Positions 1 through 64,000 of a stretch of 64,000 bases of DNA are shown here, in pieces. Positions within the stretch are counted from its first letter, which is position 1, and each line of letters starts with the position of its first letter. The notes beneath the pieces were generated by a model. It was given only the letters and a program-made list of their open reading frames with translations. It ran no database searches and was not told the origin of the DNA. A program made the position numbers and the translations under genes. Source of the stretch: a virus; the IMG/VR virus record IMGVR_UViG_3300020421_002402, positions 46,194 through 110,193 of that record; one strand, 5' to 3'.

Positions 1-608
1 AACGTAGTTTAGACGAGTTCGAGTATCATGCTAACATGGCACGTTGGATGGGGTATGGTAAAGAGTTCATGGACATGAAACTCAATATACACATATCTGG
101 ACGTCAAGGAGCACAAGGTATTATAAATATACTACCTAAATTATCACCTGAGGCTCGTAACACTATTGCAATCGAAAATGATGAGATGTGTCACGGACTC
201 GATGAATCATTAAAATTGGAGAAACATTTGGCATTGGTGTTGGACATACATCACCATTGGATTAGAGATGAAGAATATATACAAGCAAATGATGACCGTG
301 TTAAAAGGGTCATTGATAGTTGGCGCGGTGTTAGGCCTACTTTACATTACAGTTACAGCAGAAATGAATGGCTGGATCAATCAAGCAGAATTGATGAAGG
401 AAACAGGCATGATTCCTTACATTCCATATCTGACCTTTTAGAGTCTGGTGCTAAGAAACAAAAACTTAGAGCACATTCAGATTTTTACCCTAATGAAAAA
501 GTTAATGAATGGGCATTGAGTTTCTTTGATAATTTTGACATTCAATGCGAAGCAAAGGCTAAGAATTTAGCCAGTGAAGAATTATACCTGCAATATATAA
601 ACACATAA
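1..608 (+). CDS. uvsE: UV damage endonuclease (5'-truncated by window edge)
   Basis: Frame is open upstream of the ATG at 36. Motifs NIHISG, IENDE, LDIHHHW, RAHSD and CEAKAKN. Confidence 0.9.
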   Translation, partial: RSLDEFEYHANMARWMGYGKEFMDMKLNIHISGRQGAQGIINILPKLSPEARNTIAIENDEMCHGLDESLKLEKHLALVLDIHHHWIRDEEYIQANDDRVKRVIDSWRGVRPTLHYSYSRNEWLDQSSRIDEGNRHDSLHSISDLLESGAKKQKLRAHSDFYPNEKVNEWALSFFDNFDIQCEAKAKNLASEELYLQYINT

Positions 609-630
609 ATTGACTCCGGAGTCTTTTTGT

Positions 631-730
631 GTTGACTGTTTGGGGAACACCGAGTTCCTTTTCTATCTATCACATCTTAATGAGCGGTGAAATACTTAAT
701 GTTGTCAACTGGTTCATTACCAAACAGTTG
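631..730 (-). ncRNA. Candidate ~100-nt structured small RNA
   Basis: Minus-strand TAAATA box at 740-735. 9-bp closing stem 635-643/720-728 and internal GGAAC/GTTCC hairpin. Confidence 0.4.
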
Positions 731-810
731 CTAATATTTAATCGTTTGCTAGAAAAGTATGTTGAAATAGTGTATTTTGAGTAAATATTGGTGTTAAAAG
801 GAGTTTTAAT

Positions 811-1164
811 TTGACTTATGTAGTAAAGGGTGAATGCGTAGATTGTAAACATACTACCTGTGTGAAAGTGTGTCCTGTTGACTGTTTCCATGAAGGTGAA
901 AATACAGTTGTTATAGACCCAGACGTCTGTATCGATTGTGCTATCTGTGAACCTGAATGCCCAGTAAATGCTATTGTGTCAGACAGAAAACTTGAAACAG
1001 AATCAGACCAAGAGTGGCTAAAGTTTAACACAGACATGAGTAAAGAATGGCCCGTAATAACCAAAGTAAAAGACCCCTTACCTACTTACGAAGAAGCGGC
1101 TAATTATACCGATGATGAAAATTGGAGTAAAGTGAGTAGAATACCAGCCAAGCAAATCGATTAA
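811..1164 (+). CDS. fdxA: FdxA-type dicluster ferredoxin
   Basis: CVDCKHTTCVKVCPVDCF and CIDCAICEPECP. TTG start after AAGGAG. Confidence 0.92.
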   Translation: MTYVVKGECVDCKHTTCVKVCPVDCFHEGENTVVIDPDVCIDCAICEPECPVNAIVSDRKLETESDQEWLKFNTDMSKEWPVITKVKDPLPTYEEAANYTDDENWSKVSRIPAKQID

Positions 1165-1202
1165 ATAAGTTCAAATACGCCAAAAAAACAGGCACAAAAT
1201 AC

Positions 1203-1231
1203 TTGACATATCACCTTAATGTTAGTATAAT
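1203..1231 (+). promoter_or_regulatory. sigma70-type promoter
   Basis: TTGACA-17-TATAAT. Confidence 0.8.
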
Positions 1232-1262
1232 ATATGTATATTTTAAATAAGGAGAGGGGAGT

Positions 1263-1808
1263 ATGGAAACATTATACGCAGTATTAACATCCATGATGTT
1301 AAGTTATGCACCCTACAATGCTACAGACGTTCTTATTGATAGAGACGAAGCATTTTGTTTAGCACAAAATGTTTACCACGAAGCCAAAGGTGAAAACCTA
1401 GCAGGTAAATCAGCAGTTGCTCATGTAACTCTAAACAGAGTTGCACATGAAAAATATCCTAACACTATATGTGGTGTTACAAAACAAGCAAAGTATAGAA
1501 CCAATTGGAGAGGAAATGAAACACCTATCATAGGTATGTGTCAATTCAGTTGGTACTGTGATGGCAAATCTGACGACATACAAATTGTTTATAGAAAAAG
1601 TTATCCAGGAAAACCTATTGGTCCTAATATGGAAGCCTGGAAACAAAGTGTTCAAGTTTCTTTATTGGCAATGTATGGCACAACAATAGATCCAACAAGT
1701 GGTGCAACACATTATTATAATCATAATATCAGTCAGCCAACTTGGGGTCAGGTATATCCAGTTGTTGCAGTTCTAAGCAATCATACTTTCTTAGTTAGGA
1801 ACGATTAA
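1263..1808 (+). CDS. Cell wall hydrolase, SleB/Hydrolase_2 family
   Basis: CLAQNVYHEAKGE, VTLNRV, CQFSWYCDG, GATHYY. Confidence 0.9.
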   Translation: METLYAVLTSMMLSYAPYNATDVLIDRDEAFCLAQNVYHEAKGENLAGKSAVAHVTLNRVAHEKYPNTICGVTKQAKYRTNWRGNETPIIGMCQFSWYCDGKSDDIQIVYRKSYPGKPIGPNMEAWKQSVQVSLLAMYGTTIDPTSGATHYYNHNISQPTWGQVYPVVAVLSNHTFLVRND

Positions 1809-1855
1809 AACAGTATATTAAGATAAATACTCTTGTAGGAAACACAGGAGTAATT

Positions 1856-2314
1856 ATGTACGAGTATAGATGTAAAGTCATCAGAGTAATTGATGGCGAC
1901 ACGGTTGACGTGGACATAGATTTAGGTTTTGATATTATGCTCAGAGACGAAAGAGTTCGTATCATGGGTATAGACACACCAGAAAGTAGAACCAGAGATA
2001 AAGTTGAAAAGAAATTTGGTTTGGCAAGTAAAGTTAGATTAAAAGAACTTATTGGTGGAAAGTCAGGACCAATTCTCAAAACACAGATTAATAAAAAAGG
2101 CGAAGATATGCGAGGTAAGTTTGGACGTATATTAGGTGACTTTGTTACTGATGATGGCAGACTTGTTACTGACATATTAGTTGAAGAAGGACATGCAGTT
2201 GCATACTTCGGAGGCAGTAAAGAAGAAATACAAGACAAGCATATGGCTAATCGTAAAAAATTAATCAGAGAAGGTCTTGTTGATGTAACTTTGGAAGAAG
2301 CCGGAATTCAATAA
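1856..2314 (+). CDS. Thermonuclease (SNase-like)
   Basis: RVIDGDT, RIMGIDTPE, GKFGRILG. Confidence 0.9.
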   Translation: MYEYRCKVIRVIDGDTVDVDIDLGFDIMLRDERVRIMGIDTPESRTRDKVEKKFGLASKVRLKELIGGKSGPILKTQINKKGEDMRGKFGRILGDFVTDDGRLVTDILVEEGHAVAYFGGSKEEIQDKHMANRKKLIREGLVDVTLEEAGIQ

Positions 2315-2322
2315 AAAATAGG

Positions 2323-2350
2323 TTGACATTTCATAACTATTCTGTATAAT
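2323..2350 (+). promoter_or_regulatory. sigma70-type promoter
   Basis: TTGACA-16-TATAAT. Confidence 0.7.
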
Positions 2351-2372
2351 ACAAATATTACAGGATAGAAGT

Positions 2373-2669
2373 ATGCTTATTGAAGTTATTAAAGAAAACG
2401 AAGTTGTTAGTTGCAGACTTACAACAGGCGAAGAATTAGTCGCACGACTAAAAAAAGACAGACGAGATAAAGACAATCTCGTGGAATTATCACAACCCCT
2501 CATAGTTGGTAGAAGTGCAGAAGGCTTTGGACTTATGCCATATATGATGACAGTCAATCCAGAATCCACAGTAACTATTAAGATGGAACATATTTTGAGT
2601 ATGGCTAAGACTAATGATGAAATAAGTAAAGGCTACACAAAACAAACAAGCAAAATAGAGACATTATAA
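2373..2669 (+). CDS. Phage hypothetical protein, Sm-like fold suspected
   Basis: RLTTGEELVA pattern typical of small T4-like phage proteins. Confidence 0.55.
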   Translation: MLIEVIKENEVVSCRLTTGEELVARLKKDRRDKDNLVELSQPLIVGRSAEGFGLMPYMMTVNPESTVTIKMEHILSMAKTNDEISKGYTKQTSKIETL

Positions 2670-3139
2670 TGGTAAACAAAAGATTTTATTCAGGAAAAAC
2701 TTATTCACATGCAACTGGACATAGTTGTGCATTTAGACAATGGCGAGCAGACAGCCATTGTAATTTAATACATGGATATGCATTACAGTTTGAACTTAAA
2801 TTTGGTGGCGAACTAGATGATAGGAATTGGATTGTAGACTTTGGTGGACTAAAGCCACTGAAAGAATGGTTGAAGTATATGTTCGACCACACATATCTAG
2901 TTGCAGAAGATGATCCAGAATTAGAAACAGTCAAAATGTTACAAGAGAAAAATCTTATTGACATGAGACTTTTACCAGCAGTTGGTTGCGAACGTTTTGC
3001 AGAGCAAGTATTTGACTATGCACAAAACTTAGTTGATGAATTAACTGATGGTAGATGTTGGGTACAAGAAGTTACAGTTAGAGAACATGAACACAATTCT
3101 GCGACAGTAGAACGTAATGACCATCAAAAAGTTGTTTAA
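2669..3139 (+). CDS. queD: 6-carboxytetrahydropterin synthase (QueD/PTPS)
   Basis: HCNLIHGY, WIVDFG, FDHT, CERFAE, V.EHE.NSA. Confidence 0.85.
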   Translation: MVNKRFYSGKTYSHATGHSCAFRQWRADSHCNLIHGYALQFELKFGGELDDRNWIVDFGGLKPLKEWLKYMFDHTYLVAEDDPELETVKMLQEKNLIDMRLLPAVGCERFAEQVFDYAQNLVDELTDGRCWVQEVTVREHEHNSATVERNDHQKVV

Positions 3140-3161
3140 AAAATAAATTAAAACATAATAG

Positions 3162-3183
3162 AACCCCCTGTTTTGGGGGTTTT
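3162..3183 (+). terminator. Intrinsic terminator
   Basis: AACCCCC/GGGGGTT stem followed by T tract. Confidence 0.7.
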
Positions 3184-3241
3184 GTACATTAACAGGATAG
3201 TTTATGTAATCAGTATTGTTTAATTGGTTACGAAAATACGA

Positions 3242-3247
3242 TAAATA
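3242..3247 (+). promoter_or_regulatory. T4-late-like promoter box, 5 nt before ATG (leaderless)
   Basis: TAAATA-ttggt-ATG with no SD. Confidence 0.55.
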
Positions 3248-3252
3248 TTGGT

Positions 3253-4668
3253 ATGCTATTCGGTATATTCACATTAATAACAGCCTTAGCCATTGCCGGA
3301 GTTGCGGCATGGTTTTCCATTGAAGGACTAATGGCAATTTTCAGTGCCTCAGCACTTCCTATTGCAATAATGGCTGGAACACTTGAAGTTGGTAAGTTAC
3401 TTACTGCAAGTTGGCTGTATAGATATTGGCATGAAACTTCATTGCTATTAAAAACATACTTGTCCATAGCCGTGGTTGTTTTGATGTTAATCACAAGTAT
3501 GGGTATCTTTGGATATCTATCTAAAGCACACTTGGACCAAGCAGGTGAAACAGGTGATGCTTTTGCAACAGTAGAAAGAATAGATGGACAAATACAAAGA
3601 GAAGAAAACAAAATTGCACTACTCGAAGATAGAATATTAGGAGTAGGTGGTAGTATAGATGTTTCCGAAAGTATTAAACAACAAGAAGAAATAAGAGATG
3701 GTGCTTGGGCAAGAGTTCAAGGTGATATAGATTATGCAAATGGTCAAATAGATAGATTAAGAGACCAACTAGCAGTATTAGACAAAGCAGTAAATGACCT
3801 TAGAGAGAAAGGTGTTGAAGTTGTAACACTAGATGAAGGTGGTGCTTTTAGACAAGCAGAAACTGAAAAGATTGATTATGTAGCACAGGCAAATGAATTA
3901 TTTGCACAACAAAAAGAACAACGAGACGAAATTAGAGCAGATATACAAGTTCAACAAGACAACATTGACAAGTATAGAGCACAGGCACAGAAAACAATTG
4001 ATGATGCCAATGCTGAAATTAATAAATTAAGAAATCAAAACAGCAGTCAACAAGATGAAAACATCATAAAGATAGATGAATACAATACACAAATTGATAG
4101 TATATTTGATAATATTGTAATATTAAAAGATGAAAAGTTTGAAGCAGAAAGTATTGTACGAAACTTAGAAAAAGAAGTAGGTCCTATTAAGTATGTTGCA
4201 CAATTAATATATGGCGACGATACAGAAAGTTATTTGGATCAAGCAGTAAGACTGTTTATTTTAATGCTAGTGTTTGTATTCGATCCACTAGCAGTTGTAT
4301 TAATCATAGCCGCTAACCAAACATTATTACGTTATGGCATTAACTTGGAAAAAACAGGACCTGATTTAAGAGACCAATTAAAAGACGATAGTCCTCCAGA
4401 TTTACCAAGACAACCTAGTCCACCAAGTGCGGTTGATGATGCGGCAGATGTTATGTCAGGTTATAAACAACCTGCACCTATAATTGTAGAAAAAGAAGTT
4501 ATCAAAGAAGTACCAGTAGAAGTCATTAAGGAAGTAGAAAAAGAAGTTGTTGTTGAAAAAGAAGTTGAAGCAGAAATAGATTTGAGTACACCTCCTGCTA
4601 TTAAAGAATTGGAAAAACGACTAGCAAAGAAACTGAAAAAAGATGGCAAAAAAGAAGATAACAGTTAA
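3253..4668 (+). CDS. Membrane protein with long coiled coil and V/E/K-rich tail
   Basis: N-terminal TM helices, central coiled coil, TM segment FILMLVFVFDPLAV, VEKEV repeats. Confidence 0.8.
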   Translation: MLFGIFTLITALAIAGVAAWFSIEGLMAIFSASALPIAIMAGTLEVGKLLTASWLYRYWHETSLLLKTYLSIAVVVLMLITSMGIFGYLSKAHLDQAGETGDAFATVERIDGQIQREENKIALLEDRILGVGGSIDVSESIKQQEEIRDGAWARVQGDIDYANGQIDRLRDQLAVLDKAVNDLREKGVEVVTLDEGGAFRQAETEKIDYVAQANELFAQQKEQRDEIRADIQVQQDNIDKYRAQAQKTIDDANAEINKLRNQNSSQQDENIIKIDEYNTQIDSIFDNIVILKDEKFEAESIVRNLEKEVGPIKYVAQLIYGDDTESYLDQAVRLFILMLVFVFDPLAVVLIIAANQTLLRYGINLEKTGPDLRDQLKDDSPPDLPRQPSPPSAVDDAADVMSGYKQPAPIIVEKEVIKEVPVEVIKEVEKEVVVEKEVEAEIDLSTPPAIKELEKRLAKKLKKDGKKEDNS

Positions 4669-5425
4669 AGAAGCATTAAATGTATTAAATACAAAGTATG
4701 CTAACACATTAGAAATGTTAGATGATGCTTTGGATCAAATAGAAGATTTAGAAAACGAACTGGCTAAAAAGCCTAAGGAAGTGCAAGTTGAGGTCGAAAA
4801 GGTTGTCACAGTTGAGAAGGAGATCCTTGTCCCAGAGGAGAAGTTGGTCACTATCGAAAAGGAGGTCCCAGGACCAGAACGAGTTGTCGAAGTGCCAGGA
4901 CCAGAACGAGTCGTCGAAGTCCCCGTCGAAGTAATTAAGGAAGTAGAAGTTATAAAAGAGGTAGAAGTGCCTGTTGAAGTTCCTGTTGAAAAGATAGTGG
5001 AAAAGATAGTTGAAAAAGAAATTAAAATAGAAGTACCTGTAGAAAAAGTTGTAGAAAAACTTATACAAGGTCCTGAAAGAGTTGTTGTAAGAACTGACAA
5101 TAGAGAAATAGACAGACTTACAGCCTTAGTAGCAGAGTTAGAAAATAGATTAGAACAGAGACCTATCAAAGAAAAAATTGTTGAAGGTCCTAGACGTGCA
5201 GTCAGAGTAGAACTACCAAACACCGGTGACCTCAGGACTGCGGCAACACTTATAGCAAATAGTGAAATGAATATAAATGATTTATCCACAGATGAAATAC
5301 TCAGTATGTTGCAAGAATTAAGTGAAGAAGATGTAAATAAACAGTTGGGAGGTTTTTGGGCAGTCCCATTACCAAACGATACAGATGACGACACAACAGA
5401 CACAAACTATGTTACGAGGAAATAA
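4643..5425 (+). CDS. V/E/K/P low-complexity repeat protein
   Basis: Repeated VEVPVEKIVEK and VPGPERVVE units. Confidence 0.8.
   Translation: MAKKKITVKEALNVLNTKYANTLEMLDDALDQIEDLENELAKKPKEVQVEVEKVVTVEKEILVPEEKLVTIEKEVPGPERVVEVPGPERVVEVPVEVIKEVEVIKEVEVPVEVPVEKIVEKIVEKEIKIEVPVEKVVEKLIQGPERVVVRTDNREIDRLTALVAELENRLEQRPIKEKIVEGPRRAVRVELPNTGDLRTAATLIANSEMNINDLSTDEILSMLQELSEEDVNKQLGGFWAVPLPNDTDDDTTDTNYVTRK
4865..4930 (+). repeat. 27-nt tandem repeat encoding VPGPERVVE
   Basis: gtcccaggaccagaacgagttgtcgaa / gtgccaggaccagaacgagtcgtcgaa. Confidence 0.8.
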
Positions 5426-6693
5426 TGCCCGGTGATAAAGAACACGAACAAAATCTAAGTTGTAGTTTTTGTGGAAAAAAGCGAACTGAAGTAAAAAAGT
5501 TAATCGCTGGACCTAATTCATACATTTGTAATGAATGTATCAATATTAGTCACAAAATTATTAATGAAGAAGATTCATTAGAAGATTTAACCTTCGAAGA
5601 TATACCAACACCAGAAGAAATCAAAGCACACCTTGATGACTATGTTATTAGTCAAGAATATGCAAAAGAAATTTTGTCAGTCTGTGCATACAATCATTAC
5701 AAAACAATTTACAACGACAGTGATACTCATATAGAAAAAAGTAACATTGTTATATTAGGTAATACAGGAACAGGTAAAACACTTTTAGCAAAAACATTAG
5801 CAGAAAAATTAAGTGTACCTTTTGCAATAGCAGATGCAACAACATTAACTGAAGCAGGATATGTTGGCGAAGATGTTGAAAGCATGTTAGAGAGATTACT
5901 TAATATGTGTGATTGGAATTTAGAATTAGCACAAAAAGGTATAGTGTTTATAGATGAGATAGATAAAAAGGCTCGTAAGGGCGAGTCTAACACCGGCACA
6001 AAGGATATAAGTGGGCAAGGTGTACAACAAGCACTTTTAAGACTAATAGAAGGTACAGTAGTTAAAGTATCTTCAAATGGTTCAAAACGTATGGATCAAT
6101 ACGTTGAATTTGATACTACTAATGTACTTTTTATATGTAGTGGTGCATTTGTGGGATTAGAAAAACAAGTAAACACAAAAGCAAACAAAAAGAATATTGG
6201 ATTCAACAAACAATTAAAAACACCAGCAAAGAAAAATACATGGCAACACAAAGTAGAGCATGACGATTTAATCACGTATGGTCTTATCCCTGAACTGGTT
6301 GGTAGATTACCAAACATAGTTCCTTTAGAACCTTTAACACAATCTGATATGAAAACAATTTTGAAATCATCAAAAGCAAGTGTATTACCACAAGTTAAAA
6401 AACTTATGGAGTTCGATGATATACAACTAGAATTTAATGATGAGTATATAGATGACATTGCCAAAATGGCTAGTAAAACAAAAACTGGTGCTAGGGGATT
6501 GAAATCTATAGTAGAAAACAGTTTACATAATATAATGTTTAGGGCACCTAAACTAAAAGAAAATGGAGTTAAAACCGTACGTTTCAACAAATACCCTACA
6601 AAAGATGTTGACACTTACCCTGTTTTCATATATACTAACGGTAATGAAAAATCAGATAATGATTATAAAATAAAAATTAGAGGTAAAAGTTGA
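5425..6693 (+). CDS. clpX: Clp protease ATPase subunit ClpX
   Basis: CSFC..C..C zinc domain, GNTGTGKT, FIDEIDK, IGF loop, GARGL. Confidence 0.95.
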   Translation: MPGDKEHEQNLSCSFCGKKRTEVKKLIAGPNSYICNECINISHKIINEEDSLEDLTFEDIPTPEEIKAHLDDYVISQEYAKEILSVCAYNHYKTIYNDSDTHIEKSNIVILGNTGTGKTLLAKTLAEKLSVPFAIADATTLTEAGYVGEDVESMLERLLNMCDWNLELAQKGIVFIDEIDKKARKGESNTGTKDISGQGVQQALLRLIEGTVVKVSSNGSKRMDQYVEFDTTNVLFICSGAFVGLEKQVNTKANKKNIGFNKQLKTPAKKNTWQHKVEHDDLITYGLIPELVGRLPNIVPLEPLTQSDMKTILKSSKASVLPQVKKLMEFDDIQLEFNDEYIDDIAKMASKTKTGARGLKSIVENSLHNIMFRAPKLKENGVKTVRFNKYPTKDVDTYPVFIYTNGNEKSDNDYKIKIRGKS

Positions 6694-7118
6694 ACAACAA
6701 ATCACAAGGCAGACAACAAAGTCGAAAAATGACTCAGGGTTGGAATTCTCAAAAGAGAAAAGAGCAACCTAAAAAACCACAACACTATTTAGATAAATTT
6801 AGTGGGACCGTAGAAGTACGAAACAACGACGTAAATAAGGCATTGAGAGTTTTGAAAAAGAGATTGGAAAAAGCAGAATTTCAGAAAGAATTGGCGAAGC
6901 AACAATATTACGAAAAGCCTAGTGCAAAAAGAAATCGTAAAAAGAAGCAAGCCAAGAAGAGATGGGACAAGTATGTTAGAGAAGCCGAAGCAAGAGGTGA
7001 TTTTAAACAATACATGCCCACTGGTTCAAAATGGATGAAGTCCAAACGTAAAACAAGGCGAGTAAGAGAATACAACGAAAGGATAGCCGCCATGCAGAGA
7101 AGTCGTGGTAACTTCTAA
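6690..7118 (+). CDS. rpsU: 30S ribosomal protein bS21 with N- and C-terminal extensions
   Basis: VEVRNNDVNKALRVLKK...YYEKPSAKR core within a 142-aa ORF. Confidence 0.85.
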   Translation: MNNKSQGRQQSRKMTQGWNSQKRKEQPKKPQHYLDKFSGTVEVRNNDVNKALRVLKKRLEKAEFQKELAKQQYYEKPSAKRNRKKKQAKKRWDKYVREAEARGDFKQYMPTGSKWMKSKRKTRRVREYNERIAAMQRSRGNF

Positions 7119-7888
7119 TGAGAGTGGTAGTCGTCAGTGGTGGTTTTGATCCACTGCATTCTGGACATATAGACTACTTAGAAGGAGCAAAACAATTAGG
7201 TGATAAACTAGTTGTAGCACTTAACAGTGATGAATGGCTCACAAGAAAAAAAGGCAGGCCCTTTATGCCTTTCGAAGAGAGGGCAAGAATTCTAGAAACA
7301 ATGGACATGGTAGATAATGTTTGGGGTTTCGATGATAAAGACGGCTCAGCAGTTGTGGCTCTGGAAAATGCCAAGAAGGCATATGAACACGCAGAAATTA
7401 TCTTTTGCAACGGAGGTGATAGAACAAAAGATAACATTCCAGAAATGATTGTTGAAGGCGTTGAATTTGTGTTTGGTGTTGGAGGTTCCAACAAATCAAA
7501 CAGTAGCAGTTGGATACTAAAGGAATGGCAATATCCAACTACTAGAAGAGTTTGGGGCGAATTTAGTGATTTGTTCCAAGATGAAGTAGTTAAAGTAAAG
7601 GAGTTGATAATTGAACCAGGGAAAGGTATAAGTTATCAACGGCACTTTAAAAGAAGTGAAATTTGGTTTGTCAGTAAAGGAGAATGCGAAGTAAAGTATA
7701 GTGCTAGTAATCCAGACAACTTTACAAATATAATTCTTAAACAAGATGATAACTTTCATGTAAAAGCAAATGAATGGCATCAAATTGTTAATAGAACTGA
7801 TAAGCCATGTCACATAATTGAAATACAATATGGCGATGAGACCAGTGAAGATGACATAGAACGTCTTCAATATTACAACGGAGAATAA
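7118..7888 (+). CDS. Cytidylyltransferase (RfaE/TagD-like) fused to a mannose-6-P-isomerase-type cupin
   Basis: SGGFDPLHSGH, NGGDR, SSSWIL, then RVWG..KVKEL..SYQRHFKRSEIW. Confidence 0.85.
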   Translation: MRVVVVSGGFDPLHSGHIDYLEGAKQLGDKLVVALNSDEWLTRKKGRPFMPFEERARILETMDMVDNVWGFDDKDGSAVVALENAKKAYEHAEIIFCNGGDRTKDNIPEMIVEGVEFVFGVGGSNKSNSSSWILKEWQYPTTRRVWGEFSDLFQDEVVKVKELIIEPGKGISYQRHFKRSEIWFVSKGECEVKYSASNPDNFTNIILKQDDNFHVKANEWHQIVNRTDKPCHIIEIQYGDETSEDDIERLQYYNGE

Positions 7889-8328
7889 TGGAATTGAAAG
7901 AATTAAACCAGGGCAGAGCATGTGAGATACTTAATTCTATAGTAGAATATGAAATGGCTGGAGTTGTTAGATACGCACACAGTTCGTTAATGATTACAGG
8001 ACCTTATAGGATTCCTATTGTTACATTTTTACAAGAACAAGCAAACGAAAGTCTAGCACATGCCTTACAAGCCGGAGAACTAATTACGGGCTTAGACGGG
8101 CATCCTAGTCAAGTTATAGCACCAATTGAAGAATCACATGACCATAGTATTGTTCAAATACTTCAAGAAAGTTTAGAACATGAAACTCATGCAGTAAATT
8201 TATATAAAGAATTACTTTCTGAAGTAGAAGGTGCAAGTATATATTTAGAAGAATATGCTAGAGGGCAAATTGGACAAGAAGAACAACACGCATTAGAAAT
8301 CAAAAAGATGTTAAAGGACTTTGCATGA
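7888..8328 (+). CDS. Bacterioferritin/ferritin-like protein
   Basis: E...Y and ExxH pairs (ESLAHA, EEQHA) of a four-helix di-iron bundle. Confidence 0.8.
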   Translation: MELKELNQGRACEILNSIVEYEMAGVVRYAHSSLMITGPYRIPIVTFLQEQANESLAHALQAGELITGLDGHPSQVIAPIEESHDHSIVQILQESLEHETHAVNLYKELLSEVEGASIYLEEYARGQIGQEEQHALEIKKMLKDFA

Positions 8329-8771
8329 GACTCAGTTATAAAGATTGTGGCAAAATAGGATTTACATGTAGTACATTCGATTTGCTACATGCAGGACACA
8401 TCACAATGCTTGAAGAAGCAAAAAGACATTGTGATTTTTTGATAGTAGGATTGCAAACAGATCCTACAATAGACAGACCAGAAAATAAAAATCCGCCAGT
8501 ACAAAGTTTAATAGAAAGACAAATACAGTTGGCGGCTGTAAAATATGTAGATGAAATAGTATGTTATGCAACAGAACAAGATTTAGAGGATTTACTTTTA
8601 ACACTTCCTATAAATGTGAGAGTGTTAGGAGTTGAATACAAAGATAAACAATTCACTGGTAAGCAAATTTGCAAAGACAGGAATATTAAATTAGTATTCA
8701 ATGGCAGAGACCATAGTTTTAGCAGTACCAGTCTCAGACAGAGAGTTGCAGAGCATGAAAAATCTACTTAG
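8325..8771 (+). CDS. Glycerol-3-phosphate cytidylyltransferase-like protein
   Basis: STFDLLHAGH, VKYVDE, SSTSLR. Confidence 0.85.
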   Translation: MRLSYKDCGKIGFTCSTFDLLHAGHITMLEEAKRHCDFLIVGLQTDPTIDRPENKNPPVQSLIERQIQLAAVKYVDEIVCYATEQDLEDLLLTLPINVRVLGVEYKDKQFTGKQICKDRNIKLVFNGRDHSFSSTSLRQRVAEHEKST

Positions 8772-9180
8772 ATTATTAGAAAGGTTTGATAGAAAACGAA
8801 TTATATTGGACCGAATACACCAAGAACCATATCTAACTAGGTATTATCTATTCCTAAAAGATAGAAAATGGTTTCCTTTTAACTTTTTCCTACATAATTT
8901 TCATAAAGGTGATCCAGATGACCTACATGACCACCCTTGGAGTTATTTCACAATCATACTAAAAGGTGGATATTGGGAACATACACCCAAAGGAAAATTT
9001 TGGCGTAAAGCAGGAAGTATGAGATTTGCTGGTAGTAAGTCATTACACCGTATAGAATTAGAGCCTAATGTTGATGTTTGGACATTATTCTTTGTAGGAC
9101 CACGTGTTAGAGAATGGGGTTTTATCAAGAAAAACAAGTGGATACATAATGAGACGTATTTATTGTCAAAAAAAGGTTGA
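8755..9180 (+). CDS. Cupin-fold protein (HDHPW family)
   Basis: LHDHPW..IILKGGYWE..HRIEL. Second ATG preferred as start. Confidence 0.75.
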   Translation: MKNLLRLLERFDRKRIILDRIHQEPYLTRYYLFLKDRKWFPFNFFLHNFHKGDPDDLHDHPWSYFTIILKGGYWEHTPKGKFWRKAGSMRFAGSKSLHRIELEPNVDVWTLFFVGPRVREWGFIKKNKWIHNETYLLSKKG

Positions 9181-9204
9181 CATTGATACTAAAAGAAGTA
9201 TAAT
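9177..9204 (+). promoter_or_regulatory. sigma70-type promoter
   Basis: TTGACA-16-TATAAT. Confidence 0.7.
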
Positions 9205-9261
9205 AGTGTATAAGTTAAGGAATTGTCCTTAACACAATCGACAATGTATATAGGAGGTCAT

Positions 9262-9522
9262 ATGACTACTACATTCGTAAGCAAAGAGCAGAAAGTACTT
9301 TCAGCTCTACAAGAAGGCAGAACATTAAGTTCAGCTCAAATGAAAGCACATTTTGGTGCTGGTAACCCACAAGCAGTGATTCAATCACTTCGTTTCAAAG
9401 GTTATTCAATTTATCTTAACACAGTAACTGATACTAAAGGTAGAAGCAGAAACGTTTATCGTTTAGGTACTCCTTCAAGAGCAGTTATTGCCGCAGGATA
9501 CAAAGCACTTGCCACTTCTTAA
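9262..9522 (+). CDS. Small winged-helix DNA-binding protein
   Basis: GGAGG SD. Sequence KVLSALQEG..LS..Q....F...NP..VI..LR..GY and YRLGTPS. Confidence 0.7.
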   Translation: MTTTFVSKEQKVLSALQEGRTLSSAQMKAHFGAGNPQAVIQSLRFKGYSIYLNTVTDTKGRSRNVYRLGTPSRAVIAAGYKALATS

Positions 9523-9549
9523 GTAGCAAATAACCGACCACGGTTAAGT

Positions 9550-9578
9550 AAAAGCACACCTTCGGGTGTGCTTTTTTT
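9550..9578 (+). terminator. Intrinsic terminator with UUCG tetraloop
   Basis: AAAAGCACACC-TTCG-GGTGTGCTTTTTTT. Confidence 0.9.
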
Positions 9579-9861
9579 ATGATTGATTGAAAACACATAT
9601 GGAAGAAAGAACACAAACAAATAATCATTAATATTGTGTTCGGCGTTTATTGTTGTTTTGTTGGATTAGACGTTGAAATAATGCATTCAAGTAGACGTAG
9701 AAGCAACACAGGCAATCTAATAGAAGAGAGTGTTGTTGATGAGTAACACTTTTTTCTAATGGTATTCCTATTACCTAAACAAAATTCAAACACATTTATT
9801 AGATAAGTATAATTCTCCAATCGAAAAAGACACACTTTTTGATTCCATATAACTAGAATAT

Positions 9862-9903
9862 TGTTAATAATCTGTGGATATCTTGTTGATATTTATTGGA
9901 TAA
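9862..9903 (+). promoter_or_regulatory. Four degenerate direct repeats with 11-bp period (putative operator)
   Basis: TGTTAATAA 9862, TGTGGATAT 9873, TGTTGATAT 9884, ATTGGATAA 9895. Confidence 0.4.
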
Positions 9904-9907
9904 AAGG

Positions 9908-9936
9908 TTGACATATATTCCTACTTTGTGTATAAT
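9908..9936 (+). promoter_or_regulatory. sigma70-type promoter
   Basis: TTGACA-17-TATAAT. Confidence 0.8.
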
Positions 9937-10012
9937 AATAGATTACTGTGACAAAACAGGCAGTTTTTCTGTCTGTGTTTATCAGTAATATAATAATAAG
10001 AAGGAGGATTAA

Positions 10013-10657
10013 ATGAAAAATTTAATCAGTATTGAGAATGGATATAAGGCTTTAGTAGTTTTACTATTGTCTATTATGGCATTCGGAGCCCAAGCGGCTT
10101 CAGTGAGTGGAAATGTTGGTTACGGAAGTGATTACATTTTCAGAGGTCAATCTCAAACACAAGGCGATAGTGCATTGTCAATGGGTCTACATGTAGACGC
10201 AGGAGCAGGCGTATATGCTGGAGTTTGGGCATCGGAAGTTTCATATGCTGGCAGTAATGCTGACAGAGAAACTGACATGTATGTAGGTTGGGCAGGAGCA
10301 ATCGGAAAAGACTTTGGTCTTAACGTGGCTTATATCGACTATGCATACAGTGGTGATGCTTCTTTAGACGGTTCAGAGATTTTTATCGAAGGATCATATA
10401 AAGATTTGACTATATCTCACAACATCGGAAACGATGACTTCAACGACTACACAGAAGTCTCATATAACATAATGAACGCAGTTGATGTGTCTTATGGTTC
10501 ATGGGATAATGTAGGCGACAACTGGTCAGTAAGTAGAAGTTTTGAATTACCTATGGGTATTGAAGGAACAGTTGCTTATGTAGACTTTGCCGCTGAAGAC
10601 GGCTCAGGACTTGCAGACGAAGATACTTTTGTATTTTCAGTTAGCAAATCATTCTAA
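10013..10657 (+). CDS. TorF-family putative outer-membrane porin
   Basis: Signal peptide AQA-A, SDYIFRGQSQT, GVYAGVWAS, ETDMYVG, terminal Phe. Confidence 0.85.
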   Translation: MKNLISIENGYKALVVLLLSIMAFGAQAASVSGNVGYGSDYIFRGQSQTQGDSALSMGLHVDAGAGVYAGVWASEVSYAGSNADRETDMYVGWAGAIGKDFGLNVAYIDYAYSGDASLDGSEIFIEGSYKDLTISHNIGNDDFNDYTEVSYNIMNAVDVSYGSWDNVGDNWSVSRSFELPMGIEGTVAYVDFAAEDGSGLADEDTFVFSVSKSF

Positions 10658-10701
10658 GTAATTAGAAGTCCTTTACGTTATTAATAACTTTGGATAGGGT
10701 T

Positions 10702-10953
10702 TTATTTTATATAGGACCCTATTCTTTTATAAAAGTTCATAACAAATAAATTTAATTTTGGTTTTTCCCACATTCTTTCATGCCAATAGTATAGAACCAT
10801 TTTAGTTAATACTTCTATACTCGCAATACTGGCACCAATAGCCGCACTACCTGTTAATAAGAAACTGATTAAAAAAGTATCAGCAGATGCTAATACACGC
10901 CATGTACAGGCTTTTAATGTCGAGATAATTCTATGTCGCTTTCTCGTATTCAT
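10702..10953 (-). CDS. DUF2061-like small membrane protein
   Basis: STLKACTWRVLAS...TKMVLYYWHERMW. Confidence 0.8.
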   Translation of the reverse strand: MNTRKRHRIISTLKACTWRVLASADTFLISFLLTGSAAIGASIASIEVLTKMVLYYWHERMWEKPKLNLFVMNFYKRIGSYIK

Positions 10954-10992
10954 GTTACACTCCCTTCAAGTATTCACAGGGAGGGCGAATAC
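10951..10992 (-). promoter_or_regulatory. Putative H-type pseudoknot covering the SD
   Basis: Stem GUAUUCGC/GUGAAUAC. Loop CUCCCU is complementary to AGGGAG 6 nt before the AUG. Confidence 0.55.
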
Positions 10993-11015
10993 AAGATGTT
11001 TTTCGATATATGGAT

Positions 11016-11252
11016 TTATAGTACTCTAGTGTTGTCTTTGGATTCTATAAACTGTTGTAGTATGTCCGCTTTTTCGTTTTTTATAACATCTATTATTGTG
11101 TTGGTTAGATTTATTTCCTTTCTAACCATTTGCATCTTGAACATGAGTTCCTGCATTACTTTTTGATAGTATAACAGTTCTTCTTCTTTCGCTTCTTTAT
11201 CCTTTATTAAATCGGATATTAGAATTATTCTAGCAAATTTGTCCTGTTGCAT
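11016..11252 (-). CDS. Hypothetical coiled-coil protein
   Basis: 78-aa ORF preceded by TAAGTA-5nt-ATG. Confidence 0.65.
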   Translation of the reverse strand: MQQDKFARIILISDLIKDKEAKEEELLYYQKVMQELMFKMQMVRKEINLTNTIIDVIKNEKADILQQFIESKDNTRVL

Positions 11253-11329
11253 ACAATTACTTATACCTACTAAAAGGCCCAGTTATAATAGTGTTTTATA
11301 AAAAAATAAAAAAAAGATTGCAAAAAAGG

Positions 11330-11377
11330 TTGATTTTTGCCAAAAAAGTACTATATAATGTATATAGATTATAAATA
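11330..11377 (+). promoter_or_regulatory. Tandem sigma70-like and T4-late-like promoters
   Basis: TTGATT-18-TATAAT (11330-11359) and perfect TATAAATA (11370-11377). Confidence 0.65.
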
Positions 11378-11378
11378 T

Positions 11379-11703
11379 CTTTGCATTTTAAGAAATAAAG
11401 GAAGTGCAAGGGCGATAGAATCGTAAGAGACTAAAGTCTACTGTACAACTGCTATAACTAAAAATGCCGTGTATAATCAACTAAGGAAAAATACACAAGG
11501 TTTAAGGATCGTAAGTGAAATAGACCGAATGGCATTAGTACTAAGAAGGCTATACATGATTGGGTCCACCAACAAAGGACCGGAGATGGTAACATCAAAG
11601 GAAACCAAGAAGATGGACAAGTGTCGTGAGGAGATACAGACACATACTAACAGAAACGACCTCACAATGCGACCTTTTAATTCGCCAAATGGGTTTTGAA
11701 AGG
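11379..11703 (+). ncRNA. Candidate large structured RNA or 5' leader of hsp20
   Basis: At least eight hairpins, a three-way junction, a GTAA tetraloop and a GTGAGG/CCTCAC pseudoknot. Confidence 0.6.
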
Positions 11704-11738
11704 ATGAGAAAGAATAACTTGCTATATAGGAGATTATT

Positions 11739-12179
11739 ATGAATAAGCAAATCCGATTCACTACCGAATCACTTTCCCCACTATATAAAATGTCCGTAGG
11801 CTTTGACAGACTTGCAGAGCAGTTTTTTAACGATCCTACGTTCACTAATAACGCAACAGGGTATCCACCCTTTAACATCAGCAAAGGCAAAGATGACATT
11901 TATGAAATTACTTTAGCCGTTGCAGGTTTTAAGAAAGATGACATCGAAATTGAAATTGAAGATGGTACTTTGAAAATATCAGGTACATCTGCAGTATTAG
12001 ATTCAGATGAAATCGAATATCTTCACAAAGGTATTGCTGAAAGAAACTTTACTAGAACATTCAAACTAGCAGAGTTTGTAGAAGTAAAATCAGCAAAACT
12101 AGAAGATGGTATTTTAAGAGTTTCATTATACAGGAACGTACCTGAAGCAATGAAACCACAAAAGATTAAAATATCATAA
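11739..12179 (+). CDS. Small heat-shock protein Hsp20/IbpA
   Basis: GYPPFNI, LAVAGF, YLHKGIAERNF, LEDGIL. Confidence 0.95.
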   Translation: MNKQIRFTTESLSPLYKMSVGFDRLAEQFFNDPTFTNNATGYPPFNISKGKDDIYEITLAVAGFKKDDIEIEIEDGTLKISGTSAVLDSDEIEYLHKGIAERNFTRTFKLAEFVEVKSAKLEDGILRVSLYRNVPEAMKPQKIKIS

Positions 12180-12197
12180 TCCTTGCGGTAAATATGT

Positions 12198-12224
12198 GGG
12201 TAGCAGTATTTTCTGCTACCCTTT
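12198..12224 (+). terminator. Hairpin/terminator after hsp20
   Basis: GGGTAGCAG/CTGCTACCC followed by TTT. Confidence 0.6.
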
Positions 12225-12230
12225 ATTATT

Positions 12231-12434
12231 ATGGCAAAGAAAGACAAAAGAAAAACATTATTGTATTTGATTCCAGAAGGTGAGACTAGAGATAGTCACA
12301 CATATCATTATACATTTGTCAAAACAAAAAACTTGACAATTGATAATAAGAAGTTAAAATTAAAGAAGTATAATCCAGTCAAAAGAAAACACGAATGGTT
12401 TATAGAGGCTAAGTTACCACCACATAGTAAATAA
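12231..12434 (+). CDS. rpmG: 50S ribosomal protein bL33 (Cys-free type)
   Basis: MAKK...Y.Y...K.K......KLKLKKYNPVKRKHEWFIEAK. Confidence 0.85.
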   Translation: MAKKDKRKTLLYLIPEGETRDSHTYHYTFVKTKNLTIDNKKLKLKKYNPVKRKHEWFIEAKLPPHSK

Positions 12435-12435
12435 T

Positions 12436-12738
12436 ATGACAGAACAAGTTGAACAAAAGACTAGAACTAATGTAGGATTAAAATACCCACCAAGGTATGA
12501 TGTTATTATTTTTAATGACGATTTTACTCCAGTAGAGTTTGTAATAAAACTACTAGTGGAAATATTTAATAAAAATTTAAAGTCTGCAAAAGACTTAACA
12601 TTAGAAGTTCATGAGTCGGGCTCAGCAGTTGCTGGAACATATTCACATGAAATTGCAGAACAAAAATGTGGAGAAGCAATCACTGTTTCCAGAGGACAAG
12701 GACATCCTTTGCAACTTAAAGTCAACAAGGTTGAGTAA
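12436..12738 (+). CDS. clpS: N-end-rule adaptor ClpS
   Basis: [34 protein letters not shown]. Confidence 0.93.
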
Positions 12739-14195
12739 TGAGCATTGATAATTTTAATGAGAAATATTACAAAGAAGGATTCGTAACAGATTTAGAAAAT
12801 GAAACCTTTCCCAAAGGTTTGAATGAAGACATTATAAAAAATATTAGTCTACTTAAAGATGAACCAGAGTGGTTACTTGAATACAGATTAAAAGCATTCA
12901 AAAGATGGGAGCAAATGAGTGAACCAGATTGGAGTGAACTGGATTATGAACCAGTTGACTATCAAGAATTAAGTTATTACTCTGCACCTAAAACAAGAAA
13001 CAAAGATGAAATACCACAAGAGATATTAGACACTTTTGAAAAGTTAGGTGTACCATTACATGAACGTGATGCACTTTTGGGTTTAGACACAGAAAAACCA
13101 AAACAAGAAAATCTCATTCCAACAGTAGCCGTTGATGCTGTCTTTGATAGTGTTAGTGTTGCTACAACATTTCAAAAAGAATTAAAGAAGCATGGCATTG
13201 TATTTTGCAGTATCAGTGAAGCAGTTAAAGACCATGAAGAACTAGTTAAAGAATATTTAGGTAGTGTCATACCTTACACAGACAATTACTTTGCTACACT
13301 GAACTCTGCTGTATTCACAGACGGTACTTTTGTGTACATTCCTAAAGGTGTAAAATGTCCTATGGAACTAAACACATACTTTAGAATAAATGCAAGAAAC
13401 ACAGGACAATTTGAACGTACACTTATTATTGCAGACGAAGGCAGTTATGTAAGTTACTTAGAAGGTTGTACTGCACCAGCATATGATGAGAATACATTAC
13501 ATGCCGCCTGTGTAGAATTAATTACTAAAGACAATGCAGAAATAAAATACTCCACAGTACAAAATTGGTATCCAGGTAATGAAGATGGAGTAGGTGGTGT
13601 TTATAACTTTGTAACAAAACGTGCTAAGTGTGAAGGTAAAAATAGTAAAGTTAGTTGGACCCAAGTAGAAACAGGTTCAGCAGTAACTTGGAAATATCCA
13701 AGTTGCATTTTAAAAGGTGAAGGTAGTATTGGAGAGTTCTTTAGTGTTGCAGTAACAAAAGGCAAACAACAAGCAGACACAGGAACAAAAATGATACACT
13801 TAGGTAAGAATACCAAAAGCACCATTATATCCAAAGGTATAAGTTTTGGAGACAGCACAAATACATATAGGGGTTCAGTAAAAGTTAATCCAGGAGCCAA
13901 GAATGCGTCTAACTATACAAAGTGTGATAGTTTAATGTTACAAGACAGCAGAGCATTAACTATTCCTTATGTAACTAGTCAAAATGATAGTGCTATGATA
14001 GAGCATGAAGCAAGTGCTGGAAAAATTAGTGAAGAACAAATGTATTATCTAGCAACAAGAGGATTTAGTGAAGATGATGCAATGAATTTGGTTGTAAATG
14101 GATTTTGTAAAGATGTATTCCAAAAACTACCATTAGAGTTTGCCGCAGAAGCCAATCAGTTGTTAGCAGTACAACTGGAAGGTGCAGTTGGATAA
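12738..14195 (+). CDS. sufB: Fe-S assembly scaffold SufB
   Basis: [45 protein letters not shown]-terminus. Confidence 0.97.
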
Positions 14196-14197
14196 TA

Positions 14198-14226
14198 TTG
14201 ACAATACACACATAAGGTAGTATAAT
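14198..14226 (+). promoter_or_regulatory. Internal sigma70 promoter, leaderless to sufC
   Basis: TTGACA-17-TATAAT-6nt-ATG. Confidence 0.75.
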
Positions 14227-14232
14227 AACGGC

Positions 14233-14928
14233 ATGTTAAAATTAAAGAATTTTTCTGTAGAACATATACTTGAAGATATCACAACGACATTTGATTTAGG
14301 CAAGACTTATGTTGTAATGGGAAGTAATGGTGTAGGTAAAAGTACACTATTGCATGGCATTATGGGAAGACCTGACCTTAATGTATCTGGTGAAATAACT
14401 TTTTTGGGTAGTGACCTAACAGAGTTAGAGACAGATGAAAAAGCAAGGTTAGGAATGTTTGTTGGATTCCAAGCACCAACAAGTGTACCTGGTTTAAGTA
14501 ATTTTCAATTTATGAAACAAGCATTAAACATATCAGGTAAAGATATTGCAGAGACATTAAGAAATTTTAAAGACATAAGTGGTAAACTTAACTTGCCTGA
14601 TAATTGGGACAAAAGAAACCTTAACACAGATGCTAGTGGTGGTGAGAAAAAGAAAAATGAACTTATTCAAATGAGTATGCTTAACACCAAACTGGCAATG
14701 CTTGATGAACCAGACAGTGGATTAGACGTTGATGGTATCAAAGCATTAATAGAACAACTTAACGAATGGCGTAATAATGATAACACTTTAATTGTTGTTA
14801 CACACTATCAAAAATTAGTTGAAGGCTTGAACCCAGACAAAGTATTAGTCTTGAAAAAAGACGGAGTTCTATCAGGCGGTATTGAACTTGCAGATAAAAT
14901 ATTTAGTCAAGGGTTTGAAAGTGTATAA
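14233..14928 (+). CDS. sufC: Fe-S assembly ATPase SufC
   Basis: MGSNGVGKST, SGGEKKKNE, LDEPDSGLDVD, VTHY. Confidence 0.93.
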   Translation: MLKLKNFSVEHILEDITTTFDLGKTYVVMGSNGVGKSTLLHGIMGRPDLNVSGEITFLGSDLTELETDEKARLGMFVGFQAPTSVPGLSNFQFMKQALNISGKDIAETLRNFKDISGKLNLPDNWDKRNLNTDASGGEKKKNELIQMSMLNTKLAMLDEPDSGLDVDGIKALIEQLNEWRNNDNTLIVVTHYQKLVEGLNPDKVLVLKKDGVLSGGIELADKIFSQGFESV

Positions 14929-16198
14929 AAATTTATTCTATAGAGAAACATTAGAACCAACAAAATCTTATGATAGTTTCTACACTATACAAGACTTGTA
15001 TGATTTTGTTACAGGCGAAAATACAAAAACCAAAGACTATCATCATTTAAAACACAAACTAAATAATTTTTACACAGGTTATAACAACAATGTAGATTAT
15101 ATTACAGGCACCGGTTTACCCAATCCAAAGTCTGAACAGTTTAACTTTGCAAACTTGCATAAATTTTATAACAAAGAAATACTGTGGTCAAGTTCTCCAG
15201 CAGAAAAACAATACCTAGCAGACTTAGAACCTTTTGAAACAGTAGCATTCAAAAAGAATACATTATTGTTTAATGATGGTATGGTTTTTCCTAGCAACGA
15301 TTTAGGAATAAAGAAACCTTTTCAATTACAAATTTTAGACCAAATAAAAGTAAACAGAAACAAACAAGATGAATATGTAAAGTTAATTAGAAACACAGAA
15401 AACTTTTCTAACTTTACATACGCATTCTCGCCTTTTTTGAATACAATAATTATACCTTCTGGTGCTAATGGATCATTTATGAAAAATCCAATTAGTATTA
15501 ATTATGTGAACAAAAATTCTAAAGGCATATTAGAATGCAATACAAATATTATAGATGTACAACACAAAACAAAAGTTCATTTAAAAGAGAATGTAAAATT
15601 ACAATCTGGACAAATGAATAACATAATTTATGTTGTGAGAGAAAACAGTGAACTAGTCATAGATAGAGTTACAAATGATTTTGGTGGCTTCGGTATATTT
15701 GATAGCAAATTTATTTGCCACCCCAACAGTAAAATTACTATTAATTTTAAAAATACAGGATCCGACTATTATCAAGAAAACTTTTATTTTGATATGACTA
15801 CAAATGTAGACTTAACACTAAATGGCAGGAATAACATTTACAAAGGACATGAATATCATCAATACGTTCATGTAGACAGTAGAAGTTCAGACAACAAAAG
15901 TACTATAGATATAAAAAATGTTGGAAATGAAAAAGTCAATACAAGTTTTATAGGAAGGTTTGATGTTAGTCCTAATAGTGTGGGTTTTGATGGTCACATG
16001 AAAAATGAAAATTTAATGTTGACTCCAAATACAAAAATGCACTCCAGACCCATACTAGATATACATACCAAAGAAATTGAGTGTACTCATGGTTGTACCA
16101 TAAGTAATATAGATAAAAGCAAATTATATTATTTGCAGAGCCGAGGCCTTCCAAAAGACATAGCCGAGGACGTATTAGTAAGTAGTTTTTTATGTTAA
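14921..16198 (+). CDS. sufD: Divergent SufD
   Basis: C-terminal NENLML..SRPILDI..EIECTHG..LYYLQSRGL. Lies between sufC and sufS. GTG start inferred. Confidence 0.85.
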   Translation: MYKNLFYRETLEPTKSYDSFYTIQDLYDFVTGENTKTKDYHHLKHKLNNFYTGYNNNVDYITGTGLPNPKSEQFNFANLHKFYNKEILWSSSPAEKQYLADLEPFETVAFKKNTLLFNDGMVFPSNDLGIKKPFQLQILDQIKVNRNKQDEYVKLIRNTENFSNFTYAFSPFLNTIIIPSGANGSFMKNPISINYVNKNSKGILECNTNIIDVQHKTKVHLKENVKLQSGQMNNIIYVVRENSELVIDRVTNDFGGFGIFDSKFICHPNSKITINFKNTGSDYYQENFYFDMTTNVDLTLNGRNNIYKGHEYHQYVHVDSRSSDNKSTIDIKNVGNEKVNTSFIGRFDVSPNSVGFDGHMKNENLMLTPNTKMHSRPILDIHTKEIECTHGCTISNIDKSKLYYLQSRGLPKDIAEDVLVSSFLC

Positions 16199-17406
16199 AA
16201 GTTTATAAAAAAGCAAAAGATATCAAACAGATTAGGAATTGTTTTCCTAGTTTAGCATATAGCGAATTGACATACTTGGACAATGCCGCAAGTAGTCAAA
16301 CTGTTGATAGTTCAATCAAAGCGGTAAGTGATTATCACTACAATTACAGAGCAAATGTTCATAGGGGAGACTTTAAGACTAGTACTATTGCAAGTGACAA
16401 GTATGACGAAGCAAGAGTAGAAGTTGCAAAACTTATTAATGCTGAACCACATGAGATTGCTTTTACAAATGGTACAACTGCAAGTTTAAACATAATTGCA
16501 GATTGGACTCCATTAGAGCCAGCAGTAATTATGACTGAGGTAGAGCATCACAGTAACATTTTACCTTGGATGCAACAAGGTAGAACAAAAGCAAACGGTC
16601 AATTAGTTATAGTACCAGGCAATGATGAAGGTAATGTAGATGTTAATGCTTGGTATGAAACAATAAAAGATAATCCAGGAAGTGTTTGCAGTTTCTTAAC
16701 ACAAAGTAATTTTACAGGACAAGAACTTCCTTGGCAACAAATGATAATGATTGCAAAGGAACATGACTGTGAAGTTGTAATAGATGCATGCCAAAGCATA
16801 GGACATAAACCGATAGATGTTAAAAAGAATGATATAGATTGGATGGCATTTAGTGGTCACAAGATGTATGCAAGTACAGGTACAGGAGTATTGTATCACA
16901 AAGGTGGATTTGATGATGTTCAAACATGGTTAGGTGGAGGAACAATTACACAATGTGATTTTGATACATTCACTATGAAAAGAGGACCTGAAAGAATGGA
17001 AGCCGGTACACCAAATGTTGCAGGTGTTCACAGTTTAGGTGCGGCGGCAAAATGGATACAAGATATCACATACAATGAAATACATGAATGTGAAACAGAA
17101 TTTTTTAATATGTTAAAAGACAAAGGTCTATTTGACATAGAACAAATGGAACTTATTGGACCTACTAAACCAAATAGTGTTTATAGTTTCAAAGTAAAAG
17201 GTACAAGTCCAAGTGACTTGGCAGGATTTTTAGACATGCAAAATGTTTGTGTGAGGACGGGCCATATGTGTGCCTATCCGGCAAGTTATAGATATACAAA
17301 TAGTGATGGGATTTTACGAGTTAGTTCAGCACCATATAATGATGAACATGATTGCGTAAAATTAGTTGAGGGATTATGGCAGGCGATAGAAAAGATGAAA
17401 CTGTAG
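16192..17406 (+). CDS. sufS: Class II cysteine desulfurase SufS
   Basis: YLDNAASSQ, EHHSN, FSGHKM (PLP Lys), VRTGHMCA. Confidence 0.93.
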   Translation: MLKVYKKAKDIKQIRNCFPSLAYSELTYLDNAASSQTVDSSIKAVSDYHYNYRANVHRGDFKTSTIASDKYDEARVEVAKLINAEPHEIAFTNGTTASLNIIADWTPLEPAVIMTEVEHHSNILPWMQQGRTKANGQLVIVPGNDEGNVDVNAWYETIKDNPGSVCSFLTQSNFTGQELPWQQMIMIAKEHDCEVVIDACQSIGHKPIDVKKNDIDWMAFSGHKMYASTGTGVLYHKGGFDDVQTWLGGGTITQCDFDTFTMKRGPERMEAGTPNVAGVHSLGAAAKWIQDITYNEIHECETEFFNMLKDKGLFDIEQMELIGPTKPNSVYSFKVKGTSPSDLAGFLDMQNVCVRTGHMCAYPASYRYTNSDGILRVSSAPYNDEHDCVKLVEGLWQAIEKMKL

Positions 17407-17732
17407 GACCACCTGATAATTTACAGGACCAATTAGTAGAACAAATCATAGCAAACTTGCGTAGAGTTTACGATCCTGAATTAAACTTAAATGTTTACGA
17501 TTTAGGTTTGATTTATGAAGTTGCAGTGAATAAAGAATATGACGCACAAGTTATCATGACACTTACTACACCTAATTGTCCAGCCGCAGAAATAATTCCA
17601 ATGGAAATAGAGTTTGCCACTAGAGCAGTTGAGTGCATTAATAAAGTGAACATTGTTTTAACCTTTGATCCACCCTGGGACCCCCATGTGATGGTAAGTG
17701 ATGAAGGTAAGTACCAATTGGGACTACTATGA
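17376..17732 (+). CDS. sufT: DUF59/SufT Fe-S maturation protein
   Basis: DPELNLNVYDLGLIY, MTLTTPNCP, FDPPW. Confidence 0.9.
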   Translation: MAGDRKDETVGPPDNLQDQLVEQIIANLRRVYDPELNLNVYDLGLIYEVAVNKEYDAQVIMTLTTPNCPAAEIIPMEIEFATRAVECINKVNIVLTFDPPWDPHVMVSDEGKYQLGLL

Positions 17733-18112
17733 GCATTAAGAAAGAATTTAATATACAAGAAACAACTACACCTAGTCCTGATACTGTAATCAAAACAGAT
17801 AAGGGTGATGAGTTTAGTATAGGTGAAATCCAACATTCAAAAAGGATAACTAAGAGTGCTACACCAAAAGGTGACCTAAGTTGGTATGTAAAATGGATAA
17901 GCAGTATGTTTGTTCTATCGGCTGTGATGATGCGTTCTCAAGATGGCGATATGTTCCAAACAGCAGACAGAGTTCTTAGTTTGATAGGTTGTTTGGGTTG
18001 GACATGGGTTGGACTTTTGTGGAAGGATAGAGCCCTAATTATCCTGAATGCAATCATCGTATTTGCCCTTGGATCAGCACTTTTAGGGCAATTTTTCAGA
18101 TATTTTACATAA
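17729..18112 (+). CDS. Membrane protein (DUF6552-like)
   Basis: SWYVKW..S, GW.WVG.LWKDRALI.LN, three TM segments. Confidence 0.65.
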   Translation: MSIKKEFNIQETTTPSPDTVIKTDKGDEFSIGEIQHSKRITKSATPKGDLSWYVKWISSMFVLSAVMMRSQDGDMFQTADRVLSLIGCLGWTWVGLLWKDRALIILNAIIVFALGSALLGQFFRYFT

Positions 18113-18138
18113 ATTTACCAAAAAAACTGGTAAAAAGG

Positions 18139-18166
18139 TTGACTTTACTCCAAAAAGACGTATAAT
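18139..18166 (+). promoter_or_regulatory. sigma70-type early promoter
   Basis: A-rich UP element, TTGACT-16-TATAAT. Confidence 0.7.
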
Positions 18167-18198
18167 AGTATATGTAGGTTAAGGAAAAGGAGTAATTA

Positions 18199-18720
18199 AT
18201 GTATAAAGTATTTCAAATTAAAATCAACAGCGAAGTCCATAACTTTGTGAATAGCAATGACAGAGGACACACTGGTGCTGAAGAAAAGTATCCAATTTAC
18301 GAAACATATATGAGATTGACTCATAGTTTCCGTGATGCTATTAAATTCAAAGATACTGACTTTCAACATTTTACCCATGTTGCTTCTGTAAAGAAGGACG
18401 CAGGTCTTGTTGATAGTTCCGGTGATAGTTGGCAGGTACGTGATTTGGAAGATGTGTTTGCTGTTTTAAACGGTAGATACTATGACGAGGATACTGAAAA
18501 AGATCCTGTGTTCGATGTTCATGTAAGCGATTACAAAATGAAAACTGTTACTCGCAAAGACGGTGAAGTAGTAACTTTCCGTGACATGCACTCTTTGAGT
18601 GTTGGTGATATTGTTCAAGACGTTGACAACGGTACATTCCATATTGTTGCTAGTTTTGGATTTGAAGATGTTACTGACCAAATAAAAAATTATGTTGAAC
18701 AATCACTAGAGGTGGCTTAA
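18199..18720 (+). CDS. Hypothetical early protein with SLSVGD motif (YodL-like)
   Basis: LEDVF..LN and HSLSVGDIV. AAGGAG SD. Confidence 0.65.
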   Translation: MYKVFQIKINSEVHNFVNSNDRGHTGAEEKYPIYETYMRLTHSFRDAIKFKDTDFQHFTHVASVKKDAGLVDSSGDSWQVRDLEDVFAVLNGRYYDEDTEKDPVFDVHVSDYKMKTVTRKDGEVVTFRDMHSLSVGDIVQDVDNGTFHIVASFGFEDVTDQIKNYVEQSLEVA

Positions 18721-18959
18721 TGAAAGTAGATTTAAAAATGGCACAGTCCTTCAACAAGGCTGTAACAAATCCTGAAAATATTCAGGCTAATGGGCATGTC
18801 AACTGGAACTTTGTAGATGCAGACGTTTACATGGATGTTGGTCCTCGTGACACAGATGGCAATCCTGCAAACAACCAAAAGCATTATGCGATGTTTGATG
18901 TTCTAGCAGATGCATTTGAAAAAGCAAATGGTAAACAAGTTCAATCAAGCATTCGATAA
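18720..18959 (+). CDS. Hypothetical phage protein
   Basis: NWNFVDAD motif, GAGG SD. Confidence 0.7.
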   Translation: MKVDLKMAQSFNKAVTNPENIQANGHVNWNFVDADVYMDVGPRDTDGNPANNQKHYAMFDVLADAFEKANGKQVQSSIR

Positions 18960-18973
18960 AAACAAACCAACTC

Positions 18974-19002
18974 AATGCCCGGCACATGTCGGGCATTTTT
19001 TT
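18974..19002 (+). terminator. Intrinsic terminator
   Basis: AATGCCCGGC/GTCGGGCATT followed by T tract. Confidence 0.85.
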
Positions 19003-19003
19003 C

Positions 19004-19032
19004 TTGACATTTGCCACTTAATCCGGTAAAAT
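19004..19032 (+). promoter_or_regulatory. sigma70-type promoter, leaderless
   Basis: TTGACA-17-TAAAAT-7nt-ATG. Confidence 0.65.
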
Positions 19033-19039
19033 ACTAATT

Positions 19040-19483
19040 ATGACAATGCATTTAGCACAAGGTCTAACGACCATAAGAAATAAAAAGTACAAGCCTAAAA
19101 TGACTAAGGCTAACATTGCCAAGTGGGAAGAAGGTTTGAGAAAGAAAAACAAAGAACACAAAAGGCTAGGTTTGCCCAAGTGGACTTTTGAACAGTATGT
19201 TGATTACTGTCACGGTATATCGCCTAAAATAGATCCTAGGCGAAAAGAAGCATTCAAATCTGCTGTTCCTAATCATTTTCAAAATGAACGGTATAAGGAA
19301 ATGCAAGAACATGCCAAGAAGTATCCTAGTATGCCTTTGACAAGTAGAGGCGGTACTGCTGAAGATATTGAGTGGCAAAAAGAAAAAGCAGAAATATGTA
19401 AGAATTACACTATTGCTCCTGCTTACAACAAAGGTGCTTATCAAGTAATTGGTAAGAACAACATTAAAGATATAGGAAAATGA
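19040..19483 (+). CDS. Conserved T4-like phage hypothetical protein
   Basis: C-terminal TIAPAYNKGAYQVI motif. Confidence 0.75.
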   Translation: MTMHLAQGLTTIRNKKYKPKMTKANIAKWEEGLRKKNKEHKRLGLPKWTFEQYVDYCHGISPKIDPRRKEAFKSAVPNHFQNERYKEMQEHAKKYPSMPLTSRGGTAEDIEWQKEKAEICKNYTIAPAYNKGAYQVIGKNNIKDIGK

Positions 19484-19680
19484 CTTTTACAGTAAAAGAA
19501 GCCCAAGCAGTAATAGGTAGACTTAAAGGAGACACTATAAGTTGCTGTCTTTGTGCTGAGCCTGTAAAAGAAATTGATAGTCATAATGCTTGGCCCGTTG
19601 TAGATGGTAGGTGTTGTGAAACTTGTAATTATGTTGTAGTTGTTCCTGCGAGATTAAAAGCAGTTGATGGACAGGACTGA
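19480..19680 (+). CDS. Small Zn-finger protein
   Basis: CCLC...HNAWPV.DGRCCETCN. Confidence 0.7.
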   Translation: MTFTVKEAQAVIGRLKGDTISCCLCAEPVKEIDSHNAWPVVDGRCCETCNYVVVVPARLKAVDGQD

Positions 19681-19772
19681 TGCGTAACCCAATACCAGAT
19701 ATCATAATAACACTCTTTATACTAACTTTAGTATATGTTGCAGTACATCAATGGACAGGAGTAATGGTATGA
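19680..19772 (+). CDS. 30-aa single-TM peptide (not in ORF track)
   Basis: MRNPIPDIIITLFILTLVYVAVHQWTGVMV, overlapping both neighbours. Confidence 0.5.
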   Translation: MRNPIPDIIITLFILTLVYVAVHQWTGVMV

Positions 19773-20071
19773 CATCAAATTGTATATCACATCAAGAAGT
19801 AGCAAAGGTATTACATGCAGATGGCAGTTCCTATAAAATGGGAACACTAGTATATGGTACCTATGAAGAAATAGAAGAATGGTGTGAAAAGAATAACATG
19901 TGGGTAGACAAGTATATGGATCATGTTAATCCTAGCACATTATACAATACTGCTGAATGGGTAGGGACTGGATTATCAGATCCCTTTGCAGTCAGTGTTC
20001 CATTTGATTATAGAAAGAGTAGAGCAATGGGCACATTCAATACTAGAGGTGTAAATTTAGACAAATGGTAG
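19769..20071 (+). CDS. Hypothetical protein
   Basis: AGGAG SD and ATGA overlap favour the start at 19769. Confidence 0.65.
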   Translation: MTSNCISHQEVAKVLHADGSSYKMGTLVYGTYEEIEEWCEKNNMWVDKYMDHVNPSTLYNTAEWVGTGLSDPFAVSVPFDYRKSRAMGTFNTRGVNLDKW

Positions 20072-20226
20072 AAAGAATAAAACATTGGGCAGATGTATGT
20101 AAAATACATTGGAAAGAAATCATATCTCTTGCTATTGCTTTACATTGGCTTATGGATTTAATAATTATTATACCATTGTCATTAGCAATAGGATATTTTA
20201 CAGGAGTACATTTTGGCGGACACTAA
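20065..20226 (+). CDS. 53-aa membrane protein (not in ORF track)
   Basis: MVERIKHWADVCKIHWKEIISLAIALHWLMDLIIIIPLSLAIGYFTGVHFGGH. Confidence 0.6.
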   Translation: MVERIKHWADVCKIHWKEIISLAIALHWLMDLIIIIPLSLAIGYFTGVHFGGH

Positions 20227-20386
20227 ACACATAGGATATCCTTTACCGTCTGAAATGTTTCATGGAACGGTGAGAGAAGATTTTGTTAAGCACGAAGCAA
20301 TAAGTGAATTACTAGATATTGATTTAAAGTGTCCTTATTGTGAAAAAACTTTATTAACAGCAAATGAGAGAAACAAAAAAAGGTAG
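20213..20386 (+). CDS. Small protein with CPYC motif (not in ORF track)
   Basis: TTG start after AGGAG. Fills the gap between flanking genes. Confidence 0.45.
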   Translation: MADTKHIGYPLPSEMFHGTVREDFVKHEAISELLDIDLKCPYCEKTLLTANERNKKR

Positions 20387-20392
20387 AAAACA

Positions 20393-20551
20393 ATGAAAGA
20401 ATATGAAAAAATTAAAAAACAGCAGTCTGAACAATTAGGTTCTATAGATGATGTACATCCTATGAAACAGGTTGCTATAATGTCAGTTATACAAATGCTA
20501 ATGTTAGCAGGTGTAGGTATTGCGATGTATATGATTGCAATATCATTTTAG
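20393..20551 (+). CDS. 52-aa protein with C-terminal TM (not in ORF track)
   Basis: ...DDVHPMKQVAIMSVIQMLMLAGVGIAMYMIAISF. Confidence 0.6.
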   Translation: MKEYEKIKKQQSEQLGSIDDVHPMKQVAIMSVIQMLMLAGVGIAMYMIAISF

Positions 20552-20559
20552 GAGAGAGA

Positions 20560-20763
20560 ATGGCAGAAGACAAAGATAAATCAAACAAAGGTCAATGGCA
20601 TGGTGGCAAAGGTTCTGTGCAAAAACCTAATGACCAAGATAAATTTGCAGATGGCTGGGACGCCATATGGGGTAAGAATAAAGACACAGAATTAACAAGG
20701 AGAGAACAAGTATTGTTAGATCCATTAGAAGCAAGTAAGCGAAGCGACAAAAGGAAAAAATGA
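20560..20763 (+). CDS. Hypothetical phage protein
   Basis: WHGGKGS...F..GWDAIWG motif, AGGAG SD. Confidence 0.7.
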   Translation: MAEDKDKSNKGQWHGGKGSVQKPNDQDKFADGWDAIWGKNKDTELTRREQVLLDPLEASKRSDKRKK

Positions 20764-21029
20764 CTTTACCAGATGTAATAGGACTAATAGGAGTTGCATT
20801 ACTAATTGTCACTTATGCACTACTGCAATTAGATAGAATTGATCCTAAAGGATTTTGGTACAGTTTTAATAACTTATTGGTAGCAATACTTGTTACTGTA
20901 AGTTTAGTTTATACTCCAAACCTTGCTAGTATAGTAATTGAAGTATTTTGGTTCCTTATTAGTTTGTATGGAGTTGTTATGTTTTTTAAGAGAAAAGACT
21001 TGACAAATAATAAAAATAGTATAACATAA
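20760..21029 (+). CDS. Three-TM membrane protein (CBU_0592-like)
   Basis: IGLIG..L...Y.LLQ...Y...N...IEVFW..IS.YG. Confidence 0.7.
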   Translation: MTLPDVIGLIGVALLIVTYALLQLDRIDPKGFWYSFNNLLVAILVTVSLVYTPNLASIVIEVFWFLISLYGVVMFFKRKDLTNNKNSIT

Positions 21030-21064
21030 GTTAATAACATAAAGACCGAGGAGGGTCGTTCACT

Positions 21065-22228
21065 ATGGAAATGAAAACTTATGCTGATAAGATAAATCAG
21101 CAATTCACAGAAGAAGCAAGTAATCTTGTTTCATTACAACAACGTCTAAATGATGCACTAGAACTAAATCCAGTATTTGCAAAAATGCTAGATGGTGCAG
21201 TAGACGAATTCAAACGTAGAAACAAACAATGGAAGTCATTTAATGATATGACATTGTGTAATGCCATACCGGCAAAACTTAGTGATGTGGTAATTGATAC
21301 TACATTACAACGTCCTTTAAACATTAGGCACATTATAAAGATACTTGGCTACTTTAGTCAAAGTATGGTTATGCCTATTCAAGTGTACAAAGAAGTGCCA
21401 CCAGGAGCGGAATGGATTGCATGGGATGGACAACATACTGCTATTACATTATATATAATTGCAACAAAAGTTTTTGGCGAACGTCCTGCTAATGTAGAAA
21501 TTCCAGTTGTGGAATATCCAGTAGACAACAAGTTAGAAATTAGACGTAACTTTATTTTATTAAATGGAGATGCTAAAGAACCACTAGACTTTATTGATAC
21601 ATTTAAACAAATGGTATTTGGAGTTAGAGTAGATGGCGCAACTGATGAAGATTGGAAAGACTCAGAACAAAAACAACAATACTTAGAACAATCTGGTATT
21701 TTTGCTACAAACAGTAAGTTTGGTGATGAAGATGAGAATGGTGCATTTACATTGTTAGCAGATACGTTAATGAGTAAAAGCCTTAAAACTAGAAAACATC
21801 CAGACATTACTAAAATGTTTACTAGTTATTGGAGTTACTTAAACAATGACAGACCAGTACAAGCCAAGGAGGCTAGGCAGTTATACGAATACTTTGATGC
21901 ATGTTACTCACAAGGTATTACAGTAGATGATGATTACTGTAGAAAACTTGCAGACTTTACTAAAGAATACTTTGAAGCAGACTTTAGTGAGAATGGAATG
22001 TTTTGGGATAAGGTAAAAATTAGTTATTCAAATTGGTATCGAGGTGCTAACAAGCATAGTGAAGATAAAAATGAGGATGGCGAAATTATTGTTAGAGGGT
22101 TTACTACAGAATGGCGTTGTGGCGGACCTTTCCTTATTGCACAAATTAAGAAAAGTACAGACTTAAAAACTCCAACATACTCTCCTAATAATGGGTATAG
22201 TGTATTGGATTTTGAATTATGGCAATAA
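21065..22228 (+). CDS. ParB/Srx-fold (DGQH) domain protein
   Basis: IDTTLQRPL, PIQV, WDGQHT, F..LN. Confidence 0.65.
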   Translation: MEMKTYADKINQQFTEEASNLVSLQQRLNDALELNPVFAKMLDGAVDEFKRRNKQWKSFNDMTLCNAIPAKLSDVVIDTTLQRPLNIRHIIKILGYFSQSMVMPIQVYKEVPPGAEWIAWDGQHTAITLYIIATKVFGERPANVEIPVVEYPVDNKLEIRRNFILLNGDAKEPLDFIDTFKQMVFGVRVDGATDEDWKDSEQKQQYLEQSGIFATNSKFGDEDENGAFTLLADTLMSKSLKTRKHPDITKMFTSYWSYLNNDRPVQAKEARQLYEYFDACYSQGITVDDDYCRKLADFTKEYFEADFSENGMFWDKVKISYSNWYRGANKHSEDKNEDGEIIVRGFTTEWRCGGPFLIAQIKKSTDLKTPTYSPNNGYSVLDFELWQ

Positions 22229-22662
22229 GAGATCCAAAAAAAGATAGGTTAAAGTCTAATTCAGTCTTAAAAGAACAATTAGACAAACCTTGTATGCTAG
22301 AGGACTGTGATAATACTATCAGTATATATGACGGTCCTGGTAGCAACGTCTTGTGTAGAGAGCATCAATTAGAATGTGTTGAATATGGAGGCATGGGTAA
22401 ACCAGAAAGACCTTGGACATTTTATAGAACTATGGAATGTGCAAAGTGTGGATATAACCCAACTGAAGATACACAGTTTGATGAGATAGAAGATGAGTAC
22501 CATAGACTTCGTGTAATGCGAGCCATTATGCATGGTGACCATATACACCTAAAGAGCCAAGGTGGTGCTAATACGAAGGATAATATACAGACATTGTGTG
22601 TTAAATGCCATATGATAAAAACATACAAGGAGAAGGATTACTTAGGTGCCAAACAAAGATAG
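22219..22662 (+). CDS. Zn-binding HNH endonuclease
   Basis: CAKCG...GDHIHLKSQGG.NT.DNIQTLC.KCH, plus an N-terminal C..C/C.EH. Confidence 0.85.
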   Translation: MAIRDPKKDRLKSNSVLKEQLDKPCMLEDCDNTISIYDGPGSNVLCREHQLECVEYGGMGKPERPWTFYRTMECAKCGYNPTEDTQFDEIEDEYHRLRVMRAIMHGDHIHLKSQGGANTKDNIQTLCVKCHMIKTYKEKDYLGAKQR

Positions 22663-23038
22663 GCTAGAAATGGAGAACTTCTTGGAAGGTTCTGTAAACG
22701 AAGAACTAAAAGATTTGCAAGGAGCATTGTTGGTATTGAGTGCTCCTTGTAATGATGATGCTGACTATGAGCATATGACAGAAGCGGCTGTACACAATGC
22801 AATAAAACCTTTTACTAAATGGTTTGACAATAATGAAATAGAGTATGAGATACGCATGAGTTATGGCAAGCCACATGCTAGTTATGGTATGGATAATGTT
22901 CAGTTTAGTGTGAATGTGTGGATAAGACCTTTGGGTAAAAAGTTCACTGAAGAAGAAAGAATGATATTTGAATTGAAGTTTGCAAATAAGTTTCCTATTA
23001 AAAGTTTACAAAAATATATGGAAGACCTATTCAAATAA
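22646..23038 (+). CDS. Hypothetical protein
   Basis: ORF fills the gap with genome-typical composition. Confidence 0.6.
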   Translation: MPNKDRLEMENFLEGSVNEELKDLQGALLVLSAPCNDDADYEHMTEAAVHNAIKPFTKWFDNNEIEYEIRMSYGKPHASYGMDNVQFSVNVWIRPLGKKFTEEERMIFELKFANKFPIKSLQKYMEDLFK

Positions 23039-23084
23039 GTATAAATACACTTATCATTAAAACTAGTTTTAAAGGAGAAGTTTT

Positions 23085-23687
23085 ATGGCAGTAGAAATGA
23101 CAGTTCCAATGGTAAAATGGAATAAACGTGCTATCCCTGAAGGCGAAACAGATTACGCATGGGTTGAAGAGGATAGTAAAGAAATTTTTGAAGGAAAACG
23201 TGTTGTAGTATTTGCACTACCTGGTGCTTTTACACCTACATGTAGTAGTACACATTTACCTGGATACGAAGCAAAATATGATGACATTATTGCTGAAGAC
23301 GTAGATGCAGTATATTGCCTTAGTGTAAATGATTCTTTTGTAATGAATTCGTGGTTTGCAGACCAAGGTATTGTAAAAGTACAACCAATTGCAGATGGTA
23401 ATGGTGAATTTACACGTCATATGGGTATGCTTGTAGAAAAATCAGCAGTATGTTTTGGATTGAGAAGCCAAAGATATTCAATGGTTGTTGATAACGGCTT
23501 TATAGAAAATATCTTCTGTGAAGACGGAAAGGAAGATAACTTTGCAGGTGACCCTTTTGATATTAGTGATGCAGACACAATGCTTGAATATTTGCAAAAT
23601 GTCAAAGAACTAAGACGTGAAGAAATTGCTAGGTTCCAAGAAGAACAAGAAAGAGCAGAAGCAGAAGAGATTGAAGAAGATGTCTAA
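23085..23687 (+). CDS. Peroxiredoxin (Prx5 type) with acidic tail
   Basis: LPGAFTPTCS..HLPGY, SVNDSFVM, ADGNGEFT. TATAAATA upstream at 23040. Confidence 0.92.
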   Translation: MAVEMTVPMVKWNKRAIPEGETDYAWVEEDSKEIFEGKRVVVFALPGAFTPTCSSTHLPGYEAKYDDIIAEDVDAVYCLSVNDSFVMNSWFADQGIVKVQPIADGNGEFTRHMGMLVEKSAVCFGLRSQRYSMVVDNGFIENIFCEDGKEDNFAGDPFDISDADTMLEYLQNVKELRREEIARFQEEQERAEAEEIEEDV

Positions 23688-24519
23688 TATTATTTTACCA
23701 ACTGCGTCAGAAGTAGATGCTGTAGACGAATCAGCATTTATTTGGGACGATTTGTTAGATGGTATTTTAACACTCGAACAAGGTAAAGCAATTAAATGTA
23801 TCACAGACCAACTTGATGCTGATGATGTTTTGTCTATTAGAGAAGCCTATGCAGGTACAGGAAAAACTGCTAACTTCATTAGAGAAAATTCAACACATGG
23901 TGATAGTTTCAAAATTACAACAGTTGACCAATTTATAGACACATATCTATACACTGGAGACTATTTTGAAAACTGTGAAAATGCATCTAATGTTTATAAA
24001 TTAGATGTAAGTGTTACAAGAGAGATTGTATTTGATGAAGATGGTACACCAACTGAAGTTAAAGTATATGATCCTTATTCAGAGAGTGAACCAAAGTTAA
24101 TTAGAACAATTGACTTAGCAGTACAACCTTCGTTTTTAACCAAACAAAAACTATCTGAAGTAGATCCTTTAATAGCACCTAAGTCTGCTATTGTGAATGC
24201 AGACGGTGATACGTTAGGAACTACTGGAGACTTTGAGCCTAAAGTCGTAATTTATATGACTTGGCCCATTACATTAGGTAGTGAAGAACATGAAAAGGAT
24301 GCCTTAGACAGAGAATTTGCCGCAGTATTAAAAGCATTACCCGTAGGAGGAGTATTGTTTGTTACGCACTTTCAACTACCTAAAACTAATGGTTGTTTTT
24401 GGAATGCATACGAAGGTGTAAAACATGCAGGCTATACATTCGAAGAAAGTTGGGTTATAAATACAGAGCCAGATGGCAGTGGTCCTTGGACATGTGGTAT
24501 TGTAAAACGGCTCAGTTAA
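23680..24519 (+). CDS. Degenerate class I methyltransferase-like protein, paralog A
   Basis: GILT.EQG.AIK...AGTGKT and LKALPVGGVLF. N-terminus similar to the next ORF. Confidence 0.5.
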   Translation: MSNIILPTASEVDAVDESAFIWDDLLDGILTLEQGKAIKCITDQLDADDVLSIREAYAGTGKTANFIRENSTHGDSFKITTVDQFIDTYLYTGDYFENCENASNVYKLDVSVTREIVFDEDGTPTEVKVYDPYSESEPKLIRTIDLAVQPSFLTKQKLSEVDPLIAPKSAIVNADGDTLGTTGDFEPKVVIYMTWPITLGSEEHEKDALDREFAAVLKALPVGGVLFVTHFQLPKTNGCFWNAYEGVKHAGYTFEESWVINTEPDGSGPWTCGIVKRLS

Positions 24520-24567
24520 TGCTTTTTAGATAAATAGTTTAGTAAAATTATTAAATTGGAGTAAAGA

Positions 24568-25530
24568 ATGCCTAATATTACATTGCCTACTGAAGCAGAA
24601 AGAGCCGCAGTAGATACCTCATCATTTACTTGGTCAAATTCAGAACCAGGTTCATTAACTAAACCTCACGGTGCATTACTAAAACTTATTGGTGACCAAC
24701 TAGAGTCCGGTGAATATGTACAAGTTATTTCAATGAGTAGAGGAACAGGCAAAACTCCAAAATTTATTGCTCAAAATACTACAAATGGTGCAGACCTTAA
24801 AATTGTATTGAGAGACGATTTTGGTGAAAATAAAGGCGCCAACGCATTAGAACAAAATAAAGTAGGCTCGTTTTCAACTTTTGTAGACTCTACTTCTAGA
24901 GCAAATGTTAAAGTTTTATTAGGTTCTGTTGACAATGTTTATCTACAAGACTTAGATGGCGTTATTGTTAATAATAACTTCGTAGTTACATATACAAATA
25001 CTGAAACAGGTGCTGAGATTGTTACTCTTGATAAGTCAGGTGCATGTACACCATTCAACGATATGACCACTGAAGAACTCAATACAGAACTTGGATATCC
25101 TCTAGCAGACTTCCATACTAAAGAAGTATTGTTAAATAAAGATGATGCCAAATTAGACGGTGGCGGTGATAGACCTTCTTCATATGATGTTATATGTGTT
25201 TGTCCTCCACCTCATTTAACACAAACATTAATGAGGGAAGCCAATCACAGATTCGATTTAATTGATTCAGATGATGACGCAACTGAACAAGCAAGACTTG
25301 AAGCATGGATAAAACGTGACTTTACAATAGGATTTTTGAAAGTTTGGAATAAACTTCCTGTTGGTGGTGTTGCTATCTATGATAAAATACACCTTCCTGT
25401 AATCAATCAAGCAATTTTAGACGGACAAGCACATTTAGATGCCGCAACATATGACTCATGTCTTTACAATAACACAGAGTCAGATTACACTGGTGCATAT
25501 CAGTCGTTTGCTATCAAGAAATTGTCTTAA
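24568..25530 (+). CDS. Degenerate class I methyltransferase-like protein, paralog B
   Basis: GSLT.PHG.LLK...RGTGKT, YDVICV, WNKLPVGGVAIYD. Confidence 0.5.
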   Translation: MPNITLPTEAERAAVDTSSFTWSNSEPGSLTKPHGALLKLIGDQLESGEYVQVISMSRGTGKTPKFIAQNTTNGADLKIVLRDDFGENKGANALEQNKVGSFSTFVDSTSRANVKVLLGSVDNVYLQDLDGVIVNNNFVVTYTNTETGAEIVTLDKSGACTPFNDMTTEELNTELGYPLADFHTKEVLLNKDDAKLDGGGDRPSSYDVICVCPPPHLTQTLMREANHRFDLIDSDDDATEQARLEAWIKRDFTIGFLKVWNKLPVGGVAIYDKIHLPVINQAILDGQAHLDAATYDSCLYNNTESDYTGAYQSFAIKKLS

Positions 25531-25557
25531 TAAACAAAATCATTCATAAATATCTGT

Positions 25558-26772
25558 ATGAAACTCGCTATCACTGGAGTGGGTATTGTCTCGCCTTTAG
25601 GCAATAGTCTCTCTGAAAACATACAAAATTTAAAGGCTTTACAAGTTCCTATTCAGGATTATAGACCACAAGGTCATTTTAGTGATTGGATTTTAAATGT
25701 TGAAAAAGCATTTCACACTAATTATGAAGATGTGGATTTAGAAGGTTTAATTGAACCTAAAAATAAACGTTGGTTAGATCCTACTGTTGTTACAAGCATG
25801 ATTGCTGTAAATGAAGCAGTAGAAATGAGCGGCTTAGATTTTCCTGATGATACACCAGTTTTTGTAGGCACCATAAGAGGTGGTGCACCAAACTTAGCAA
25901 GGTATGGACAAATACTGCATCAAAATAAACGTAAAGTACACCCCCAAATTTTATTAAGTAGTTCACATGAATACGTCAGTAATCATGTTAGCAGTCATTA
26001 CAAATGGCATGGTGCTAGTATGGGTACAAGTGGTACATGTATTAGTGGAGTACAAGCATTAGACCTTGCCAAAAAGTATATGATGACAGAAGGTTATACT
26101 TGTGCTGTTGTAGGTGCAACAGACTTTATGACTAGTTCAATGAGTACTATATACTTTCAACTATTAGGTGCAATTAGTCCAACAGGTAGAAGTGTACCTT
26201 GGGACGAAAGTAGAGATGGTTTTGTAATGGGCGAAGGTACAGTTTATCTGGTAGTTGAGCCTTTAGAACTTGCTAGGGAGAGAGGAGCAAATATCAGATG
26301 GGTAGTAGATGGTATCGGGATAGCGAACGATGGTGCCCATGCTACCCAACCTGATTTGGAAGGCACTGGTGCCAGGATTGCTATTGATAAAGCATTATCA
26401 CAAGCAGGCACCAGTGCTGTAGATTATACTGTATTGAATGCTCATGCTACTAGTACACCATTTGGTGACCCTGTAGAGTATAACGTGTTGAAAGATTACT
26501 TTCCAGAGGGAAGTCACTTGTATGGAAACAAAAGTCAAGTGGGCCATTTAATGGGTGCTAGTGGATTAGCAGAAGTAGTGTTAGGTGCAGAAGCAATGAA
26601 GCAAGGATTTGTTCCTGCAAATGCAAATTTAGTGAAACCATTTACAGAAGATGGTTATTTTAATTTATTGTCTCAAATAGAAGAAAAAGAATACACAAGG
26701 CTGTTTAAAACTAGTTTTGGATTTGGTGGTAGAAGTGCCGCAGTGAGTGTAGTAGATGAAAGAGAAGTTTAA
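25558..26772 (+). CDS. Beta-ketoacyl-ACP synthase (FabF/FabB-like)
   Basis: ITGVGIVSPLG, Cys-His-His triad (GTCISG, NAHATST, GHLMGA), SFGFGG. Confidence 0.9.
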   Translation: MKLAITGVGIVSPLGNSLSENIQNLKALQVPIQDYRPQGHFSDWILNVEKAFHTNYEDVDLEGLIEPKNKRWLDPTVVTSMIAVNEAVEMSGLDFPDDTPVFVGTIRGGAPNLARYGQILHQNKRKVHPQILLSSSHEYVSNHVSSHYKWHGASMGTSGTCISGVQALDLAKKYMMTEGYTCAVVGATDFMTSSMSTIYFQLLGAISPTGRSVPWDESRDGFVMGEGTVYLVVEPLELARERGANIRWVVDGIGIANDGAHATQPDLEGTGARIAIDKALSQAGTSAVDYTVLNAHATSTPFGDPVEYNVLKDYFPEGSHLYGNKSQVGHLMGASGLAEVVLGAEAMKQGFVPANANLVKPFTEDGYFNLLSQIEEKEYTRLFKTSFGFGGRSAAVSVVDEREV

Positions 26773-27259
26773 ACATGCATTTATGGATTGTGCAGAAAGA
26801 TTTGCACAATTAAGTAGTGCCAAACGTGCCCAAGTAGGAGCATGTATTGTTAAAGACAATAGAATAATTAGTATTGGTTACAATGGCATGCCAAGTGGAT
26901 GGACAAATGATTGTGAAAACACAGACACCTGGAATGATATTCCTCACATGAGGCAAGAGTGGGAAAGTCAAGGAGCAAAGTTTCATGATTCGCCACACGG
27001 TGCTACTTGGAGTAGATTAAAAACAAAGCCAGAAGTATTACATGCAGAAACTAATGCTATTGCAAAGGTGGCACAAAGTAATGAAAACTGTAAAGATGCT
27101 ACATTGTTTTGTACACATGAACCATGCATGGATTGTGCAAAGTTAATTTACCAGTCAGGTATTACAACAGTTATATTCAAACATACTTACCAAGCAGACA
27201 AAGGTTCGGGTAGAGAGTTTTTAGAAAAAAGTGGTTGCATTGTGGAACACATACAATGA
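26756..27259 (+). CDS. dCMP deaminase
   Basis: SIGYNG.P, LHAETNA, HEPCMDC. Confidence 0.92.
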   Translation: MKEKFKHAFMDCAERFAQLSSAKRAQVGACIVKDNRIISIGYNGMPSGWTNDCENTDTWNDIPHMRQEWESQGAKFHDSPHGATWSRLKTKPEVLHAETNAIAKVAQSNENCKDATLFCTHEPCMDCAKLIYQSGITTVIFKHTYQADKGSGREFLEKSGCIVEHIQ

Positions 27260-27831
27260 AGATAGCAATCACAGGACATCTAAATGGTATAGGAAAAAGT
27301 TGCTATGAATTGCTTTCACATAAAGGACATAATGTAATTGGATTTGATGTAGAAGACAGTTCAGGTGATATTGCAAAAGACAGAGACGACATTATCTTAA
27401 AAGCAAACAACTGTGAAGTATTCATAAACAATGCATTTACAATGTCAGGTGCTCAAATTGATATGTTCAATGAGATATATGAGAAGTGGAAAGATGAACC
27501 AAAGCAAATAATAAATATTTGTAGTGCTTCAAAGTTTTACCCAAACATTTTTAGTGCAGGAATAGATTATAATTATATTGCTAAGAAAAAAGTTCTTTGG
27601 AAAAACATTGTAAAGACACATTCAGACAAAATAATGCCTGATGTTAAAGTGAGAGTACATACTGTAAGTCCTGGACTTGTAGATACAAATATAACTAAAC
27701 CTCTTAAAGACGATACATATAAAATGAGTCCGGATAGTGTTGCATTATATGTAGCATGGGTATTAGAGCAACCTGATGACATAGAAGTATTAGATGTTGC
27801 TGTGAGAAGAAAACCACATGAAGATAGATAA
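27256..27831 (+). CDS. Short-chain dehydrogenase/reductase
   Basis: TGHLNGIG, INNA, YxxxK, SPGLVDT. Confidence 0.85.
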   Translation: MKIAITGHLNGIGKSCYELLSHKGHNVIGFDVEDSSGDIAKDRDDIILKANNCEVFINNAFTMSGAQIDMFNEIYEKWKDEPKQIINICSASKFYPNIFSAGIDYNYIAKKKVLWKNIVKTHSDKIMPDVKVRVHTVSPGLVDTNITKPLKDDTYKMSPDSVALYVAWVLEQPDDIEVLDVAVRRKPHEDR

Positions 27832-28753
27832 AATAAAAGATGTAGCAGTAAGAATAAATTGCGATTTAGCAAAACTCACGGAACAAGATTATCAAGACAT
27901 AAACGAATTATATTTAAAAAACTTAATCATAGTTTTTGAAAACCAACCTTTTGAAACAATACCATTTGCAAAACTTATACATAAAATGGGTACATTTGCT
28001 AATTGGGAACAAATGCTATGGCATCAAGATGGTACAAGCAGACCTAAATCAGAATACTTAGATCCTTTCACATTTGAAGGTAGTGACAACGAATATCCTT
28101 TACAGCGAGTAACAGGTGAAAAAACTGAGAAAGGAATGGCTACAGGCATATTTGGTAATGGCGAATTAGATTGGCATAGCAATATGAATGGAGATATGGA
28201 TAGAGCAAGAGGTGTTGCACTACAAGGTGCTTGGCACAGTGAAAACACTCATACTGCATTTATGAATACCGTAAGTGCATATAGAGATTTACCTGATGAT
28301 GTTAAACAAAGATGTGAAGGTGTAGTTGGAGACTTTGAGTATGCACCTGAGAACTGGGCAAAAGGCGTTCCTACACCACAACTAATGGCAATGAAAGGGT
28401 TTGGTATAGTTAATCACAAGTACCAAATGAACCTTTTACACGAGTCCTTTGACGGCGGAAAGGGCCTATATTTACACTTTCATAATAATTGTAAGTTTCC
28501 TACAGACCCAGAACTTAAGAATATACTAATAGAACATTGTTTACAAGACAAATATGTTTATGAACACAAATGGAATCCAGGTGATATTGTTGTAAGTGAC
28601 CAAGTTCTTACATTACATAAAAGAGTAGAATGGGAACCTGAAATTATTGCAAAACGTGTATTACACAGGATTACATTCCATTATGATAGAATCATAGATA
28701 ATTACTTTGACGAATATACTAAAATAAAGGAGTCAAATACGTTAGAATACTAG
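27818..28753 (+). CDS. TauD/TfdA-family Fe(II)/2OG dioxygenase-like protein
   Basis: LDWHSN, T.F.NT..AY.DLP, Y.H.W.PGDIVV.D...TLHKR, R.LHRI. Confidence 0.85.
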   Translation: MKIDKIKDVAVRINCDLAKLTEQDYQDINELYLKNLIIVFENQPFETIPFAKLIHKMGTFANWEQMLWHQDGTSRPKSEYLDPFTFEGSDNEYPLQRVTGEKTEKGMATGIFGNGELDWHSNMNGDMDRARGVALQGAWHSENTHTAFMNTVSAYRDLPDDVKQRCEGVVGDFEYAPENWAKGVPTPQLMAMKGFGIVNHKYQMNLLHESFDGGKGLYLHFHNNCKFPTDPELKNILIEHCLQDKYVYEHKWNPGDIVVSDQVLTLHKRVEWEPEIIAKRVLHRITFHYDRIIDNYFDEYTKIKESNTLEY

Positions 28754-28782
28754 TTGACATTAGTATCAAAATACCGTATAAT
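28754..28782 (+). promoter_or_regulatory. sigma70-type promoter, leaderless
   Basis: TTGACA-17-TATAAT-6nt-ATG. Confidence 0.75.
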
Positions 28783-28788
28783 GTATAA

Positions 28789-29028
28789 ATGAGCAAAAAG
28801 TCTAAGACACAAATGACTAAAGCAGAACTAATTGACCTTGCATACACATTAGAAAACAAGGTTAAAGAGTTAGAAGAACAAATAGAAACAATGCAAAACG
28901 ATAGGATTGCATTGGATACTATTATTGCTGACCAAGACACTAGTATGATTATTAGTGGAATGAATGCACGAATCAAAATGCTTGAGGACAAAATCTTAGA
29001 CGTAGAAAGTAGGAAAAATTATGAATAA
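28789..29028 (+). CDS. Coiled-coil hypothetical protein
   Basis: Heptad-rich 79-aa ORF. Confidence 0.65.
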   Translation: MSKKSKTQMTKAELIDLAYTLENKVKELEEQIETMQNDRIALDTIIADQDTSMIISGMNARIKMLEDKILDVESRKNYE

Positions 29029-29401
29029 AGTATTTGTATATGGTTCACTTAAAAGTGGCGGAGAAATAAGAGGACTAAACCAATTTGGAGAAGGTGCTAG
29101 TATTGTTGGTAAAGCAAAAACACAATATCCGGATTATGAAATGTCTGACTTAGGAGCATTTCCAGGAGTTTTTTTGAATGGTAAATTTCACATACAAGGT
29201 GAAGTATGGGAAGTCAGCGATGAAGTATTAGAACAACTGGATGCCATTGAAGGGTATCCTGAGTTTTATAATAGACAAATTGTACACACCACCGAAGGCA
29301 AAGCATTTATGTATTTTTTACCTGAAACAGGATATGAACAATACAAAGGTGTTAGAGGCGACAACGTAACTGAAGATGGAGATACATTGGTATGGCGTTA
29401 G
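29021..29401 (+). CDS. Gamma-glutamylcyclotransferase (AIG2-like)
   Basis: VFVYGSLK.G, GEVWEV, LDAIEGYP..Y.R. Confidence 0.9.
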   Translation: MNKVFVYGSLKSGGEIRGLNQFGEGASIVGKAKTQYPDYEMSDLGAFPGVFLNGKFHIQGEVWEVSDEVLEQLDAIEGYPEFYNRQIVHTTEGKAFMYFLPETGYEQYKGVRGDNVTEDGDTLVWR

Positions 29402-29700
29402 ACACATTGACACTTATAGATAAAATTGGACAATGGCATCATGATAGAAATCTTATAGAAGGTTCAGATGATAAATCACAATTTGCTAAACTTATTCAAG
29501 AAGCAGGTGAGTTATCTGATAACATTTGTAAAGGCAAAGACGTATCAGATGACATTGGTGATATGATTGTAGTATTGATTAATATAGCAGAGAGAAACAA
29601 TCTCACTATACAAGAATGTTTACAACAAGCATGGGACGACATCAAAGACCGTAAAGGCAAAATGGTCGATGGTGTCTTTGTGAAAGAAGGAGATAGTTAA
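29392..29700 (+). CDS. MazG-like nucleotide pyrophosphohydrolase
   Basis: KLIQEAGEL, DDIGD, IKDRKG.MVDG.FVKE. Confidence 0.85.
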   Translation: MALDTLTLIDKIGQWHHDRNLIEGSDDKSQFAKLIQEAGELSDNICKGKDVSDDIGDMIVVLINIAERNNLTIQECLQQAWDDIKDRKGKMVDGVFVKEGDS

Positions 29701-29837
29701 TGACAACTTTTTTACTTATAGTGTTAGGAATCATCATAGGATGGTTTATACCTAGACCCTATCAAATTGGTGACCTTGAAGACAAATGGATAGGTCCACT
29801 GAAAGAAAAAGTTCCTTATCACTTACGTTGGTGGTAA
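29700..29837 (+). CDS. 45-aa protein with N-terminal TM (not in ORF track)
   Basis: MTTFLLIVLGIIIGWFIPRP..., GGAG SD. Confidence 0.55.
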   Translation: MTTFLLIVLGIIIGWFIPRPYQIGDLEDKWIGPLKEKVPYHLRWW

Positions 29838-29838
29838 G

Positions 29839-31095
29839 ATGATTGTCCGTGTAATTATACAAAACCAGTATAAAGAAGAACTGCATAACAATGAATGGTT
29901 TGCAGACATGGGAGATTGGAGAAATGCTGAAGGGTATGCATCTACAAAGTTATTTGGATTTTGGAGAAAAAAATACGAATACGGCACTATCTTAATGTCT
30001 GAGTTACTAGATAATAGCATTAATAATGATGACAACTTATATGAAATAAGTGATGTTGAATGGTATTTACTGAAAGACGACATCAAAGAGCAGTTTGTCG
30101 ACAACAGAAACATTGTAATTTCAAATAGTGCTGAAGCATTTTTATACGGTTTATCAAAATCAGACAAATATGATTTAAATGATTACACAATTCCATTAAA
30201 CCCAAACTACTTTGATAAGTCTGAACTTGCTAAAAAATTTATTGTGGTTTGGGATAATATAAACAAAACTGTTCCTAGTTTGTATCCACATATTCATTTT
30301 ATAAACACTGATTTCTTTTTATTAGAAGCAATATCACATCTAGATGCAGTTACAAGTAGATGGACTAAAACTGAAAACGGAAAGGTACTTGAAACTAGTC
30401 TTACAAAAATAAATCCTGTAGAGGAGTATGCACCTTGGATTAAAAAATTACCTAATTTTGCATACGGCTATGACAAGTTTATAGAACTTAATCTATCTAA
30501 TTTATTAGCAAAGCAACATAACTTTGTATGTTTATTTGGTTTTGAAAAGCCACATAGACGAGATTTGTTTGATAAAATGATTGAAAACAATTTAGTAGAA
30601 CGTAATGTAGTAGGATCCTATGATAAAAGATATCCAAATACACTATACGAACCAACAGAGTCAATGGTACGAGATGGAATAAGAGGACTCAATGACAGAA
30701 TGATTGCACCACAATGGATTCAAAATTGTAAAGTTTGGATTTCAAATGAAACATGGTGGGAAGGTACTGGAGCACATTTAGGACACATCACAGAAAAAAC
30801 ATATAAGCCTATACAATACGGAATGCCATTTTTAGTTAATGGTGCTCATGGTACTTTAGAGTATTTAGAAGATTTAGGTTTTAAAAGTTATAGAGATATT
30901 TTTGGTGACTACATTGTAAAAGATGATTTAGAAAAAACAAATGATAATATCATAAACATTATAGAAAACTTACATCCATATATAAAAGATAATGTGGATT
31001 ACATTACAAAATGTGCAGTACATAATTGGCATAGATTAGAACAAATGACTATAGAACAACGACTACAGCAGGTTGAAAATAAGATATGGAATTAA
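29839..31095 (+). CDS. Putative glycosyltransferase-like phage protein
   Basis: KPHR, ISNET, ITEKTYKPI..GMPF...G...L..LGFK C-terminal module. Confidence 0.5.
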   Translation: MIVRVIIQNQYKEELHNNEWFADMGDWRNAEGYASTKLFGFWRKKYEYGTILMSELLDNSINNDDNLYEISDVEWYLLKDDIKEQFVDNRNIVISNSAEAFLYGLSKSDKYDLNDYTIPLNPNYFDKSELAKKFIVVWDNINKTVPSLYPHIHFINTDFFLLEAISHLDAVTSRWTKTENGKVLETSLTKINPVEEYAPWIKKLPNFAYGYDKFIELNLSNLLAKQHNFVCLFGFEKPHRRDLFDKMIENNLVERNVVGSYDKRYPNTLYEPTESMVRDGIRGLNDRMIAPQWIQNCKVWISNETWWEGTGAHLGHITEKTYKPIQYGMPFLVNGAHGTLEYLEDLGFKSYRDIFGDYIVKDDLEKTNDNIINIIENLHPYIKDNVDYITKCAVHNWHRLEQMTIEQRLQQVENKIWN

Positions 31096-31445
31096 TGTTG
31101 ATAACATATTTAATGATAAAACATGTAATTGCAGATTACTTTATGCAATACAGTTGGATGATAAAGGACAAAGGTACATATGGTGCCTGGGGAGGATTAG
31201 CACATAGTGGTTGGCATGGTATATTAACTGGCGCCGTTATTGTTTGGTTTGGACACCCTTTATTGTTTGCAATATTACTAGGTCTATTAGATAGTGCGAT
31301 ACATTATCACGTAGACTATGTAAAGAGTAACTTCTGGAAGTCAAAGAAGTTAGGTCCTAGTGACCAAGTGTATTGGATAGCACATGGTGTTGACCAATTC
31401 TTACATTTTATGACATACGTTTTATTGGTGATTTTATGCAGATAG
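31086..31445 (+). CDS. DUF3307-like membrane protein
   Basis: KH..ADY..Q, HS..HG, HYHVDY.K, G.DQ.LH. Confidence 0.8.
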   Translation: MELMLITYLMIKHVIADYFMQYSWMIKDKGTYGAWGGLAHSGWHGILTGAVIVWFGHPLLFAILLGLLDSAIHYHVDYVKSNFWKSKKLGPSDQVYWIAHGVDQFLHFMTYVLLVILCR

Positions 31446-32494
31446 AAAGAGATATTAAATTAGATTATTCAGATGTATTGTTACGACCTAAAAGAAGCAG
31501 ATTAGGAAGTAGAAAAAATGTTGAACTAAAAAGACAATATAAGTTCTTAAACAGTGGCAGAACATATGAAGGCATTCCAATTATAGCGGCTAACATGCAA
31601 GGTGTTGGCACATTTGGAATGGCAGAAGAACTTATTAAAGTACCAATGTTTACATGTTTAGATAAAAACTATCAACCTGCAGACATTTGGGATTGGCTCA
31701 GCAATCATGTACATAAGCCTGACTTATGTAGAAACATAGCAGTAACAACAGGTATTACAGATGTAGACATTGAACGTATTGATGCTACACTAAAACTATG
31801 CAGAAGTATAGACTATGTTTGTTTAGATGTTGCTAATGGTTATAGTGAACGTTTCTTAGACTATGTAGCACGTTTTAGAGAGAAGTATCCTAATATAGTT
31901 ATTATTGCAGGTAATGTTGTAACTGCTGACATAACAGAAGAACTATTACTAAAAGGAGCAGATATTGTTAAAGTTGGCATTGGGCCTGGTAGTGTTTGTA
32001 CTACTAGGATTAAGACTGGCGTTGGATATCCACAACTATCGGCTGTCATGGAATGTGCCGATGCCGCTCACGGTCTTGGTGGACACATCATTGCTGACGG
32101 CGGTTGTACTAGTCCTGGAGATGTAGCAAAGGCATTTGGTGCCGGTGCAGATTTTGTAATGCTAGGAGGAATGTTAGCAGGTACAAAAGAAGGTATTGGC
32201 TACGATGTTAGGGACGGTGGTAAAGTAGAATTTTTTGGTAGCAGTACCACAGTAGCACAGGAGGAACTAGGCGGTGTACAAGAACATAGAACAAGTGAAG
32301 GCAGAGTTGTTGAGATACCTTTTAAAGGTTCCGTTAATGATGTGGTCACAGACATTTTGGGAGGCTTGCGTAGTGCTTGTACTTATGTTGGTGCTGATAA
32401 GTTAAAGAACTTATCTAAATGCACAACGTTCGTACAGGTTAATGGAGGCAAAACTTATAATCCTATATACGAAGGATTTCAAGTTTCCGAATAG
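31436..32494 (+). CDS. guaC: GMP reductase
   Basis: [38 protein letters not shown]. Confidence 0.93.
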
Positions 32495-32499
32495 GTGTT

Positions 32500-32769
32500 A
32501 TGAGCGATAATGCACATAATGAAAGAATATATTACAATAGAGAAGGCATGATTATACCAGATAGCGAAAAAGCATGTCACATTATATGGGAACTAGAATT
32601 TGAAATGAAGAACCCACGTAATGATGGCTGGACAGGTTCAGATATGAAAAAACGATTATGGGACATTAAACATAAAGTTGATAAGGCTTTAGTAGATGCG
32701 CCAACATATACAGGCGAAGAACCATATGAAGATATATACTTAATGAACAGATTAAAAGGCAAAAATTAA
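32500..32769 (+). CDS. Hypothetical phage protein
   Basis: NPRNDGWT...K..LW..K motif. Confidence 0.65.
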   Translation: MSDNAHNERIYYNREGMIIPDSEKACHIIWELEFEMKNPRNDGWTGSDMKKRLWDIKHKVDKALVDAPTYTGEEPYEDIYLMNRLKGKN

Positions 32770-33563
32770 TGAAATTAGGCATCATAGGAAAAGGCTTTGT
32801 AGGCTCAGCAGTTGCTAATGGCTTTGACCGTGATGTTGAACAGTTTGTGGTGGACCCACAATTCTCAGACAACACACTAGAACAACTTGTCAAATTTGGG
32901 CCACCACTCCTTTTTATTTGTGTACCTACACCTATAGCAGATGACGGTAGTTGCGACACAACTATTGCAAAAAACGTACTTACTGAGCTTCATAGACTTC
33001 AATACAAGGGTGTTTGTGTTATAAAGAGTACTATTATACCAGACTATTTGCATGAGTTTAAAAGAGATTTTGACCTTAAAATAGTCTATAATCCAGAGTT
33101 TTTAACAGAATCAAATGCAAACGATGACTTTAAAAACCCTCCATTTCAAGTGTTTGGCGGTAAGTGGAAAGACTGTGAAGTAGTTGAAAAAGCATATTTA
33201 AGACATAGTTCTGTTAAGATAGTACCTACGTTTAAAGTAGATTTAACTACCGCAAGTTTATTGAAATACACTATAAACAGTTGGTTAGCAACTAAAGTAA
33301 CATTCTTTAATGAATTAAAGTCTTTACATGATTTAGGTAGTAGTATGGTAAGTTGGGAACAATTCACAGACATGTTAAGCAGAGATGAACGTATAGGTAA
33401 AACACACATGCAAGTACCCGGACCAGATGGTAAAGAAGGTTTTGGTGGACATTGTTTCCCTAAAGACACAGAAGCATTATTAAATTATGCTGGTAAAAAG
33501 AACATTAAAATGAGTGTATTGCGTAAAGCAGTACATACCAATAAAAAAATTAGAGATAATTAA
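32769..33563 (+). CDS. UDP-glucose/GDP-mannose dehydrogenase-like protein lacking the C-terminal domain
   Basis: GIIGKGFVG, ICVPTP, IKST, NPEFL, GFGGHCFPKD. Confidence 0.88.
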   Translation: MKLGIIGKGFVGSAVANGFDRDVEQFVVDPQFSDNTLEQLVKFGPPLLFICVPTPIADDGSCDTTIAKNVLTELHRLQYKGVCVIKSTIIPDYLHEFKRDFDLKIVYNPEFLTESNANDDFKNPPFQVFGGKWKDCEVVEKAYLRHSSVKIVPTFKVDLTTASLLKYTINSWLATKVTFFNELKSLHDLGSSMVSWEQFTDMLSRDERIGKTHMQVPGPDGKEGFGGHCFPKDTEALLNYAGKKNIKMSVLRKAVHTNKKIRDN

Positions 33564-33722
33564 CAAATAATTTCACACTAATTAAGTAATTTCGGAGAAA
33601 TTATTTAATCTATATCTTTAAATTTTCCTTAATTTTTACTAAATACTAGTAACAAAGTAATTTAGAGTTAATAAAAAATGTAGTATTAACCTGATTACAC
33701 TTAGAAATTAAGGAGTCATAAA

Positions 33723-34091
33723 ATGGCACAAACTCAAAATACAGGAGCCGCAGTTGCTCCAGGTCACGTAGGTGGTAAAGTAATCGCTGGAATCCAAATA
33801 GATTTCGGTGCTGACGTTTCAGCAAAATTGGCTGTTGATGGAGCCGTAGACGCAACATTAAAAGCAATCATGAACGAAGGCTTAACAGCATTCGCAATTG
33901 GTACAGTTGATGCAACAGGTGGAACAGGACAAGGACTTAAAGTTCTTTTCGAAGGTGAACACGGAACAGATACATATGATGGATCTAACAGTGAATCACT
34001 AGCGGCTCACTTGGAAGACGTTGTACAAGCATTAGGCACAGTTGACGGAGTCAACCTAGCAAGTGCGGCAATTACAGCATTTGACCTATAA
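33723..34091 (+). CDS. Probable abundant virion protein
   Basis: Own TAAATA box, AAGGAG SD, biased codons, strong terminator. Ala/Gly-rich. Confidence 0.5.
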   Translation: MAQTQNTGAAVAPGHVGGKVIAGIQIDFGADVSAKLAVDGAVDATLKAIMNEGLTAFAIGTVDATGGTGQGLKVLFEGEHGTDTYDGSNSESLAAHLEDVVQALGTVDGVNLASAAITAFDL

Positions 34092-34111
34092 GCCTTAAAA
34101 CTTATAAACTT

Positions 34112-34142
34112 AAGAAAGGTACCAAACGGTACCTTTCTTTTT
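34112..34142 (+). terminator. Intrinsic terminator
   Basis: AAGAAAGGTACC/GGTACCTTTCTT followed by T tract. Confidence 0.85.
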
Positions 34143-34166
34143 GAGTGAATTAAGTAAATAGTAATT

Positions 34167-35012
34167 ATGAAATATGTTATTACAGGACATACAAGAGGCA
34201 TAGGCAAAAAATGTGCAGACTTATTTACTGCTGATGGACATGAAGTAATTGGTTTCAGTCGTGAAAATGGTTACGATATCAGAGATCCTGAACAAAGAAA
34301 ACAAATATTGGAACAATCGGTAGATGCAGACGTTTTTATAAACAATGCCGCTGGATATTTTTTAGCAAAAAGAAGTGAAGTTCCAGAAAAACAAAGAGAA
34401 GATTACAATGCTGTTTGGGACGATGAAGGATATTTCCCACAAACTAGAATGTTTATGGAAATATGGAAACAGTTTTATAATCAAAAGAAAACAATAGTAA
34501 ATGTTAATAGTGCTATAAAATATAGTTCAGTAAATGCTTCAGCAAAAATCATAGTCACAGAACCACGTGAGATTCCTTTTCTTGTAACAGATGAAACTGT
34601 TTGGTCAGATATGCCTGCCATTGAAGCAAATCAAATTTATTTTAAAAGCAAAGAGCAACTCTTTGCCGTAGCATCAAATCTTGTAGGATTTGGCAACGCC
34701 GGTGGTGCTAAGAAGATAAGCAAAACTCAATTCGTTATAGATGCAAACGACAAAGAACACGAAATGGCAAACCTTATGTGTAGGTGTATAAATATTAATC
34801 CAGGTTGGGTAGATACTGAAATGTTTCCTCATTTTGCAAATGGCAGGAAACTACAACCAGAAGATATTGCAGAATTGATTAAATGGTCAATCAATATGCC
34901 TAAGAATATAGAAGTATTTGATTTAAGTGTGCGTAAAAAATTAAGCAATAAAGAGATAGGTTTAAGTTCAAAGGGTAAAGATTTTACCAGTATTCCGCCA
35001 ATTAAGGCTTAG
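34167..35012 (+). CDS. Short-chain dehydrogenase/reductase with insertions
   Basis: TGHTRGIG, INNAA, YFKSK, NPGWVDT. Confidence 0.8.
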   Translation: MKYVITGHTRGIGKKCADLFTADGHEVIGFSRENGYDIRDPEQRKQILEQSVDADVFINNAAGYFLAKRSEVPEKQREDYNAVWDDEGYFPQTRMFMEIWKQFYNQKKTIVNVNSAIKYSSVNASAKIIVTEPREIPFLVTDETVWSDMPAIEANQIYFKSKEQLFAVASNLVGFGNAGGAKKISKTQFVIDANDKEHEMANLMCRCININPGWVDTEMFPHFANGRKLQPEDIAELIKWSINMPKNIEVFDLSVRKKLSNKEIGLSSKGKDFTSIPPIKA

Positions 35013-35023
35013 GATTTTTAGAT

Positions 35024-35542
35024 ATGTGGAAGAAGTTATTTTGGTACCTAGCAAAACGAAGAGGAACTGAAACATTAACAAATATATACACTGGGCAAGA
35101 GTATATGCACAGAGTATTTTTAGGTAGACAAATTTTTCAACAAGGAATTGCTGGAAAGTATGGTGCTGGTAGAGTTTGTTTTAACTTAATACTTGGTAGT
35201 GATTTACCTGTAGAACATAATCACCCCTGGGGATATTTTACACTCATACTGTCGGGAGGATACTATGAGGTAAGAGGAGAGGAGAGAAAGTGGAGAGGTC
35301 CAGGCTGGTTTGCTTGGCGTTCACACAATGACTTCCATAGAGTTGAAATACCAGATGGTGGATATGCTATGACACTTTTTATTAAAGGACCTCATGGCAA
35401 AATGGGTTCTTTCTTTTTAGATGAAGGGAAACCTGTAAAAGATTTAAAGTTTTGGTTAAGAAGGAAAATTAGCCGAGACACAATTGGAGCGATGATAAAA
35501 ATTAAGTCGCCCGAGGAGATACAACGTGAACATGAAGGATAA
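35024..35542 (+). CDS. Cupin-fold protein, paralog of 8755..9180
   Basis: HNHPW..LILSGGYYE..HRVEI. Confidence 0.75.
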   Translation: MWKKLFWYLAKRRGTETLTNIYTGQEYMHRVFLGRQIFQQGIAGKYGAGRVCFNLILGSDLPVEHNHPWGYFTLILSGGYYEVRGEERKWRGPGWFAWRSHNDFHRVEIPDGGYAMTLFIKGPHGKMGSFFLDEGKPVKDLKFWLRRKISRDTIGAMIKIKSPEEIQREHEG

Positions 35543-36485
35543 AATATTAGACATAACTCCAGGGATGGAAGAAGAAGTTGATAGTTGGTTTTTAGAAAAA
35601 CTTGAAACACAAATCAACAATGGTCTTTATCCAAATGAAGGTGAATTAGCCGCAATAAAACAAAGCATAGTAGATGACCTATCTGCATACTCTAATAAAC
35701 ATCGAATAGAAGATGTTGTTGTAGGAATGAGTGGGGGTGTTGATAGTGCCTTAACTGCCGCATTGTTTAAAGAAGCAGGCTGGACAGTACATGGTGTAGT
35801 AATGCCTATACATCAAAATCAAGAAGAAACTGATAGAGGATTAGAAAACGTAGAAGCACTTGGATTAGAATTACATAATTATGATTTAAGTGAACAGTTT
35901 GACAGTATGCAACAGTTTATATTCAGTAAAGACGAATTAGAATCAAATACATATCGTGTACAACAAAGACAAGGTAACATTAGAGCAAGACTTAGAATGA
36001 TTACTTTGTATAATCTTGCACATAAAGAAATGGGTATGGTAGGTAGTACTGACAACTTTAGTGAACTAGCCGCAGGGTTTTGGACACTACATGGTGATGT
36101 AGGTGATGTTGCACCTATTCAATCTTTAAACAAAAGTTGGGAAGTTCCTATGTTAGCAAAGATGTTAGGTGTACCACAAGCAACAGTAGAAGCAGTTCCA
36201 ACTGACGGTTTAGGCATATCAAAAAGTGATGCAGACCAACTAGGAATGAGTTACTTAGAGTTTGATATTGCTCTTTTTGAACTGTTATCTTTACCAAGAT
36301 TAGATAAAAATACTATAGAAATATACATAAATAGTATTACGGATTTAAAAGTCAATAAAAAATTAACACTTGTTGCTAATAGAGTTGCAAGTACGACTTT
36401 TAAAAGATTTAACCCTTACAACTTAAATCACCCAATATTTGGAAACAGATTTAAGTTGTTAGAAACATTAGACAGGAGTTTATAA
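35532..36485 (+). CDS. nadE: NH3-dependent NAD+ synthetase
   Basis: GMSGGVDS, GNIRARLRM, TLHGD, PTDGL. Confidence 0.9.
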   Translation: MKDKILDITPGMEEEVDSWFLEKLETQINNGLYPNEGELAAIKQSIVDDLSAYSNKHRIEDVVVGMSGGVDSALTAALFKEAGWTVHGVVMPIHQNQEETDRGLENVEALGLELHNYDLSEQFDSMQQFIFSKDELESNTYRVQQRQGNIRARLRMITLYNLAHKEMGMVGSTDNFSELAAGFWTLHGDVGDVAPIQSLNKSWEVPMLAKMLGVPQATVEAVPTDGLGISKSDADQLGMSYLEFDIALFELLSLPRLDKNTIEIYINSITDLKVNKKLTLVANRVASTTFKRFNPYNLNHPIFGNRFKLLETLDRSL

Positions 36486-36486
36486 A

Positions 36487-36732
36487 ATGGGATTTTTCGA
36501 ATGGATAATCAGTTTTTTTAAGTCTGAAGAGCCTAAAGCAGTTGAACCTGTAAAGGCAAAAGCGAAAGCACCAGCGGCTCAACCTGCATCTGAGAAAGTG
36601 ACTAAGGCAAGTTTGTCAAAACTTACTAAAGCACAAATCGAAGAGAAGGGAAGAGAGTTTGGCGTTGAAGTTGATAGACGTAAAAAGAAAGACGACATAG
36701 TGGCTGAAGTACTAAAAGCATCAAAGAAATAA
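36487..36732 (+). CDS. Small basic protein with a Rho-N/HeH-like C-terminal motif
   Basis: LSKLTKAQIEEKGREFGVEVDRRKKKDDIVAEV. Confidence 0.6.
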   Translation: MGFFEWIISFFKSEEPKAVEPVKAKAKAPAAQPASEKVTKASLSKLTKAQIEEKGREFGVEVDRRKKKDDIVAEVLKASKK

Positions 36733-36793
36733 TCATTTCGATTCAAAAGTACCACAAAACTTAACACTTGTTTTAACTTCTGATAAATAAGGT

Positions 36794-36941
36794 TGGAAGT
36801 TAAAGCAATCCGACTTCCACAACAGAGGGTTGGCAACTGTCGGTGAGTTTTGTAGTATAAAATTCACAATACGAAGTTGATAAAAGTTGAGGAACTTTTA
36901 CCCCTGAGCATTGTCCGTAAGGAAATGTGAACTGGAGTGCT
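36794..36941 (+). ncRNA. Candidate structured 5' leader
   Basis: Five consecutive hairpins after TAAATA, with complementary loops CAATCC/GGGTTG. Confidence 0.45.
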
Positions 36942-36969
36942 ATTAAATATAGACTACAGGAGTTCTAAG

Positions 36970-37149
36970 ATGAGCAGTTTAACACATACTGCGAAGTCAA
37001 TAATTCATGTTGCTAAAGACAGTTGGACTACTTTTAAAGAAAGGTACTGTCCCAGTGGGCAACTATGCAATGACATAGCCACATTGGGAAGTCTCGCCTT
37101 TATGGTGTGGTTCATGTATGTAGCAATGGAACCAATTCTTCGCTTTTAA
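36970..37149 (+). CDS. Small protein with C-terminal TM
   Basis: AGGAG SD before ATG 36970. Confidence 0.6.
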   Translation: MSSLTHTAKSIIHVAKDSWTTFKERYCPSGQLCNDIATLGSLAFMVWFMYVAMEPILRF

Positions 37150-37194
37150 CAATTTAAAAATTTAAGAATTTTATATTCTCCCAAACAATTTTAT

Positions 37195-37223
37195 GAAGCA
37201 CTCTCCGGAGTGCTTCTTTTTTT
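37195..37223 (+). terminator. Intrinsic terminator
   Basis: GAAGCACTC/GAGTGCTTC followed by T7. Confidence 0.88.
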
Positions 37224-37227
37224 ATGG

Positions 37228-37256
37228 TTGACAACTATACTGTATTTGTGTATAAT
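37228..37256 (+). promoter_or_regulatory. sigma70-type promoter, leaderless
   Basis: TTGACA-17-TATAAT-6nt-ATG (37263). Confidence 0.75.
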
Positions 37257-37262
37257 ATACCT

Positions 37263-37454
37263 ATGAAACATCTAATTAAGTGGATGAAAATATCTGCATT
37301 TATTAATTTTTACCTATGTGTAATTATGACTTTAGTATTGATTGCATTAATGGTAGATATTGGATTAGACAGTTATTGGCATGGTAATGATTTTAAAACA
37401 AAACTACTTAATGAAGTAGAACAAATTGAATGCACGACAACAGGAAATTGCTAG
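37263..37454 (+). CDS. Small membrane protein
   Basis: One TM segment. Start set by promoter position. Confidence 0.6.
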   Translation: MKHLIKWMKISAFINFYLCVIMTLVLIALMVDIGLDSYWHGNDFKTKLLNEVEQIECTTTGNC

Positions 37455-37792
37455 TCAATAAAACAATCAATGAGTATGTACGTTCTGTACAAATTCAATT
37501 AGCAACAGTAATTGGTTTACATTGTTTAATTATTGGATACTTTTTTCCAATGTTTTTAGTAACAATTACTTTTGTTCCAGCAACCTTTTATATACTTTGG
37601 TGTTACATAGCATTAATTTATGAAGTAGAAGGCACTAATAGAGATAACTTAATCGCTTTAATAAATGCTTCGGAACATGAACCTACACGAAAACTTCTAT
37701 TGCAAGAGTTATGGTATGCTGACCTACATAGTTTGGGTGGCGTTACAGAAGATACAATAGACATGGCGACCTATGCCAATACACGAATATAG
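37430..37792 (+). CDS. Two-TM membrane protein
   Basis: Hydrophobic N-terminal half. Confidence 0.6.
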   Translation: MHDNRKLLVNKTINEYVRSVQIQLATVIGLHCLIIGYFFPMFLVTITFVPATFYILWCYIALIYEVEGTNRDNLIALINASEHEPTRKLLLQELWYADLHSLGGVTEDTIDMATYANTRI

Positions 37793-37864
37793 AATATAAA
37801 CAGTTATAAAGATAAATATTAGTGTTATATAGCAGATGGCTTATAACTTAAATCAGGAGAAGAT

Positions 37865-38146
37865 ATGAATAAACTTTATTCACTTCTTGCAATCCTTGGT
37901 TTAGTTTTCTTACCTTCATGTGCCTCAGTTGGAGCAGTTATAGAAGGTGGTAAAGATTTCACAACAGGTGTAATTGATGGATCTGTTAATGCGGTTGGAG
38001 GTATTACCCAAGCCGCTTTACAAGATGTATCTAGCATTACGGCAACGGCGGCAGAGGCGGCTGGTGGTGTAGTTGAAACTGTTCGTAGTGAAATTGATGA
38101 ACAAACCGATGAATTACAAGATACCACTCCGGAAAAAAAGGACTAA
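37865..38146 (+). CDS. Lipoprotein, short (zero-frame) form
   Basis: AGGAG SD, signal II with lipobox LPSC, amphipathic Ala/Gly/Thr helices. Confidence 0.8.
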   Translation: MNKLYSLLAILGLVFLPSCASVGAVIEGGKDFTTGVIDGSVNAVGGITQAALQDVSSITATAAEAAGGVVETVRSEIDEQTDELQDTTPEKKD

Positions 38147-38238
38147 GCCATTCACAACAGAATGGCATAGATGGTGATATAAAACTTTTGATTAAAGAAT
38201 TAAAAAGATATTGTAAAGCCAATCCTAAGGAGTGCTAA
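38134..38238 (+). other. Programmed -1 frameshift signal and 32-aa extension
   Basis: In-phase A_AAA_AAG, 6-nt spacer, GCCATTC/GAATGGC hairpin. The -1 frame is open to TAA 38236-38238. Confidence 0.7.
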
Positions 38239-38262
38239 TTATTAACATAATTACATAACTAC

Positions 38263-38294
38263 AAAAAAGGGGGTCTAGTAAGGCCCCTTTTTTT
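38263..38294 (+). terminator. Intrinsic (bidirectional-type) terminator
   Basis: A6-GGGGGTCT/AGGCCCC-T7. Confidence 0.8.
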
Positions 38295-38355
38295 ATGGAC
38301 ATCTAGATAAATACTGCTATAATAGATTGTCTATTATGATTATGTAGGAGTAATT

Positions 38356-39147
38356 ATGGGATGGTTAGCAGACTGTTCTGAGTCCGAACGTGCGGCAGTT
38401 TTAGCCAAGTTGGCGGGCAGAGCATATCTCAGTGAGCAAGAGTTAAAAGACGCTCAAAATCAAATAAAAATGAAACGTAAGAAAGCAGTTCTTGTTAAGT
38501 CTGGCGATGCTGAAGCATGGGTATTCTTTACAAGAGATGATGGTATTATTATTTCATGCAGAGGCACTGAACCTACTAAGTTTAGTGATATACTAGCAGA
38601 CCTTAAAACATATCCAGTAAGACATCCACGTAATGGTAGAGTACACAGAGGGTTTTATGATTACACTATGTTAGTGTTTCCTGAAATCTTAAAAACAGTA
38701 CAAGCAAACAGAAAGAAAGATGAAAACGTTTTTGTCGTTGGTCACAGTTTAGGTGGAGCAATGGCAGTTTTAGTAGCAGAGGCATTAACACACGAAGGTA
38801 TTCCAGTGAAGGAACTTAGAACCTACGGGCAACCAAGAGTTGGAAATAGACAGTTCCGTCAGCACCTAGAAGGTTGCGATATCGGTGCATACGTTCGTTA
38901 TGTTAATAACAATGACATAGTTCCTAAAGTACCACCTAGTTGGTTAATGTTTGTACATGGTGGTAAACTGATGTATATAAACCATTTTGGAAATATAAGG
39001 ATATTAAGTTTTTGGCAAAGGTTCAAAGACCAATGGAGAGGTTTTATATCTGCATTTAAAAGTTTCCAATTCTTTGATTTCGTATCGGATCATGGCATGC
39101 CTAAGTACATAAAGTACACTAGCAAGTTAGAACAAAACGATAAATAG
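38356..39147 (+). CDS. Class 3 lipase
   Basis: CRGT, VHRGF, GHSLGGA, TYGQPRVG, NDIVP, DH. Confidence 0.92.
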   Translation: MGWLADCSESERAAVLAKLAGRAYLSEQELKDAQNQIKMKRKKAVLVKSGDAEAWVFFTRDDGIIISCRGTEPTKFSDILADLKTYPVRHPRNGRVHRGFYDYTMLVFPEILKTVQANRKKDENVFVVGHSLGGAMAVLVAEALTHEGIPVKELRTYGQPRVGNRQFRQHLEGCDIGAYVRYVNNNDIVPKVPPSWLMFVHGGKLMYINHFGNIRILSFWQRFKDQWRGFISAFKSFQFFDFVSDHGMPKYIKYTSKLEQNDK

Positions 39148-39168
39148 TATTTAACATAGGAGAACATT

Positions 39169-39333
39169 ATGTTAGATTATATAAAATCAAGAATTAAAGA
39201 AAGAACTAGTTGGGATGGTGGTGTTATCATTGCTGGCTCACTAGCAATTATATTGTTTGGTGGCATTGTTAAGATTGCGGCATGGGCCGGTTTAGCATAT
39301 GGCATCTGGACAATAGTTAAGAAAGAGGATTAA
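39169..39333 (+). CDS. 54-aa two-TM protein, possibly holin-like (not in ORF track)
   Basis: MLDYIKSRIKERTSWDGG...AYGIWTIVKKED, with TAAATA box and AGGAG SD. Confidence 0.65.
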   Translation: MLDYIKSRIKERTSWDGGVIIAGSLAIILFGGIVKIAAWAGLAYGIWTIVKKED

Positions 39334-39336
39334 TAA

Positions 39337-39771
39337 ATGTCAACTTTTGCACAAGAAAAAATGATGAGGGCTCATCTACTTTTAATACAAGAAGATGGTG
39401 ACTACGCAGATTACTTTTCTCAAGGAGAAAGTGGTATGTGGGCATTAACTAATGAAGCAGATAAAGATGCCGCACAGGCATTATTAGATGCCAAAGTTGC
39501 AAGTTTAGGTTCAAACACTATTTTAAAAGGACTAGGTCCTGAAAACAATGGTGGAGAAGGCCCAAGTGACTTTGATGATTATCAAGCAATACATTATGAT
39601 GATAGTGTAAGTGGTGCTGATTACAGAACATGGTTTTACAAAGAAGTAGACGGTTCTGCAAAATACTACAAAGCAGATAATGGTAATAGTGATTCAATAG
39701 TAGAAATAACTGAATCAAGTGAAATATCGACACTAATTACAGATAGTGGATTTGACCCAAGTCAACCATAA
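39337..39771 (+). CDS. Acidic hypothetical protein
   Basis: GAGG SD, 144-aa ORF. Confidence 0.65.
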   Translation: MSTFAQEKMMRAHLLLIQEDGDYADYFSQGESGMWALTNEADKDAAQALLDAKVASLGSNTILKGLGPENNGGEGPSDFDDYQAIHYDDSVSGADYRTWFYKEVDGSAKYYKADNGNSDSIVEITESSEISTLITDSGFDPSQP

Positions 39772-39776
39772 ACACA

Positions 39777-40211
39777 ATGAAGTTAGCAGAACTTTTAGAA
39801 GCAGTAAAGCGAACTCGACTTAACGCAAACGCCGGTGGCGGCGGAGGCGGCGGTGGTGCTGGCGGCGGTGGAGCCGGCGGTGGCGGTGCTGGAGCAGGTG
39901 GCTCAGGTGGAGCAGGCGCAGGAAGTTCTGGAGGAGGCAGTGGTGCTACTGGTTCCGCAGGTAACGGTTCAAGCACATCAGGTTCTAGTGGAGACAGCGG
40001 CGGTTCTGCAGACTCTGGTGCTAGTGATAGCAGTAGTGATTCGTCCGCTGATTCCACACCATCACAAAGTGGAACAGGTGTAGGGTTAGGATATTTTGTA
40101 CCATTCGGTAGCAGACCTTACAAAAAGAAAAAGAAAAAGAAGAAAAAGAAAACATCAAACACTGGTGCTCCTAAGGCGCCAAAAGGTGATCCATATAAAG
40201 ACCATCGATAG
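39777..40211 (+). CDS. Gly/Ser-rich protein with poly-Lys tract
   Basis: MKLAELLE, then poly-Gly, Ser/Asp and K10 blocks. Locally GC-rich. Confidence 0.65.
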   Translation: MKLAELLEAVKRTRLNANAGGGGGGGGAGGGGAGGGGAGAGGSGGAGAGSSGGGSGATGSAGNGSSTSGSSGDSGGSADSGASDSSSDSSADSTPSQSGTGVGLGYFVPFGSRPYKKKKKKKKKKTSNTGAPKAPKGDPYKDHR

Positions 40212-40223
40212 TAAATAATTACA

Positions 40224-40252
40224 TTGACATTTGCTTAAAAAGGCAATATAAT
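40224..40252 (+). promoter_or_regulatory. sigma70-type promoter, leaderless
   Basis: TTGACA-17-TATAAT-7nt-ATG (40260). Confidence 0.7.
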
Positions 40253-40259
40253 TATGACA

Positions 40260-40607
40260 ATGGAAATAGATTACTTAAACGAATTATCCCCAGAAGATTT
40301 TTACGAGACTGTTATGGACTTAGCAGACCGTGAACACGTTAGGGAAATACAAGAGGACGAACATAAAGTGTACGGTTGTACAAGTAATGTTTGGGTTGTA
40401 TTAGAAGATGATAATTTAATATTTGATAGCAGTAGTGCATTTGTAAAAGGATTGCTTACTGTTATTTGTTCACAGTTAAACACCATAGAAGATATCAGAA
40501 ATGTGACCTTAGAACAGTATCCATTTTTAAATACTAATATAATATCTTATCAACGATTAAAAGGTGTTACAAGTTTCCTAAACCGAGTAAAGCAATTAGC
40601 AAATTAA
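40260..40607 (+). CDS. sufE: SufE-family sulfur acceptor
   Basis: KVYGCTSNVW, DS.S..VKGL, QR..G. Confidence 0.85.
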   Translation: MEIDYLNELSPEDFYETVMDLADREHVREIQEDEHKVYGCTSNVWVVLEDDNLIFDSSSAFVKGLLTVICSQLNTIEDIRNVTLEQYPFLNTNIISYQRLKGVTSFLNRVKQLAN

Positions 40608-40634
40608 AATAAATATACTATATAAGAGGATAAT

Positions 40635-41255
40635 ATGAATTTTGTACCATATGTAATAGAAAAGACGTCAGCAGGAGAACGTAGTTATGATATCTACAGT
40701 AGACTGCTCAAAGAAAGAATTGTATTCTTAAATGGAGAAGTAACGGACCCAGTATCAAATAGTATCTGTGCCCAATTACTTTTCTTAGAAGCAGAGGATC
40801 CAAATGCTGATATCAGTTTTTACATTAACTCACCAGGAGGTGCAGTCACTAGTGGAATGGCTATGTATGATACCATGCAGTACATACAACCAGACATTTC
40901 TACTATCGTAATGGGACAGGCGGCATCAATGGGAAGTCTACTTGCTCAAGCAGGTACCAAAGGTAAAAGATTCTTATTGCCTAAAAGCAGGACTATGATA
41001 CATCAACCGTTAGGTGGTGCAAATGGTCAGGCTAGTGATGTGATAATTCGAGCCAGAGAGTTGGAAAGAATTAAAACAGAATTGACAGAAATATACGTCA
41101 AGCACAACAGTAAAGGCAAAACTTTTGAAGAGTTTGAACTTGCTATGGATAGAGATAACTTTATGACTAGCGAAGAAGCACTGGAGTTCGGTCTTGCTGA
41201 CGAAATCATTGAGAAGAGGAGTGACGAAGGTGCAAGTAAAGAAGGTACAACTTAA
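40635..41255 (+). CDS. clpP: Clp protease proteolytic subunit
   Basis: [23 protein letters not shown] (Ser), MIHQP (His), RDNFM (Asp). Confidence 0.97.
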
Positions 41256-41484
41256 AAAGGATTTTAAGGAAGTTCAACAAGATGCGACTGAACTAAACGG
41301 CGACGGCAATAGAGACCGTGGACGTTATGGTGAGGATTTATCCAATTCCAAAAAGAAAGTTGACGAACATGGTTACGATGAAGATGGAGTATTACATGAC
41401 AATTGTGGTACTGATGATTGTTGTAACAGTTGCGAAACATCTGATGAGGATTTAGGATTTGACCCAAACGATACTGGGTGCTAA
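41230..41484 (+). CDS. Small acidic Cys-cluster protein
   Basis: [13 protein letters not shown]. Start codon uncertain. Confidence 0.6.
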
Positions 41485-42351
41485 ATGTCTGAACTAAACT
41501 TTGTAAAGTATAACATTAACGGTAAAACAGATATAACTGAAGACCTTGTTATACGTCTTAGAAATCTAGGTTTCAATATTATAAGTGAGTCTAAAGATTA
41601 TAAGTCTACTATGTGGGCATGTAATCAATGTATATTGCTTGTAGATAGAAATGATAATATGCCAACTGGTATAAACGGTTTTGGATTTAATTCATCAAAC
41701 GCACCAGATGGTAGTATGCATTGTAATACTACAGGCATGAACAAGTTCACTAATAAAAATGGACATGAAATATTTACATATCCTATAGAAAAATTCAAAG
41801 ACAATTATGATGAACACTTTACAACAGTAGACCCTGCAGGTGTTGATGTGCCTATAGAATATTTTGCAGGTGTTGTTTATAATACAACAAACCCACAATA
41901 TATAAACGAGTTCAATGATTCACTTAACTTTAGAACAGTTAAGAAAACAGATGATTATACAACGTCCGTATGTCCGCAGAATAGATTTTCTGTAATGTGG
42001 AATACAAATGCTGATGCAAATAAAATTGATACATTAATAATAAAAACAGATGACATTGTAGATGTTGTTTCAAAATATGTAGCAAAAGGATATGAAACTG
42101 CAGATATAACAGATGACCGTTTAATAGAAATAGAAAAGAAATACAAATCAAATGAACATGAATTACCACCAAGACATTTAGTAAATGGTTGGGAACTTAA
42201 TATTGGCGGCAAGCCTAAGAGTTATGTACTAGAAAAATCATTCCCACAACTGCTACCAAATGTAAATGTTATAGTAAGTCAACGTCACAATCACAATGGG
42301 TTGAATGAAGAATCGATTAAATACTACAACGACGATACAGTAACAGTATGA
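41485..42351 (+). CDS. Degenerate VOC/HPPD-like protein
   Basis: Two LGF/LNF modules. The C-terminal SQRHNHNGLNE resembles the HPPD IQR.G..GFG region. Confidence 0.4.
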   Translation: MSELNFVKYNINGKTDITEDLVIRLRNLGFNIISESKDYKSTMWACNQCILLVDRNDNMPTGINGFGFNSSNAPDGSMHCNTTGMNKFTNKNGHEIFTYPIEKFKDNYDEHFTTVDPAGVDVPIEYFAGVVYNTTNPQYINEFNDSLNFRTVKKTDDYTTSVCPQNRFSVMWNTNADANKIDTLIIKTDDIVDVVSKYVAKGYETADITDDRLIEIEKKYKSNEHELPPRHLVNGWELNIGGKPKSYVLEKSFPQLLPNVNVIVSQRHNHNGLNEESIKYYNDDTVTV

Positions 42352-42668
42352 TAAAGAAAATTAAAGACATATTTCCAGAAGATGAATGTTTAAAAGCATT
42401 TGGGAAAAAAGAACCTACAGTAAAAGAAAGAAGTGTTTTCTTTGGTAATCTCTGGGAAGAATGGAAAGACACCGAAATCAAATTAAAACCTATGGTACCA
42501 GATGCACCTTATAGGTATCAAGGTGTTCCAAAAATAGAACCAGTAGAAGAAATTAAAAAGTTCTTATATAAGAATGGACAAAGAGAGTTTTGGGATTATC
42601 AAGTACACGGATTAACATTGAGAATGAAGGATAAGGACCTTGCAATAATAGTTAGGCTAAAAGCATGA
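42348..42668 (+). CDS. Hypothetical protein
   Basis: ATGA-coupled ORF. Confidence 0.6.
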   Translation: MIKKIKDIFPEDECLKAFGKKEPTVKERSVFFGNLWEEWKDTEIKLKPMVPDAPYRYQGVPKIEPVEEIKKFLYKNGQREFWDYQVHGLTLRMKDKDLAIIVRLKA

Positions 42669-43000
42669 GTAATCCGTTTATAGACTTTGATAGTATGACA
42701 GCAGAGCAACTGTTAGAAAAGAATAAAGAATACACAATGCAAATGCAAAAGATAAATGGTAATAGTCCTTTGTATCAACAAGTATTAGATTTACAAACAC
42801 AATGTCAAATGGCATACAATGAAAAAATGTTTATGTCATTGCAAAAAGAAAAACTTAAAGAACCAGAAAAAATAATCGAGATTGGTGAAATAAAATCAGA
42901 TGAGTATTCACCTGACTATGATGATGTTGGTGATAAGTTAGCAAAAACAGTTGCGAACCTTTACAGGAGAAAAGATGGAAATGATGGGACCGGTAGTTAA
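42665..43000 (+). CDS. Hypothetical protein
   Basis: ATGA-coupled ORF. Confidence 0.65.
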   Translation: MSNPFIDFDSMTAEQLLEKNKEYTMQMQKINGNSPLYQQVLDLQTQCQMAYNEKMFMSLQKEKLKEPEKIIEIGEIKSDEYSPDYDDVGDKLAKTVANLYRRKDGNDGTGS

Positions 43001-43751
43001 ATTAACATGCCATAAAGAAGTTAGTGTTGTTACAATCTTTGGTAGCAAAAAAGAAATAGTTGCAGTACAACCTAATAGGTTTAAGATGAGTTGGGGAATG
43101 TTTGCATCTTTACACCCAGACTCAGATGCTGATAAGTTAGCAATAGACCAAAACATATCATATCAAAAGATACATCATTTTTTAAGTTACTATGTAGACA
43201 ATGCATTATGGTATGCTCCAGAAAGTATGGAGTGTATGGATAATCATTTTAGTGCAACAGACAATGCATTAATTATTACACCTAGTACAAACATATCAAT
43301 ACTATCAAATTGTTTGTTTGCAAAATTTAATAGCATAAGCAAACCAGATATACATGTATGTGATTTAAATATATTTGATTATGCTACAAACATGTCATAT
43401 GATTATAGTGATGAGGAGTATATTATACCTTCAGTATTACCACAACAAAAAGAATTCATGGGAGAACTAAGTGTGTACGAACAACCTTGGTGGGAACGTG
43501 ATGATGTTAGCACATATGATAATAAAGCACTGAACACAGAAGAACTTACAAATATTAGAAAGAAGTTATTAGAAAGCGAAGACATATTAGAAAGAGACTT
43601 TAGAGAAATAGAAGATGCAGTTACAATGCATTTAACTGATGCAGACATATCAAGTATGACTGAAGAAGAAATGCAAAAAACAGCAGAACTTATAAAGTTA
43701 GATGATATTAGAAAGAAAAAGAAAAAAGCATGGAAACCAAAGTTAGTATAA
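42975..43751 (+). CDS. Hypothetical jumbo-phage protein
   Basis: AGGAG SD before MEMMG. PWW.RDD.ST motif. Confidence 0.65.
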   Translation: MEMMGPVVKLTCHKEVSVVTIFGSKKEIVAVQPNRFKMSWGMFASLHPDSDADKLAIDQNISYQKIHHFLSYYVDNALWYAPESMECMDNHFSATDNALIITPSTNISILSNCLFAKFNSISKPDIHVCDLNIFDYATNMSYDYSDEEYIIPSVLPQQKEFMGELSVYEQPWWERDDVSTYDNKALNTEELTNIRKKLLESEDILERDFREIEDAVTMHLTDADISSMTEEEMQKTAELIKLDDIRKKKKKAWKPKLV

Positions 43752-43756
43752 AACGG

Positions 43757-43785
43757 TTGACAAATACATATAAATCCCTTATAAT
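43757..43785 (+). promoter_or_regulatory. sigma70-type promoter, leaderless
   Basis: TTGACA-17-TATAAT-6nt-ATG. Confidence 0.75.
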
Positions 43786-43791
43786 GCAAAG

Positions 43792-44277
43792 ATGTTAGAT
43801 AAACTTAATAGATATCAAAGTGATGAAAACACAGGCTTAGAAATGCTCTACAAGGGTAAGAGCCTACATTCTACTGAGTTTACTACAACAGAAGACATAG
43901 ACAAGTTTAATAACTTTTGTAATGAATTTGATATAAATGTGCTAAAAAAATTAGGTGATAGTGACTTCGACCGTATAAATACATATAACATTCCAGAACA
44001 CTATCAAACAATAGATGTAAAGGAATATGTTAGAAAGTTAGTAACGCAAGGTGAAAACCTAGCAAGAGTAGAAATGGAACTAACGGAATTCGAAGCCAGG
44101 AATTTGTTTCCTGTACTTAGGATACTAATATATATTATAGAGACCATGCGTAAGCATGAACTTGTTTGGGGTGTTGGAAGAGGTAGTAGTGTAGCCAGTT
44201 ATGTATTATACTTACTTGGTGTACACAAAGTAAATAGTCTAAAGTATAATTTAGACATAAAAGAATTCTTAAAGTAG
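43792..44277 (+). CDS. Stand-alone fragment of DNA polymerase III alpha (DnaE)
   Basis: RVEMEL, WGVGRGSSVASYVLYLLGVHKVNSLKYNL...FL. Confidence 0.85.
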   Translation: MLDKLNRYQSDENTGLEMLYKGKSLHSTEFTTTEDIDKFNNFCNEFDINVLKKLGDSDFDRINTYNIPEHYQTIDVKEYVRKLVTQGENLARVEMELTEFEARNLFPVLRILIYIIETMRKHELVWGVGRGSSVASYVLYLLGVHKVNSLKYNLDIKEFLK

Positions 44278-44285
44278 AGGATAAG

Positions 44286-44735
44286 ATGGTACAAAGAAGA
44301 ACAAACAAAGGCGTTGTAATTGATATGGAAGCCTTACTTGCTCAAAATCAAGATGCACCAGCAATGGGTAACATGAGAGTAAATGCCAAAGGCGATGTTA
44401 TCGGTAAGAATGGAGAAATAATCCAAACTGCTGAAGACAGAGCAAGAGCATACTATACAGAAAACCCTAAGTCAAGTACTGCTAAATCTACTCTTAAAGG
44501 CGCACAGCCTGACCAACCGGCACAAACAGAATCGGACATGGAGCCTGAAGTTAAGACTGCAGAAGCAGAAAAGACTGAAGCAAATCAAAGTGTAATTGAC
44601 CAAGTAGATCCAGCAAGTGTTCCAGAGAAAAGAGAACCTGTAGGATATAAAGAAGTTGAACAGCCTAACGGCGACATTGAAATGGTTCCAATATATGATG
44701 ATGAGGACGATTGGGAAGACGATGCCAACTCTTAA
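44286..44735 (+). CDS. Hypothetical protein with acidic tail
   Basis: RTNKG..IDM..L, A.GNMRVNAKGD.IG..G motif. Confidence 0.7.
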   Translation: MVQRRTNKGVVIDMEALLAQNQDAPAMGNMRVNAKGDVIGKNGEIIQTAEDRARAYYTENPKSSTAKSTLKGAQPDQPAQTESDMEPEVKTAEAEKTEANQSVIDQVDPASVPEKREPVGYKEVEQPNGDIEMVPIYDDEDDWEDDANS

Positions 44736-45081
44736 AGCATACAAAGACAACATACTTTGCATAGAAGGTGATTTTGGAGACAAGACCACTGAAGCAGGTA
44801 TCATTATTAAATCAACAATTGGTAAAGACGAAGGAATAACTCCACGTTGGTTCAAAGCATTTGAAGTTGGACCAGACATTGATTGGGTAAAACCAGGTCA
44901 GTGGCTATATGTATCATATGGTAGATGGACTGAAGGCTTTACTGTTAGAGATGATAGACTAGAAGAAGGTGCAAAACTTTGGAAAGTAGACCCAGAAGGT
45001 TGTCTGCTTATTTCAGATGAAGTACCAGAAGGACAAGTTAATGTTGGCGGTCTAACATCTATTAAACCAGACGCAGTATGA
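44722..45081 (+). CDS. GroES-like co-chaperonin
   Basis: L.AY.DNIL, KTTEAGIII, VGP....VKPG..L. Confidence 0.7.
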   Translation: MPTLKAYKDNILCIEGDFGDKTTEAGIIIKSTIGKDEGITPRWFKAFEVGPDIDWVKPGQWLYVSYGRWTEGFTVRDDRLEEGAKLWKVDPEGCLLISDEVPEGQVNVGGLTSIKPDAV

Positions 45082-45248
45082 AATTTCCAAGCACAGAAAA
45101 TAGAACAGGATTATCCACAATAGGACTTGCAGGCTGTATTGTATTAGCAGGCGTAGTATTCAATGCAATTAATCCATGGTGGATTATTGCTGGTATCTTT
45201 TTAATTCTTATGGGAACTGGATTAGAAAGCGGTAAGTCTAACGATTAG
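45078..45248 (+). CDS. 56-aa two-TM protein (not in ORF track)
   Basis: MKFPSTENRTGLSTIGLAGCIVLAG...PWWIIAGIFLILMG, ATGA-coupled. Confidence 0.6.
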   Translation: MKFPSTENRTGLSTIGLAGCIVLAGVVFNAINPWWIIAGIFLILMGTGLESGKSND

Positions 45249-46312
45249 GCGTAACTAATTGTAATAACAGCAGTACCTGTCGTACTACTATCAGCATTAA
45301 AATAAGCCAATATATCAGTATCAGCGGCATTAGTATATGTGAAGTTAGGTTGTACTTCGTATATTGCAATATCTTTTAAATCTATATAATCGTTTGACAA
45401 CAACCTATCATTATCACCTGCATCACCAACTGTAAGTGTTGGAGCACTACCATCAAATGCAGTAGTAACATCAACAGTAACAGATTGTACTTTTTTGTTT
45501 TGACTTATATTACCAATTACAACACTAGCACCAGTTGTATGTACAATAGTTGTTGTAAGTGTACCAGCATCAGTAACGGCACTATCGGCTGTACCAATTA
45601 ATGTAAGATGACTTGTTTGACTTGGGTCTGCTTGATTGGAAACATATAATCTATATTCACCATCACCACCATCGTCAACTTTAACAAAGTCACCTGCTTC
45701 AACAGTAGTTGCGGCAAATAAGGCAGTTAGGTTTGCAAAAGTGTGATACACCATATTACTACCAGTTGATGTAACACCTGTATTACCAACATAAACTGCA
45801 CCAGCAACAAATATAACATTACTTGTGCCTGTGCCTATTGCACTTGGTAAGTTACTTCCTATGAAGTTTAGTATGCCTGATTGATAATCAAAGTACCATT
45901 CGTCATTACTACCTGAACCTGTTTCAAACAGTTGTGTACCATTTGTTTGTGGATTGTTTGTACCACTAGCCGCGGCATATACTTTTAATTGATATGTTGA
46001 ACCAAATGTTGGTGGTATCCAATTAGTTGTACTTGTTTTCCAAGTTCTATTATCACTTGCTGATCCATCTTCAGTTGTTTCTAAAGCACCACTTACACTA
46101 TCAAGATACACATTAGCAATACTGCTATTAGCACTTGGTATGGTTGCTGGAATACTTGCTGACTGATTCCAAATGTCTGAGTCTTTAATAATAAAGTTAC
46201 TTGCATTTGGTTCGTTAGGTGCTTTTTTATTTGCATTGGTATCTGTCTTAGTTTTACCAAAACCAATCTTCTTCCAAAGTAAATCAATTTTTTGACTATC
46301 TGATATTGCCAT
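45245..46312 (-). CDS. Putative virion structural protein
   Basis: Thr/Ser/Gly-rich. WYFDYQSGILNF and V.VDVTTAFDG..PTLTVGD. Confidence 0.65.
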   Translation of the reverse strand: MAISDSQKIDLLWKKIGFGKTKTDTNANKKAPNEPNASNFIIKDSDIWNQSASIPATIPSANSSIANVYLDSVSGALETTEDGSASDNRTWKTSTTNWIPPTFGSTYQLKVYAAASGTNNPQTNGTQLFETGSGSNDEWYFDYQSGILNFIGSNLPSAIGTGTSNVIFVAGAVYVGNTGVTSTGSNMVYHTFANLTALFAATTVEAGDFVKVDDGGDGEYRLYVSNQADPSQTSHLTLIGTADSAVTDAGTLTTTIVHTTGASVVIGNISQNKKVQSVTVDVTTAFDGSAPTLTVGDAGDNDRLLSNDYIDLKDIAIYEVQPNFTYTNAADTDILAYFNADSSTTGTAVITISYA

Positions 46313-48939
46313 TATTCAATACTCAATGCTGTTAAGGAGTCACCGTCCTCTAGTTTTATTCTTACAAGTATATTATTACCTGTACTGTTTGATGCATTCT
46401 GGTCACCTAATGTAAGTGTAAATGTATCATTACTATAACTTGTTCCGTCAATAATTCTATCACCTGAAGTAAATGCAACACCATTTGAACCATTACCACC
46501 GTTGCCTGTGTCAGCACCTGGAGTACCTGATCCACCATATGTTATTCCTGCATCTACCCAACCATTTAGTGTACTTGCACTATCTATGCTTGTGCCTGGA
46601 GCGGCTATAAAGAAGCCACTTACTGTACCTGAAAGTCTTATAGTAAAGTTACTCATTGTACTTCTTCTAAATGCAAAAGTAAAATATTGTGCTCCACTTC
46701 TACCTGTATTCAAATCTGGTCCTGCTGGCAAGTATGCACTACTGCTTAAATCTGTATCAAAATGTTTAATACTACCCCAACGTGTAATTGCTTCTGGAGT
46801 ACCTGCTACTGTTTGTGAACCTGTCCATACATTTGCTGTATAGTTGTTCACACTACTATCAAATGCTGGAGTATCTGCAACTCCACTAAATCCTGTAATT
46901 CTTTTACCATCGTCATCATGTGTAGCACCTAAACTATCACTTACTGCTATTGCTTCTTCGTCAATGCCTGTGCTACCATTAAATGCTTGTATATATTTGC
47001 CTGTAAGTTCTGCATAAGATCCATTGCCATTTACACTAAACGTTCTTGCTTTTAATTGTTCTATACCTATACCGCCACCATTTACATTTACTGTTAAGTC
47101 ACCTAATGTATATGCGGCTCCACTGTTTGGACCTGTATTTGCTTTAGGTGTACTACCACTTAAAAATGTAGTAGTGCCATCTATGTTTGCGTAAGTATAA
47201 GTTTGTGTGCCAATTGCACTACCACTTGTACTTTCTTGATTTGTTCCATTTGTTACAGTGAATGGTGAACTAGTATCTGCATAACATTGTCCAATCCAAT
47301 CATGTACTGTAACACCACCTAATGTAAGTGTTGCATCATTTGTGTAATAAGGAACACCTGAAATGTATTTTAATGTACCAGCACTTGCTTGAACTAATGT
47401 TGCACCTGTCATACTAGTTGTTGGACTTGATGTAACATCATCTTTAGTAAAACTTAAAATATTTGTATTACCACTTGTACTATGAGACAGTTTATAACTG
47501 TGAGTACCAACACCTAAACTTGTAGTTGTTGAACTTATTCTTGCTTTGAAACCTTGATGTAATCCTGGAGAATAAATTGAACTACTAAATGATGTACTAC
47601 TACCTGCAGTACTTAAAAATTGATAATCACTTTCGTCTGTTACTACTAAGTTGCCTGATGTACCACTGTCATCAGCATTACTGAATGTTATTGAGCCTGC
47701 ATCTGCTCCATCTACTATTGCTTTTAATGTTCCAGCATCACCATTAAAAGCAAATGATGTTAAAGTATTTGTTTGCGTATCTGCACCTGCACTACTATTT
47801 GTTATCCTTGTAACACTTGAGCCTGCAGTCTGTGAATCTTCTGCACTATTGTCTGTAAAACCATGTGCAAGTTTTGGACTACTGCCTGAACTACTTTCAC
47901 CAAACGTAATTGTTTTACTGCTTAATCCACTTGGTGCGGCAATACTTGGATCATAAACTTTTAACGAATCTGTTGTTGTACTGCCAACCTCTGCCGGATC
48001 TGCTGTACTGTGAGCAGTCTGTTGTAATGTAATTGTTCTTACTGAACTACCACTGTCTGCGGTATATGTATGACTTGCTCTTGCTTGTCCAACGTCACCT
48101 GTACCACCGGAACTTACTGAAGTATTAGCACTACCATCGCCCCAATTAATTTCATATGTACAAGTTGCTGAACCTGAATTTGTTGTTGTATTTTTTAAAT
48201 AAATTGTTTCACCAGCATCTATTTCTCTACTGTTACCTGTTAATGCACTACCGCCTGAACTTGCTGTATATAGTTCAAAGTCTGCTACAGGAGTTGCTGT
48301 ATATAAAGTAATAAAGTTTGTTTTTGTAATACTTGCAGTTGAACCTTCTCCAGAACCACTGTTATTAAATGCTGTAATTACTACATCATATGGTGAATTT
48401 GTATTATCAGTATATGTATGACTTGGGGTACTATCAGTTGTTGCTGTATCAGTATCTCCATCTCCCCAATCAATAGTGTATCTATCTGCATTACCAACTA
48501 CTGTTGTTGTTAATGTAACACTTAATGGGTTACCACCTGAACTTGCACTAGTTGAAGCATCAACACTTTTAACGTAAGTATTGTTTCTAATATTCTCTGT
48601 GACTTCATTTAATCTATCTATTGCTTCTGAAACAGTTGTTGAACTTGTTAAACTTGTTACACTACCTGGACTACTAAAACTGCCATCACCACCAGAACCT
48701 AGTGTTATATTATAAGCATTTGTGGAAACATTGGCTACACTGGCGTCTAATTGTGCTTTATTAACAGCATCTGAATCTATAATAGCATTAGCAACTCTTA
48801 AGTTACTTAAAGTTGTACCATCAGCCGCAGTCACCTGTAATGCTGATGTTGTTGCGTTTGCTACTACTCTTGGTCCACGTTTACCAAATTGAATGTCGGT
48901 TGATACACCCTTTTGACCATATCTATATTCGTTTGCCAC
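46312..48939 (-). CDS. Large PKD-domain virion/adhesin-like protein
   Basis: Two PKD motifs (YTIDWGDG, YEINWGDG...HTY). GTG start with AGGAG, and minus-strand TAAATA at 48973-48968. Confidence 0.75.
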   Translation of the reverse strand: MANEYRYGQKGVSTDIQFGKRGPRVVANATTSALQVTAADGTTLSNLRVANAIIDSDAVNKAQLDASVANVSTNAYNITLGSGGDGSFSSPGSVTSLTSSTTVSEAIDRLNEVTENIRNNTYVKSVDASTSASSGGNPLSVTLTTTVVGNADRYTIDWGDGDTDTATTDSTPSHTYTDNTNSPYDVVITAFNNSGSGEGSTASITKTNFITLYTATPVADFELYTASSGGSALTGNSREIDAGETIYLKNTTTNSGSATCTYEINWGDGSANTSVSSGGTGDVGQARASHTYTADSGSSVRTITLQQTAHSTADPAEVGSTTTDSLKVYDPSIAAPSGLSSKTITFGESSSGSSPKLAHGFTDNSAEDSQTAGSSVTRITNSSAGADTQTNTLTSFAFNGDAGTLKAIVDGADAGSITFSNADDSGTSGNLVVTDESDYQFLSTAGSSTSFSSSIYSPGLHQGFKARISSTTTSLGVGTHSYKLSHSTSGNTNILSFTKDDVTSSPTTSMTGATLVQASAGTLKYISGVPYYTNDATLTLGGVTVHDWIGQCYADTSSPFTVTNGTNQESTSGSAIGTQTYTYANIDGTTTFLSGSTPKANTGPNSGAAYTLGDLTVNVNGGGIGIEQLKARTFSVNGNGSYAELTGKYIQAFNGSTGIDEEAIAVSDSLGATHDDDGKRITGFSGVADTPAFDSSVNNYTANVWTGSQTVAGTPEAITRWGSIKHFDTDLSSSAYLPAGPDLNTGRSGAQYFTFAFRRSTMSNFTIRLSGTVSGFFIAAPGTSIDSASTLNGWVDAGITYGGSGTPGADTGNGGNGSNGVAFTSGDRIIDGTSYSNDTFTLTLGDQNASNSTGNNILVRIKLEDGDSLTALSIE

Positions 48940-48985
48940 TAAATGCTCCTACGGATCTTATACAAACTATTTATCAAAATACCAC

Positions 48986-49014
48986 TTGACATTGGTTCTA
49001 TGATGTACTATAAT
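48986..49014 (+). promoter_or_regulatory. sigma70-type promoter
   Basis: TTGACA-17-TATAAT. Confidence 0.78.
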
Positions 49015-49041
49015 AAAAGCAGTTATAGATGGAGATAATAA

Positions 49042-49272
49042 ATGAGCAAAGAATTTACAACACAGGCAACATTTTCAAAGGGTGCAAGGGTCGTATCAGA
49101 CTATAAACATGATATGATTTTTGAACAACCAAGGGAAGGTTTAGTTCAACAAGAGTTTGTATCATACGAACATTGTGAAGCAGGTATGAAACGTACTACT
49201 GTCACAAGGAAGTTTACCAGTAATGGTGGATATGACGATGTTGAAGCGATAACTATTTTGCCTAAAGGATAA
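49042..49272 (+). CDS. Hypothetical protein
   Basis: GGAG SD, 76 aa. Confidence 0.65.
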   Translation: MSKEFTTQATFSKGARVVSDYKHDMIFEQPREGLVQQEFVSYEHCEAGMKRTTVTRKFTSNGGYDDVEAITILPKG

Positions 49273-49276
49273 TAAT

Positions 49277-50200
49277 ATGAAAGATTTGTGGGTAGAAAAA
49301 TATCGTCCTAGTAGCATAGACACTTATGTTTTTAGAGATGATAATCAGCACAGGCAAGTTGCAGGTTGGTTAGGAGACGGAGCACTACCACATTTGCTGT
49401 TTAGCGGAGCACCAGGTACTGGTAAAACAACACTTGCAAAAGTGTTATTGAAAGAACTTGATGTAGACAGCATGGATATACTAGAAATAAACGCAAGTAA
49501 TGAAAATAGTGTCGAAACGATTCGAAGTAAAATTACTAACTTCAGTGGCACTATGCCGTTTGGTGACATGAAGTATGTGTTACTCGATGAGGCTGATTAT
49601 ATTACCCCTAATGGGCAGGCGGCTCTACGTGGTGTTATGGAAATGTATCACACGTCCTGTCGCTTCATACTAACTTGCAACTACCCACAAAGAATTATTC
49701 CTGCATTACATAGTAGGTGCCAAGGATTTCATATTGAAAAACTAGACATAAATGAGTTTACGGCTCGTATTGCAACAATTTGTATTGAAGAAGGTGTTGA
49801 AGTAGATTTAGAAACACTAGACACTTATGTACAAGCAACATATCCTGACTTGCGTAAAGCAATTAATCTTACACAACAGAACGTAGTAGATAATGTATTG
49901 CAAAAGCCACAAGATGGCGATAGCAATACAAGTGATTGGATGTTAAATGCAATAGAGTTGTTCAAAGCAGGTAAGTATAAAGAAGCAAGAACAATGATTG
50001 TCAGTCAAGCAAGACCTGAAGAGTATGAAGAAGTTTACAAGTTTATGTATCGTAACTTAGAACTATGGGGCGACACAGAACTAAAACAGGATCAAGCAAT
50101 CGTTATAATCAGAAATGGTATTGCAAAAAGTATTGCAGTAGCAGATCCTGAGATTAACTTGGCGGCAACTTTAGTAGAACTAGAGATGAACTCTGTATAA
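49277..50200 (+). CDS. Clamp loader subunit (RFC-small/gp44-like)
   Basis: LWVEKYRP, GAPGTGKTT, EINAS, LDEAD, SRC. Confidence 0.93.
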   Translation: MKDLWVEKYRPSSIDTYVFRDDNQHRQVAGWLGDGALPHLLFSGAPGTGKTTLAKVLLKELDVDSMDILEINASNENSVETIRSKITNFSGTMPFGDMKYVLLDEADYITPNGQAALRGVMEMYHTSCRFILTCNYPQRIIPALHSRCQGFHIEKLDINEFTARIATICIEEGVEVDLETLDTYVQATYPDLRKAINLTQQNVVDNVLQKPQDGDSNTSDWMLNAIELFKAGKYKEARTMIVSQARPEEYEEVYKFMYRNLELWGDTELKQDQAIVIIRNGIAKSIAVADPEINLAATLVELEMNSV

Positions 50201-50823
50201 TGGACTTAATACCAGAACACCAATTAGATAACAGTCTAGCATTAGACAACAATATTAAAGGACATTGTAATCCTGACATAGCAAAAGTCTTACTAAATCA
50301 TGCTAGACAATCTAAAACACAAATAGTTCTAAACGAGTTTACAAAAACTACTGGTAAAACTCCTACACTAATTAGAGAAGTATCTGAGAATCCAATACAC
50401 ATGCATGATTTGTTTGACCAACATCCAAGAGCGGCAAAAATGTTTGAACAAACACAGAAAGAGTTATCAGGTGTAAAGGACATTACATATAATAGAACAA
50501 GTCCATTAGATGTAGACTTAGAAGCAATAAAAGAAAATAAACCTTACGATTTAATTTATGTTTGCTTGCCTTACATTATGGAACAAGCACCAAACACAAT
50601 AGAAACAATTATATCTAAAACATTAGAACTTTGGGAAATGGCGGCTAGTGATGGCACAATTATTATGGGACCAGACTATGATAAGGATAACATCAAGCGA
50701 CAAGTTGATATGTTTTGTAGGCAACGTGGATATAAGTTAGAAAAATATTTAGATACTAATTACGATAACGACTTAGAGCCTGACCATTATATGTTTGCTT
50801 TTCAAGTTAAGAAGAATTCTTAG
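50200..50823 (+). CDS. Degenerate methyltransferase-like protein, paralog C
   Basis: GHCNPD.AKVL...TTGKT, PYDLIYV, GTIIMGPDY. Confidence 0.45.
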   Translation: MDLIPEHQLDNSLALDNNIKGHCNPDIAKVLLNHARQSKTQIVLNEFTKTTGKTPTLIREVSENPIHMHDLFDQHPRAAKMFEQTQKELSGVKDITYNRTSPLDVDLEAIKENKPYDLIYVCLPYIMEQAPNTIETIISKTLELWEMAASDGTIIMGPDYDKDNIKRQVDMFCRQRGYKLEKYLDTNYDNDLEPDHYMFAFQVKKNS

Positions 50824-52147
50824 CATTCTTAACTTCTTGGTCTCCAGTAGGCATACCTAGTATTTTTAATTCTTGAAATAATACATCATCAACACTAATA
50901 TTCTTTTCAATATGTTCTGCTAAATCAGGATATATACTTTTCCAATCTAAGTTTCTTCTCACATCTAATTCATCTAAATGTGTTTTAAGTCTAATCATTT
51001 CATATGAATCACATGTAGCCTTGCTGATTTGATTTCTTATTCCTTCTAAGTAAGGTATGTTGTGATGTTGTGTAAAAGGAGATTGCTTTAATCTGCCTAT
51101 AAGTTTATCTATGCCATCTAAACAATATGTTCCATATCTACTTGGATTAAACCATTTAGGATCTTGTATAGTATTCCAACTTAAATTTATTCTAGGGTCG
51201 TTAAAACTTAATATAAAGTCATACAGTTGCCACATGCTTTGTACTGTTATAGGACATATTGTACTTTGTACCTGCATACCAATCCATTTTTGACTTGCTA
51301 AGAATGTAAAGTTATCAACAAACTGTTCCCATATAATTCCATGTCTGGCATACTCGGCTTCTTTTCCATAGTTGTCTATACTTACATTAACTTGGAATGC
51401 TTTTAGTTTGCCATCGTCAATGAGTTTTTGTATGCGTTCTACTTGACTTACAAGTCTTATTGTATTGTGTTTAAGATTACTGAATATTACCCATTCTAAG
51501 TTAGGACAAGGATTTTTATCAAACCAATCTAAAAACATTTCAAACTCTGGTTGGAATAAAGGTTCACCACCTAACACATGTAAAGTGTATAGTTCTTGTC
51601 CATGTAAGTCCATCCAATCCCAAAACATGTCTCTCATCTTTTCGTATTCAGGATTGTCGGGCCACTCATATATTTCTAATCCATTTTTAGTAAACTCACC
51701 ATACTTTTGATTTTCATGTTGAATTACACTACTAAATTTTGCACTACAATATGTACAACTCATATTACATAAGTTACTAAAGTACACTTCAAGCAGTCTT
51801 GGAGTTACATGTGTTTCTTCTGGATTGGTTTCATTCTCTGGTGGAACCATTTCTAAGTCATTGATATAACCTATACGTTCACTTACACCACCTGCTTCTT
51901 CAACAACCTTACAATATTCACAACCATTACCGGGCCATTGTCCTTGCAACATCTTTTCTCTATCACTTACTTTGCCAGGCAAGTTGTGAAAGTCCATAAA
52001 GTTTTCCACTGTAACTTCCCAATGCTTACATCTATGACAACTTGATGTTGTACCAAAGTTTAAGAACAAAGTACTCCATGTCCATTTGAATTGACATGCA
52101 GGATCTGTTTTGAGTTGCCATTTAGGTCTGTGAATGCTTGTGGTCAT
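50807..52147 (-). CDS. Radical SAM protein with N-terminal twitch/SPASM-like Cys domain
   Basis: CNMSCTYC and GGEP, N-terminal C..KW/SSCHRC/CEYC. Start set after TATAAATA. Confidence 0.88.
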   Translation of the reverse strand: MTTSIHRPKWQLKTDPACQFKWTWSTLFLNFGTTSSCHRCKHWEVTVENFMDFHNLPGKVSDREKMLQGQWPGNGCEYCKVVEEAGGVSERIGYINDLEMVPPENETNPEETHVTPRLLEVYFSNLCNMSCTYCSAKFSSVIQHENQKYGEFTKNGLEIYEWPDNPEYEKMRDMFWDWMDLHGQELYTLHVLGGEPLFQPEFEMFLDWFDKNPCPNLEWVIFSNLKHNTIRLVSQVERIQKLIDDGKLKAFQVNVSIDNYGKEAEYARHGIIWEQFVDNFTFLASQKWIGMQVQSTICPITVQSMWQLYDFILSFNDPRINLSWNTIQDPKWFNPSRYGTYCLDGIDKLIGRLKQSPFTQHHNIPYLEGIRNQISKATCDSYEMIRLKTHLDELDVRRNLDWKSIYPDLAEHIEKNISVDDVLFQELKILGMPTGDQEVKNAKNSS

Positions 52148-52175
52148 TAGAATAGTATTTATAGACTTTGCAGTC

Positions 52176-52204
52176 AAAAAAGAAGCCGGACTGAGCCGGC
52201 TTCT
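52176..52204 (-). terminator. Intrinsic terminator
   Basis: AGAAGCCGG/CCGGCTTCT with a U tract on the minus strand. Confidence 0.85.
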
Positions 52205-52223
52205 CCACTTTAAGAATAAAAAT

Positions 52224-52469
52224 TTACTTCTTAGGTAAAGGTCTATTAAAAATGTGATATAGCACAAAAGCACCTACCAGACCAAGCAATCCTTCTGCTG
52301 ACAGTCCTTTTAAGATACCCATAACATTGTCTACAACACTTATATCGGGCCAGAAAGGTATTCCCACGCCGTTAAATAAGACTTCTAGTACAATGCCTAG
52401 TGCTAATATAGATATTCCTGTTTGTGTTAAACTATAGGCCCAATCACCTATCTTTTTAATTATATCCAT
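52224..52469 (-). CDS. Small membrane protein
   Basis: GGGAG SD. ALGIVLEVLF.G..IPFWP and EGLLGLV. Confidence 0.75.
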   Translation of the reverse strand: MDIIKKIGDWAYSLTQTGISILALGIVLEVLFNGVGIPFWPDISVVDNVMGILKGLSAEGLLGLVGAFVLYHIFNRPLPKK

Positions 52470-52584
52470 ATAATATTCTCCCTTGCGATTCATTCCTGAA
52501 TCAATAATATTTAACCAGTTTTAGCAAAGGTAAAACACTATTAGAAGTTAAATACTAGCATAACCTCCGACTGGAAATAGATAA

Positions 52585-53640
52585 ATGTCAAGATTTTATG
52601 AACAAAACATAGAAGTAATACTAGAGCCTGACGGTTTATCTAAACACATCAAAGACATTAGACATCAATATGGAATACATAGTGCATTTGTGGTAAGCAC
52701 ACCTGCGGCAAGGGAACGTGGCATAGAAGACATGTTAAAGAAAGCAGGCTATGATCCAGTTATCATGTGGGGTGAAGAATACGGTGACTTAATGGAACCA
52801 ACACAAGAACAAATATTAGAAGCATACAAAGAGTTTGCTCACAGTGATTGTGATATGATATTTGCTATTGGTGGAGGAAGTATTGTTGATTTAGGTAAGG
52901 GTGTTGTATTTCAATCTCTTGCTGACACCAGACCATTTTTTATTGCAGTACCTACAACATACAGTGGTGCAGAAATTACTAAAGGTTTAATGATAGTAAA
53001 AGGACCAGGCGACAAAAAGCCTGTGTATGATGAAGCATGTAGACCTAATGTACTTATATTAGACAGCACACTTACAGATACATTGGATCCTAGAACAGGA
53101 ATGATTATAGCCATTGATGCATTAACACATTGTTTAGAAGGAGCGGCTAGTACAATAGACCATCCTATTGCCGAGGGTGCAGGCATTCTAGGAATAAACA
53201 TGGCATTAAAACATTTACCCACAACAGAACTTACACCTCAGTTTAGAGAGGACTTTGCTAAGATTGGATTCTTAGGAAGTAAGGCAATGGATTGTGCATT
53301 AGGACATTTACACAATATAAGTTTTAGCATTGGGAAACAAACAGGATTAAAGCATGGAGAGATTAATACATTATTTGCTCCAGCAGTAATACAAGCAAGT
53401 GTTAGGAAAAGTAACGAAGCATATAATTTTGTAGACAGAGATAAACTAATTGAAGTATTTAATTTTTATATAAACGAATGGGATTTATATAATAGATACT
53501 TGCCTAAACACCAAGACAAGTTTATGGAAACAGCAATTAGTAATGCATCTTATAACAGTCATCCTGTGGAGTTAGATGCTGATGATTTCAAATGGATATT
53601 TGAAGTTACATTGGAAAGGGGAAGGAATGCAATTGGCTGA
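52585..53640 (+). CDS. Iron-containing alcohol dehydrogenase family protein
   Basis: AIGGGSIVDLGK, VPTT.SGAE, DALTH..E, H..H, HG. Confidence 0.88.
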   Translation: MSRFYEQNIEVILEPDGLSKHIKDIRHQYGIHSAFVVSTPAARERGIEDMLKKAGYDPVIMWGEEYGDLMEPTQEQILEAYKEFAHSDCDMIFAIGGGSIVDLGKGVVFQSLADTRPFFIAVPTTYSGAEITKGLMIVKGPGDKKPVYDEACRPNVLILDSTLTDTLDPRTGMIIAIDALTHCLEGAASTIDHPIAEGAGILGINMALKHLPTTELTPQFREDFAKIGFLGSKAMDCALGHLHNISFSIGKQTGLKHGEINTLFAPAVIQASVRKSNEAYNFVDRDKLIEVFNFYINEWDLYNRYLPKHQDKFMETAISNASYNSHPVELDADDFKWIFEVTLERGRNAIG

Positions 53641-53848
53641 ATTAGTAGATGACATATTAAATGAGCCAGAGTTTAAAGAAAATGGTTTTGTTTTTAAACA
53701 TCTAGAACAAGGCAGACCTGATCCTTTAAGAGCAGTTCAAAGTGCTGTGGACCGAATGAGGGAACTTCACGACATAGAAGACTATCAATTCGGCCCATTA
53801 TGTGAAGAAGTGTTAAGACAATTATCTATTATGATTGATAAATCTTAA
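53627..53848 (+). CDS. Hypothetical protein
   Basis: ORF starting MQLAELVDD. Confidence 0.55.
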   Translation: MQLAELVDDILNEPEFKENGFVFKHLEQGRPDPLRAVQSAVDRMRELHDIEDYQFGPLCEEVLRQLSIMIDKS

Positions 53849-54572
53849 GTACTTCACTAACAGCCGGATGTCTTTCAACATGACTTTTATCAAATTCTAC
53901 ATGTCCAATCATACTTGATTGTGTAGTATTCAATTTATCTAAAAAGTTTTTAAGTCCGTTTGCTTCAAACCCTCTATCATGTTGAGCAAGGTCACCATTA
54001 ACTATAAGTTGACTATGGTCTCCTATTCTAGTTAGTAACATTTTCATTTGCTCTGGTGTAGCATTCTGCATTTCATCTGCTAACACAACAGCATTTTTAA
54101 ATGTTCTACCTCTCATATAAGCCAAAGGTGCTATTTCGAACTTGTTGTTCTCTATTAGATATTCAATTTCTTTAGGGTGATAAAACTCTTCCATAATATC
54201 AAATATGGGTCTAGTCCATGGTGCCATCTTTTCTTGTAATGTACCTGGTAAGAAACCATGTTGCTCGTCAACACTGACTGCTGGTCTCGTTATTACAATT
54301 TTATCTACTTGTTTTTCTTTGAATTGTTTTAGTGCATGAAGTGTACTAATCATTGTTTTACCTGTGCCTGCTGGCCCTGTTGTAAAAACAATATGTTTTG
54401 ATTGGTCTGTCAATAGACCTAGAAGTTCGTCCTGTTTAAAGTTCCTAGGGACGATTTGAACTTTCTTTTCACGTGTTATAGTTTCAACGTGACCACCTTG
54501 TAATATCTTCAAATAGTTATTCTCCTTAAATCTTGTTTTGAATTCTCGTTCTTTACGTTTCTTTCTAGACAT
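53829..54572 (-). CDS. phoH: PhoH-family ATPase
   Basis: GPAGTGKT, TRPAV, GFLPG, YMRGRTF, DEMQN, LTRIG, GD..Q. Confidence 0.95.
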   Translation of the reverse strand: MSRKKRKEREFKTRFKENNYLKILQGGHVETITREKKVQIVPRNFKQDELLGLLTDQSKHIVFTTGPAGTGKTMISTLHALKQFKEKQVDKIVITRPAVSVDEQHGFLPGTLQEKMAPWTRPIFDIMEEFYHPKEIEYLIENNKFEIAPLAYMRGRTFKNAVVLADEMQNATPEQMKMLLTRIGDHSQLIVNGDLAQHDRGFEANGLKNFLDKLNTTQSSMIGHVEFDKSHVERHPAVSEVLKIYQS

Positions 54573-54764
54573 GTTATGCTCCTGTCTTTTCCATAATGAA
54601 TCCCTGAGCAGTATTGCTCACCTAAAATAGTATTATAGGGGGGAAGGATTGATAAGTTTTGTATGTGTGATATTTTCATATTACAAATATTATTTAGTTT
54701 TGGTTTTTAATTATTAACACATCTTATTTAAAAGTGATAAATAACAATAACGAAGGATATTAAT

Positions 54765-55322
54765 ATGCAAACATTAAAGATAATAAACGACAACGTAAAG
54801 AAGATATCAGGGACTAATACACTTCTAGACATGTTGTTAGAGTTCGAAGGAGTCATAGACAGTTTTGATACCTATGCTTATAAGAACTGGAACAAAGGAG
54901 AAGTTGTTGGTGGACCTAAATTAGGTAGATATTTTATCGAAGTTGCTCTAATGTATGACTATGAAGATATGCCTGATCCTTATGCAATTAGACGTCTTAG
55001 AGAAAATGACTGTAAAGTTAAAATGTATAAAGATGATTTAGTTAAATCAAAAAGGATTGAAGGCTTAGAAGATACAGAAATCAAAGTAAGAGGAACACTT
55101 CCAAGACGTGTTGCTAAAACAGAAAGATTACCTGTATGGATAGTAGAAATCAAAATGCCAAGAAGATTTGTAGATGAGTTTAGCACAGAGCAAGTTGAAG
55201 CGGCAGAAGATGCCTATGTTGACATGGAAGATATCCAAAGTGCTAAAGACCAATCATTGGATCAAGCACCTATGTCTGATCCATTAGCACCACCAGTAGA
55301 TCCAGGAGCACCTATAGTATGA
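54765..55322 (+). CDS. Conserved jumbo-phage hypothetical protein
   Basis: LLEFE..ID....YAYKNW..GE..GP...RY, MPDP. Confidence 0.7.
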   Translation: MQTLKIINDNVKKISGTNTLLDMLLEFEGVIDSFDTYAYKNWNKGEVVGGPKLGRYFIEVALMYDYEDMPDPYAIRRLRENDCKVKMYKDDLVKSKRIEGLEDTEIKVRGTLPRRVAKTERLPVWIVEIKMPRRFVDEFSTEQVEAAEDAYVDMEDIQSAKDQSLDQAPMSDPLAPPVDPGAPIV

Positions 55323-56077
55323 TAAATGAAAATATAAAACATGGTGACTTAGACGAGGTAGTGCATTCACTAGTAAGCATTGATGAGTTTGAACCAAAGA
55401 CAGGTAAGAAAGAAAATATATCTGTTATAGGTTTTTATGTTACAGAAGAAAAAGTAGGCAAAGACCTAGAAAACTTCTTACAAAAAAGCCACTTTGAATT
55501 TAGAGATGTTGAGGTAACACCTAACCCTAATGAAGATAATATGTATATGGTGTTTGTTGAAGTTGATAGAAAAGAAGGTATGCTTGATGAACTTAAAGAA
55601 TACATCTTAGATGTAGAGAATGTATCAGGTAGAATGAAATGGAAAGTAAAACCTCTTTTGTCAGACGACACATATGATATTACAGATCCACAATTAAAAG
55701 AATTTGTTATAACAGATCCTGACAAGTACCAAACTAAAGAAGAATTTGAGAACAGCAAGAAGAAGAAAAAAGAAGAAAGCATTGTAAACTTCTTAAAAGA
55801 TAGTGCAACAATTCAAGATGCAGTTCTAGAAAATAACATTCTGTCCTTAAAAGACTATAAGTATAACGTACAATTAGAATTTGTACAATTTGGAGAAGGA
55901 AAGGTAACACTAGAAGAAGCAGGCATATCTGAAGCGGCAATAGATTACGATTGGGATAAGTCATTAGTGAAAACTTTAGAGAGCATGAGAGGTAGTTTAA
56001 ACGTAATACCAATCAACAAACATATAGTATTTCACAACCCTGCTACTGACCAAGTGTTAATAGCAAAACCATGTTAA
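55319..56077 (+). CDS. Hypothetical protein
   Basis: SIDEFEPK.G, Y.VFVE.DR. Confidence 0.7.
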   Translation: MINENIKHGDLDEVVHSLVSIDEFEPKTGKKENISVIGFYVTEEKVGKDLENFLQKSHFEFRDVEVTPNPNEDNMYMVFVEVDRKEGMLDELKEYILDVENVSGRMKWKVKPLLSDDTYDITDPQLKEFVITDPDKYQTKEEFENSKKKKKEESIVNFLKDSATIQDAVLENNILSLKDYKYNVQLEFVQFGEGKVTLEEAGISEAAIDYDWDKSLVKTLESMRGSLNVIPINKHIVFHNPATDQVLIAKPC

Positions 56078-56508
56078 GTTTTATTCGTTCATTACCATTT
56101 GTTGGAATAGCATTACTTTTTGCCTACGGTGCTCATAGTTTTATTGTAGGTGGTTTAACAAAACAAGTTGAAGAACAACAAATACAAATTAATTTATTGA
56201 ATACACATAATGTTGCATTACAAGGTGCGGCAGAGATTAATGAGAAAACTATTGCAAGTCTAGAAGAAAGTAACAGTAGACAGATAGCACAAATAGGTGA
56301 CCTTACTGTTAAGGCTAATGAATGGGAAAGACAAGCCAAAGAAGCACAACAAATTTTTAAAGACCATAACTTCACAAAACTATCCAGATTAAGACCTGGT
56401 ATGATTGAAGATAGGGCAAACAATAAAACTGCAGAAGTATTTAGAGCAGTAGAACAAGATAGCAAGGAAGTTGCTAATTTAGATGAAGTAGAGAGAAAAG
56501 ATGATTAA
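56071..56508 (+). CDS. Inner-membrane spanin (Rz-like)
   Basis: N-terminal TM, coiled coil, RPGMIE.R.N motif. Confidence 0.7.
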   Translation: MLSFIRSLPFVGIALLFAYGAHSFIVGGLTKQVEEQQIQINLLNTHNVALQGAAEINEKTIASLEESNSRQIAQIGDLTVKANEWERQAKEAQQIFKDHNFTKLSRLRPGMIEDRANNKTAEVFRAVEQDSKEVANLDEVERKDD

Positions 56509-56641
56509 AGATTTTTTAAACTGGCACAGAGATTATGTTGAAGACTTCCAAGACAAATACAACATATCTGATTACACATACTTATGGATTGCGTTCACAA
56601 AAGGAGTGGTCCTGACACTATTATTGACATGGATATTTTAA
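56501..56641 (+). CDS. 46-aa protein with C-terminal TM (not in ORF track)
   Basis: MIKDFLNWHRDY...YLWIAFTKGVVLTLLLTWIF. Confidence 0.55.
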   Translation: MIKDFLNWHRDYVEDFQDKYNISDYTYLWIAFTKGVVLTLLLTWIF

Positions 56642-57351
56642 ACAGAAGAACATTACAGACATTTTCAATTTTAGCACTGGCATTTATCATGACATCATGT
56701 GCTACAACTGGATACCAACCTTTACCTCCTGTTAAAGTAATTACTGAAACTGTTGAAGTAGAAATATACTCACCACCTTTACCACCAGAAATACAATTAA
56801 ATGATGTTGAATGGAAGGTTATAACTAACACTCCATGCAAACCTGCAACAGGTAAAAAGACATTATCACAAGGCAAATGGTATTACACAACAGAAAGATT
56901 TGAATACGAAGAATACTTTGATGAGGAAAAGCAAGAAACGAGACGTAAAGTAAAACGTGATGCAGATAACAATCGTATTGAATTACCACAATTAGAAGAT
57001 GGCAATGGTGTAATACAAGTATGTGGTAACTTACAACAAAAAATAGCAGAAGTAGAATTAATGTTAGATGGAGAGTTTGTTATATTTGCAATAACTCCAG
57101 TAGGATATGAACAAATGTCTGCTAACTTACAAGAGATAAAACGTTACATAGGTCAACAAAAAGATATAATTTACTATTATAGAGAGGCAACTGCACCCAA
57201 AGGTAAAGAAGGTTGGCTTAAAGAGAATGAAGAAAGACAAGAACAGCAAGTAGAAAAAGCAGAAGCAGACAACGAACCTGTTGTTGAAACTAAAGATGAA
57301 TCAGGCTTTAGTTTAAAATCACTTATACCTAGTATAGGTGATAAGGATTAA
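56629..57351 (+). CDS. Outer-membrane spanin lipoprotein (Rz1-like) with insertion
   Basis: Lipobox MTSC, Pro-rich linker, YEQMSANLQEIKRYI.QQK.II.YY. Confidence 0.7.
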   Translation: MDILNRRTLQTFSILALAFIMTSCATTGYQPLPPVKVITETVEVEIYSPPLPPEIQLNDVEWKVITNTPCKPATGKKTLSQGKWYYTTERFEYEEYFDEEKQETRRKVKRDADNNRIELPQLEDGNGVIQVCGNLQQKIAEVELMLDGEFVIFAITPVGYEQMSANLQEIKRYIGQQKDIIYYYREATAPKGKEGWLKENEERQEQQVEKAEADNEPVVETKDESGFSLKSLIPSIGDKD

Positions 57352-57356
57352 GTATT

Positions 57357-57587
57357 ATGAGCATACAAGAAAAAGTAATTAACTTAATATCTGAAGAACT
57401 TAGAATACCAAAAGAAAAAATTATACCTACAGCAAATGTATTTGACGATTTAAACTTTGATAGTTTAGATAGTGTTCAAGTGGTATTAGAATTAGAACAA
57501 AAGTTCGACATTGAAACTACAGATGACGAAATAGACGGCATCAAAACAGTTCAAGATATCATAGATTTAGTAGAGAACTTAGCATAA
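57357..57587 (+). CDS. acpP: Acyl carrier protein
   Basis: DLNFDSLDSV (phosphopantetheine Ser), LE..FDI, IKTVQD. Confidence 0.92.
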   Translation: MSIQEKVINLISEELRIPKEKIIPTANVFDDLNFDSLDSVQVVLELEQKFDIETTDDEIDGIKTVQDIIDLVENLA

Positions 57588-57595
57588 CATTGTCC

Positions 57596-57623
57596 TTGAC
57601 TTTCCTTATTATTAGTGTATAAT
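57596..57623 (+). promoter_or_regulatory. sigma70-type promoter, leaderless
   Basis: TTGACT-16-TATAAT-6nt-ATG. Confidence 0.7.
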
Positions 57624-57629
57624 TAAGTC

Positions 57630-58436
57630 ATGGATCATTATCAAACATTAGGTGTATCACCACAAGCAGACGAAAAGGAAATTAAGAAAGCCTATCGTAG
57701 ACTTGCGGGTAAACATCATCCAGATAAAGGCGGAGATGAAAATGAATTTAAGAAAATACAAAAAGCATACGAAACTCTTAGCAATCCTGAAAAACGCCAG
57801 CAATACGATAATCCAAACCCATTCGAAGGCGGCGACCCATTTAGTCAAGGTGGCTTCAACTTTAGGGGAGACTTTGGAGATGTATTCCAAGACATATTTG
57901 GGAGAGGATTCCAACAAAGACAGCCAACGAGGAACCCAGACGGAGTAGTTGATTTACATTTAGAACTGCATGAAGTATATCATGGCACAGAAAAAATGAT
58001 AAACACAGGCTACGGCACATTTAAAATAACAATACCTGCAGGAACTAGACATGGCACTAAATTTAATATGCATGGTAAAGGACCTGTGGAACATCAAGGA
58101 CTGCCACCTGGAGACCTTATAGTTAGATGCTTTGTACACAGTCCACCTGAATGGGATAGACGTAATGACGATTTATATATCAGAGTACAAGTAGATTACT
58201 TAGAAGCAATAGCAGGTACTGAAGTTAGAATCACTCAGTTAGATAATAGACAGTTAGATATAAAGATTCCTAAATTAACAAACCCAGGATCACAACTCAA
58301 ATTGCAAGGTAAAGGTATGCCTAATCCACAGAATGGTAGGGTAGGAAATCTCATAGTAGTAGTGGAAGTTGTTAGTCCAAACTTAACAGATGAACAGATT
58401 TCAAGAATACAAGATATTAAAAACAACAAAGAGTAA
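57630..58436 (+). CDS. Class B DnaJ (CbpA-like, no Zn finger)
   Basis: J-domain with HPD, G/F region, C-terminal DnaJ domain. Confidence 0.92.
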   Translation: MDHYQTLGVSPQADEKEIKKAYRRLAGKHHPDKGGDENEFKKIQKAYETLSNPEKRQQYDNPNPFEGGDPFSQGGFNFRGDFGDVFQDIFGRGFQQRQPTRNPDGVVDLHLELHEVYHGTEKMINTGYGTFKITIPAGTRHGTKFNMHGKGPVEHQGLPPGDLIVRCFVHSPPEWDRRNDDLYIRVQVDYLEAIAGTEVRITQLDNRQLDIKIPKLTNPGSQLKLQGKGMPNPQNGRVGNLIVVVEVVSPNLTDEQISRIQDIKNNKE

Positions 58437-58444
58437 ATATTAGT

Positions 58445-60643
58445 ATGAGTAATGTAGATAATGTAATAGAATGTGCAATTGAATATGCTGAGGACAGACA
58501 GCATGAATATGTCACTGTTGAACACTTAATGTTATGCCTATTAGAGAATGAAGAAATCATAGAAATAGTAGATAATATTACAGGCGACAGGGAAGTTGCT
58601 ATTAATGATTTGCGAAACTATTTAGACGACAAGGATTATAATGGACTTGTGGGAGAAACTCCTTGGGATGGTAAGCCTAAGAAAACTACAAGTGTAGAAC
58701 GAGTAATGCAACGAGCATTTGCACAAGTTATCTTTAGTGCTAGAGACCAAATAAATCCAGTTGATATATTTGTGAGTATTTTATCTGAGGATAAATCACA
58801 TGCACAATACTACTGTGAACTAAATGGTATAAACAGATTAGCAGTTGTTGAGTATATTACTAAGCATGTTTCTACAGTACAAAGTTTAAAAGAAGCAGAA
58901 GAGTTTTTAATAAATCTAAATGAAAGAGCGGCACAAAGCGAAATAGATCCTTTAATAGGAAGACAAGATGAGGTTGACGATGTTGTTCACATACTTGCTA
59001 GACGTAAAAAGAATAATCCATTACTAATAGGTGAACCTGGTGTAGGTAAAACTGCAATAGCAGAAGGACTTGCATTAAAGATTGTAGAAGGGCAAGTACC
59101 TAATGCATTAAAAGAAAAGATTGTGTACAGTTTAGACGTAGGTGGATTACTTGCAGGAACTAGATACAGAGGAGACTTTGAAGAACGTATTAAAGTAGTG
59201 CTAGACAGTTTAGAAAAGAATAAAAATGTAATACTGTTCATAGATGAAATACATATGATTATGGGTGCCGGTAGTGCTGGCGGCAGTAGTGTAGACATAG
59301 CAAACTTAATGAAACCAATATTGGGTAGAGGTAAGTTATTAACTATGGGTGCAACAACTAGCGATGAATATAGCACACATTTTGAAAAGGATAGAGCATT
59401 AATGCGTAGGTTCCAAAGAGTAGAAGTAGAGCCTACTGATGTTGAAACAACAACAGAAATTGTAAAAGGATTACAACCTTACTTCGAAGAATTTCATCAA
59501 GTCAGTTACGAGGTTGACTTGTTAGAAAAAAGTGTTGACTTAGCACATAGATATATCAAGAACAAATACTTTCCAGACAAAGCAGTTGACGTGATGGATG
59601 CCGCAGGTGCTAAAACAAAACTAAGAGGAGAGCAAACTGTTCTAATGGATGATGTACTTTCTGTTATTAGTAAGATGAGCAACATAGGAAAAGATGTAAT
59701 TGATATTGATAGCACCGAAGGTTATAAAAGTTTAGATAAAAGAATTAAAACAAAAGTGTTTGGACAAGATGATGCAGTGGATCAAATTGTAGAAGCAATA
59801 CTTGTTAGCAAGTCTGGTTTAAGAGAGCCTAACAAGCCTATTGGTTCTTTCCTACTATTAGGTCCTACTGGTACAGGTAAAACTGAAACAGCCAAACAGT
59901 TAGCAGAACAATTAGAAAGTAAACTGATACGTTTTGATATGAGTGAGTATCAAGAAAGACATAGTGTCAGTAAACTAATTGGAGCACCTCCTGGTTACGT
60001 TGGACATGCCGAAGGTAAAATGGGTCAAGGTCAACTACTTACAAGTGTTGAAGACAATCCTAATTGCGTACTTCTATTAGATGAGGTTGAAAAAGCCGCA
60101 CCAGAAGTACTACAGGTATTATTACAAGTGATGGACGATGGACGATTAACAGGTGCTACAGGTAAAACAACTGATTTTACCAATGTAGTTTTACTCATGA
60201 CAAGTAACCTAGGAGCCTCTGATGCTGAGAAACTTAAGATTGGTTTTGGTAAAAACATCAAAGAGAATGTAGATGTTAAAGCAGTACAAAGTTTCTTTAC
60301 TCCAGAGTTTAGAAATAGAATAGATGCAGTTATTAAATTTAACAAGTTAAGCACAGAAGTAATACAAAAAATTGTTAAACGACTTGAAGATGAGATTAAC
60401 GAGCAACTTAAAGATAAAAACATTGTAATTAAATTAGACAGCGATACTGTAAATTATTTTGTAGAGAATGGCTATGAACCTTCAATGGGTGCTAGACCGT
60501 TAAAAAGATTGTTTGAAGGAGACCTTAAGAAACCTTTGAGTAAGAAAATATTGTTTGAAGACTTAAAAAACGTAACAGTAAATGTAAAAATAATAGATGG
60601 AACGATTAACATTGAAAGCACTGAACAAAAAGAACAAGTATAA
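58445..60643 (+). CDS. clpA: Clp protease ATPase subunit ClpA
   Basis: HEYVTVEHL N-domain, two AAA modules (GEPGVGKT, GPTGTGKT), no M-domain, IGF loop. Confidence 0.93.
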   Translation: MSNVDNVIECAIEYAEDRQHEYVTVEHLMLCLLENEEIIEIVDNITGDREVAINDLRNYLDDKDYNGLVGETPWDGKPKKTTSVERVMQRAFAQVIFSARDQINPVDIFVSILSEDKSHAQYYCELNGINRLAVVEYITKHVSTVQSLKEAEEFLINLNERAAQSEIDPLIGRQDEVDDVVHILARRKKNNPLLIGEPGVGKTAIAEGLALKIVEGQVPNALKEKIVYSLDVGGLLAGTRYRGDFEERIKVVLDSLEKNKNVILFIDEIHMIMGAGSAGGSSVDIANLMKPILGRGKLLTMGATTSDEYSTHFEKDRALMRRFQRVEVEPTDVETTTEIVKGLQPYFEEFHQVSYEVDLLEKSVDLAHRYIKNKYFPDKAVDVMDAAGAKTKLRGEQTVLMDDVLSVISKMSNIGKDVIDIDSTEGYKSLDKRIKTKVFGQDDAVDQIVEAILVSKSGLREPNKPIGSFLLLGPTGTGKTETAKQLAEQLESKLIRFDMSEYQERHSVSKLIGAPPGYVGHAEGKMGQGQLLTSVEDNPNCVLLLDEVEKAAPEVLQVLLQVMDDGRLTGATGKTTDFTNVVLLMTSNLGASDAEKLKIGFGKNIKENVDVKAVQSFFTPEFRNRIDAVIKFNKLSTEVIQKIVKRLEDEINEQLKDKNIVIKLDSDTVNYFVENGYEPSMGARPLKRLFEGDLKKPLSKKILFEDLKNVTVNVKIIDGTINIESTEQKEQV

Positions 60644-61298
60644 AGGAATAAAACTATCTGGTAGTCCTAAAGTTTTTTATGGCAAGTATCCTTATAGAAT
60701 AAAAATATTAGGTAATAACATCATTACCTACTTCGAAGAAGATTCACAAAATAGTTCTTACAATGATACTTTCTCCAAAATGTTAGACTTTGTTTGGGAG
60801 TATCCTAAAACAGTTAAACTGTTAAATGGTTGGTCTCGATATGCTTATTTTCATAGTAAAGATACATTTGATAAATTTATAGACAACTTCAGTGATTCAA
60901 TTGAAGAAGTTACAGGCCCTTTAAACAAAACACATGCTTCACACTTAGCAACAGTTAATGCAGAAAACTATTGGGATTTCAAACAACATGTTATTAGAAA
61001 AGACAATTACTTTGGTAAATGGGATACCAAACTAATTTTAAGATACCCAGTAAGCACATACCATGGCACGTTTTATGGAAAACTTCATAACTCAAGTGGT
61101 TACAAACAAACAATGAATCACTTTAGAAAGGTAGGTGAGACTGTTAGAGATTGTAGCGGTGATGGAGATGTACGTCAACATCAACGTACAATTTATGTCA
61201 ATAGTACTGATATGGAAGACATAAGCATGTTCTTAAAACTAAAATATGCAGATTGTGTCCAATGTATTGTCAGTGTATTGGTCGTTGAAAATCTCTAA
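60597..61298 (+). CDS. Hypothetical protein
   Basis: Two FYGKYPY/YFGKW-like half repeats. Confidence 0.6.
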   Translation: MERLTLKALNKKNKYKGIKLSGSPKVFYGKYPYRIKILGNNIITYFEEDSQNSSYNDTFSKMLDFVWEYPKTVKLLNGWSRYAYFHSKDTFDKFIDNFSDSIEEVTGPLNKTHASHLATVNAENYWDFKQHVIRKDNYFGKWDTKLILRYPVSTYHGTFYGKLHNSSGYKQTMNHFRKVGETVRDCSGDGDVRQHQRTIYVNSTDMEDISMFLKLKYADCVQCIVSVLVVENL

Positions 61299-61315
61299 AA
61301 GCGATAAATACAAGT

Positions 61316-61729
61316 ATGAGCATCAATCGAAAATCAATTTTAATGCAGAGTTCAACAGGCTCTACTATGTCTTTGACTACAAATAATGTAGAAGGAGATA
61401 GTTATTATGGATACTCAGATGGTATTCACACCATAGCAGTATCATACAATTCATTTAAAGGTAGAGTAAGTGTACAAGGAACTTTAGCATTAACACCCAC
61501 AGACGCAGACTTCTTTGATATACAAATACCAGGTGGATTAACTGCCGCAGGCGGTGGATATAAACAGTTTCCAACCACAGGGACTTCAGGATTTACTGGA
61601 GTAGAAGCATATACTATCACAGGCAACTTTACATACTTAAGAATTAAGATAGATAGAAGTCATTTAGGCGATGGTACTACATACGATTCTGCGTATGGTT
61701 CTATAAACTACATTAGATTATCAGCATAA
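61316..61729 (+). CDS. Putative virion structural protein
   Basis: GDSYYG.SDG.HT, QGTL...P, GNFTYLR. TAAATA-5nt-ATG. Confidence 0.6.
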   Translation: MSINRKSILMQSSTGSTMSLTTNNVEGDSYYGYSDGIHTIAVSYNSFKGRVSVQGTLALTPTDADFFDIQIPGGLTAAGGGYKQFPTTGTSGFTGVEAYTITGNFTYLRIKIDRSHLGDGTTYDSAYGSINYIRLSA

Positions 61730-61827
61730 ATTAAAGATTTATTACATCTGCATCAAAGTCACGAGTTCTAAAGACTGTCAACTTTGCTAAAAACGATAAA
61801 TACTGTTTATAACATAGGATTTATCGA

Positions 61828-64000
61828 ATGGCAATTAGTTCAAATGAAACAATATCTTTTAACCTAGATGGCGTTACTGACAATCAAATATTAGTATATG
61901 ATGCTTCAACAGGTTCGTTTAAGAATGAAACGGCGGCTGTAAGTGCCAATGCCAGTGTAACTGGACTAGGAAGAAACGTAGGCTCACAAGGTGTTGGTCT
62001 TTACAAACAAAATGATAGTCAATACTTAGAATTTTATAAGTTACAGTCAGGTGCTAACACCACATTGACTTTGACTGACAATGTACTTTTTATTGATGCA
62101 GTTGTTGGTGCAGGTTCTACTACTATTGGAAGTGCTAATGCTAATACAGTTTTAGTTGCAGATGCAACTGGTAATGTATTAAATGGATCAGACAGTTTAA
62201 CATTTGATGGAACTACATTTAGTTTCTTAGGCTCAGGCAACAATGTCACAGTAGCAAATGGTTTAGTTACTGCTAACAATCTAGTAACAACAAACTTAAC
62301 ATTTGGTGGCATAGCAATGCCAACAGCAGACGGTACTGCTAATCAAATACTAATTACAAATGGTTCTAACGTATTAAGTTTTGCCAATCAACAAGATATA
62401 TCCGTAAAAACAGATAATACAGCCTTTAATGCTCACGTGGCACAGGCAATGGTTACCACGGCTCACAATGCTCCAGCATTGGATAATACATATGACTTAG
62501 GTAACAGTTCAAACAAATTCAGTGAAGTGTTCAGTACATACTTTAGAGGTACGGCTGACTTGGCAGTAAATGCCACTAACTTAGGATCACAACCTGCGGC
62601 TAACTATAGACTAGCGGCAGACAGTTATACATCAGCACAAGTTGATGCCTTAATAGCCAATGTAGATACTGCTAATACAAGTGGATTACTATCCAATATT
62701 ACAGTTACAAATGGCACAACATCTTTTGTAGATACAAAAGTAGATTTAAGAGGTGATGGTAATATTACTATTACTCCAGATACTGCAAACAAAAGAGTTA
62801 CTATTGGATTAGATGCAACTGACATAGCCACTAGAGCATTCAGACAAATAGCAGTATCAGGACAAAACAATGTGGTTGCAGACAGTTCTTCAGACACATT
62901 AACATTTGTTGCTGGTACTAACATGTCAATTACAACAAGTGATGCAGGCGATAGCATTACATTTACAAGCACCGGTGGTGGCGGCGGTGGCGGCAATAGT
63001 AATATTGCTCTTACAGATTTCAGTGTTTCAAGTCAAACACCAAGTGGTAACGGAAGTTTATCATATAATAATGCAGGTGTATTTACATTTACTCCTGCTA
63101 ACATTCAAGCAACAACTCAAAGTTTAAGTTGGAATGCAGGATCAAGCGAACTAAGTATTTCAAGTGGTAATACAGTTGATTTAAGTGTATTGGCGGCTCA
63201 GGACATATCCATTAGTGGTAATGTTATTAGCCTTACAGGACAATCAGGTAATGTAGATTTAACAAGCACACTGGCAGGCGTGGCAGGCAATTATGGCGAC
63301 AGTAATGTTGCTACATATTTGACAACAAATAATTATGCACAAGATAGTGATATCACTAGTGCTAATACAAACATGCAGACGTATGTTAATACTGCAAATA
63401 CAAACATGCAAACATACGTTGATACAGCAAATACGAATATGCAGACCTATGTTAATACTGCAAATACAAATGTTGTAGCATACGTTGACAATCAAGTTAC
63501 TTTATTAAAAGGCGGAGCCAATGTTAATTTAGACAGTTTGGCAGAAGTTGCCAATGCCTTAAACAACAGTAATACACAATTATCTACAGTAGCATTTACT
63601 GGTAATCATACAGATGTACAGAACAGACCTACTATAGCATTAAGTGGTAGTGACCTAACATACGATGGAACTACACTTGACCTTAGTGGCTTAGGTGCTA
63701 CAGGTCCACAAGGACCACAGGGTAATGCTGGTACAAACGGAACAGACGGAACAAGTATATCAAGTGGTGCAATAAGTGGTAGTACACTAACACTCACAAT
63801 GAGTGACAGTAGTACAATCAATGTAACAGGTAATGTTGTAGGACCACAAGGTGCAACTGGAGCCGCTGGTAGTAATGGTACAGACGGAACAGATGGTGTT
63901 GGTATAACAAGTGTAAGTTTAGTTGGTGGTGCTAATTTAGTACTTAACTATTCAAACAGTTCAACACAAGATGTAGGAAACATTAAAGGACCTACAGGTT
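61828..64000 (+). CDS. Long tail fibre-like protein (3'-truncated, not in ORF track)
   Basis: Open frame from MAISSNETISF. PTADGTANQILITNG, TYDLG, collagen-like GPQGPQG. Confidence 0.85.
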   Translation, partial: MAISSNETISFNLDGVTDNQILVYDASTGSFKNETAAVSANASVTGLGRNVGSQGVGLYKQNDSQYLEFYKLQSGANTTLTLTDNVLFIDAVVGAGSTTIGSANANTVLVADATGNVLNGSDSLTFDGTTFSFLGSGNNVTVANGLVTANNLVTTNLTFGGIAMPTADGTANQILITNGSNVLSFANQQDISVKTDNTAFNAHVAQAMVTTAHNAPALDNTYDLGNSSNKFSEVFSTYFRGTADLAVNATNLGSQPAANYRLAADSYTSAQVDALIANVDTANTSGLLSNITVTNGTTSFVDTKVDLRGDGNITITPDTANKRVTIGLDATDIATRAFRQIAVSGQNNVVADSSSDTLTFVAGTNMSITTSDAGDSITFTSTGGGGGGGNSNIALTDFSVSSQTPSGNGSLSYNNAGVFTFTPANIQATTQSLSWNAGSSELSISSGNTVDLSVLAAQDISISGNVISLTGQSGNVDLTSTLAGVAGNYGDSNVATYLTTNNYAQDSDITSANTNMQTYVNTANTNMQTYVDTANTNMQTYVNTANTNVVAYVDNQVTLLKGGANVNLDSLAEVANALNNSNTQLSTVAFTGNHTDVQNRPTIALSGSDLTYDGTTLDLSGLGATGPQGPQGNAGTNGTDGTSISSGAISGSTLTLTMSDSSTINVTGNVVGPQGATGAAGSNGTDGTDGVGITSVSLVGGANLVLNYSNSSTQDVGNIKGPTG
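63361..63489 (+). repeat. 33-nt tandem repeat, about 4 copies (ANTNMQTYVNT)
   Basis: Synonymous variation between copies, 11-residue period. Confidence 0.85.

Follow-up and report, generated by a model that had tools for sequence, protein, structure and literature searches.

A bS21 Ribosomal Protein Extended at Both Ends in a Lineage of Uncultured Marine Jumbo Phages

The window, a 64,000-nt stretch of DNA, encodes a 142-aa protein that is a true homologue of ribosomal protein bS21. This lineage-specific, doubly extended form of bS21 belongs to a large group of jumbo phages that are marine and uncultured, with genome lengths of ∼270–340 kb. The N-terminal extension is a known phage feature and is not new. 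The conserved basic C-terminal tail seems to be undescribed, as we found no published description of it. With a probability of roughly 0.6, the protein as a whole is best explained as a phage bS21 that replaces the bS21 of the host and whose basic arms add contacts. The strongly basic tail probably helps the phage protein seize the host small ribosomal subunit. No other ribosomal protein is carried by viruses nearly as often as bS21, but we know of no study that has shown the role of any phage copy during infection.

The bS21 gene is tightly packed between its neighbors (table 1). Its start overlaps the stop codon of clpX (TTGA) and its stop overlaps the ATG of the next gene (TAATG). Translation starts at the TTG at 6690: a Shine–Dalgarno (SD) sequence lies 6 nt upstream, and all related loci have TTG, GTG, or ATG at one aligned place after the same SD. 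The internal ATG at 6729 lacks such conservation. The ORF is not a chance one, as it has 164 homologous clusters and dN/dS is below 1 in all three of its segments. Nearly all of the best 120 of these 164 clusters are 132–143 aa in length. The initial annotation described the protein as a bS21 of about twice the normal length, and this is confirmed. Solved bS21 chains are 51–88 aa. The tail letters quoted there are present in the translation. Its estimate of ∼35 extra N-terminal residues is slightly short of the ∼39 found here, and its ∼45 C-terminal residues fall within a range of 37–48 that depends on the comparator.

Table 1. Location of the bS21 gene, its segments, and nearby features in the window.
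Feature	Coordinates	Strand	Description
ATAAATA box	3241..3255	+	5 nt 5′ of ATG, no SD; first gene of block (471-aa membrane protein); candidate leaderless start
Phage clpX	5425..6693	+	C4 zinc finger and AAA+ domain; GYVG and IGF motifs; Pfam
Sigma-70-type promoter-like site	6608..6636	+	TTGACA-17-TATACT; 11/12 matches; within clpX CDS, end 54 nt 5′ of bS21 start
Shine–Dalgarno AGAGG	6679..6683	+	6 nt 5′ of TTG start, within final clpX codons
Long bS21 gene	6690..7118	+	142 aa; TTG start, TAA stop
N-terminal extension, aa 1–39	6690..6806	+	Asn/Gln/Lys/Arg-rich; net +8; semi-conserved motif [FYW]N-x-[KR]
bS21 core, aa 40–102	6807..6995	+	Two helices; motif YYEKPS-x-KR-x-RKK...A-x-KR; Pfam, TIGRFAM, PHROG matches
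C-terminal tail, aa 103–142	6996..7115	+	Net +9; pI 11.4; alignments, pLDDT 85–91, dN/dS
Cytidylyltransferase-cupin (mannose-6-phosphate-isomerase-like) gene	7118..7888	+	Pfam; conserved downstream neighbor, 43 loci

Assignment to bS21, which the initial annotation had proposed, is upheld by the central part of the protein. Matches to Pfam PF01165 (aa 40–91; E 2.7e-14; score of 53 bits, cut-off 27), TIGR00030 (aa 40–94; score of 54 bits, cut-off 28.95), and phrog_21469 (aa 41–102; E 1.9e-13) coincide with this part, and a family profile aligns aa 39–100 to residues 3–65 of the 71-aa bS21 chains of Acinetobacter, Pseudomonas, and Escherichia coli. The core has the two-helix structure of bS21, with the turn (Y/F)(Y/F)EKP(S/T) and a second helix that is basic (KR..RKK...A.KR); in the AF2 model, the helices span residues 48–72 and 77–102. 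The core is also the most constrained segment (dN/dS of 0.03–0.12).

Both extensions are real and under purifying selection, with dN/dS below 1 in N-extension, core, and tail alike. More than 160 protein clusters have them, as do dozens of contigs from viruses, at identities as low as ∼42%. The initial annotation had made its case depend on conservation of the extension in relatives, and the clusters, alignments, and dN/dS values indicate that both extensions are kept. The N-terminal extension has 10 K/R and three aromatic residues and a dN/dS of 0.11–0.5. Its AF2 pLDDT is 51–62 and therefore it is probably disordered when free. Kindred N-extensions are present in tail-less viral S21 too, and N-terminal extensions of phage S21 have already been reported in the main text of Al-Shayeb et al. 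(2020; PMC7162821). The window derives from an IMG/VR virus record and its extension is basic, contains aromatic residues, and is conserved, as in the type described there.

The tail starts with G103-D-F and a Pro/Gly linker and continues with K-[WFHY]-[ML]-K-[SG]-K-R-K-x-R-[RK] and a 21-residue amphipathic basic helix (aa 119–139) that ends in R-x-G-x. In an alignment of 21 sequences (A1), G103, K117, K119, R120, K121, and R123 are invariant. In a wider alignment of 34 sequences (A3), K117 is the sole invariant residue and the other positions invariant in A1 are at least 90% conserved. Tail dN/dS is mostly 0.10–0.19. The AF2 model, which is of a monomer and says nothing on the RNA-bound state, predicts the tail helix with confidence (pLDDT 85–91).

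Searches with the tail gave no indication of its source. The tail alone, as a 19-sequence alignment (A2), had no meaningful match in Pfam, NCBIfam, or PDB sequences, where the best were single-member matches with E of 0.02–0.03, and a search of the ESM Atlas with only the tail returned no usable match. Fusion with peptides like bS22, bTHX, or bL34 found no support. Nor does the tail appear to be a duplicate of core helix 2: hhalign paired only seven columns (SAKRKRK with SKRKRRK) at 4% probability. Capture from a neighboring small gene was likewise rejected, as a tail HMM run against the six-frame translation of retrieved loci matched only long bS21 proteins. Foldseek and VIA-align were uninformative, with just weak matches to mitochondrial bS21m (E ∼0.3, Z of 2.1–2.5) and to an unrelated helical hairpin (Z of 2.8).

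The tail-bearing form is confined to viruses within the viral contigs, species genomes, and clusters searched. Relatives are encoded on 232 viral contig stretches, and the tail is present in 45 of the 80 loci kept. A search of 185,579 species, one genome each, returned only four loci; two of these have a tail, and their synteny is that of phages. MAGs G001 and G003 each have a phage-type S21 plus a normal S21, and both S21 matches of G002 are on phage-like contigs. The nearest ESM Atlas clusters are 98–100% viral, and across 4,693 S21 clusters formed at 50% identity, ∼25 have the tail. Megablast of the region found no match among deposited phages. Core identity to cellular sequences peaked at 43–46% in a sample of 300 genomes from the phylum of one MAG. 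A tree built on 63 columns of the core has poor resolution and places one long form (L028) outside of the main group. Monophyly of the long form, and with it one origin for the tail, was neither rejected (p-AU 0.37) nor shown.

Expression of bS21 is predicted to have two sources. Scores for the promoter-like site upstream of the gene are 10–12 of 12 both in the window and in every one of the 11 distinct close relatives. The −10 is either TATACT or TATAAT across these, with differences in the encoded residues. A further six loci have promoters that match at 11–12 of 12 positions at other offsets, and ∼13 related loci are without a strong upstream promoter. Many relatives are thus predicted to give bS21 its own near-consensus, host-type promoter. 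A transcript from the gene at 3253 is a candidate second source that could read through clpX and bS21. There is a terminator-like site at 3165–3179, ahead of the ATAAATA box, and the next on the same strand that follows a gene is at 9550–9575; a weak, 5-pair terminator-like match lies at 3294–3309, just within the first gene. RNA-library contigs from relatives of 90–95% identity, from three studies, cover the bS21 gene and one spans clpX, bS21, and the next gene, but such contigs may contain DNA and stretches that they leave uncovered are evidence of nothing. A pile-up of RNA-library sequences at 5830–5881 was set aside because it is a short conserved clpX stretch drawn from other organisms.

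We suggest the following for replacement of host bS21. An early supply of the phage protein would come from the sigma-70-type promoter, and a further supply from read-through and translational coupling with clpX. The protein would then occupy the site of host bS21, which is exchangeable and binds late, in the cleft that separates the platform of the 30S subunit from its head. There is a precedent for membership in the 30S, as bS21 of phage HTVC008M enters E. coli 70S ribosomes (PMC6375957). The end of the core, at G103-D-F, would correspond to the end of E. coli bS21, which is at the head base (h37/A1167). The linker and basic amphipathic helix would therefore extend into the chamber that surrounds the mRNA exit and SD/anti-SD helix. 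As the initial annotation had stated, the C-terminus of bS21 is near this helix, and it adjoins the head as well (PMC7550191). The N-extension would emerge from the helix overlying the anti-SD. In this arrangement, the two basic arms could add contacts with rRNA or mRNA. Their first effect would be to let the phage protein outcompete host bS21; secondly, and with less certainty, they would shift initiation toward phage messages. Competitive binding and preferential initiation have both been proposed for N-extensions of phage S21, in the main text of the huge-phage study (PMC7162821).

The initial annotation had gone further and suggested that the extensions could retune the choice between SD-led and leaderless initiation. 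A switch of this kind would reposition or cover the anti-SD, so that ribosomes with the phage protein favor leaderless messages of the phage. Leaderless-looking genes as it described do exist in the window, as candidates predicted from their start regions. ATAAATA is exactly 5 nt ahead of an ATG without an SD at 3253, 25558, and 61316, and GTAAATA is likewise placed at 58445. A bare count of four for TAAATA-N5-ATG is not above that of shuffled sequences (mean of 2.4; 23 of 100 reach four). The arrangement is meaningful not by its count but because all four open long ORFs without an SD and the one at 3253 is kept in relatives. Ahead of the first gene of the clpX–bS21 block, ATAAATA-N5-ATG was found by eye in ∼29 of 31 tail-bearing loci and, by a stricter rule of 4–7 nt, in 21 of 39 loci. 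Such a switch would also fit the known properties of bS21, which supports the anti-SD and whose absence eases translation of the leaderless lambda cI message (PMC10491246). In Bacteroidetes, bS21 helps hide the anti-SD, a point that the initial annotation had correctly cited as background (Jha et al. 2020; PMC7797042).

Other observations disfavor the switch, and we consider it unlikely. SD-like motifs precede about half of ORFs (43 of 81, relative to a background of 22%), the bS21 gene among them. The same ATAAATA box is also located ahead of SD-led genes, at a distance of 19–46 nt, so the two classes are not split by promoter type. Genes of the phage are a mixture of SD-led ones and of those with ATAAATA-N5-ATG but no SD. 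The C-terminal domain (aa 79–142) has a net charge of +18 and a pI of 11.4, and the part equivalent to that of E. coli (aa 79–105) has a pI of 10.7. These values are like those of SD-using bacteria and unlike the less basic C-terminal domain of the anti-SD-hiding type of Bacteroidetes (Jha et al. 2020; PMC7797042). The signature of the latter is Tyr54 (with Ile55) stacking on A1534. In the phage protein, with a tentative register counted from KPS, positions +12/+13 are K90-R91, matching a gammaproteobacterial bS21, and the nearest aromatics are W92 and Y95.

The gene order surrounding bS21 raises another possibility, that the extensions serve the phage ClpX. As a docking handle or degron, they could let phage ClpXP control the level of free phage bS21. 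Alternatively, the pair could act as an exchange device, with host bS21 removed by ClpXP and its place taken by the tailed protein. The block of clpX, bS21, and cytidylyltransferase is almost always fixed. In 33 of 33 distinct tail-bearing loci that were scored, clpX is directly 5′ of bS21 with stop and start codons that overlap or abut, versus 0 of 22 tail-less loci. A very distant phage contig of 53% GC also has clpX–S21, followed by hsp20–clpS. The phage encodes ClpP, ClpS, and Lon as well, and McNutt et al. speculated on a phage-encoded protease that targets host bS21 (PMC9976891). However, the linkage could be inherited synteny without functional meaning, a single gene order rather than the outcome of repeated selection; monophyly of the long form was not rejected. 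In addition, the distant clpX-linked S21 (L098) has a different, short tail, and the promoter that many relatives are predicted to have uncouples bS21 from clpX. A role in service of ClpX is quite improbable. A module with bL33, as proposed in the initial annotation, is loose at best. The bL33 match is just over the Pfam cut-off (25.9 bits vs. 25), and the gene is 5 kb from bS21, in an hsp20–bL33–clpS block, and was observed in just four of the related loci retrieved; the conserved partner of bS21 is clpX. The most elaborate version, which we regard as a long shot, combines the overlapping genes in one ribosome-conversion device: ClpXP would strip or degrade host bS21, the tailed bS21 would lock onto the vacated site by its two basic arms, and the converted 30S subunits would serve both SD-led and ATAAATA-N5-ATG messages.

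Least probable of all is that the protein is an exapted S21 that acts off the ribosome as a general basic nucleic-acid-binding protein, such as an RNA chaperone or a phage DNA- or RNA-bound protein: its net charge of +30, pI of 10.8, and extensions without identifiable relatives would fit, and bS21 reportedly has a non-ribosomal partner in OLE RNA, but it is the core that is most constrained, that scores well over family cut-offs, and that has the YEKPS...KR...A-x-KR signature common to ribosome-bound bS21.

The family represents a natural gain-of-structure variant, with a normal core and two separable, conserved basic arms. It is present in hundreds of ocean contigs, fixed beside a phage unfoldase gene and often with a predicted host-type promoter of its own. 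Truncation and competition experiments could show whether phage bS21 operates by outcompeting the host protein, by changing the choice of mRNA, or by both. If the link to clpX is functional, this would be the first phage pairing of a protease machine with a replacement ribosomal protein, which has hitherto been speculation (PMC9976891).

Relative to known types of bS21, the protein is a composite of shared and distinct features. It has in common with the rpS21 of huge phages a basic and aromatic N-extension, but the main text of Al-Shayeb et al. (2020; PMC7162821) describes N-terminal extensions only. Here, there is also a 40-residue tail with KWMKSKRKxRR and a helix, a fixed place after clpX, and a lineage of marine jumbo phages. 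The best match among deposited phages is bS21 of Pelagibacter phage HTVC008M (57% identity over aa 37–78; Mizuno et al. 2019; PMC6375957). Tail-less marine relatives of HTVC008M have an upstream membrane-protein gene and a nearby hsp20–clpS pair in common with this phage. Unlike that of this phage, however, HTVC008M bS21 is 67 aa and lacks the N-extension, the tail, and an upstream clpX.

Freshwater phages of Bacteroidetes, with genomes of up to 331 kb, also encode bS21, and Chen et al. (2022; PMC9723584) describe the C-termini as different from those of the host and conserved inside phage clades. Their bS21 gene is near terL, on the reverse strand, and expressed late, and the protein keeps the Tyr54-type aromatic of Bacteroidetes; a search of the text of that paper found no mention of clpX and no statement of a long protein. 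In contrast, the C-terminal domain of the protein described here is very basic and many relatives are predicted to have a host-type promoter. Lastly, the phage core aligns along the entire 71 aa of gamma- and betaproteobacterial bS21 that end in RLY or KLY, a motif packed against h37 and stacked on A1167 (Watson et al. 2020; PMC7550191). Phage residues G103-D-F105 sit at the position of this end, but the motif there is G-[DE]-[FMWA] rather than R/K-L-Y, and the phage chain runs 37 residues further, to ...RSRGNF.

The window covers the final 64 kb of a 110,193-bp IMG/VR virus record, has ~35% GC, and carries nearly all genes on the + strand. CheckV places completeness of the record at 31%, implying a whole genome of roughly 350 kb. 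Its long bS21 (142 aa; N-extension, residues 1–39; core, 40–102; tail, 103–142) is almost certainly a phage bS21. Residues 40–91 match Pfam Ribosomal_S21 (E 2.7e-14; 53 bits vs. a cut-off of 27), residues 40–94 match TIGR00030 (54 bits vs. 28.95), and residues 41–102 match phrog_21469. In the family profile, residues 39–100 align with residues 3–65 of the 71-aa bS21 of solved gammaproteobacterial ribosomes. Chains of bS21 in solved structures are 51–88 aa long, and profile alignment to them bears out the initial annotation of a bS21 with extra residues at both ends, ∼39 in front and 37–48 behind, depending on the comparator. The protein has a net charge of +30 (pI 10.8) and the tail one of +9 (pI 11.4).

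Features of the window associated with the long bS21, its neighbors, and expression signals
Feature	Position	Strand	Details
Terminator-like hairpin	3165-3179
(A/G)TAAATA 5 nt before SD-less ATG	3241-3255		ATAAATA; start 3253; ORF of 471 aa
E/K/V/P-repeat protein	4643-5425		260 aa, largely repeats (VEVPGPERVV, EKIVEK...); overlaps preceding gene
ClpX	5425-6693		Ends at bS21 start
Sigma-70-type promoter-like site	6608-6636		TTGACA-17-TATACT, 11/12 matches; inside clpX, ends 54 nt before bS21 start
Long bS21 ORF	6690-7118	+	142 aa, TTG start
Sigma-70 consensus promoter	9177-9204		12 of 12; precedes 99-aa ORF at 9223
Terminator-like hairpin	9550-9575
Sigma-70 consensus promoter	9908-9936		12 of 12; precedes porin-like gene at 10013
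Hsp20	11739-12179
bL33-like ORF	12189-12434		Pfam 25.9 bits vs. cut-off 25, profile positions 15-47 only
ClpS	12436-12738
(A/G)TAAATA 5 nt before SD-less ATG	25546-25560		ATAAATA; start 25558; ORF of 404 aa
ClpP	40635-41255		Pfam 259 bits
(A/G)TAAATA 5 nt before SD-less ATG	58433-58447		Variant GTAAATA; start 58445; ORF of 732 aa
Lon-like protease	58445-60643		phrog_4871, E 1e-241
(A/G)TAAATA 5 nt before SD-less ATG	61304-61318		ATAAATA; start 61316; ORF of 137 aa

The start of bS21 at the TTG is real. An AGAGG (6679–6683) lies 6 nt upstream, and in every related locus the same (A)GAGG, embedded in the final codons of clpX, precedes a TTG, GTG, or ATG at the same aligned position. An internal ATG at 6729 is not conserved among related loci. 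The gene overlaps both of its neighbors, sharing bases of its TTG with the TGA stop of clpX (TTGA) and bases of its TAA stop with the ATG of the gene that follows (TAATG). The promoter-like site within clpX reaches 10–12 of 12 matches both in the window and in every one of the 11 distinct close relatives. It is kept despite near-saturated silent sites, and its −10 is TATACT in some loci and TATAAT in others, with different encoded residues. Promoters scoring 11–12 of 12 occur at other offsets in six further loci, and ∼13 loci have none. Terminator-like hairpins bracket the block of genes that begins with a membrane protein and includes clpX and bS21. In marine RNA libraries from three studies, contigs of relatives 90–95% identical cover bS21, though DNA carry-over is possible; one such contig of 999 nt begins in clpX, spans bS21, and ends in the gene behind it. 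Elsewhere in the window, the two promoters with full sigma-70 consensus (TTGACA-16/17-TATAAT) point to a set of genes transcribed by the RNA polymerase of the host.

The first gene of the block lacks an SD and instead has ATAAATA 5 nt upstream of its ATG. Read by eye from upstream sequences, this arrangement, with a spacing of 5–9 nt, occurs in about 29 of 31 tail-bearing loci; a scripted and stricter rule of 4–7 nt finds it in 21 of 39 of all loci. In tail-less loci, a GGAG SD stands at that position. Across the window, the + strand has 20 copies of ATAAATA and the − strand four; these lie 19–46 nt upstream of SD-led starts or, where the start is SD-less, exactly 5 nt upstream. The box resembles the −10 element TATAAATA of late promoters in T4-like phages. 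A spacing of 5 nt would place the transcript start at or adjoining the AUG, and the box has the look of a T4-late-type promoter that would drive leaderless messages as well. Of 81 crude ORF calls, 43 have an SD-like motif upstream, vs. 22% of random positions. The initial annotation had proposed that the extensions could shift initiation between SD-led and leaderless messages. The phage does have leaderless-type genes and loss of bS21 has a published effect on leaderless translation (PMC10491246), but such a switch is unlikely: bS21 is itself an SD-led gene, as are half of those in the genome, and its C-terminal domain is basic, as in SD users.

The gene directly upstream of bS21 differs between tail-bearing and tail-less loci. 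In 33 of 33 distinct tail-bearing loci scored, a clpX homologue (48–91% identical) ends at the bS21 start; in one further form (loci L041/L042), clpX is ∼0.65 kb upstream. All 22 tail-less loci lack clpX ahead of S21. Also conserved are the 471-aa membrane protein and the repeat protein upstream, the latter directly before clpX in 42 loci, and the cytidylyltransferase-cupin (43 loci) and ferritin-like (31 loci) genes downstream. The repeat protein has no match in Pfam. Directly 3′ of bS21 in the window (7118–8771), the ferritin-like gene lies between two cytidylyltransferase-like genes, of which one is fused to a cupin/mannose-6-phosphate-isomerase domain; the first two of the three genes are kept across the lineage. 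Tail-less marine phage loci have the membrane-protein gene in common and hsp20-clpS just 3′ of S21. A very distant phage-like contig (L098; G002:C81, 10.9 kb, 53% GC), binned in a MAG labeled Chitinophagales, has the order membrane protein, 140-aa ORF, clpX, S21, hsp20, and clpS, with an S21 of 86 aa that has a different short tail. The pairing of clpX and S21 thus predates the long tail, and the shared gene order places bS21 in an old phage proteostasis block. In the window, ∼4.6 kb of other genes separate bS21 from hsp20, bL33, and clpS; bL33 was found in only four related loci and varies in position relative to bS21. The phage has a full proteolysis set of ClpX, ClpS, ClpP, and a Lon-like protease, as well as Hsp20. 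A functional link between bS21 and ClpX would fit the perfect synteny and published speculation (PMC9976891), but we consider it quite improbable; the synteny may equally reflect a gene order that was simply inherited.

The tail marks one lineage. A scan of IMG/VR uncovered 232 viral stretches that encode a relative, whereas 185,579 prokaryote species, each represented by one genome, yielded four loci in total. The two of these with the tail (L082 and L083), deposited as Chitinophagales and Gammaproteobacteria MAG sequence, have the phage order of clpX, long bS21, and cytidylyltransferase and are therefore most likely phage contigs binned into bacterial genomes. In an exhaustive HMM search, ∼25 of 4,693 S21 clusters (50% identity) bear the tail. 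The closest ESM Atlas clusters are 98–100% viral, and among deposited phage proteins the bS21 of pelagiphage HTVC008M (67 aa) is nearest. Viral S21 proteins in the loci examined are plain (67–69 aa), have only an N-extension with the same Asn-rich [FY]N-x-K pattern (75–94 aa), or have both N-extension and tail (125–145 aa). The length of the chain beyond EKPS is strictly bimodal (24–27 or 59–66 residues). The N-extension, which PMC7162821 already describes for phage S21, is thus older and more widespread than the tail. In a weak tree built on 63 core columns, 32 of 33 long forms are on one side with the short-N-extension group, clearly separate from three cellular sequences (support of 99/97), and a single origin of the tail is not rejected (p-AU 0.37). 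The tail has no match in Pfam, NCBIfam, or PDB sequences and no ESM Atlas neighbor, no related locus examined has a stand-alone tail-like ORF, and likeness to core helix 2 is limited to seven columns.

Both extensions are conserved and under selection. A word-indexed search identified 164 homologous clusters, and nearly all of the best 120 are 132–143 aa in length; contigs of homologues reach 337 kb and derive from Tara, JGI, ENA, and Logan marine data. Across a 21-sequence alignment with identities down to 42%, invariant residues include G103, K117, K119, R120, K121, R123, and R137 of the tail and N19 of the N-extension, in which P27 is nearly invariant. In a set of 34 sequences, K117 alone is strictly invariant and the others are at least 90% conserved. 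The tail consensus starts with G-[DE]-[FMWA], followed by a Pro/Gly-rich linker, K-[WFHY]-[ML]-K-[SG]-K-R-K-x-R-[RK], and an amphipathic basic helix terminating in R-x-G-x. AlphaFold2, run on the 34-sequence alignment, predicts core helices at 48–72 and 77–102, a tail helix at 119–139 (pLDDT of 85–91), and an N-extension of low confidence (51–62). Pairwise dN/dS is 0.03–0.12 in the core, mostly 0.10–0.19 in the tail, and 0.11–0.5 in the N-extension; because the core is the most constrained part, exaptation of S21 to a nonribosomal role is very improbable.

We favor, with a probability of about 60%, a reading of the sequences in which the two arms would primarily anchor the phage bS21 to the ribosome and secondarily bias mRNA choice. 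bS21 is an exchangeable, late-binding protein located between platform and head; its C-terminal helix lies alongside the SD/anti-SD helix (PMC7550191), and its first helix is positioned over the anti-SD (PMC9723584). Foreign ribosomes can take up a phage bS21 (PMC6375957). E. coli bS21 ends in RLY, which packs on h37 and stacks on A1167 (PMC7550191). In the phage protein G103-D-F105 aligns where RLY ends, so the linker and basic helix would reach from the base of the head into the chamber that holds the mRNA exit and the SD helix. From the anti-SD side, the N-extension would project. The basic motif stays strongly conserved even though ClpX of the same phages has diverged to ∼50%, which points to a conserved target, for instance rRNA, and favors arms that are primarily anchors by which phage bS21 could win the site. 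An effect on mRNA choice is less certain.

In the papers searched, neither a conserved basic tail of 40 residues nor a fixed pairing of clpX with bS21 was found to be described. Phage bS21 itself is well known (PMC6375957), and clade-specific C-termini and KLY-like ends of bS21 have been noted before (PMC7550191, PMC9723584).

Follow-up and report, generated by a model that had tools for sequence, protein, structure and literature searches.

The locus examined here raises the question of whether the non-coding gap that precedes a phage small heat-shock gene encodes a structured RNA and, if so, what that RNA would do for the gene. The gap (positions 11370–11738, + strand) is flanked by a promoter region on one side and by the start codon of hsp20 (11739) on the other, in a window of 64,000 nucleotides, the whole stretch of DNA that was analysed; a minus-strand ORF ending at 11252 forms its upstream border and hsp20 its downstream border. 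The parent record is a 110 kb IMG/VR virus, and this size in combination with a CheckV completeness of 31% identifies its source as a large uncultured phage. The gene itself (11739–12179, + strand) encodes an IbpA-type small heat-shock protein of 146 aa (Pfam HSP20, 3.6e-18; PHROG Hsp20, 4.9e-37), for which no relative of more than 60% identity was found in cultured phages. Two genes further upstream are unusual phage cargo: one for a signal-peptide protein with a Gcw_chp outer-membrane-type domain (10013–10657; 8.4e-16) and one for a DUF2061 membrane protein (10702–10953, − strand; 3.6e-22).

A search of the whole window against Rfam 15 at gathering thresholds produced no matches. At E ≤ 10 a 601-nt region containing the leader gave nothing, a longer relative gave noise only and a 106-nt stretch gave noise apart from a weak ROSE_3 alignment, while ARAGORN identified neither a tRNA nor a tmRNA. 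The manA motif, which the earlier note had raised as a possible identity, is thus excluded, as are tmRNA, RNase P, group I and II introns, 6S RNA and the known riboswitches, as far as the Rfam models and ARAGORN can see, and by these models the leader belongs to no described (Rfam) family. A blastn search of the leader against deposited phage genomes likewise returned no match.

Homologs were collected in two ways. A protein-anchored search yielded eight close loci, the upstream regions of which align as conserved blocks split by variable-length insertions, and pattern searches with the most conserved loop of the RNA (the HE loop) yielded 18 viral and 73 marine metagenome stretches. These 91 matching stretches, all marine, contain 59 unique 3′ domains. 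Each of the 89 homologs with enough downstream sequence runs into UAACUUGC (in one case AAACUUGC), a Shine–Dalgarno sequence (SD) and the hsp20 ATG, and not one case of the leader RNA away from hsp20 was encountered in about 90 loci. Because every homolog with enough sequence ends in the SD and start of this gene, the leader RNA is strictly tied to hsp20, and the cis-regulatory position that had been proposed for it is borne out. The 3′-domain covariance model R1 found no match at more distant phage hsp20 loci.

Folding of the single sequence indicates a mild excess of structure only, with z = −2.4 relative to shuffles on the + strand and −1.2 on the − strand. The comparative evidence for structure, which is drawn from the aligned homologs, is strong and decisive: the leader RNA is real, conserved, structured and strongly covarying. 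Its architecture comprises about 13 helices and 67 pairs over 11405–11738, with about 55 conserved pairs outside the SD hairpin. The large structured RNA that the earlier note had placed at 11370–11738, subject to covariation among homologs, is accordingly upheld by covariation that is abundant.

For the 3′ domain (11564–11703) a covariance model was built from the 59 unique sequences, these were realigned and the pairs were counted, with partners slid by 1–3 columns as a control for the pairing counts. Pairs are formed in 90.6% of cells, compared with 37–46% in the slid controls, and 25 of the 32 pairs show double-sided changes. The first half of the domain (11564–11618, + strand) is enclosed by helix HA (GUCCA/UGGAC), which is 99% paired with covariation in all five of its pairs, and contains helices HB and HC together with the conserved strands CCAACAAA and AAGAAG. 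HB joins GG 11577–78 to CC 11605–06, its first pair occurring as G-C (29), C-G (18), A-U (9) or U-A (3), and HC (11580–11601) consists of a GUAA-looped hairpin with a lower CC/GG, covarying in eight of nine pairs and including the GAUG-GUAA-CAUC hairpin (11585–96) recognized from the single sequence. The second half (11618–11703, + strand) begins with CAAGU (11618–22), which is invariant and unpaired. It is followed by helix HD (GUGAGG/CCUCAC, 11626–31 and 11660–65), which is 88% paired with covariation in seven of eight pairs and closes a conserved 28-nt loop, then by GCGA (11669–72) and finally by helix HE (CCUUUUAA/UUGAAAGG, 11673–80 and 11696–703). HE, the final stem of the earlier proposal, is 99.6% paired, and its basal pair occurs as A-U (36), U-A (18) or C-G (2). 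Its loop holds the conserved AUUCGCCA-NNN-GGGUUU that served as the search pattern, so that invariance of this loop among the homologs is at least partly forced by construction. Invariance or near-invariance extends to the unpaired strands CCAACAAA, AAGAAG and CAAGU, to the greater part of the loop of HD and to that of HE.

Automated folding was less informative for the 5′ domain (11405–11536), where RNAalifold returned no structure on a MAFFT alignment; its helices were proposed by eye and from a covariation scan and were then counted on the homologs. By this count 88.7% of cells pair, compared with 36–43% in slid controls, and 16 of 23 pairs show double-sided changes. G-U pairs are retained in 46 of 46 and 43 of 46 sequences, which places the RNA on the + strand. 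The domain opens with a long stem (11405–11445, + strand) composed of P1b (UGCA 11405–08/UGUA 11442–45) and P2 (GGGC 11410–13/GUCU 11436–39); it is 95.4% paired, with changes on both sides in five of its eight pairs, and is capped by a hairpin of the form GAAUC-GUAA-GAGAC (11417–11432, + strand), whose closing pair occurs as A-U (34 sequences) or U-A (10). A three-way junction follows (11463–11536, + strand). Helix J (AAUGCC/GGCAUU, 11463–68 and 11531–36), which closes it, is 88% paired and shows compensatory changes. The first arm, P4 (11469–11496; GUGUAU/AUACAC, 11469–74 and 11491–96), forms a hairpin in 33 of 36 unique homologs although the sequences are unrelated, and the second, P5 (11499–11526; GGUUUA/UAGACC, 11499–504 and 11521–26), is 95% paired, with a sixth pair that is G-C in 35 sequences, U-A in five and A-U in three. 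All three helices of this junction had been predicted correctly from the single sequence. P5 is capped by a second hairpin of the same kind as that on the long stem (GGAUC-GUAA-GUGAA, 11506–11519, + strand). The shared motif, GRAUC-GUAA-GWGAM, is thus present twice (11417–11432 and 11506–11519) and amounts to a GNRA loop on a C-G pair over a purine-rich internal loop; in three homologs (L149, L165 and L212) the second copy has a 17-nt insertion between its C and its GUAA, which is itself a GCAA-capped hairpin. The strings GUAAGU and UACUAAC resemble eukaryotic signals, a likeness that was rejected as coincidence, since no gene is interrupted here.

About half of the stems listed in the earlier note are correct, and five are not conserved: CGAU/AUCG (pairable in 55% of cells), AGAC/GUCU (57%), GGUCC/GGACC (64%), GUGUC/GACAC (60%) and the alternative GUCGU/ACGAC (58%). 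In three of these five cases one strand has another covarying partner; GUCU pairs with GGGC (96.7%) and GUCCA with UGGAC (99%). The proposed pseudoknot does not survive either: GUGUC/GACAC, the stem whose loop was to contribute GUGAGG, lacks conservation, which leaves GUGAGG/CCUCAC as a simple nested helix.

The first of the listed stems, CUUUGCA 11379–85/UGCAAGG 11405–11 (P1, 11379–11411, + strand), has an intermediate standing. It can form in 88.5% of cells, but nearly all of these owe their pairing to invariance and G-U pairs rather than to real compensation, and P1 excludes P1b and P2. When the 3′ strand of P1 varies, it is 11442–45 that compensates (C-G 32/U-A 14; G-C 21/G-U 16/A-U 9) and not the P1 5′ strand, so that by covariation P1 is at best an alternative pairing.

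Long-range pairings between the 5′ and 3′ domains were also sought. The candidates GCAAG/CUUGC, CGAAU/AUUCG, CAAGU/ACUUG and GCGA with UCGC or UUGC are unsupported, because their partners are invariant or vary without compensation, and a covariation scan between the two domains produced no convincing pair.

The two domains are separated by a variable linker (11537–11563, + strand), 27 nt long here, whose place is taken in many relatives by an extra, optional domain (the central domain) that can reach about 250 nt. This central domain (L059:13590–13750, and at the same place in L041, L053, L141, L145, L146 and L147) contains two copies of UCUUCAAAAG(A/U)GC(A/U)CGG, and its GAGCAC and GUGCUC are complementary, so that it may represent an internal duplication or form a pseudoknot; it has no match in Rfam. 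A further subgroup (L090, L141/L151/L205, L177, L185, L193 and L206) carries an unrelated 5′ domain while retaining the ATAAATA box, the 3′ domain and the SD hairpin. Comparison of these leaders indicates that modules are swapped within the family and, given the replaced 5′ domain and the optional central domain, that the RNA is built of modules around a constant 3′ domain. Between ATAAATA and HE, the last conserved stem, relatives have from 258 to 559 nt.

Transcription of the leader could start at two places. A sigma-70-type promoter (11330–11359, + strand; TTGATT, 18-nt spacer, TATAAT) agrees with the consensus at 10 of 12 positions, is kept in most homologs and is missing from the L059/L147/L176 subgroup; its start is expected near 11366. 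The second candidate is the TATAAATA box, which had been noticed ahead of the RNA and is present at 11370–11377 (+ strand), where ATAAATA (11371–77) is invariant in 74 leaders. Overall the ATAAATA box is not enriched in the window; 19 of its 24 copies lie on the + strand, and copies at 1823, 23041, 24530, 37812, 38307, 39140, 40609, 54737 and 61796 (all + strand) each precede a further gene start of the SD-plus-ATG kind by 20–45 nt, so that at least nine other genes have the box in this position. From this strand bias and position the box is probably the phage's own late-type promoter motif, which we take to be comparable with the T4 late promoter type. Its start site would lie about 6 nt downstream, near 11383, and such a start would remove most of the P1 5′ strand, so that only transcripts from the upstream promoter would be able to form P1. 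Reckoned from these two putative starts, the leader is about 357–374 nt long here and about 330–630 nt long in relatives.

At the other end of the gene a terminator-like hairpin of 9 bp with a T run (12198–12221, + strand) lies between hsp20 and an L33-like gene (rpmG, 12231–12434, 67 aa; Pfam Ribosomal_L33, 25.9 bits, barely over the cut-off), which is followed by clpS and sufB. Owing to this hairpin hsp20 may be a transcription unit separate from rpmG-clpS-suf, and the earlier suggestion that the RNA heads an hsp20-rpmG-clpS-sufB unit is not sustained, the only visible regulatory contact being with the hsp20 SD.

That contact is made by a hairpin at the 3′ end of the leader (11713–11738, + strand), in which the anti-SD CUUGCU (11718–23) faces the SD AGGAG (11728–32) above a lower A-U stem (11713–17/11734–38). 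A variable linker of 10–30 nt separates it from the conserved core. The nine bases immediately 5′ of the SD, UAACUUGCU, are present in 89 of 90 homologs, the UUGCU at 11719–23 sits 4 nt upstream of AGGAG, and the loop between CUUGCU and AGGAG varies from 4 to 7 nt. G11721 must either bulge or face G11730; RNAfold yields both registers among the homologs, and the bases themselves are invariant. The pair right above this core is complementary in 33 of 33 unique sequences, as U-A in 17 and A-U in 16 (16/14 on the tool alignment A5), and because this pair covaries the formation of the SD hairpin is shown at the comparative level. The lower A-U stem, which reaches the start codon, has a partner that beats permuted partners (4 of 300), and its register varies among homologs. 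Nearest-neighbour energies give the hairpin very little stability (0 to −3.3 kcal/mol at 37 °C), and for the isolated hairpin a thermodynamic forecast has the SD opening with temperature, its predicted probability of being unpaired going from 0.30 (5 °C) to 0.71 (45 °C).

An anti-SD of the form U(U/C)GCU in the 3′-proximal hairpin is the stated hallmark of ROSE-like ibpA/hsp thermometers (PMC3669281). This feature is present here, and the element also belongs to the 5′ UTR of an Hsp20/IbpA small heat-shock gene; the compact leader of two to four hairpins (about 60–120 nt) is absent. The Rfam ROSE_3 model aligns with 11695–11744 at 11.7 bits (E = 2.6) and does not reach its gathering score of 43. 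The SD hairpin is thus ROSE-like in sequence, and the leader as a whole lies outside the ROSE family by size, architecture and Rfam score.

The SD hairpin provides the most concrete mechanism for the leader. As the 5′ leader of the phage hsp20 mRNA, the RNA would exert translational control in cis. CUUGCU would pair imperfectly with the SD, leaving one G unpaired, and the A-U stem would extend the pairing to the start codon; a hairpin of such weakness would mask the ribosome-binding site at low temperature and melt under warming or stress, and opening of the SD would allow Hsp20 to be made on demand. The modular fold upstream would play an accessory part, adjusting how the A-U-rich sensor hairpin folds, how stable it is or at what threshold it responds, and might also serve Hsp20 itself as a docking site. 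We infer the temperature response of the leader from this model of the hairpin, and the role of the upstream domain is assigned in the same spirit. A leader that acts in cis on hsp20 translation, with the ROSE-type hairpin as thermosensor and a large accessory core, is on balance the probable reading.

The conservation of the core bears on whether it is an accessory at all. Its invariant loops and junction strands suggest that it does more than aid folding, and the invariant loops argue for a specific contact. It is conceivable, and is put forward tentatively, that the core of about 300 nt belongs to a novel class of large structured RNAs and has its own function, either as a second sensor (of Hsp20 occupancy, another protein or a metabolite) or through a switch between P1 and P1b/P2. 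Were this so, the choice between P1 and P1b/P2 would differ between the transcripts of the two tandem promoters, and the phage would merge temperature with infection stage or proteotoxic load in one leader.

It is rather unlikely that the core senses a protein or small molecule and relays the signal to the SD hairpin, although the long invariant sequences left unpaired (among them CAAGU, CCAACAAA, the loop of HD and two GRAUC-GUAA-GWGA hairpins) are more than a helper hairpin would need. The concrete version of this explanation is self-repression of the IbpA type, in which oligomers of phage Hsp20 would bind the leader and block translation until titrated by proteins that aggregate during infection. 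A precedent exists, since IbpA of E. coli and other bacteria represses its own translation by binding the ibpA 5′ UTR, for which R93 is required (PMC10474464). Residues Y42, R102 and R106 of the phage protein correspond to Y34, R93 and R97 of E. coli IbpA, and its GIAERNFTRTF compares with GIAERNFERKF in Salmonella IbpA; the GYPP tyrosine is kept, and IbpB is without these residues. The phage residues are compatible with IbpA-like mRNA binding, and this is a matter of compatibility only: many alpha- and gamma-proteobacterial IbpAs have R93, so that its retention may simply reflect descent, and the position of K98 is occupied by T. A relay to the SD is also disfavoured by the leader itself, in which a conserved pairing of the core with the anti-SD was looked for and no supported coupling was found, by the linker, which varies in both length and sequence, and by distant phage hsp20 genes, for which short leaders suffice.

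That the upstream fold senses nothing and mainly protects or stabilizes the message, against 5′ decay or phage or host nucleases, is improbable. A compact multi-helix fold at the mRNA 5′ end would suit such a role, and transcript stabilization has been suggested for the first hairpins of ROSE leaders (PMC3669281). Nevertheless, a start at the ATAAATA box would leave about 20 nt of the 5′ end unpaired, and a fold this large, with invariant loops and an optional central domain, goes beyond what stabilization needs.

Very little probability is given to a separate trans-acting non-coding RNA, such as a CsrB-like protein sponge or a processed small RNA, that would be co-transcribed with hsp20 by chance. 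The large size, the variable linker between core and SD hairpin and nine AGGA motifs in the window are in its favour. However, GGA is not conserved as GGA in loops: the triplets lie in helices (HB and HC) or vary between G and A (alignments A2 and A4), and the only conserved unpaired GGA besides the SD is in the HD loop of one subtype (alignments A2 and A4), so that a CsrA sponge of the CsrB/RsmZ type was rejected. The constant company of hsp20 in about 90 loci also stands against it, as does the leader RNA being single-copy in the 110-kb record, and the stretch from the promoters to the hsp20 SD yielded no terminator-like site. Finally, the suggestion that the region encodes a small protein, from the 76-aa ORF at 11469–11699 (76 open codons with a GTG start) or from a minus-strand ORF, can be dismissed as next to impossible, since the closest relatives (L173, L175 and L162) have in-frame stops and frame changes in place of the coding conservation that the earlier note had wished to see checked, insertions of 0–250 nt fall inside the ORF, its product has no Pfam match and the substitution pattern is that of a paired RNA.

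The preferred reading, a ROSE-type thermosensor with a large accessory core, has consequences beyond this locus. RNA thermometers are usually regarded as short, poorly conserved and bacterial. Here the ROSE-type hairpin is phage-borne and forms part of a leader that ranks among the larger ones known with covariation support, in a family that has neither an Rfam entry nor a cultured representative. Provided that the prediction for the hairpin holds, abundant uncultured marine phages would tune their chaperone output to temperature or stress at the level of translation. With its well-defined core and rich alignment data, the family lends itself to asking what a large 5′ domain contributes beyond simple melting.

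The nearest known systems are the ROSE-like thermometers, represented by Bradyrhizobium hspA ROSE1 and the ibpA elements of E. coli and Pseudomonas (Rfam ROSE, ROSE_2 and ROSE_3). Common to these and to the giant leader are the 5′ UTR of an IbpA-type hsp20 gene, structured elements upstream, and a 3′-proximal hairpin in which U(U/C)GCU (here CUUGCU) faces the SD with its G unpaired or opposed by G, in a weak imperfect pairing suited to thermal melting. The known leaders consist of two to four hairpins in 60–120 nt (those of Pseudomonas being short, with two hairpins), whereas about 13 helices in 360 nt are present here and up to about 630 nt in relatives; the giant leader adds a three-way junction, GNRA-capped motif hairpins and invariant loops, is far under the Rfam thresholds, and is phage-borne and marine. 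In comparison with the Pseudomonas elements, the sensor stem here is composed of A-U pairs only, without flanking G-C clamps.

Short leaders of other phage hsp20 genes form a second point of comparison. Two groups share the CUUGCU-UAAU-AGGAG hairpin with the giant leader but have a single upstream hairpin and a total length of about 55–75 nt. The first (L010:2880–2965, also L011 and L014) has a TATAAATA box upstream and aligns end-to-end with ROSE_3 (18.8 bits, E = 0.032), with a weak match to freshwater-2 (19 bits, E = 0.28). The second (L015:2860–2960, also L016–L019) has a TTGACA-type sigma-70-like promoter and a GUAA-capped first hairpin. The 3′-domain model R1 has no match in these short phage leaders, which in global alignment fit the giant leader no better than shuffled sequence does, and a homology of P4 plus UACACAA with hairpin I of the short L015 leader was considered and rejected, as its global alignment is no better than those of shuffles.

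In size the giant leader is closer to GOLLD, ROOL, HEARO, OLE, raiA and the IMES/manA motifs, with which it shares a large, multi-domain, covariation-supported structure, discovery in metagenomes and association with phages, as well as GNRA loops and variable peripheral domains. None of the Rfam models for these RNAs matches it, and unlike all of them it strictly serves one gene and ends in a recognizable expression platform.

What the first reader, a model, noticed from the sequence alone, without database searches (positions are those of the whole stretch)
37865..38238. Programmed -1 frameshift producing two forms of a phage lipoprotein
Seen: the lipoprotein ORF (lipobox LPSC) ends CCG GAA AAA AAG GAC TAA. 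The heptamer A_AAA_AAG (38134-38140) is in the correct phase. After exactly 6 nt comes a 7-bp hairpin GCCATTC-ACAACA-GAATGGC, extendable by CTA/TAG. The -1 frame has no ATG of its own but reads GLSHSQQNGIDGDIKLLIKELKRYCKANPKEC-stop (32 aa) and ends just before the terminator at 38263. Known: A_AAA_AAG plus a hairpin 5-9 nt downstream is the classic bacterial signal (dnaX, IS3 family). Phage frameshifts are mostly described in tail chaperone and capsid genes. Inference: a fixed ratio of 93-aa and 124-aa lipoproteins is made, the long form adding an amphipathic helix and a Cys pair in the periplasm.
Basis: partly seen in the sequence, partly recalled or inferred. Interest (0 to 1): 0.85.

Follow-up and report, generated by a model that had tools for sequence, protein, structure and literature searches.

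The report
Conserved frameshift in phage lipoprotein gene
A small lipoprotein gene found in many uncultured marine phages ends in a conserved ribosome-slippage signal that should yield two versions of the protein, the longer one carrying an extra helix closed by a two-cysteine loop; this is a well-supported new example of a known recoding trick in a kind of gene where it had not been described.

Summary

- **Sample:** 250 related loci from viral and marine metagenome contigs gave 117 distinct gene ends.
- **Co-occurrence:** 96 ends have an in-phase A_AAA_AAG or G_GGA_AAG heptamer in the 0/-1 overlap and a -1-frame extension with two cysteines seven apart. 19 ends have neither. Two are exceptions.
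- **No fused form:** no in-frame fusion was found.
- **Shift site pinned:** in 28 distinct sequences a -1-frame stop lies directly before the heptamer, so the usable overlap is only 7 nt.
- **Synonymous codons bent to keep the heptamer:** the last Lys is AAG in all cases against 16% elsewhere, and a preceding Pro is always CCA against 27% elsewhere.
- **Selection:** the extension is under purifying selection only in the -1 frame (pN/pS 0.41, against 1.0 and 1.7 in the other frames).
- **Hairpin:** a hairpin starts 5-8 nt after the heptamer in 51 of 66 distinct sequences, with different stem sequences in different clades.

The mechanism is canonical, like dnaX and lambda G/GT. The gene family is new: a lipoprotein built of 11-residue repeats, carried by T4-like and jumbo marine phages. 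Its function is unknown, and there is no experimental proof yet.

The parts
37228..37256 (+). Sigma-70-type promoter (TTGACA, 17 nt, TATAAT; 12 of 12 matches), preceded by a terminator at 37195-37216. Likely start of the transcription unit that ends with the lipoprotein gene. The first ATG follows at 37263 with no leader.
37263..37454 (+). Small protein with one transmembrane segment (63 aa from the ATG at 37263; the mechanical ORF starts at 37224). Homologs lie upstream of the lipoprotein gene in many related loci.
37430..37792 (+). 120-aa protein with two predicted transmembrane segments, no family match. Conserved next to the lipoprotein gene in a subset of loci.
37855..37859 (+). Shine-Dalgarno sequence AGGAG, 5 nt before the ATG of the lipoprotein gene.
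   Evidence: read directly
37865..38146 (+). Zero-frame lipoprotein ORF, 93 aa. It has a signal peptide with lipobox L-P-S-C (Cys19 codon at 37919-37921), six 11-residue repeats (residues 21-86) and an acidic, Lys-rich tail.
38134..38140 (+). Slippery heptamer A_AAA_AAG in X_XXY_YYZ phase (Lys91 in the P site, Lys92 in the A site).
38144..38146 (+). Zero-frame stop TAA, one codon after the heptamer. It ends the 93-aa short form.
38143..38170 (+). Frameshift-stimulating hairpin: core 7-bp stem 38147-38153 with 38160-38166, loop 38154-38159, outer 3 bp 38143-38145 with 38168-38170. The core stem starts 6 nt after the heptamer.
38140..38238 (+). -1-frame extension: 32 codons plus TAA. It consists of a variable linker (which encodes the hairpin), an amphipathic helix with the D-I-K-x-L-I motif, and the C-terminal Y-C-x2-N-P-x2-C loop. 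The long form is 124 aa.
38263..38294 (+). Intrinsic terminator hairpin with a U run, 25 nt after the -1-frame stop.

Best explanation
The lipoprotein mRNA carries a programmed -1 ribosomal frameshift site.

**How it would work.** Lys-tRNAs sit on AAA (P site) and AAG (A site) of A_AAA_AAG. The hairpin 6 nt downstream, at the mRNA entry channel, holds the ribosome back. A fraction of ribosomes slip one base back and re-pair with AAA AAA.

- Ribosomes that do not slip read GAC and stop, which gives the 93-aa short form.
- Ribosomes that slip read 32 more codons in the -1 frame, which gives the 124-aa long form. It has the same lipid-anchor signal and the same body of 11-residue repeats, plus a linker, an amphipathic helix and a two-cysteine C-terminal loop.

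**Shown by comparison:** the signal and the -1 peptide are conserved and under selection.

**Inferred:** that slippage really occurs, its efficiency, lipidation and envelope location, a disulfide between the two cysteines, and the biological role. My best guess for the role is an early, envelope-directed function such as superinfection exclusion or envelope remodelling, in which the ratio of short to long chains matters.
For: 1. **Co-occurrence.** Among 117 distinct 3' ends from 250 loci, 95 have both an in-phase canonical heptamer in the 0/-1 overlap and the -1-frame C-x2-x-P-x2-C motif. One more (L242) has G_GGA_AAG, a hairpin and a divergent -1 ORF with the same cysteine spacing. 19 have neither. 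The motif is never in the zero frame.
2. **Two heptamers.** A_AAA_AAG occurs in 82 distinct ends and G_GGA_AAG in 12. The latter is the lambda G/GT heptamer (my own knowledge) and has no long homopolymer run.
3. **Site pinned.** In 28 distinct sequences a -1-frame TGA lies directly 5' of the heptamer. The 0/-1 overlap is then 7 nt, so the shift can only occur on the heptamer.
4. **Synonymous codon choice serves the heptamer**.
   - The last Lys is AAG in all cases, against 59 of 362 (16%) for Lys codons elsewhere in these genes and 5 of 95 at an invariant Lys.
   - A directly preceding Pro is CCA in 49 of 49, against 30 of 110 elsewhere.
   - Glu before G_GGA_AAG is GAG in 12 of 12, against 20% elsewhere.
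5. **Purifying selection in the -1 frame only.** Over the 22-codon core, pN/pS is 0.41 (pS 0.80, saturated), against 1.04 and 1.67 in the other two frames. Column variability peaks at codon position 3.
6. **No conserved start.** The position that is Met in some clades is Leu, Val, Ile or Phe in others, and the conserved D-I-K lies upstream of it.
7. **Hairpins.** Over 66 distinct 45-nt downstream segments the median z is -3.06 and 71% have z below -2. The first stem starts 5-8 nt after the heptamer in 51 of 66. Stem sequences differ between clades. Within one subclade 98.7% of cells are paired, against 38-53% when the partner is slid, and two pairs change in a compensatory way.
8. **Loss together.** L021/L024 have no extension and read AAA CAG instead of AAA AAG. 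They are sister to the frameshifting L026/L027, with 99% SH-aLRT support on the joint clade.
9. **No fused form.** Profile searches found no fused long proteins, only gene-caller fragments of the -1 ORF.
Against: - No protein, ribosome-profiling or reporter data exist. Everything here is comparative.
- **Two exceptions.** L105 has the imperfect G_GAA_AAG. L169 has the motif in the +1 frame and a broken heptamer; it differs from its relative L123 by a 1-nt deletion, which may be an assembly error or decay.
- In two clades (L063, L123) the stable hairpin lies about 23-25 nt after the heptamer, outside the usual spacing.
- No Shine-Dalgarno-like stimulator stands upstream (read directly).
- The host is unknown and the window carries no tRNA genes. 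The shiftiness of A_AAA_AAG depends on the host's Lys-tRNA set.
- The heptamer alone occurs at chance frequency in the window.
Confidence: 0.88

Rival explanations
1. The downstream -1-frame ORF is a separate small gene, translated by its own initiation or by termination-reinitiation after the lipoprotein stop. It is not fused to the lipoprotein.
For: Some clades have an in-frame ATG 10-20 codons before the Cys loop, for example the Met in D-I-K-M-L-I and the Met-Met just before the Tyr-Cys in the L029 clade. A GGAGG-like stretch lies nearby in the L065 clade. Gene callers sometimes call such fragments.
Against: - That position is Leu, Val, Ile or Phe in other clades, and conserved residues lie upstream of it.
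- The ORF is in the -1 frame in 97 of 98 cases, always with a slippery heptamer at the overlap.
- A peptide of about 20 aa with two cysteines and no signal peptide would stay in the reducing cytoplasm.
- This reading does not explain the codon bias that preserves the heptamer.
Confidence: 0.04
2. The long form arises by transcriptional slippage: RNA polymerase drops or adds an A in the A run, rather than the ribosome slipping.
For: The window has seven A in a row and many relatives have six. Slippage on A runs is a known way to fuse frames, for example dnaX of Thermus (PMC3711429).
Against: - Twelve distinct sequences in at least two clades use G_GGA_AAG, with only three A and three G.
- The runs are shorter than the 8-9 or more usually needed (PMC3711429).
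- The strict X_XXY_YYZ phase, the fixed AAG as last codon and a hairpin at 5-8 nt are features of ribosomal slippage, not polymerase slippage.
Confidence: 0.05
3. The split is an artefact or a recent mutation: a homopolymer sequencing error or indel in what is really one continuous ORF, or a decaying gene.
For: The site is a homopolymer run, and metagenome assemblies do carry such errors. One relative (L169) does look like an indel variant.
Against: The same frame arrangement occurs in 96 of 98 distinct extension-bearing sequences from independent samples and assemblers, including the non-homopolymer G_GGA_AAG. There is no continuous ORF among 117 distinct ends or in the protein databases. The -1 ORF is under purifying selection.
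Confidence: 0.01

Closest known systems
E. coli dnaX tau/gamma -1 frameshift
   Same: The same heptamer A_AAA_AAG, a downstream stem-loop a few nucleotides after it, and two products from one gene that share their N-terminal part (PMC3711429).
   Different: - In dnaX the shifted ribosome stops almost at once, so the frameshift product is the shorter protein. Here the frameshift product is the longer one.
- dnaX also has an upstream Shine-Dalgarno-like stimulator, which is absent here.
- The gene product is unrelated.
Phage lambda G/GT tail assembly chaperone frameshift
   Same: A phage gene with a -1 shift near the 3' end of the upstream ORF that adds a C-terminal extension. G_GGA_AAG is the lambda heptamer (my own knowledge) and is used by 12 distinct members here. 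The arrangement is conserved although the sequences diverge.
   Different: Lambda G/GT has no strong downstream structure and yields a tail-assembly chaperone. Here there is a hairpin at 5-8 nt, the product is an envelope-type lipoprotein, and the extension is only 31-71 aa.
IS3-family (IS911, IS150) orfA-orfB -1 frameshift
   Same: A_AAA_AAG with a downstream stem-loop, fusing two overlapping frames.
   Different: The IS3 family fuses two large domains of a transposase and often has an SD-like upstream stimulator. The overlaps are longer, and orfB can have its own start.
Capsid frameshifts in phage T7 gene 10A/10B and phage A2
   Same: Phage genes that make a minor C-terminally extended isoform by a -1 shift close to the stop codon (the A2 reference is listed in PMC10885494).
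   Different: Those are virion structural proteins with other slippery sites. This one is a non-structural, membrane-targeted protein.
Small helical lipoproteins and 11-residue-repeat amphipathic proteins (Braun's lipoprotein Lpp, apolipoprotein- or LEA-type 11-mers)
   Same: An N-terminal lipobox cysteine followed by about 65 residues predicted as one long helix. The hydrophobic period is 3.67 residues, which gives six 11-residue repeats.
   Different: No sequence match to any Pfam, NCBIfam or PDB entry. Lpp is a heptad-based trimer. This is resemblance only; membership is not supported.

Membership tests
Canonical bacterial/phage -1 programmed ribosomal frameshift site | Slippery heptamer X_XXY_YYZ in the zero-frame phase, lying inside the overlap of the two frames | tested here: met
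   A_AAA_AAG at 38134-38140 is in phase. 96 of 98 distinct extension-bearing relatives have A_AAA_AAG or G_GGA_AAG in phase, and in 28 of them the overlap is exactly 7 nt.
Canonical bacterial/phage -1 programmed ribosomal frameshift site | Stable RNA structure beginning about 5-9 nt 3' of the heptamer | tested here: met
   In the window the spacer is 6 nt, the energy -12.6 kcal/mol and z -3.9. The spacer is 5-8 nt in 51 of 66 distinct relatives, with median z -3.06. Two clades have only a distal hairpin.
Canonical bacterial/phage -1 programmed ribosomal frameshift site | A -1-frame ORF without its own conserved start, under purifying selection as protein | tested here: met
   pN/pS is 0.41 in the -1 frame, against 1.04 and 1.67 in the other frames. 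There is no conserved start codon, and Y, C, P and C are invariant.
Canonical bacterial/phage -1 programmed ribosomal frameshift site | The signal is conserved across diverged homologs and lost together with the extension | tested here: met
   None of the 19 relatives without an extension has an in-phase heptamer. The sister pair L021 (no frameshift) and L026 (frameshift) shows this directly. Synonymous codon bias maintains the heptamer.
Canonical bacterial/phage -1 programmed ribosomal frameshift site | Two protein products demonstrated, dependent on the heptamer and the structure | not testable with these tools
   This needs expression, a reporter assay or proteomics.
dnaX-type site specifically | Upstream Shine-Dalgarno-like stimulator about 10 nt 5' of the heptamer | tested here: not met
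   No GGAGG-like element stands in the 20 nt before the heptamer in the window or in the main clades (read directly). It works like dnaX but is not a dnaX-type three-element site.
Bacterial lipoprotein (Lgt/LspA substrate) | Signal peptide ending in a lipobox [LVI][ASTVI][GAS]C | tested here: inconclusive
   The basic N-terminus, the hydrophobic core and the invariant Cys fit. The commonest box, L-P-S-C (73 of 107), has an atypical Pro at position -2. Other members have classical boxes such as F-V-G-C and I-T-S-C. The residue at +2 is always Ala. No dedicated predictor was available.
Spanin (outer-membrane lipoprotein subunit of phage lysis) | An adjacent or embedded partner gene for an inner-membrane subunit with a long periplasmic coiled coil, in a lysis cassette | tested here: not met
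   The upstream genes encode short proteins with one or two transmembrane segments and no long periplasmic domain. No endolysin is nearby. The unit has a sigma-70 (early-type) promoter, and the gene's position varies between phages. No PHROG spanin match was found.

The most novel reading that the evidence does not exclude
The frameshift sets the mixing ratio of two chains of an envelope-anchored, 11-residue-repeat lipoprotein. The minority long chain carries a disulfide-closed C-terminal knob that docks onto a host envelope component or a phage membrane partner. The module is an early, fast-diversifying superinfection-exclusion or envelope-remodelling device shared by T4-like and jumbo marine phages. 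If so, it would be the first recoding event known to control a phage-encoded envelope protein rather than a virion, replication or transposition protein.
Probability: 0.3. Interest if true: 0.75.

Novelty: new member of a known kind. Interest (0 to 1): 0.62.

Why it matters
Conserved, well-supported frameshift sites in bacteria and phages are few. They are concentrated in tail chaperones, capsid genes, dnaX and insertion sequences. This one adds a new gene family, a secreted lipoprotein, with unusually clean comparative evidence.

- Two interchangeable heptamers occur in the family.
- A 7-nt overlap pins the shift site.
- Synonymous codons are bent to keep the heptamer.
- The hairpin is kept in place while its sequence turns over.
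- The signal is lost when the extension is lost.

The family also matters for annotation. Gene callers report only the 93-aa form, or spurious -1 fragments, in hundreds of marine phage contigs. Because there are many natural variants of heptamer, spacer, stop position and hairpin, the family is a ready-made series for studying how these elements tune frameshift efficiency. It also flags an abundant marine-phage envelope protein of unknown function as worth study.

Tried and rejected
- **Cultured-phage records (INPHARED).** No DNA or protein match to the lipoprotein from three clades, so no isolate is available as a model.
- **Family and structure searches.** Pfam, PHROGs, NCBIfam, PDB sequence search and ESM Atlas gave no credible family for the lipoprotein, the extension or the two upstream membrane proteins. 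There was only a weak PHROG 16352 hit and a sub-threshold Atlas lead to DUF6726.
- **Rfam.** Nothing near threshold at the site.
- **Fused in-frame forms.** None among the 120 best protein hits; the longer ones are N-terminal mis-starts or frameshifted reads. The profile search of longer proteins found none either, which is weak evidence. A first attempt failed because the query was too short.
- **Cys-pair partner idea.** The window's upstream 76-aa protein ends in its own Cys pair, which might partner the extension. I rejected this because its homologs lack that tail.
- **Homotrimer prediction for the mature lipoprotein.** No verdict (after two busy refusals). It is not used as evidence either way.
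- **AlphaFold2 monomer of the lipoprotein.** Low confidence (pLDDT 55). It is used only to say 'one long helix'.
- **Tree.** The careful tree search did not finish. The quick tree was used, and many forks are unresolved.

Full report
**1. The observation**

- ORF 37865-38146 encodes 93 aa. It has a Shine-Dalgarno AGGAG 5 nt before the ATG and a signal peptide ending L-P-S-C (Cys19).
- The gene ends CCG GAA AAA AAG GAC TAA, so A_AAA_AAG (38134-38140) is in X_XXY_YYZ phase.
- Six nucleotides later a 7-bp hairpin begins (38147-38153 pairing with 38160-38166, 6-nt loop, three further outer pairs). Its energy is -12.6 kcal/mol, z = -3.9, and 1 of 200 shuffles folds as well.
- The -1 frame has no ATG. 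It is open from 9 codons before the site and runs 32 codons past it to TAA at 38236-38238. The products would be 93 and 124 aa.
- A strong terminator follows at 38263-38294.

On its own this would be weak evidence. The heptamer occurs 38 times in the window against 36.4 expected by chance.

**2. Relatives**

The window lies in a 110-kb virus record estimated to be about 31% complete. Homologs of the lipoprotein occur on contigs of up to 344 kb.

- Four scans of viral contigs and one of marine metagenome contigs gave 250 loci.
- After removing identical 3' regions, 117 distinct gene ends remain.
- The gene sits in different neighbourhoods: beside a T4-type DNA polymerase (48% identical to those of cyanomyophages), beside a 300-aa or a 421-aa conserved phage protein, or in the jumbo-phage context of the window.
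- No cultured phage in the INPHARED set has it.

**3. The comparative test**

*Co-occurrence.* Of the 117 distinct ends:

- 95 have both an in-phase canonical heptamer inside the 0/-1 overlap and a -1-frame ORF ending in the motif Y-C-x2-[NFY]-P-x2-C.
- One more (L242) has G_GGA_AAG, a hairpin 8 nt downstream and a divergent -1 ORF with the same cysteine spacing.
- 19 have neither. In these the stop is followed directly by a terminator or by the next gene.
- The motif is never in the zero frame.

*Heptamers.* A_AAA_AAG occurs in 82 distinct ends. In 59 of them one sense codon precedes the stop, and in 23 the stop follows directly. G_GGA_AAG occurs in 12 and is always followed directly by the stop. 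From my own knowledge, G_GGA_AAG is the heptamer of the lambda G/GT frameshift. It has no long homopolymer, which argues against polymerase slippage and against sequencing error.

*Site pinned.* In 28 distinct sequences a -1-frame TGA lies immediately 5' of the heptamer. The two frames then overlap by only 7 nt, so a shift anywhere else is impossible.

*Codon choice*.

| Position | At the heptamer | Elsewhere in these genes |
|---|---|---|
| Last Lys codon is AAG | all cases | 59 of 362 (16%); 5 of 95 at an invariant Lys |
| Pro directly before the heptamer is CCA | 49 of 49 | 30 of 110 |
| Glu before G_GGA_AAG is GAG | 12 of 12 | 20% |

With synonymous sites otherwise saturated (pS 0.80), this shows selection on the nucleotide sequence of the heptamer itself.

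*Selection on the -1 peptide.* Over the 22 codons ending at the second Cys, pN/pS is 0.41 in the -1 frame, against 1.04 and 1.67 in the other two frames. Variability is highest at codon position 3.

- Y, C, P and C are invariant, and a D-I-K-x-L-[IV] helix start is widely conserved.
- The extension is 31-71 aa long (median 37). It always has exactly two cysteines, seven residues apart (97 of 97).
- There is no conserved start codon. The position that is Met in some clades is Leu, Val, Ile or Phe in others.

*Hairpin.*

- Over 66 distinct 45-nt segments after the heptamer, the median z-score against dinucleotide shuffles is -3.06 and 71% have z below -2. The first stem starts 5-8 nt downstream in 51 of 66.
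- The stems differ between clades. Examples are GCCAUUC/GAAUGGC in the window's clade, CUUCAUC/GAUGAAG with G_GGA_AAG, CCCCUG/CAGGGG in L114, and a longer interrupted helix in the clade where the stop follows the heptamer.
- In one subclade aligned without gaps, 98.7% of cells pair, against 38-53% when the 3' partner is slid. Two pairs change in a compensatory way: A-U to G-C and C-G to U-A. This within-clade covariation is modest; the turnover of stems between clades is the stronger signal.
- The peptide encoded by the hairpin region (the linker) is the least conserved part of the extension. That is expected if RNA structure rather than protein is selected there.

*Loss together.* On a quick maximum-likelihood tree with many unresolved forks, frameshifting members fill most of the family. 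Non-frameshifting members form at least two or three groups. L021/L024 have no extension and read AAA CAG in place of AAA AAG. They group with frameshifting L026/L027 in a clade with 99% SH-aLRT support.

*No fused form.* Profile searches found no longer protein carrying the motif. They found only short gene-caller fragments of the -1 ORF, some started from spurious upstream codons.

**4. Exceptions and weaknesses**

- L105 has G_GAA_AAG, where only the A-site tRNA can re-pair. Its sister L114 has the perfect heptamer.
- L169 has the motif in the +1 frame and a broken heptamer. Compared with L123 it lacks one base just after the stop, so it may be an assembly error or a decaying copy.
- The L063 and L123 clades have their stable hairpin about 23-25 nt downstream. 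In both, the stop codon directly follows the heptamer.
- There is no upstream SD-like stimulator.
- The host and its Lys-tRNA set are unknown, and the window has no tRNA genes.
- No expression data could be obtained.

**5. What the protein is**

- No family in Pfam, PHROGs, NCBIfam or the PDB matches. The protein atlas finds only viral clusters of the same family.
- The residues after the lipid-anchor Cys (C-A-S-V-G-A-V-I-E-G-G-K) and the D-x-Q-T-D-E-L-Q block near the C-terminus are nearly invariant.
- AlphaFold2 gives one long helix at low confidence (pLDDT 55).
- The hydrophobicity profile of the alignment has a sharp period of 3.67 residues, which means six 11-residue repeats. It has no 3.5-residue signal, and none of 1000 shuffles reaches the observed power. 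Such 11/3 helices are typical of lipid-surface-binding proteins and of straight or right-handed coiled coils (my own knowledge).
- The extension is modelled confidently (pLDDT 84, above 90 over residues 11-32). It is a helix running through the first Cys, followed by an N-P turn that leads to the terminal Cys. That fits a short disulfide-closed loop if the protein is exported.
- The +2 residue is always Ala. By the E. coli sorting rule (my own knowledge) this would send the protein to the outer membrane. The common L-P-S-C box has an atypical Pro, so lipidation is likely but not shown.

**6. Context**

- A perfect sigma-70-type promoter (37228-37256) follows a terminator. It precedes, without a leader, a 63-aa protein with one transmembrane segment, then a 120-aa protein with two, then the lipoprotein gene and its terminator.
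- Homologs of the two membrane proteins precede the lipoprotein gene in several clades but not all.
- Against its closest relative L017, the flanks, the signal peptide, the first 35 residues, the extension and the terminator are nearly identical in DNA. The middle repeats are heavily diverged (73% protein identity overall), whereas neighbouring genes are 87-97% identical. This is a local diversification hotspot.
- An early-type promoter, membrane partners and fast diversification fit an envelope-directed function such as superinfection exclusion better than lysis. The spanin features are not met. This reading is inference.

**7. Comparison with what is known, and verdict**

The mechanism matches canonical -1 frameshifting. 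It has the heptamer and hairpin of dnaX and IS3 (PMC3711429) and the heptamer and 3'-end extension logic of lambda G/GT. It lacks the dnaX upstream stimulator.

Literature searches found no report of a frameshift in a phage lipoprotein. The PRFect paper lists tail chaperones, capsids, lysins, polymerases, transposases and others, but no lipoprotein (PMC10885494).

I therefore rate this a new member of a known kind. My confidence that the frameshift is real is 0.88. The function of the two isoforms is open.

Noticed in passing
window 37865-38143 compared with L017:3001-3276 (alignment A6): Mosaic divergence. The promoter region, signal peptide, first 35 residues, -1 extension and terminator are nearly identical in DNA to the closest relative. 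The central 11-residue repeats are heavily diverged, and flanking genes are 87-97% identical. This looks like a diversification or recombination hotspot inside the gene.
   Followed up: partly
window 37228-37263: A perfect sigma-70 promoter (12 of 12) ends 6 nt before the ATG at 37263, with no Shine-Dalgarno sequence, just after a terminator at 37195-37216. The mechanical ORF start at 37224 is probably wrong, and the small membrane protein is likely translated from a leaderless mRNA.
   Followed up: partly
window 37811-37818: GATAAATA, one mismatch from the T4 late-promoter consensus TATAAATA, lies about 47 nt before the lipoprotein ATG and is conserved in L017. The gene may also have a late promoter of its own.
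   Followed up: no
L169:~300-520 (IMGVR_UViG_3300012936_003521): The only relative whose Cys-loop extension lies in the +1 frame, with AAG AAG in place of AAA AAG. It has a one-base deletion after the stop relative to L123. It may be an assembly error, a decaying copy or a different recoding event.
   Followed up: partly
L242:~400-560: G_GGA_AAG followed directly by the stop, with a hairpin 8 nt downstream and a -1 ORF of unrelated sequence that still has two cysteines seven apart. It may be a replaced or very divergent extension module.
   Followed up: no
L167, L170, L123, L139 and proteins P0125-P0148: A clade with much longer extensions (about 55-71 aa) in which the helix before the Cys loop is lengthened by Leu/Lys-rich repeats. 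Gene callers have deposited many fragments of these -1 ORFs as separate 'proteins'.
   Followed up: partly
window 39777-40211: A 144-aa ORF made almost entirely of Gly/Ser/Ala runs followed by ten consecutive Lys codons, with a long Pro-rich ORF on the opposite strand. Conserved at 70% in L017. Function unknown.
   Followed up: no
window 38296-38323 and 38356-39147: A second strong promoter (11 of 12, with an extended -10 TG) directly after the lipoprotein terminator drives a class 3 lipase gene (Pfam Lipase_3, E = 2e-25). Its distant relatives are in cyanophages and other jumbo phages.
   Followed up: partly
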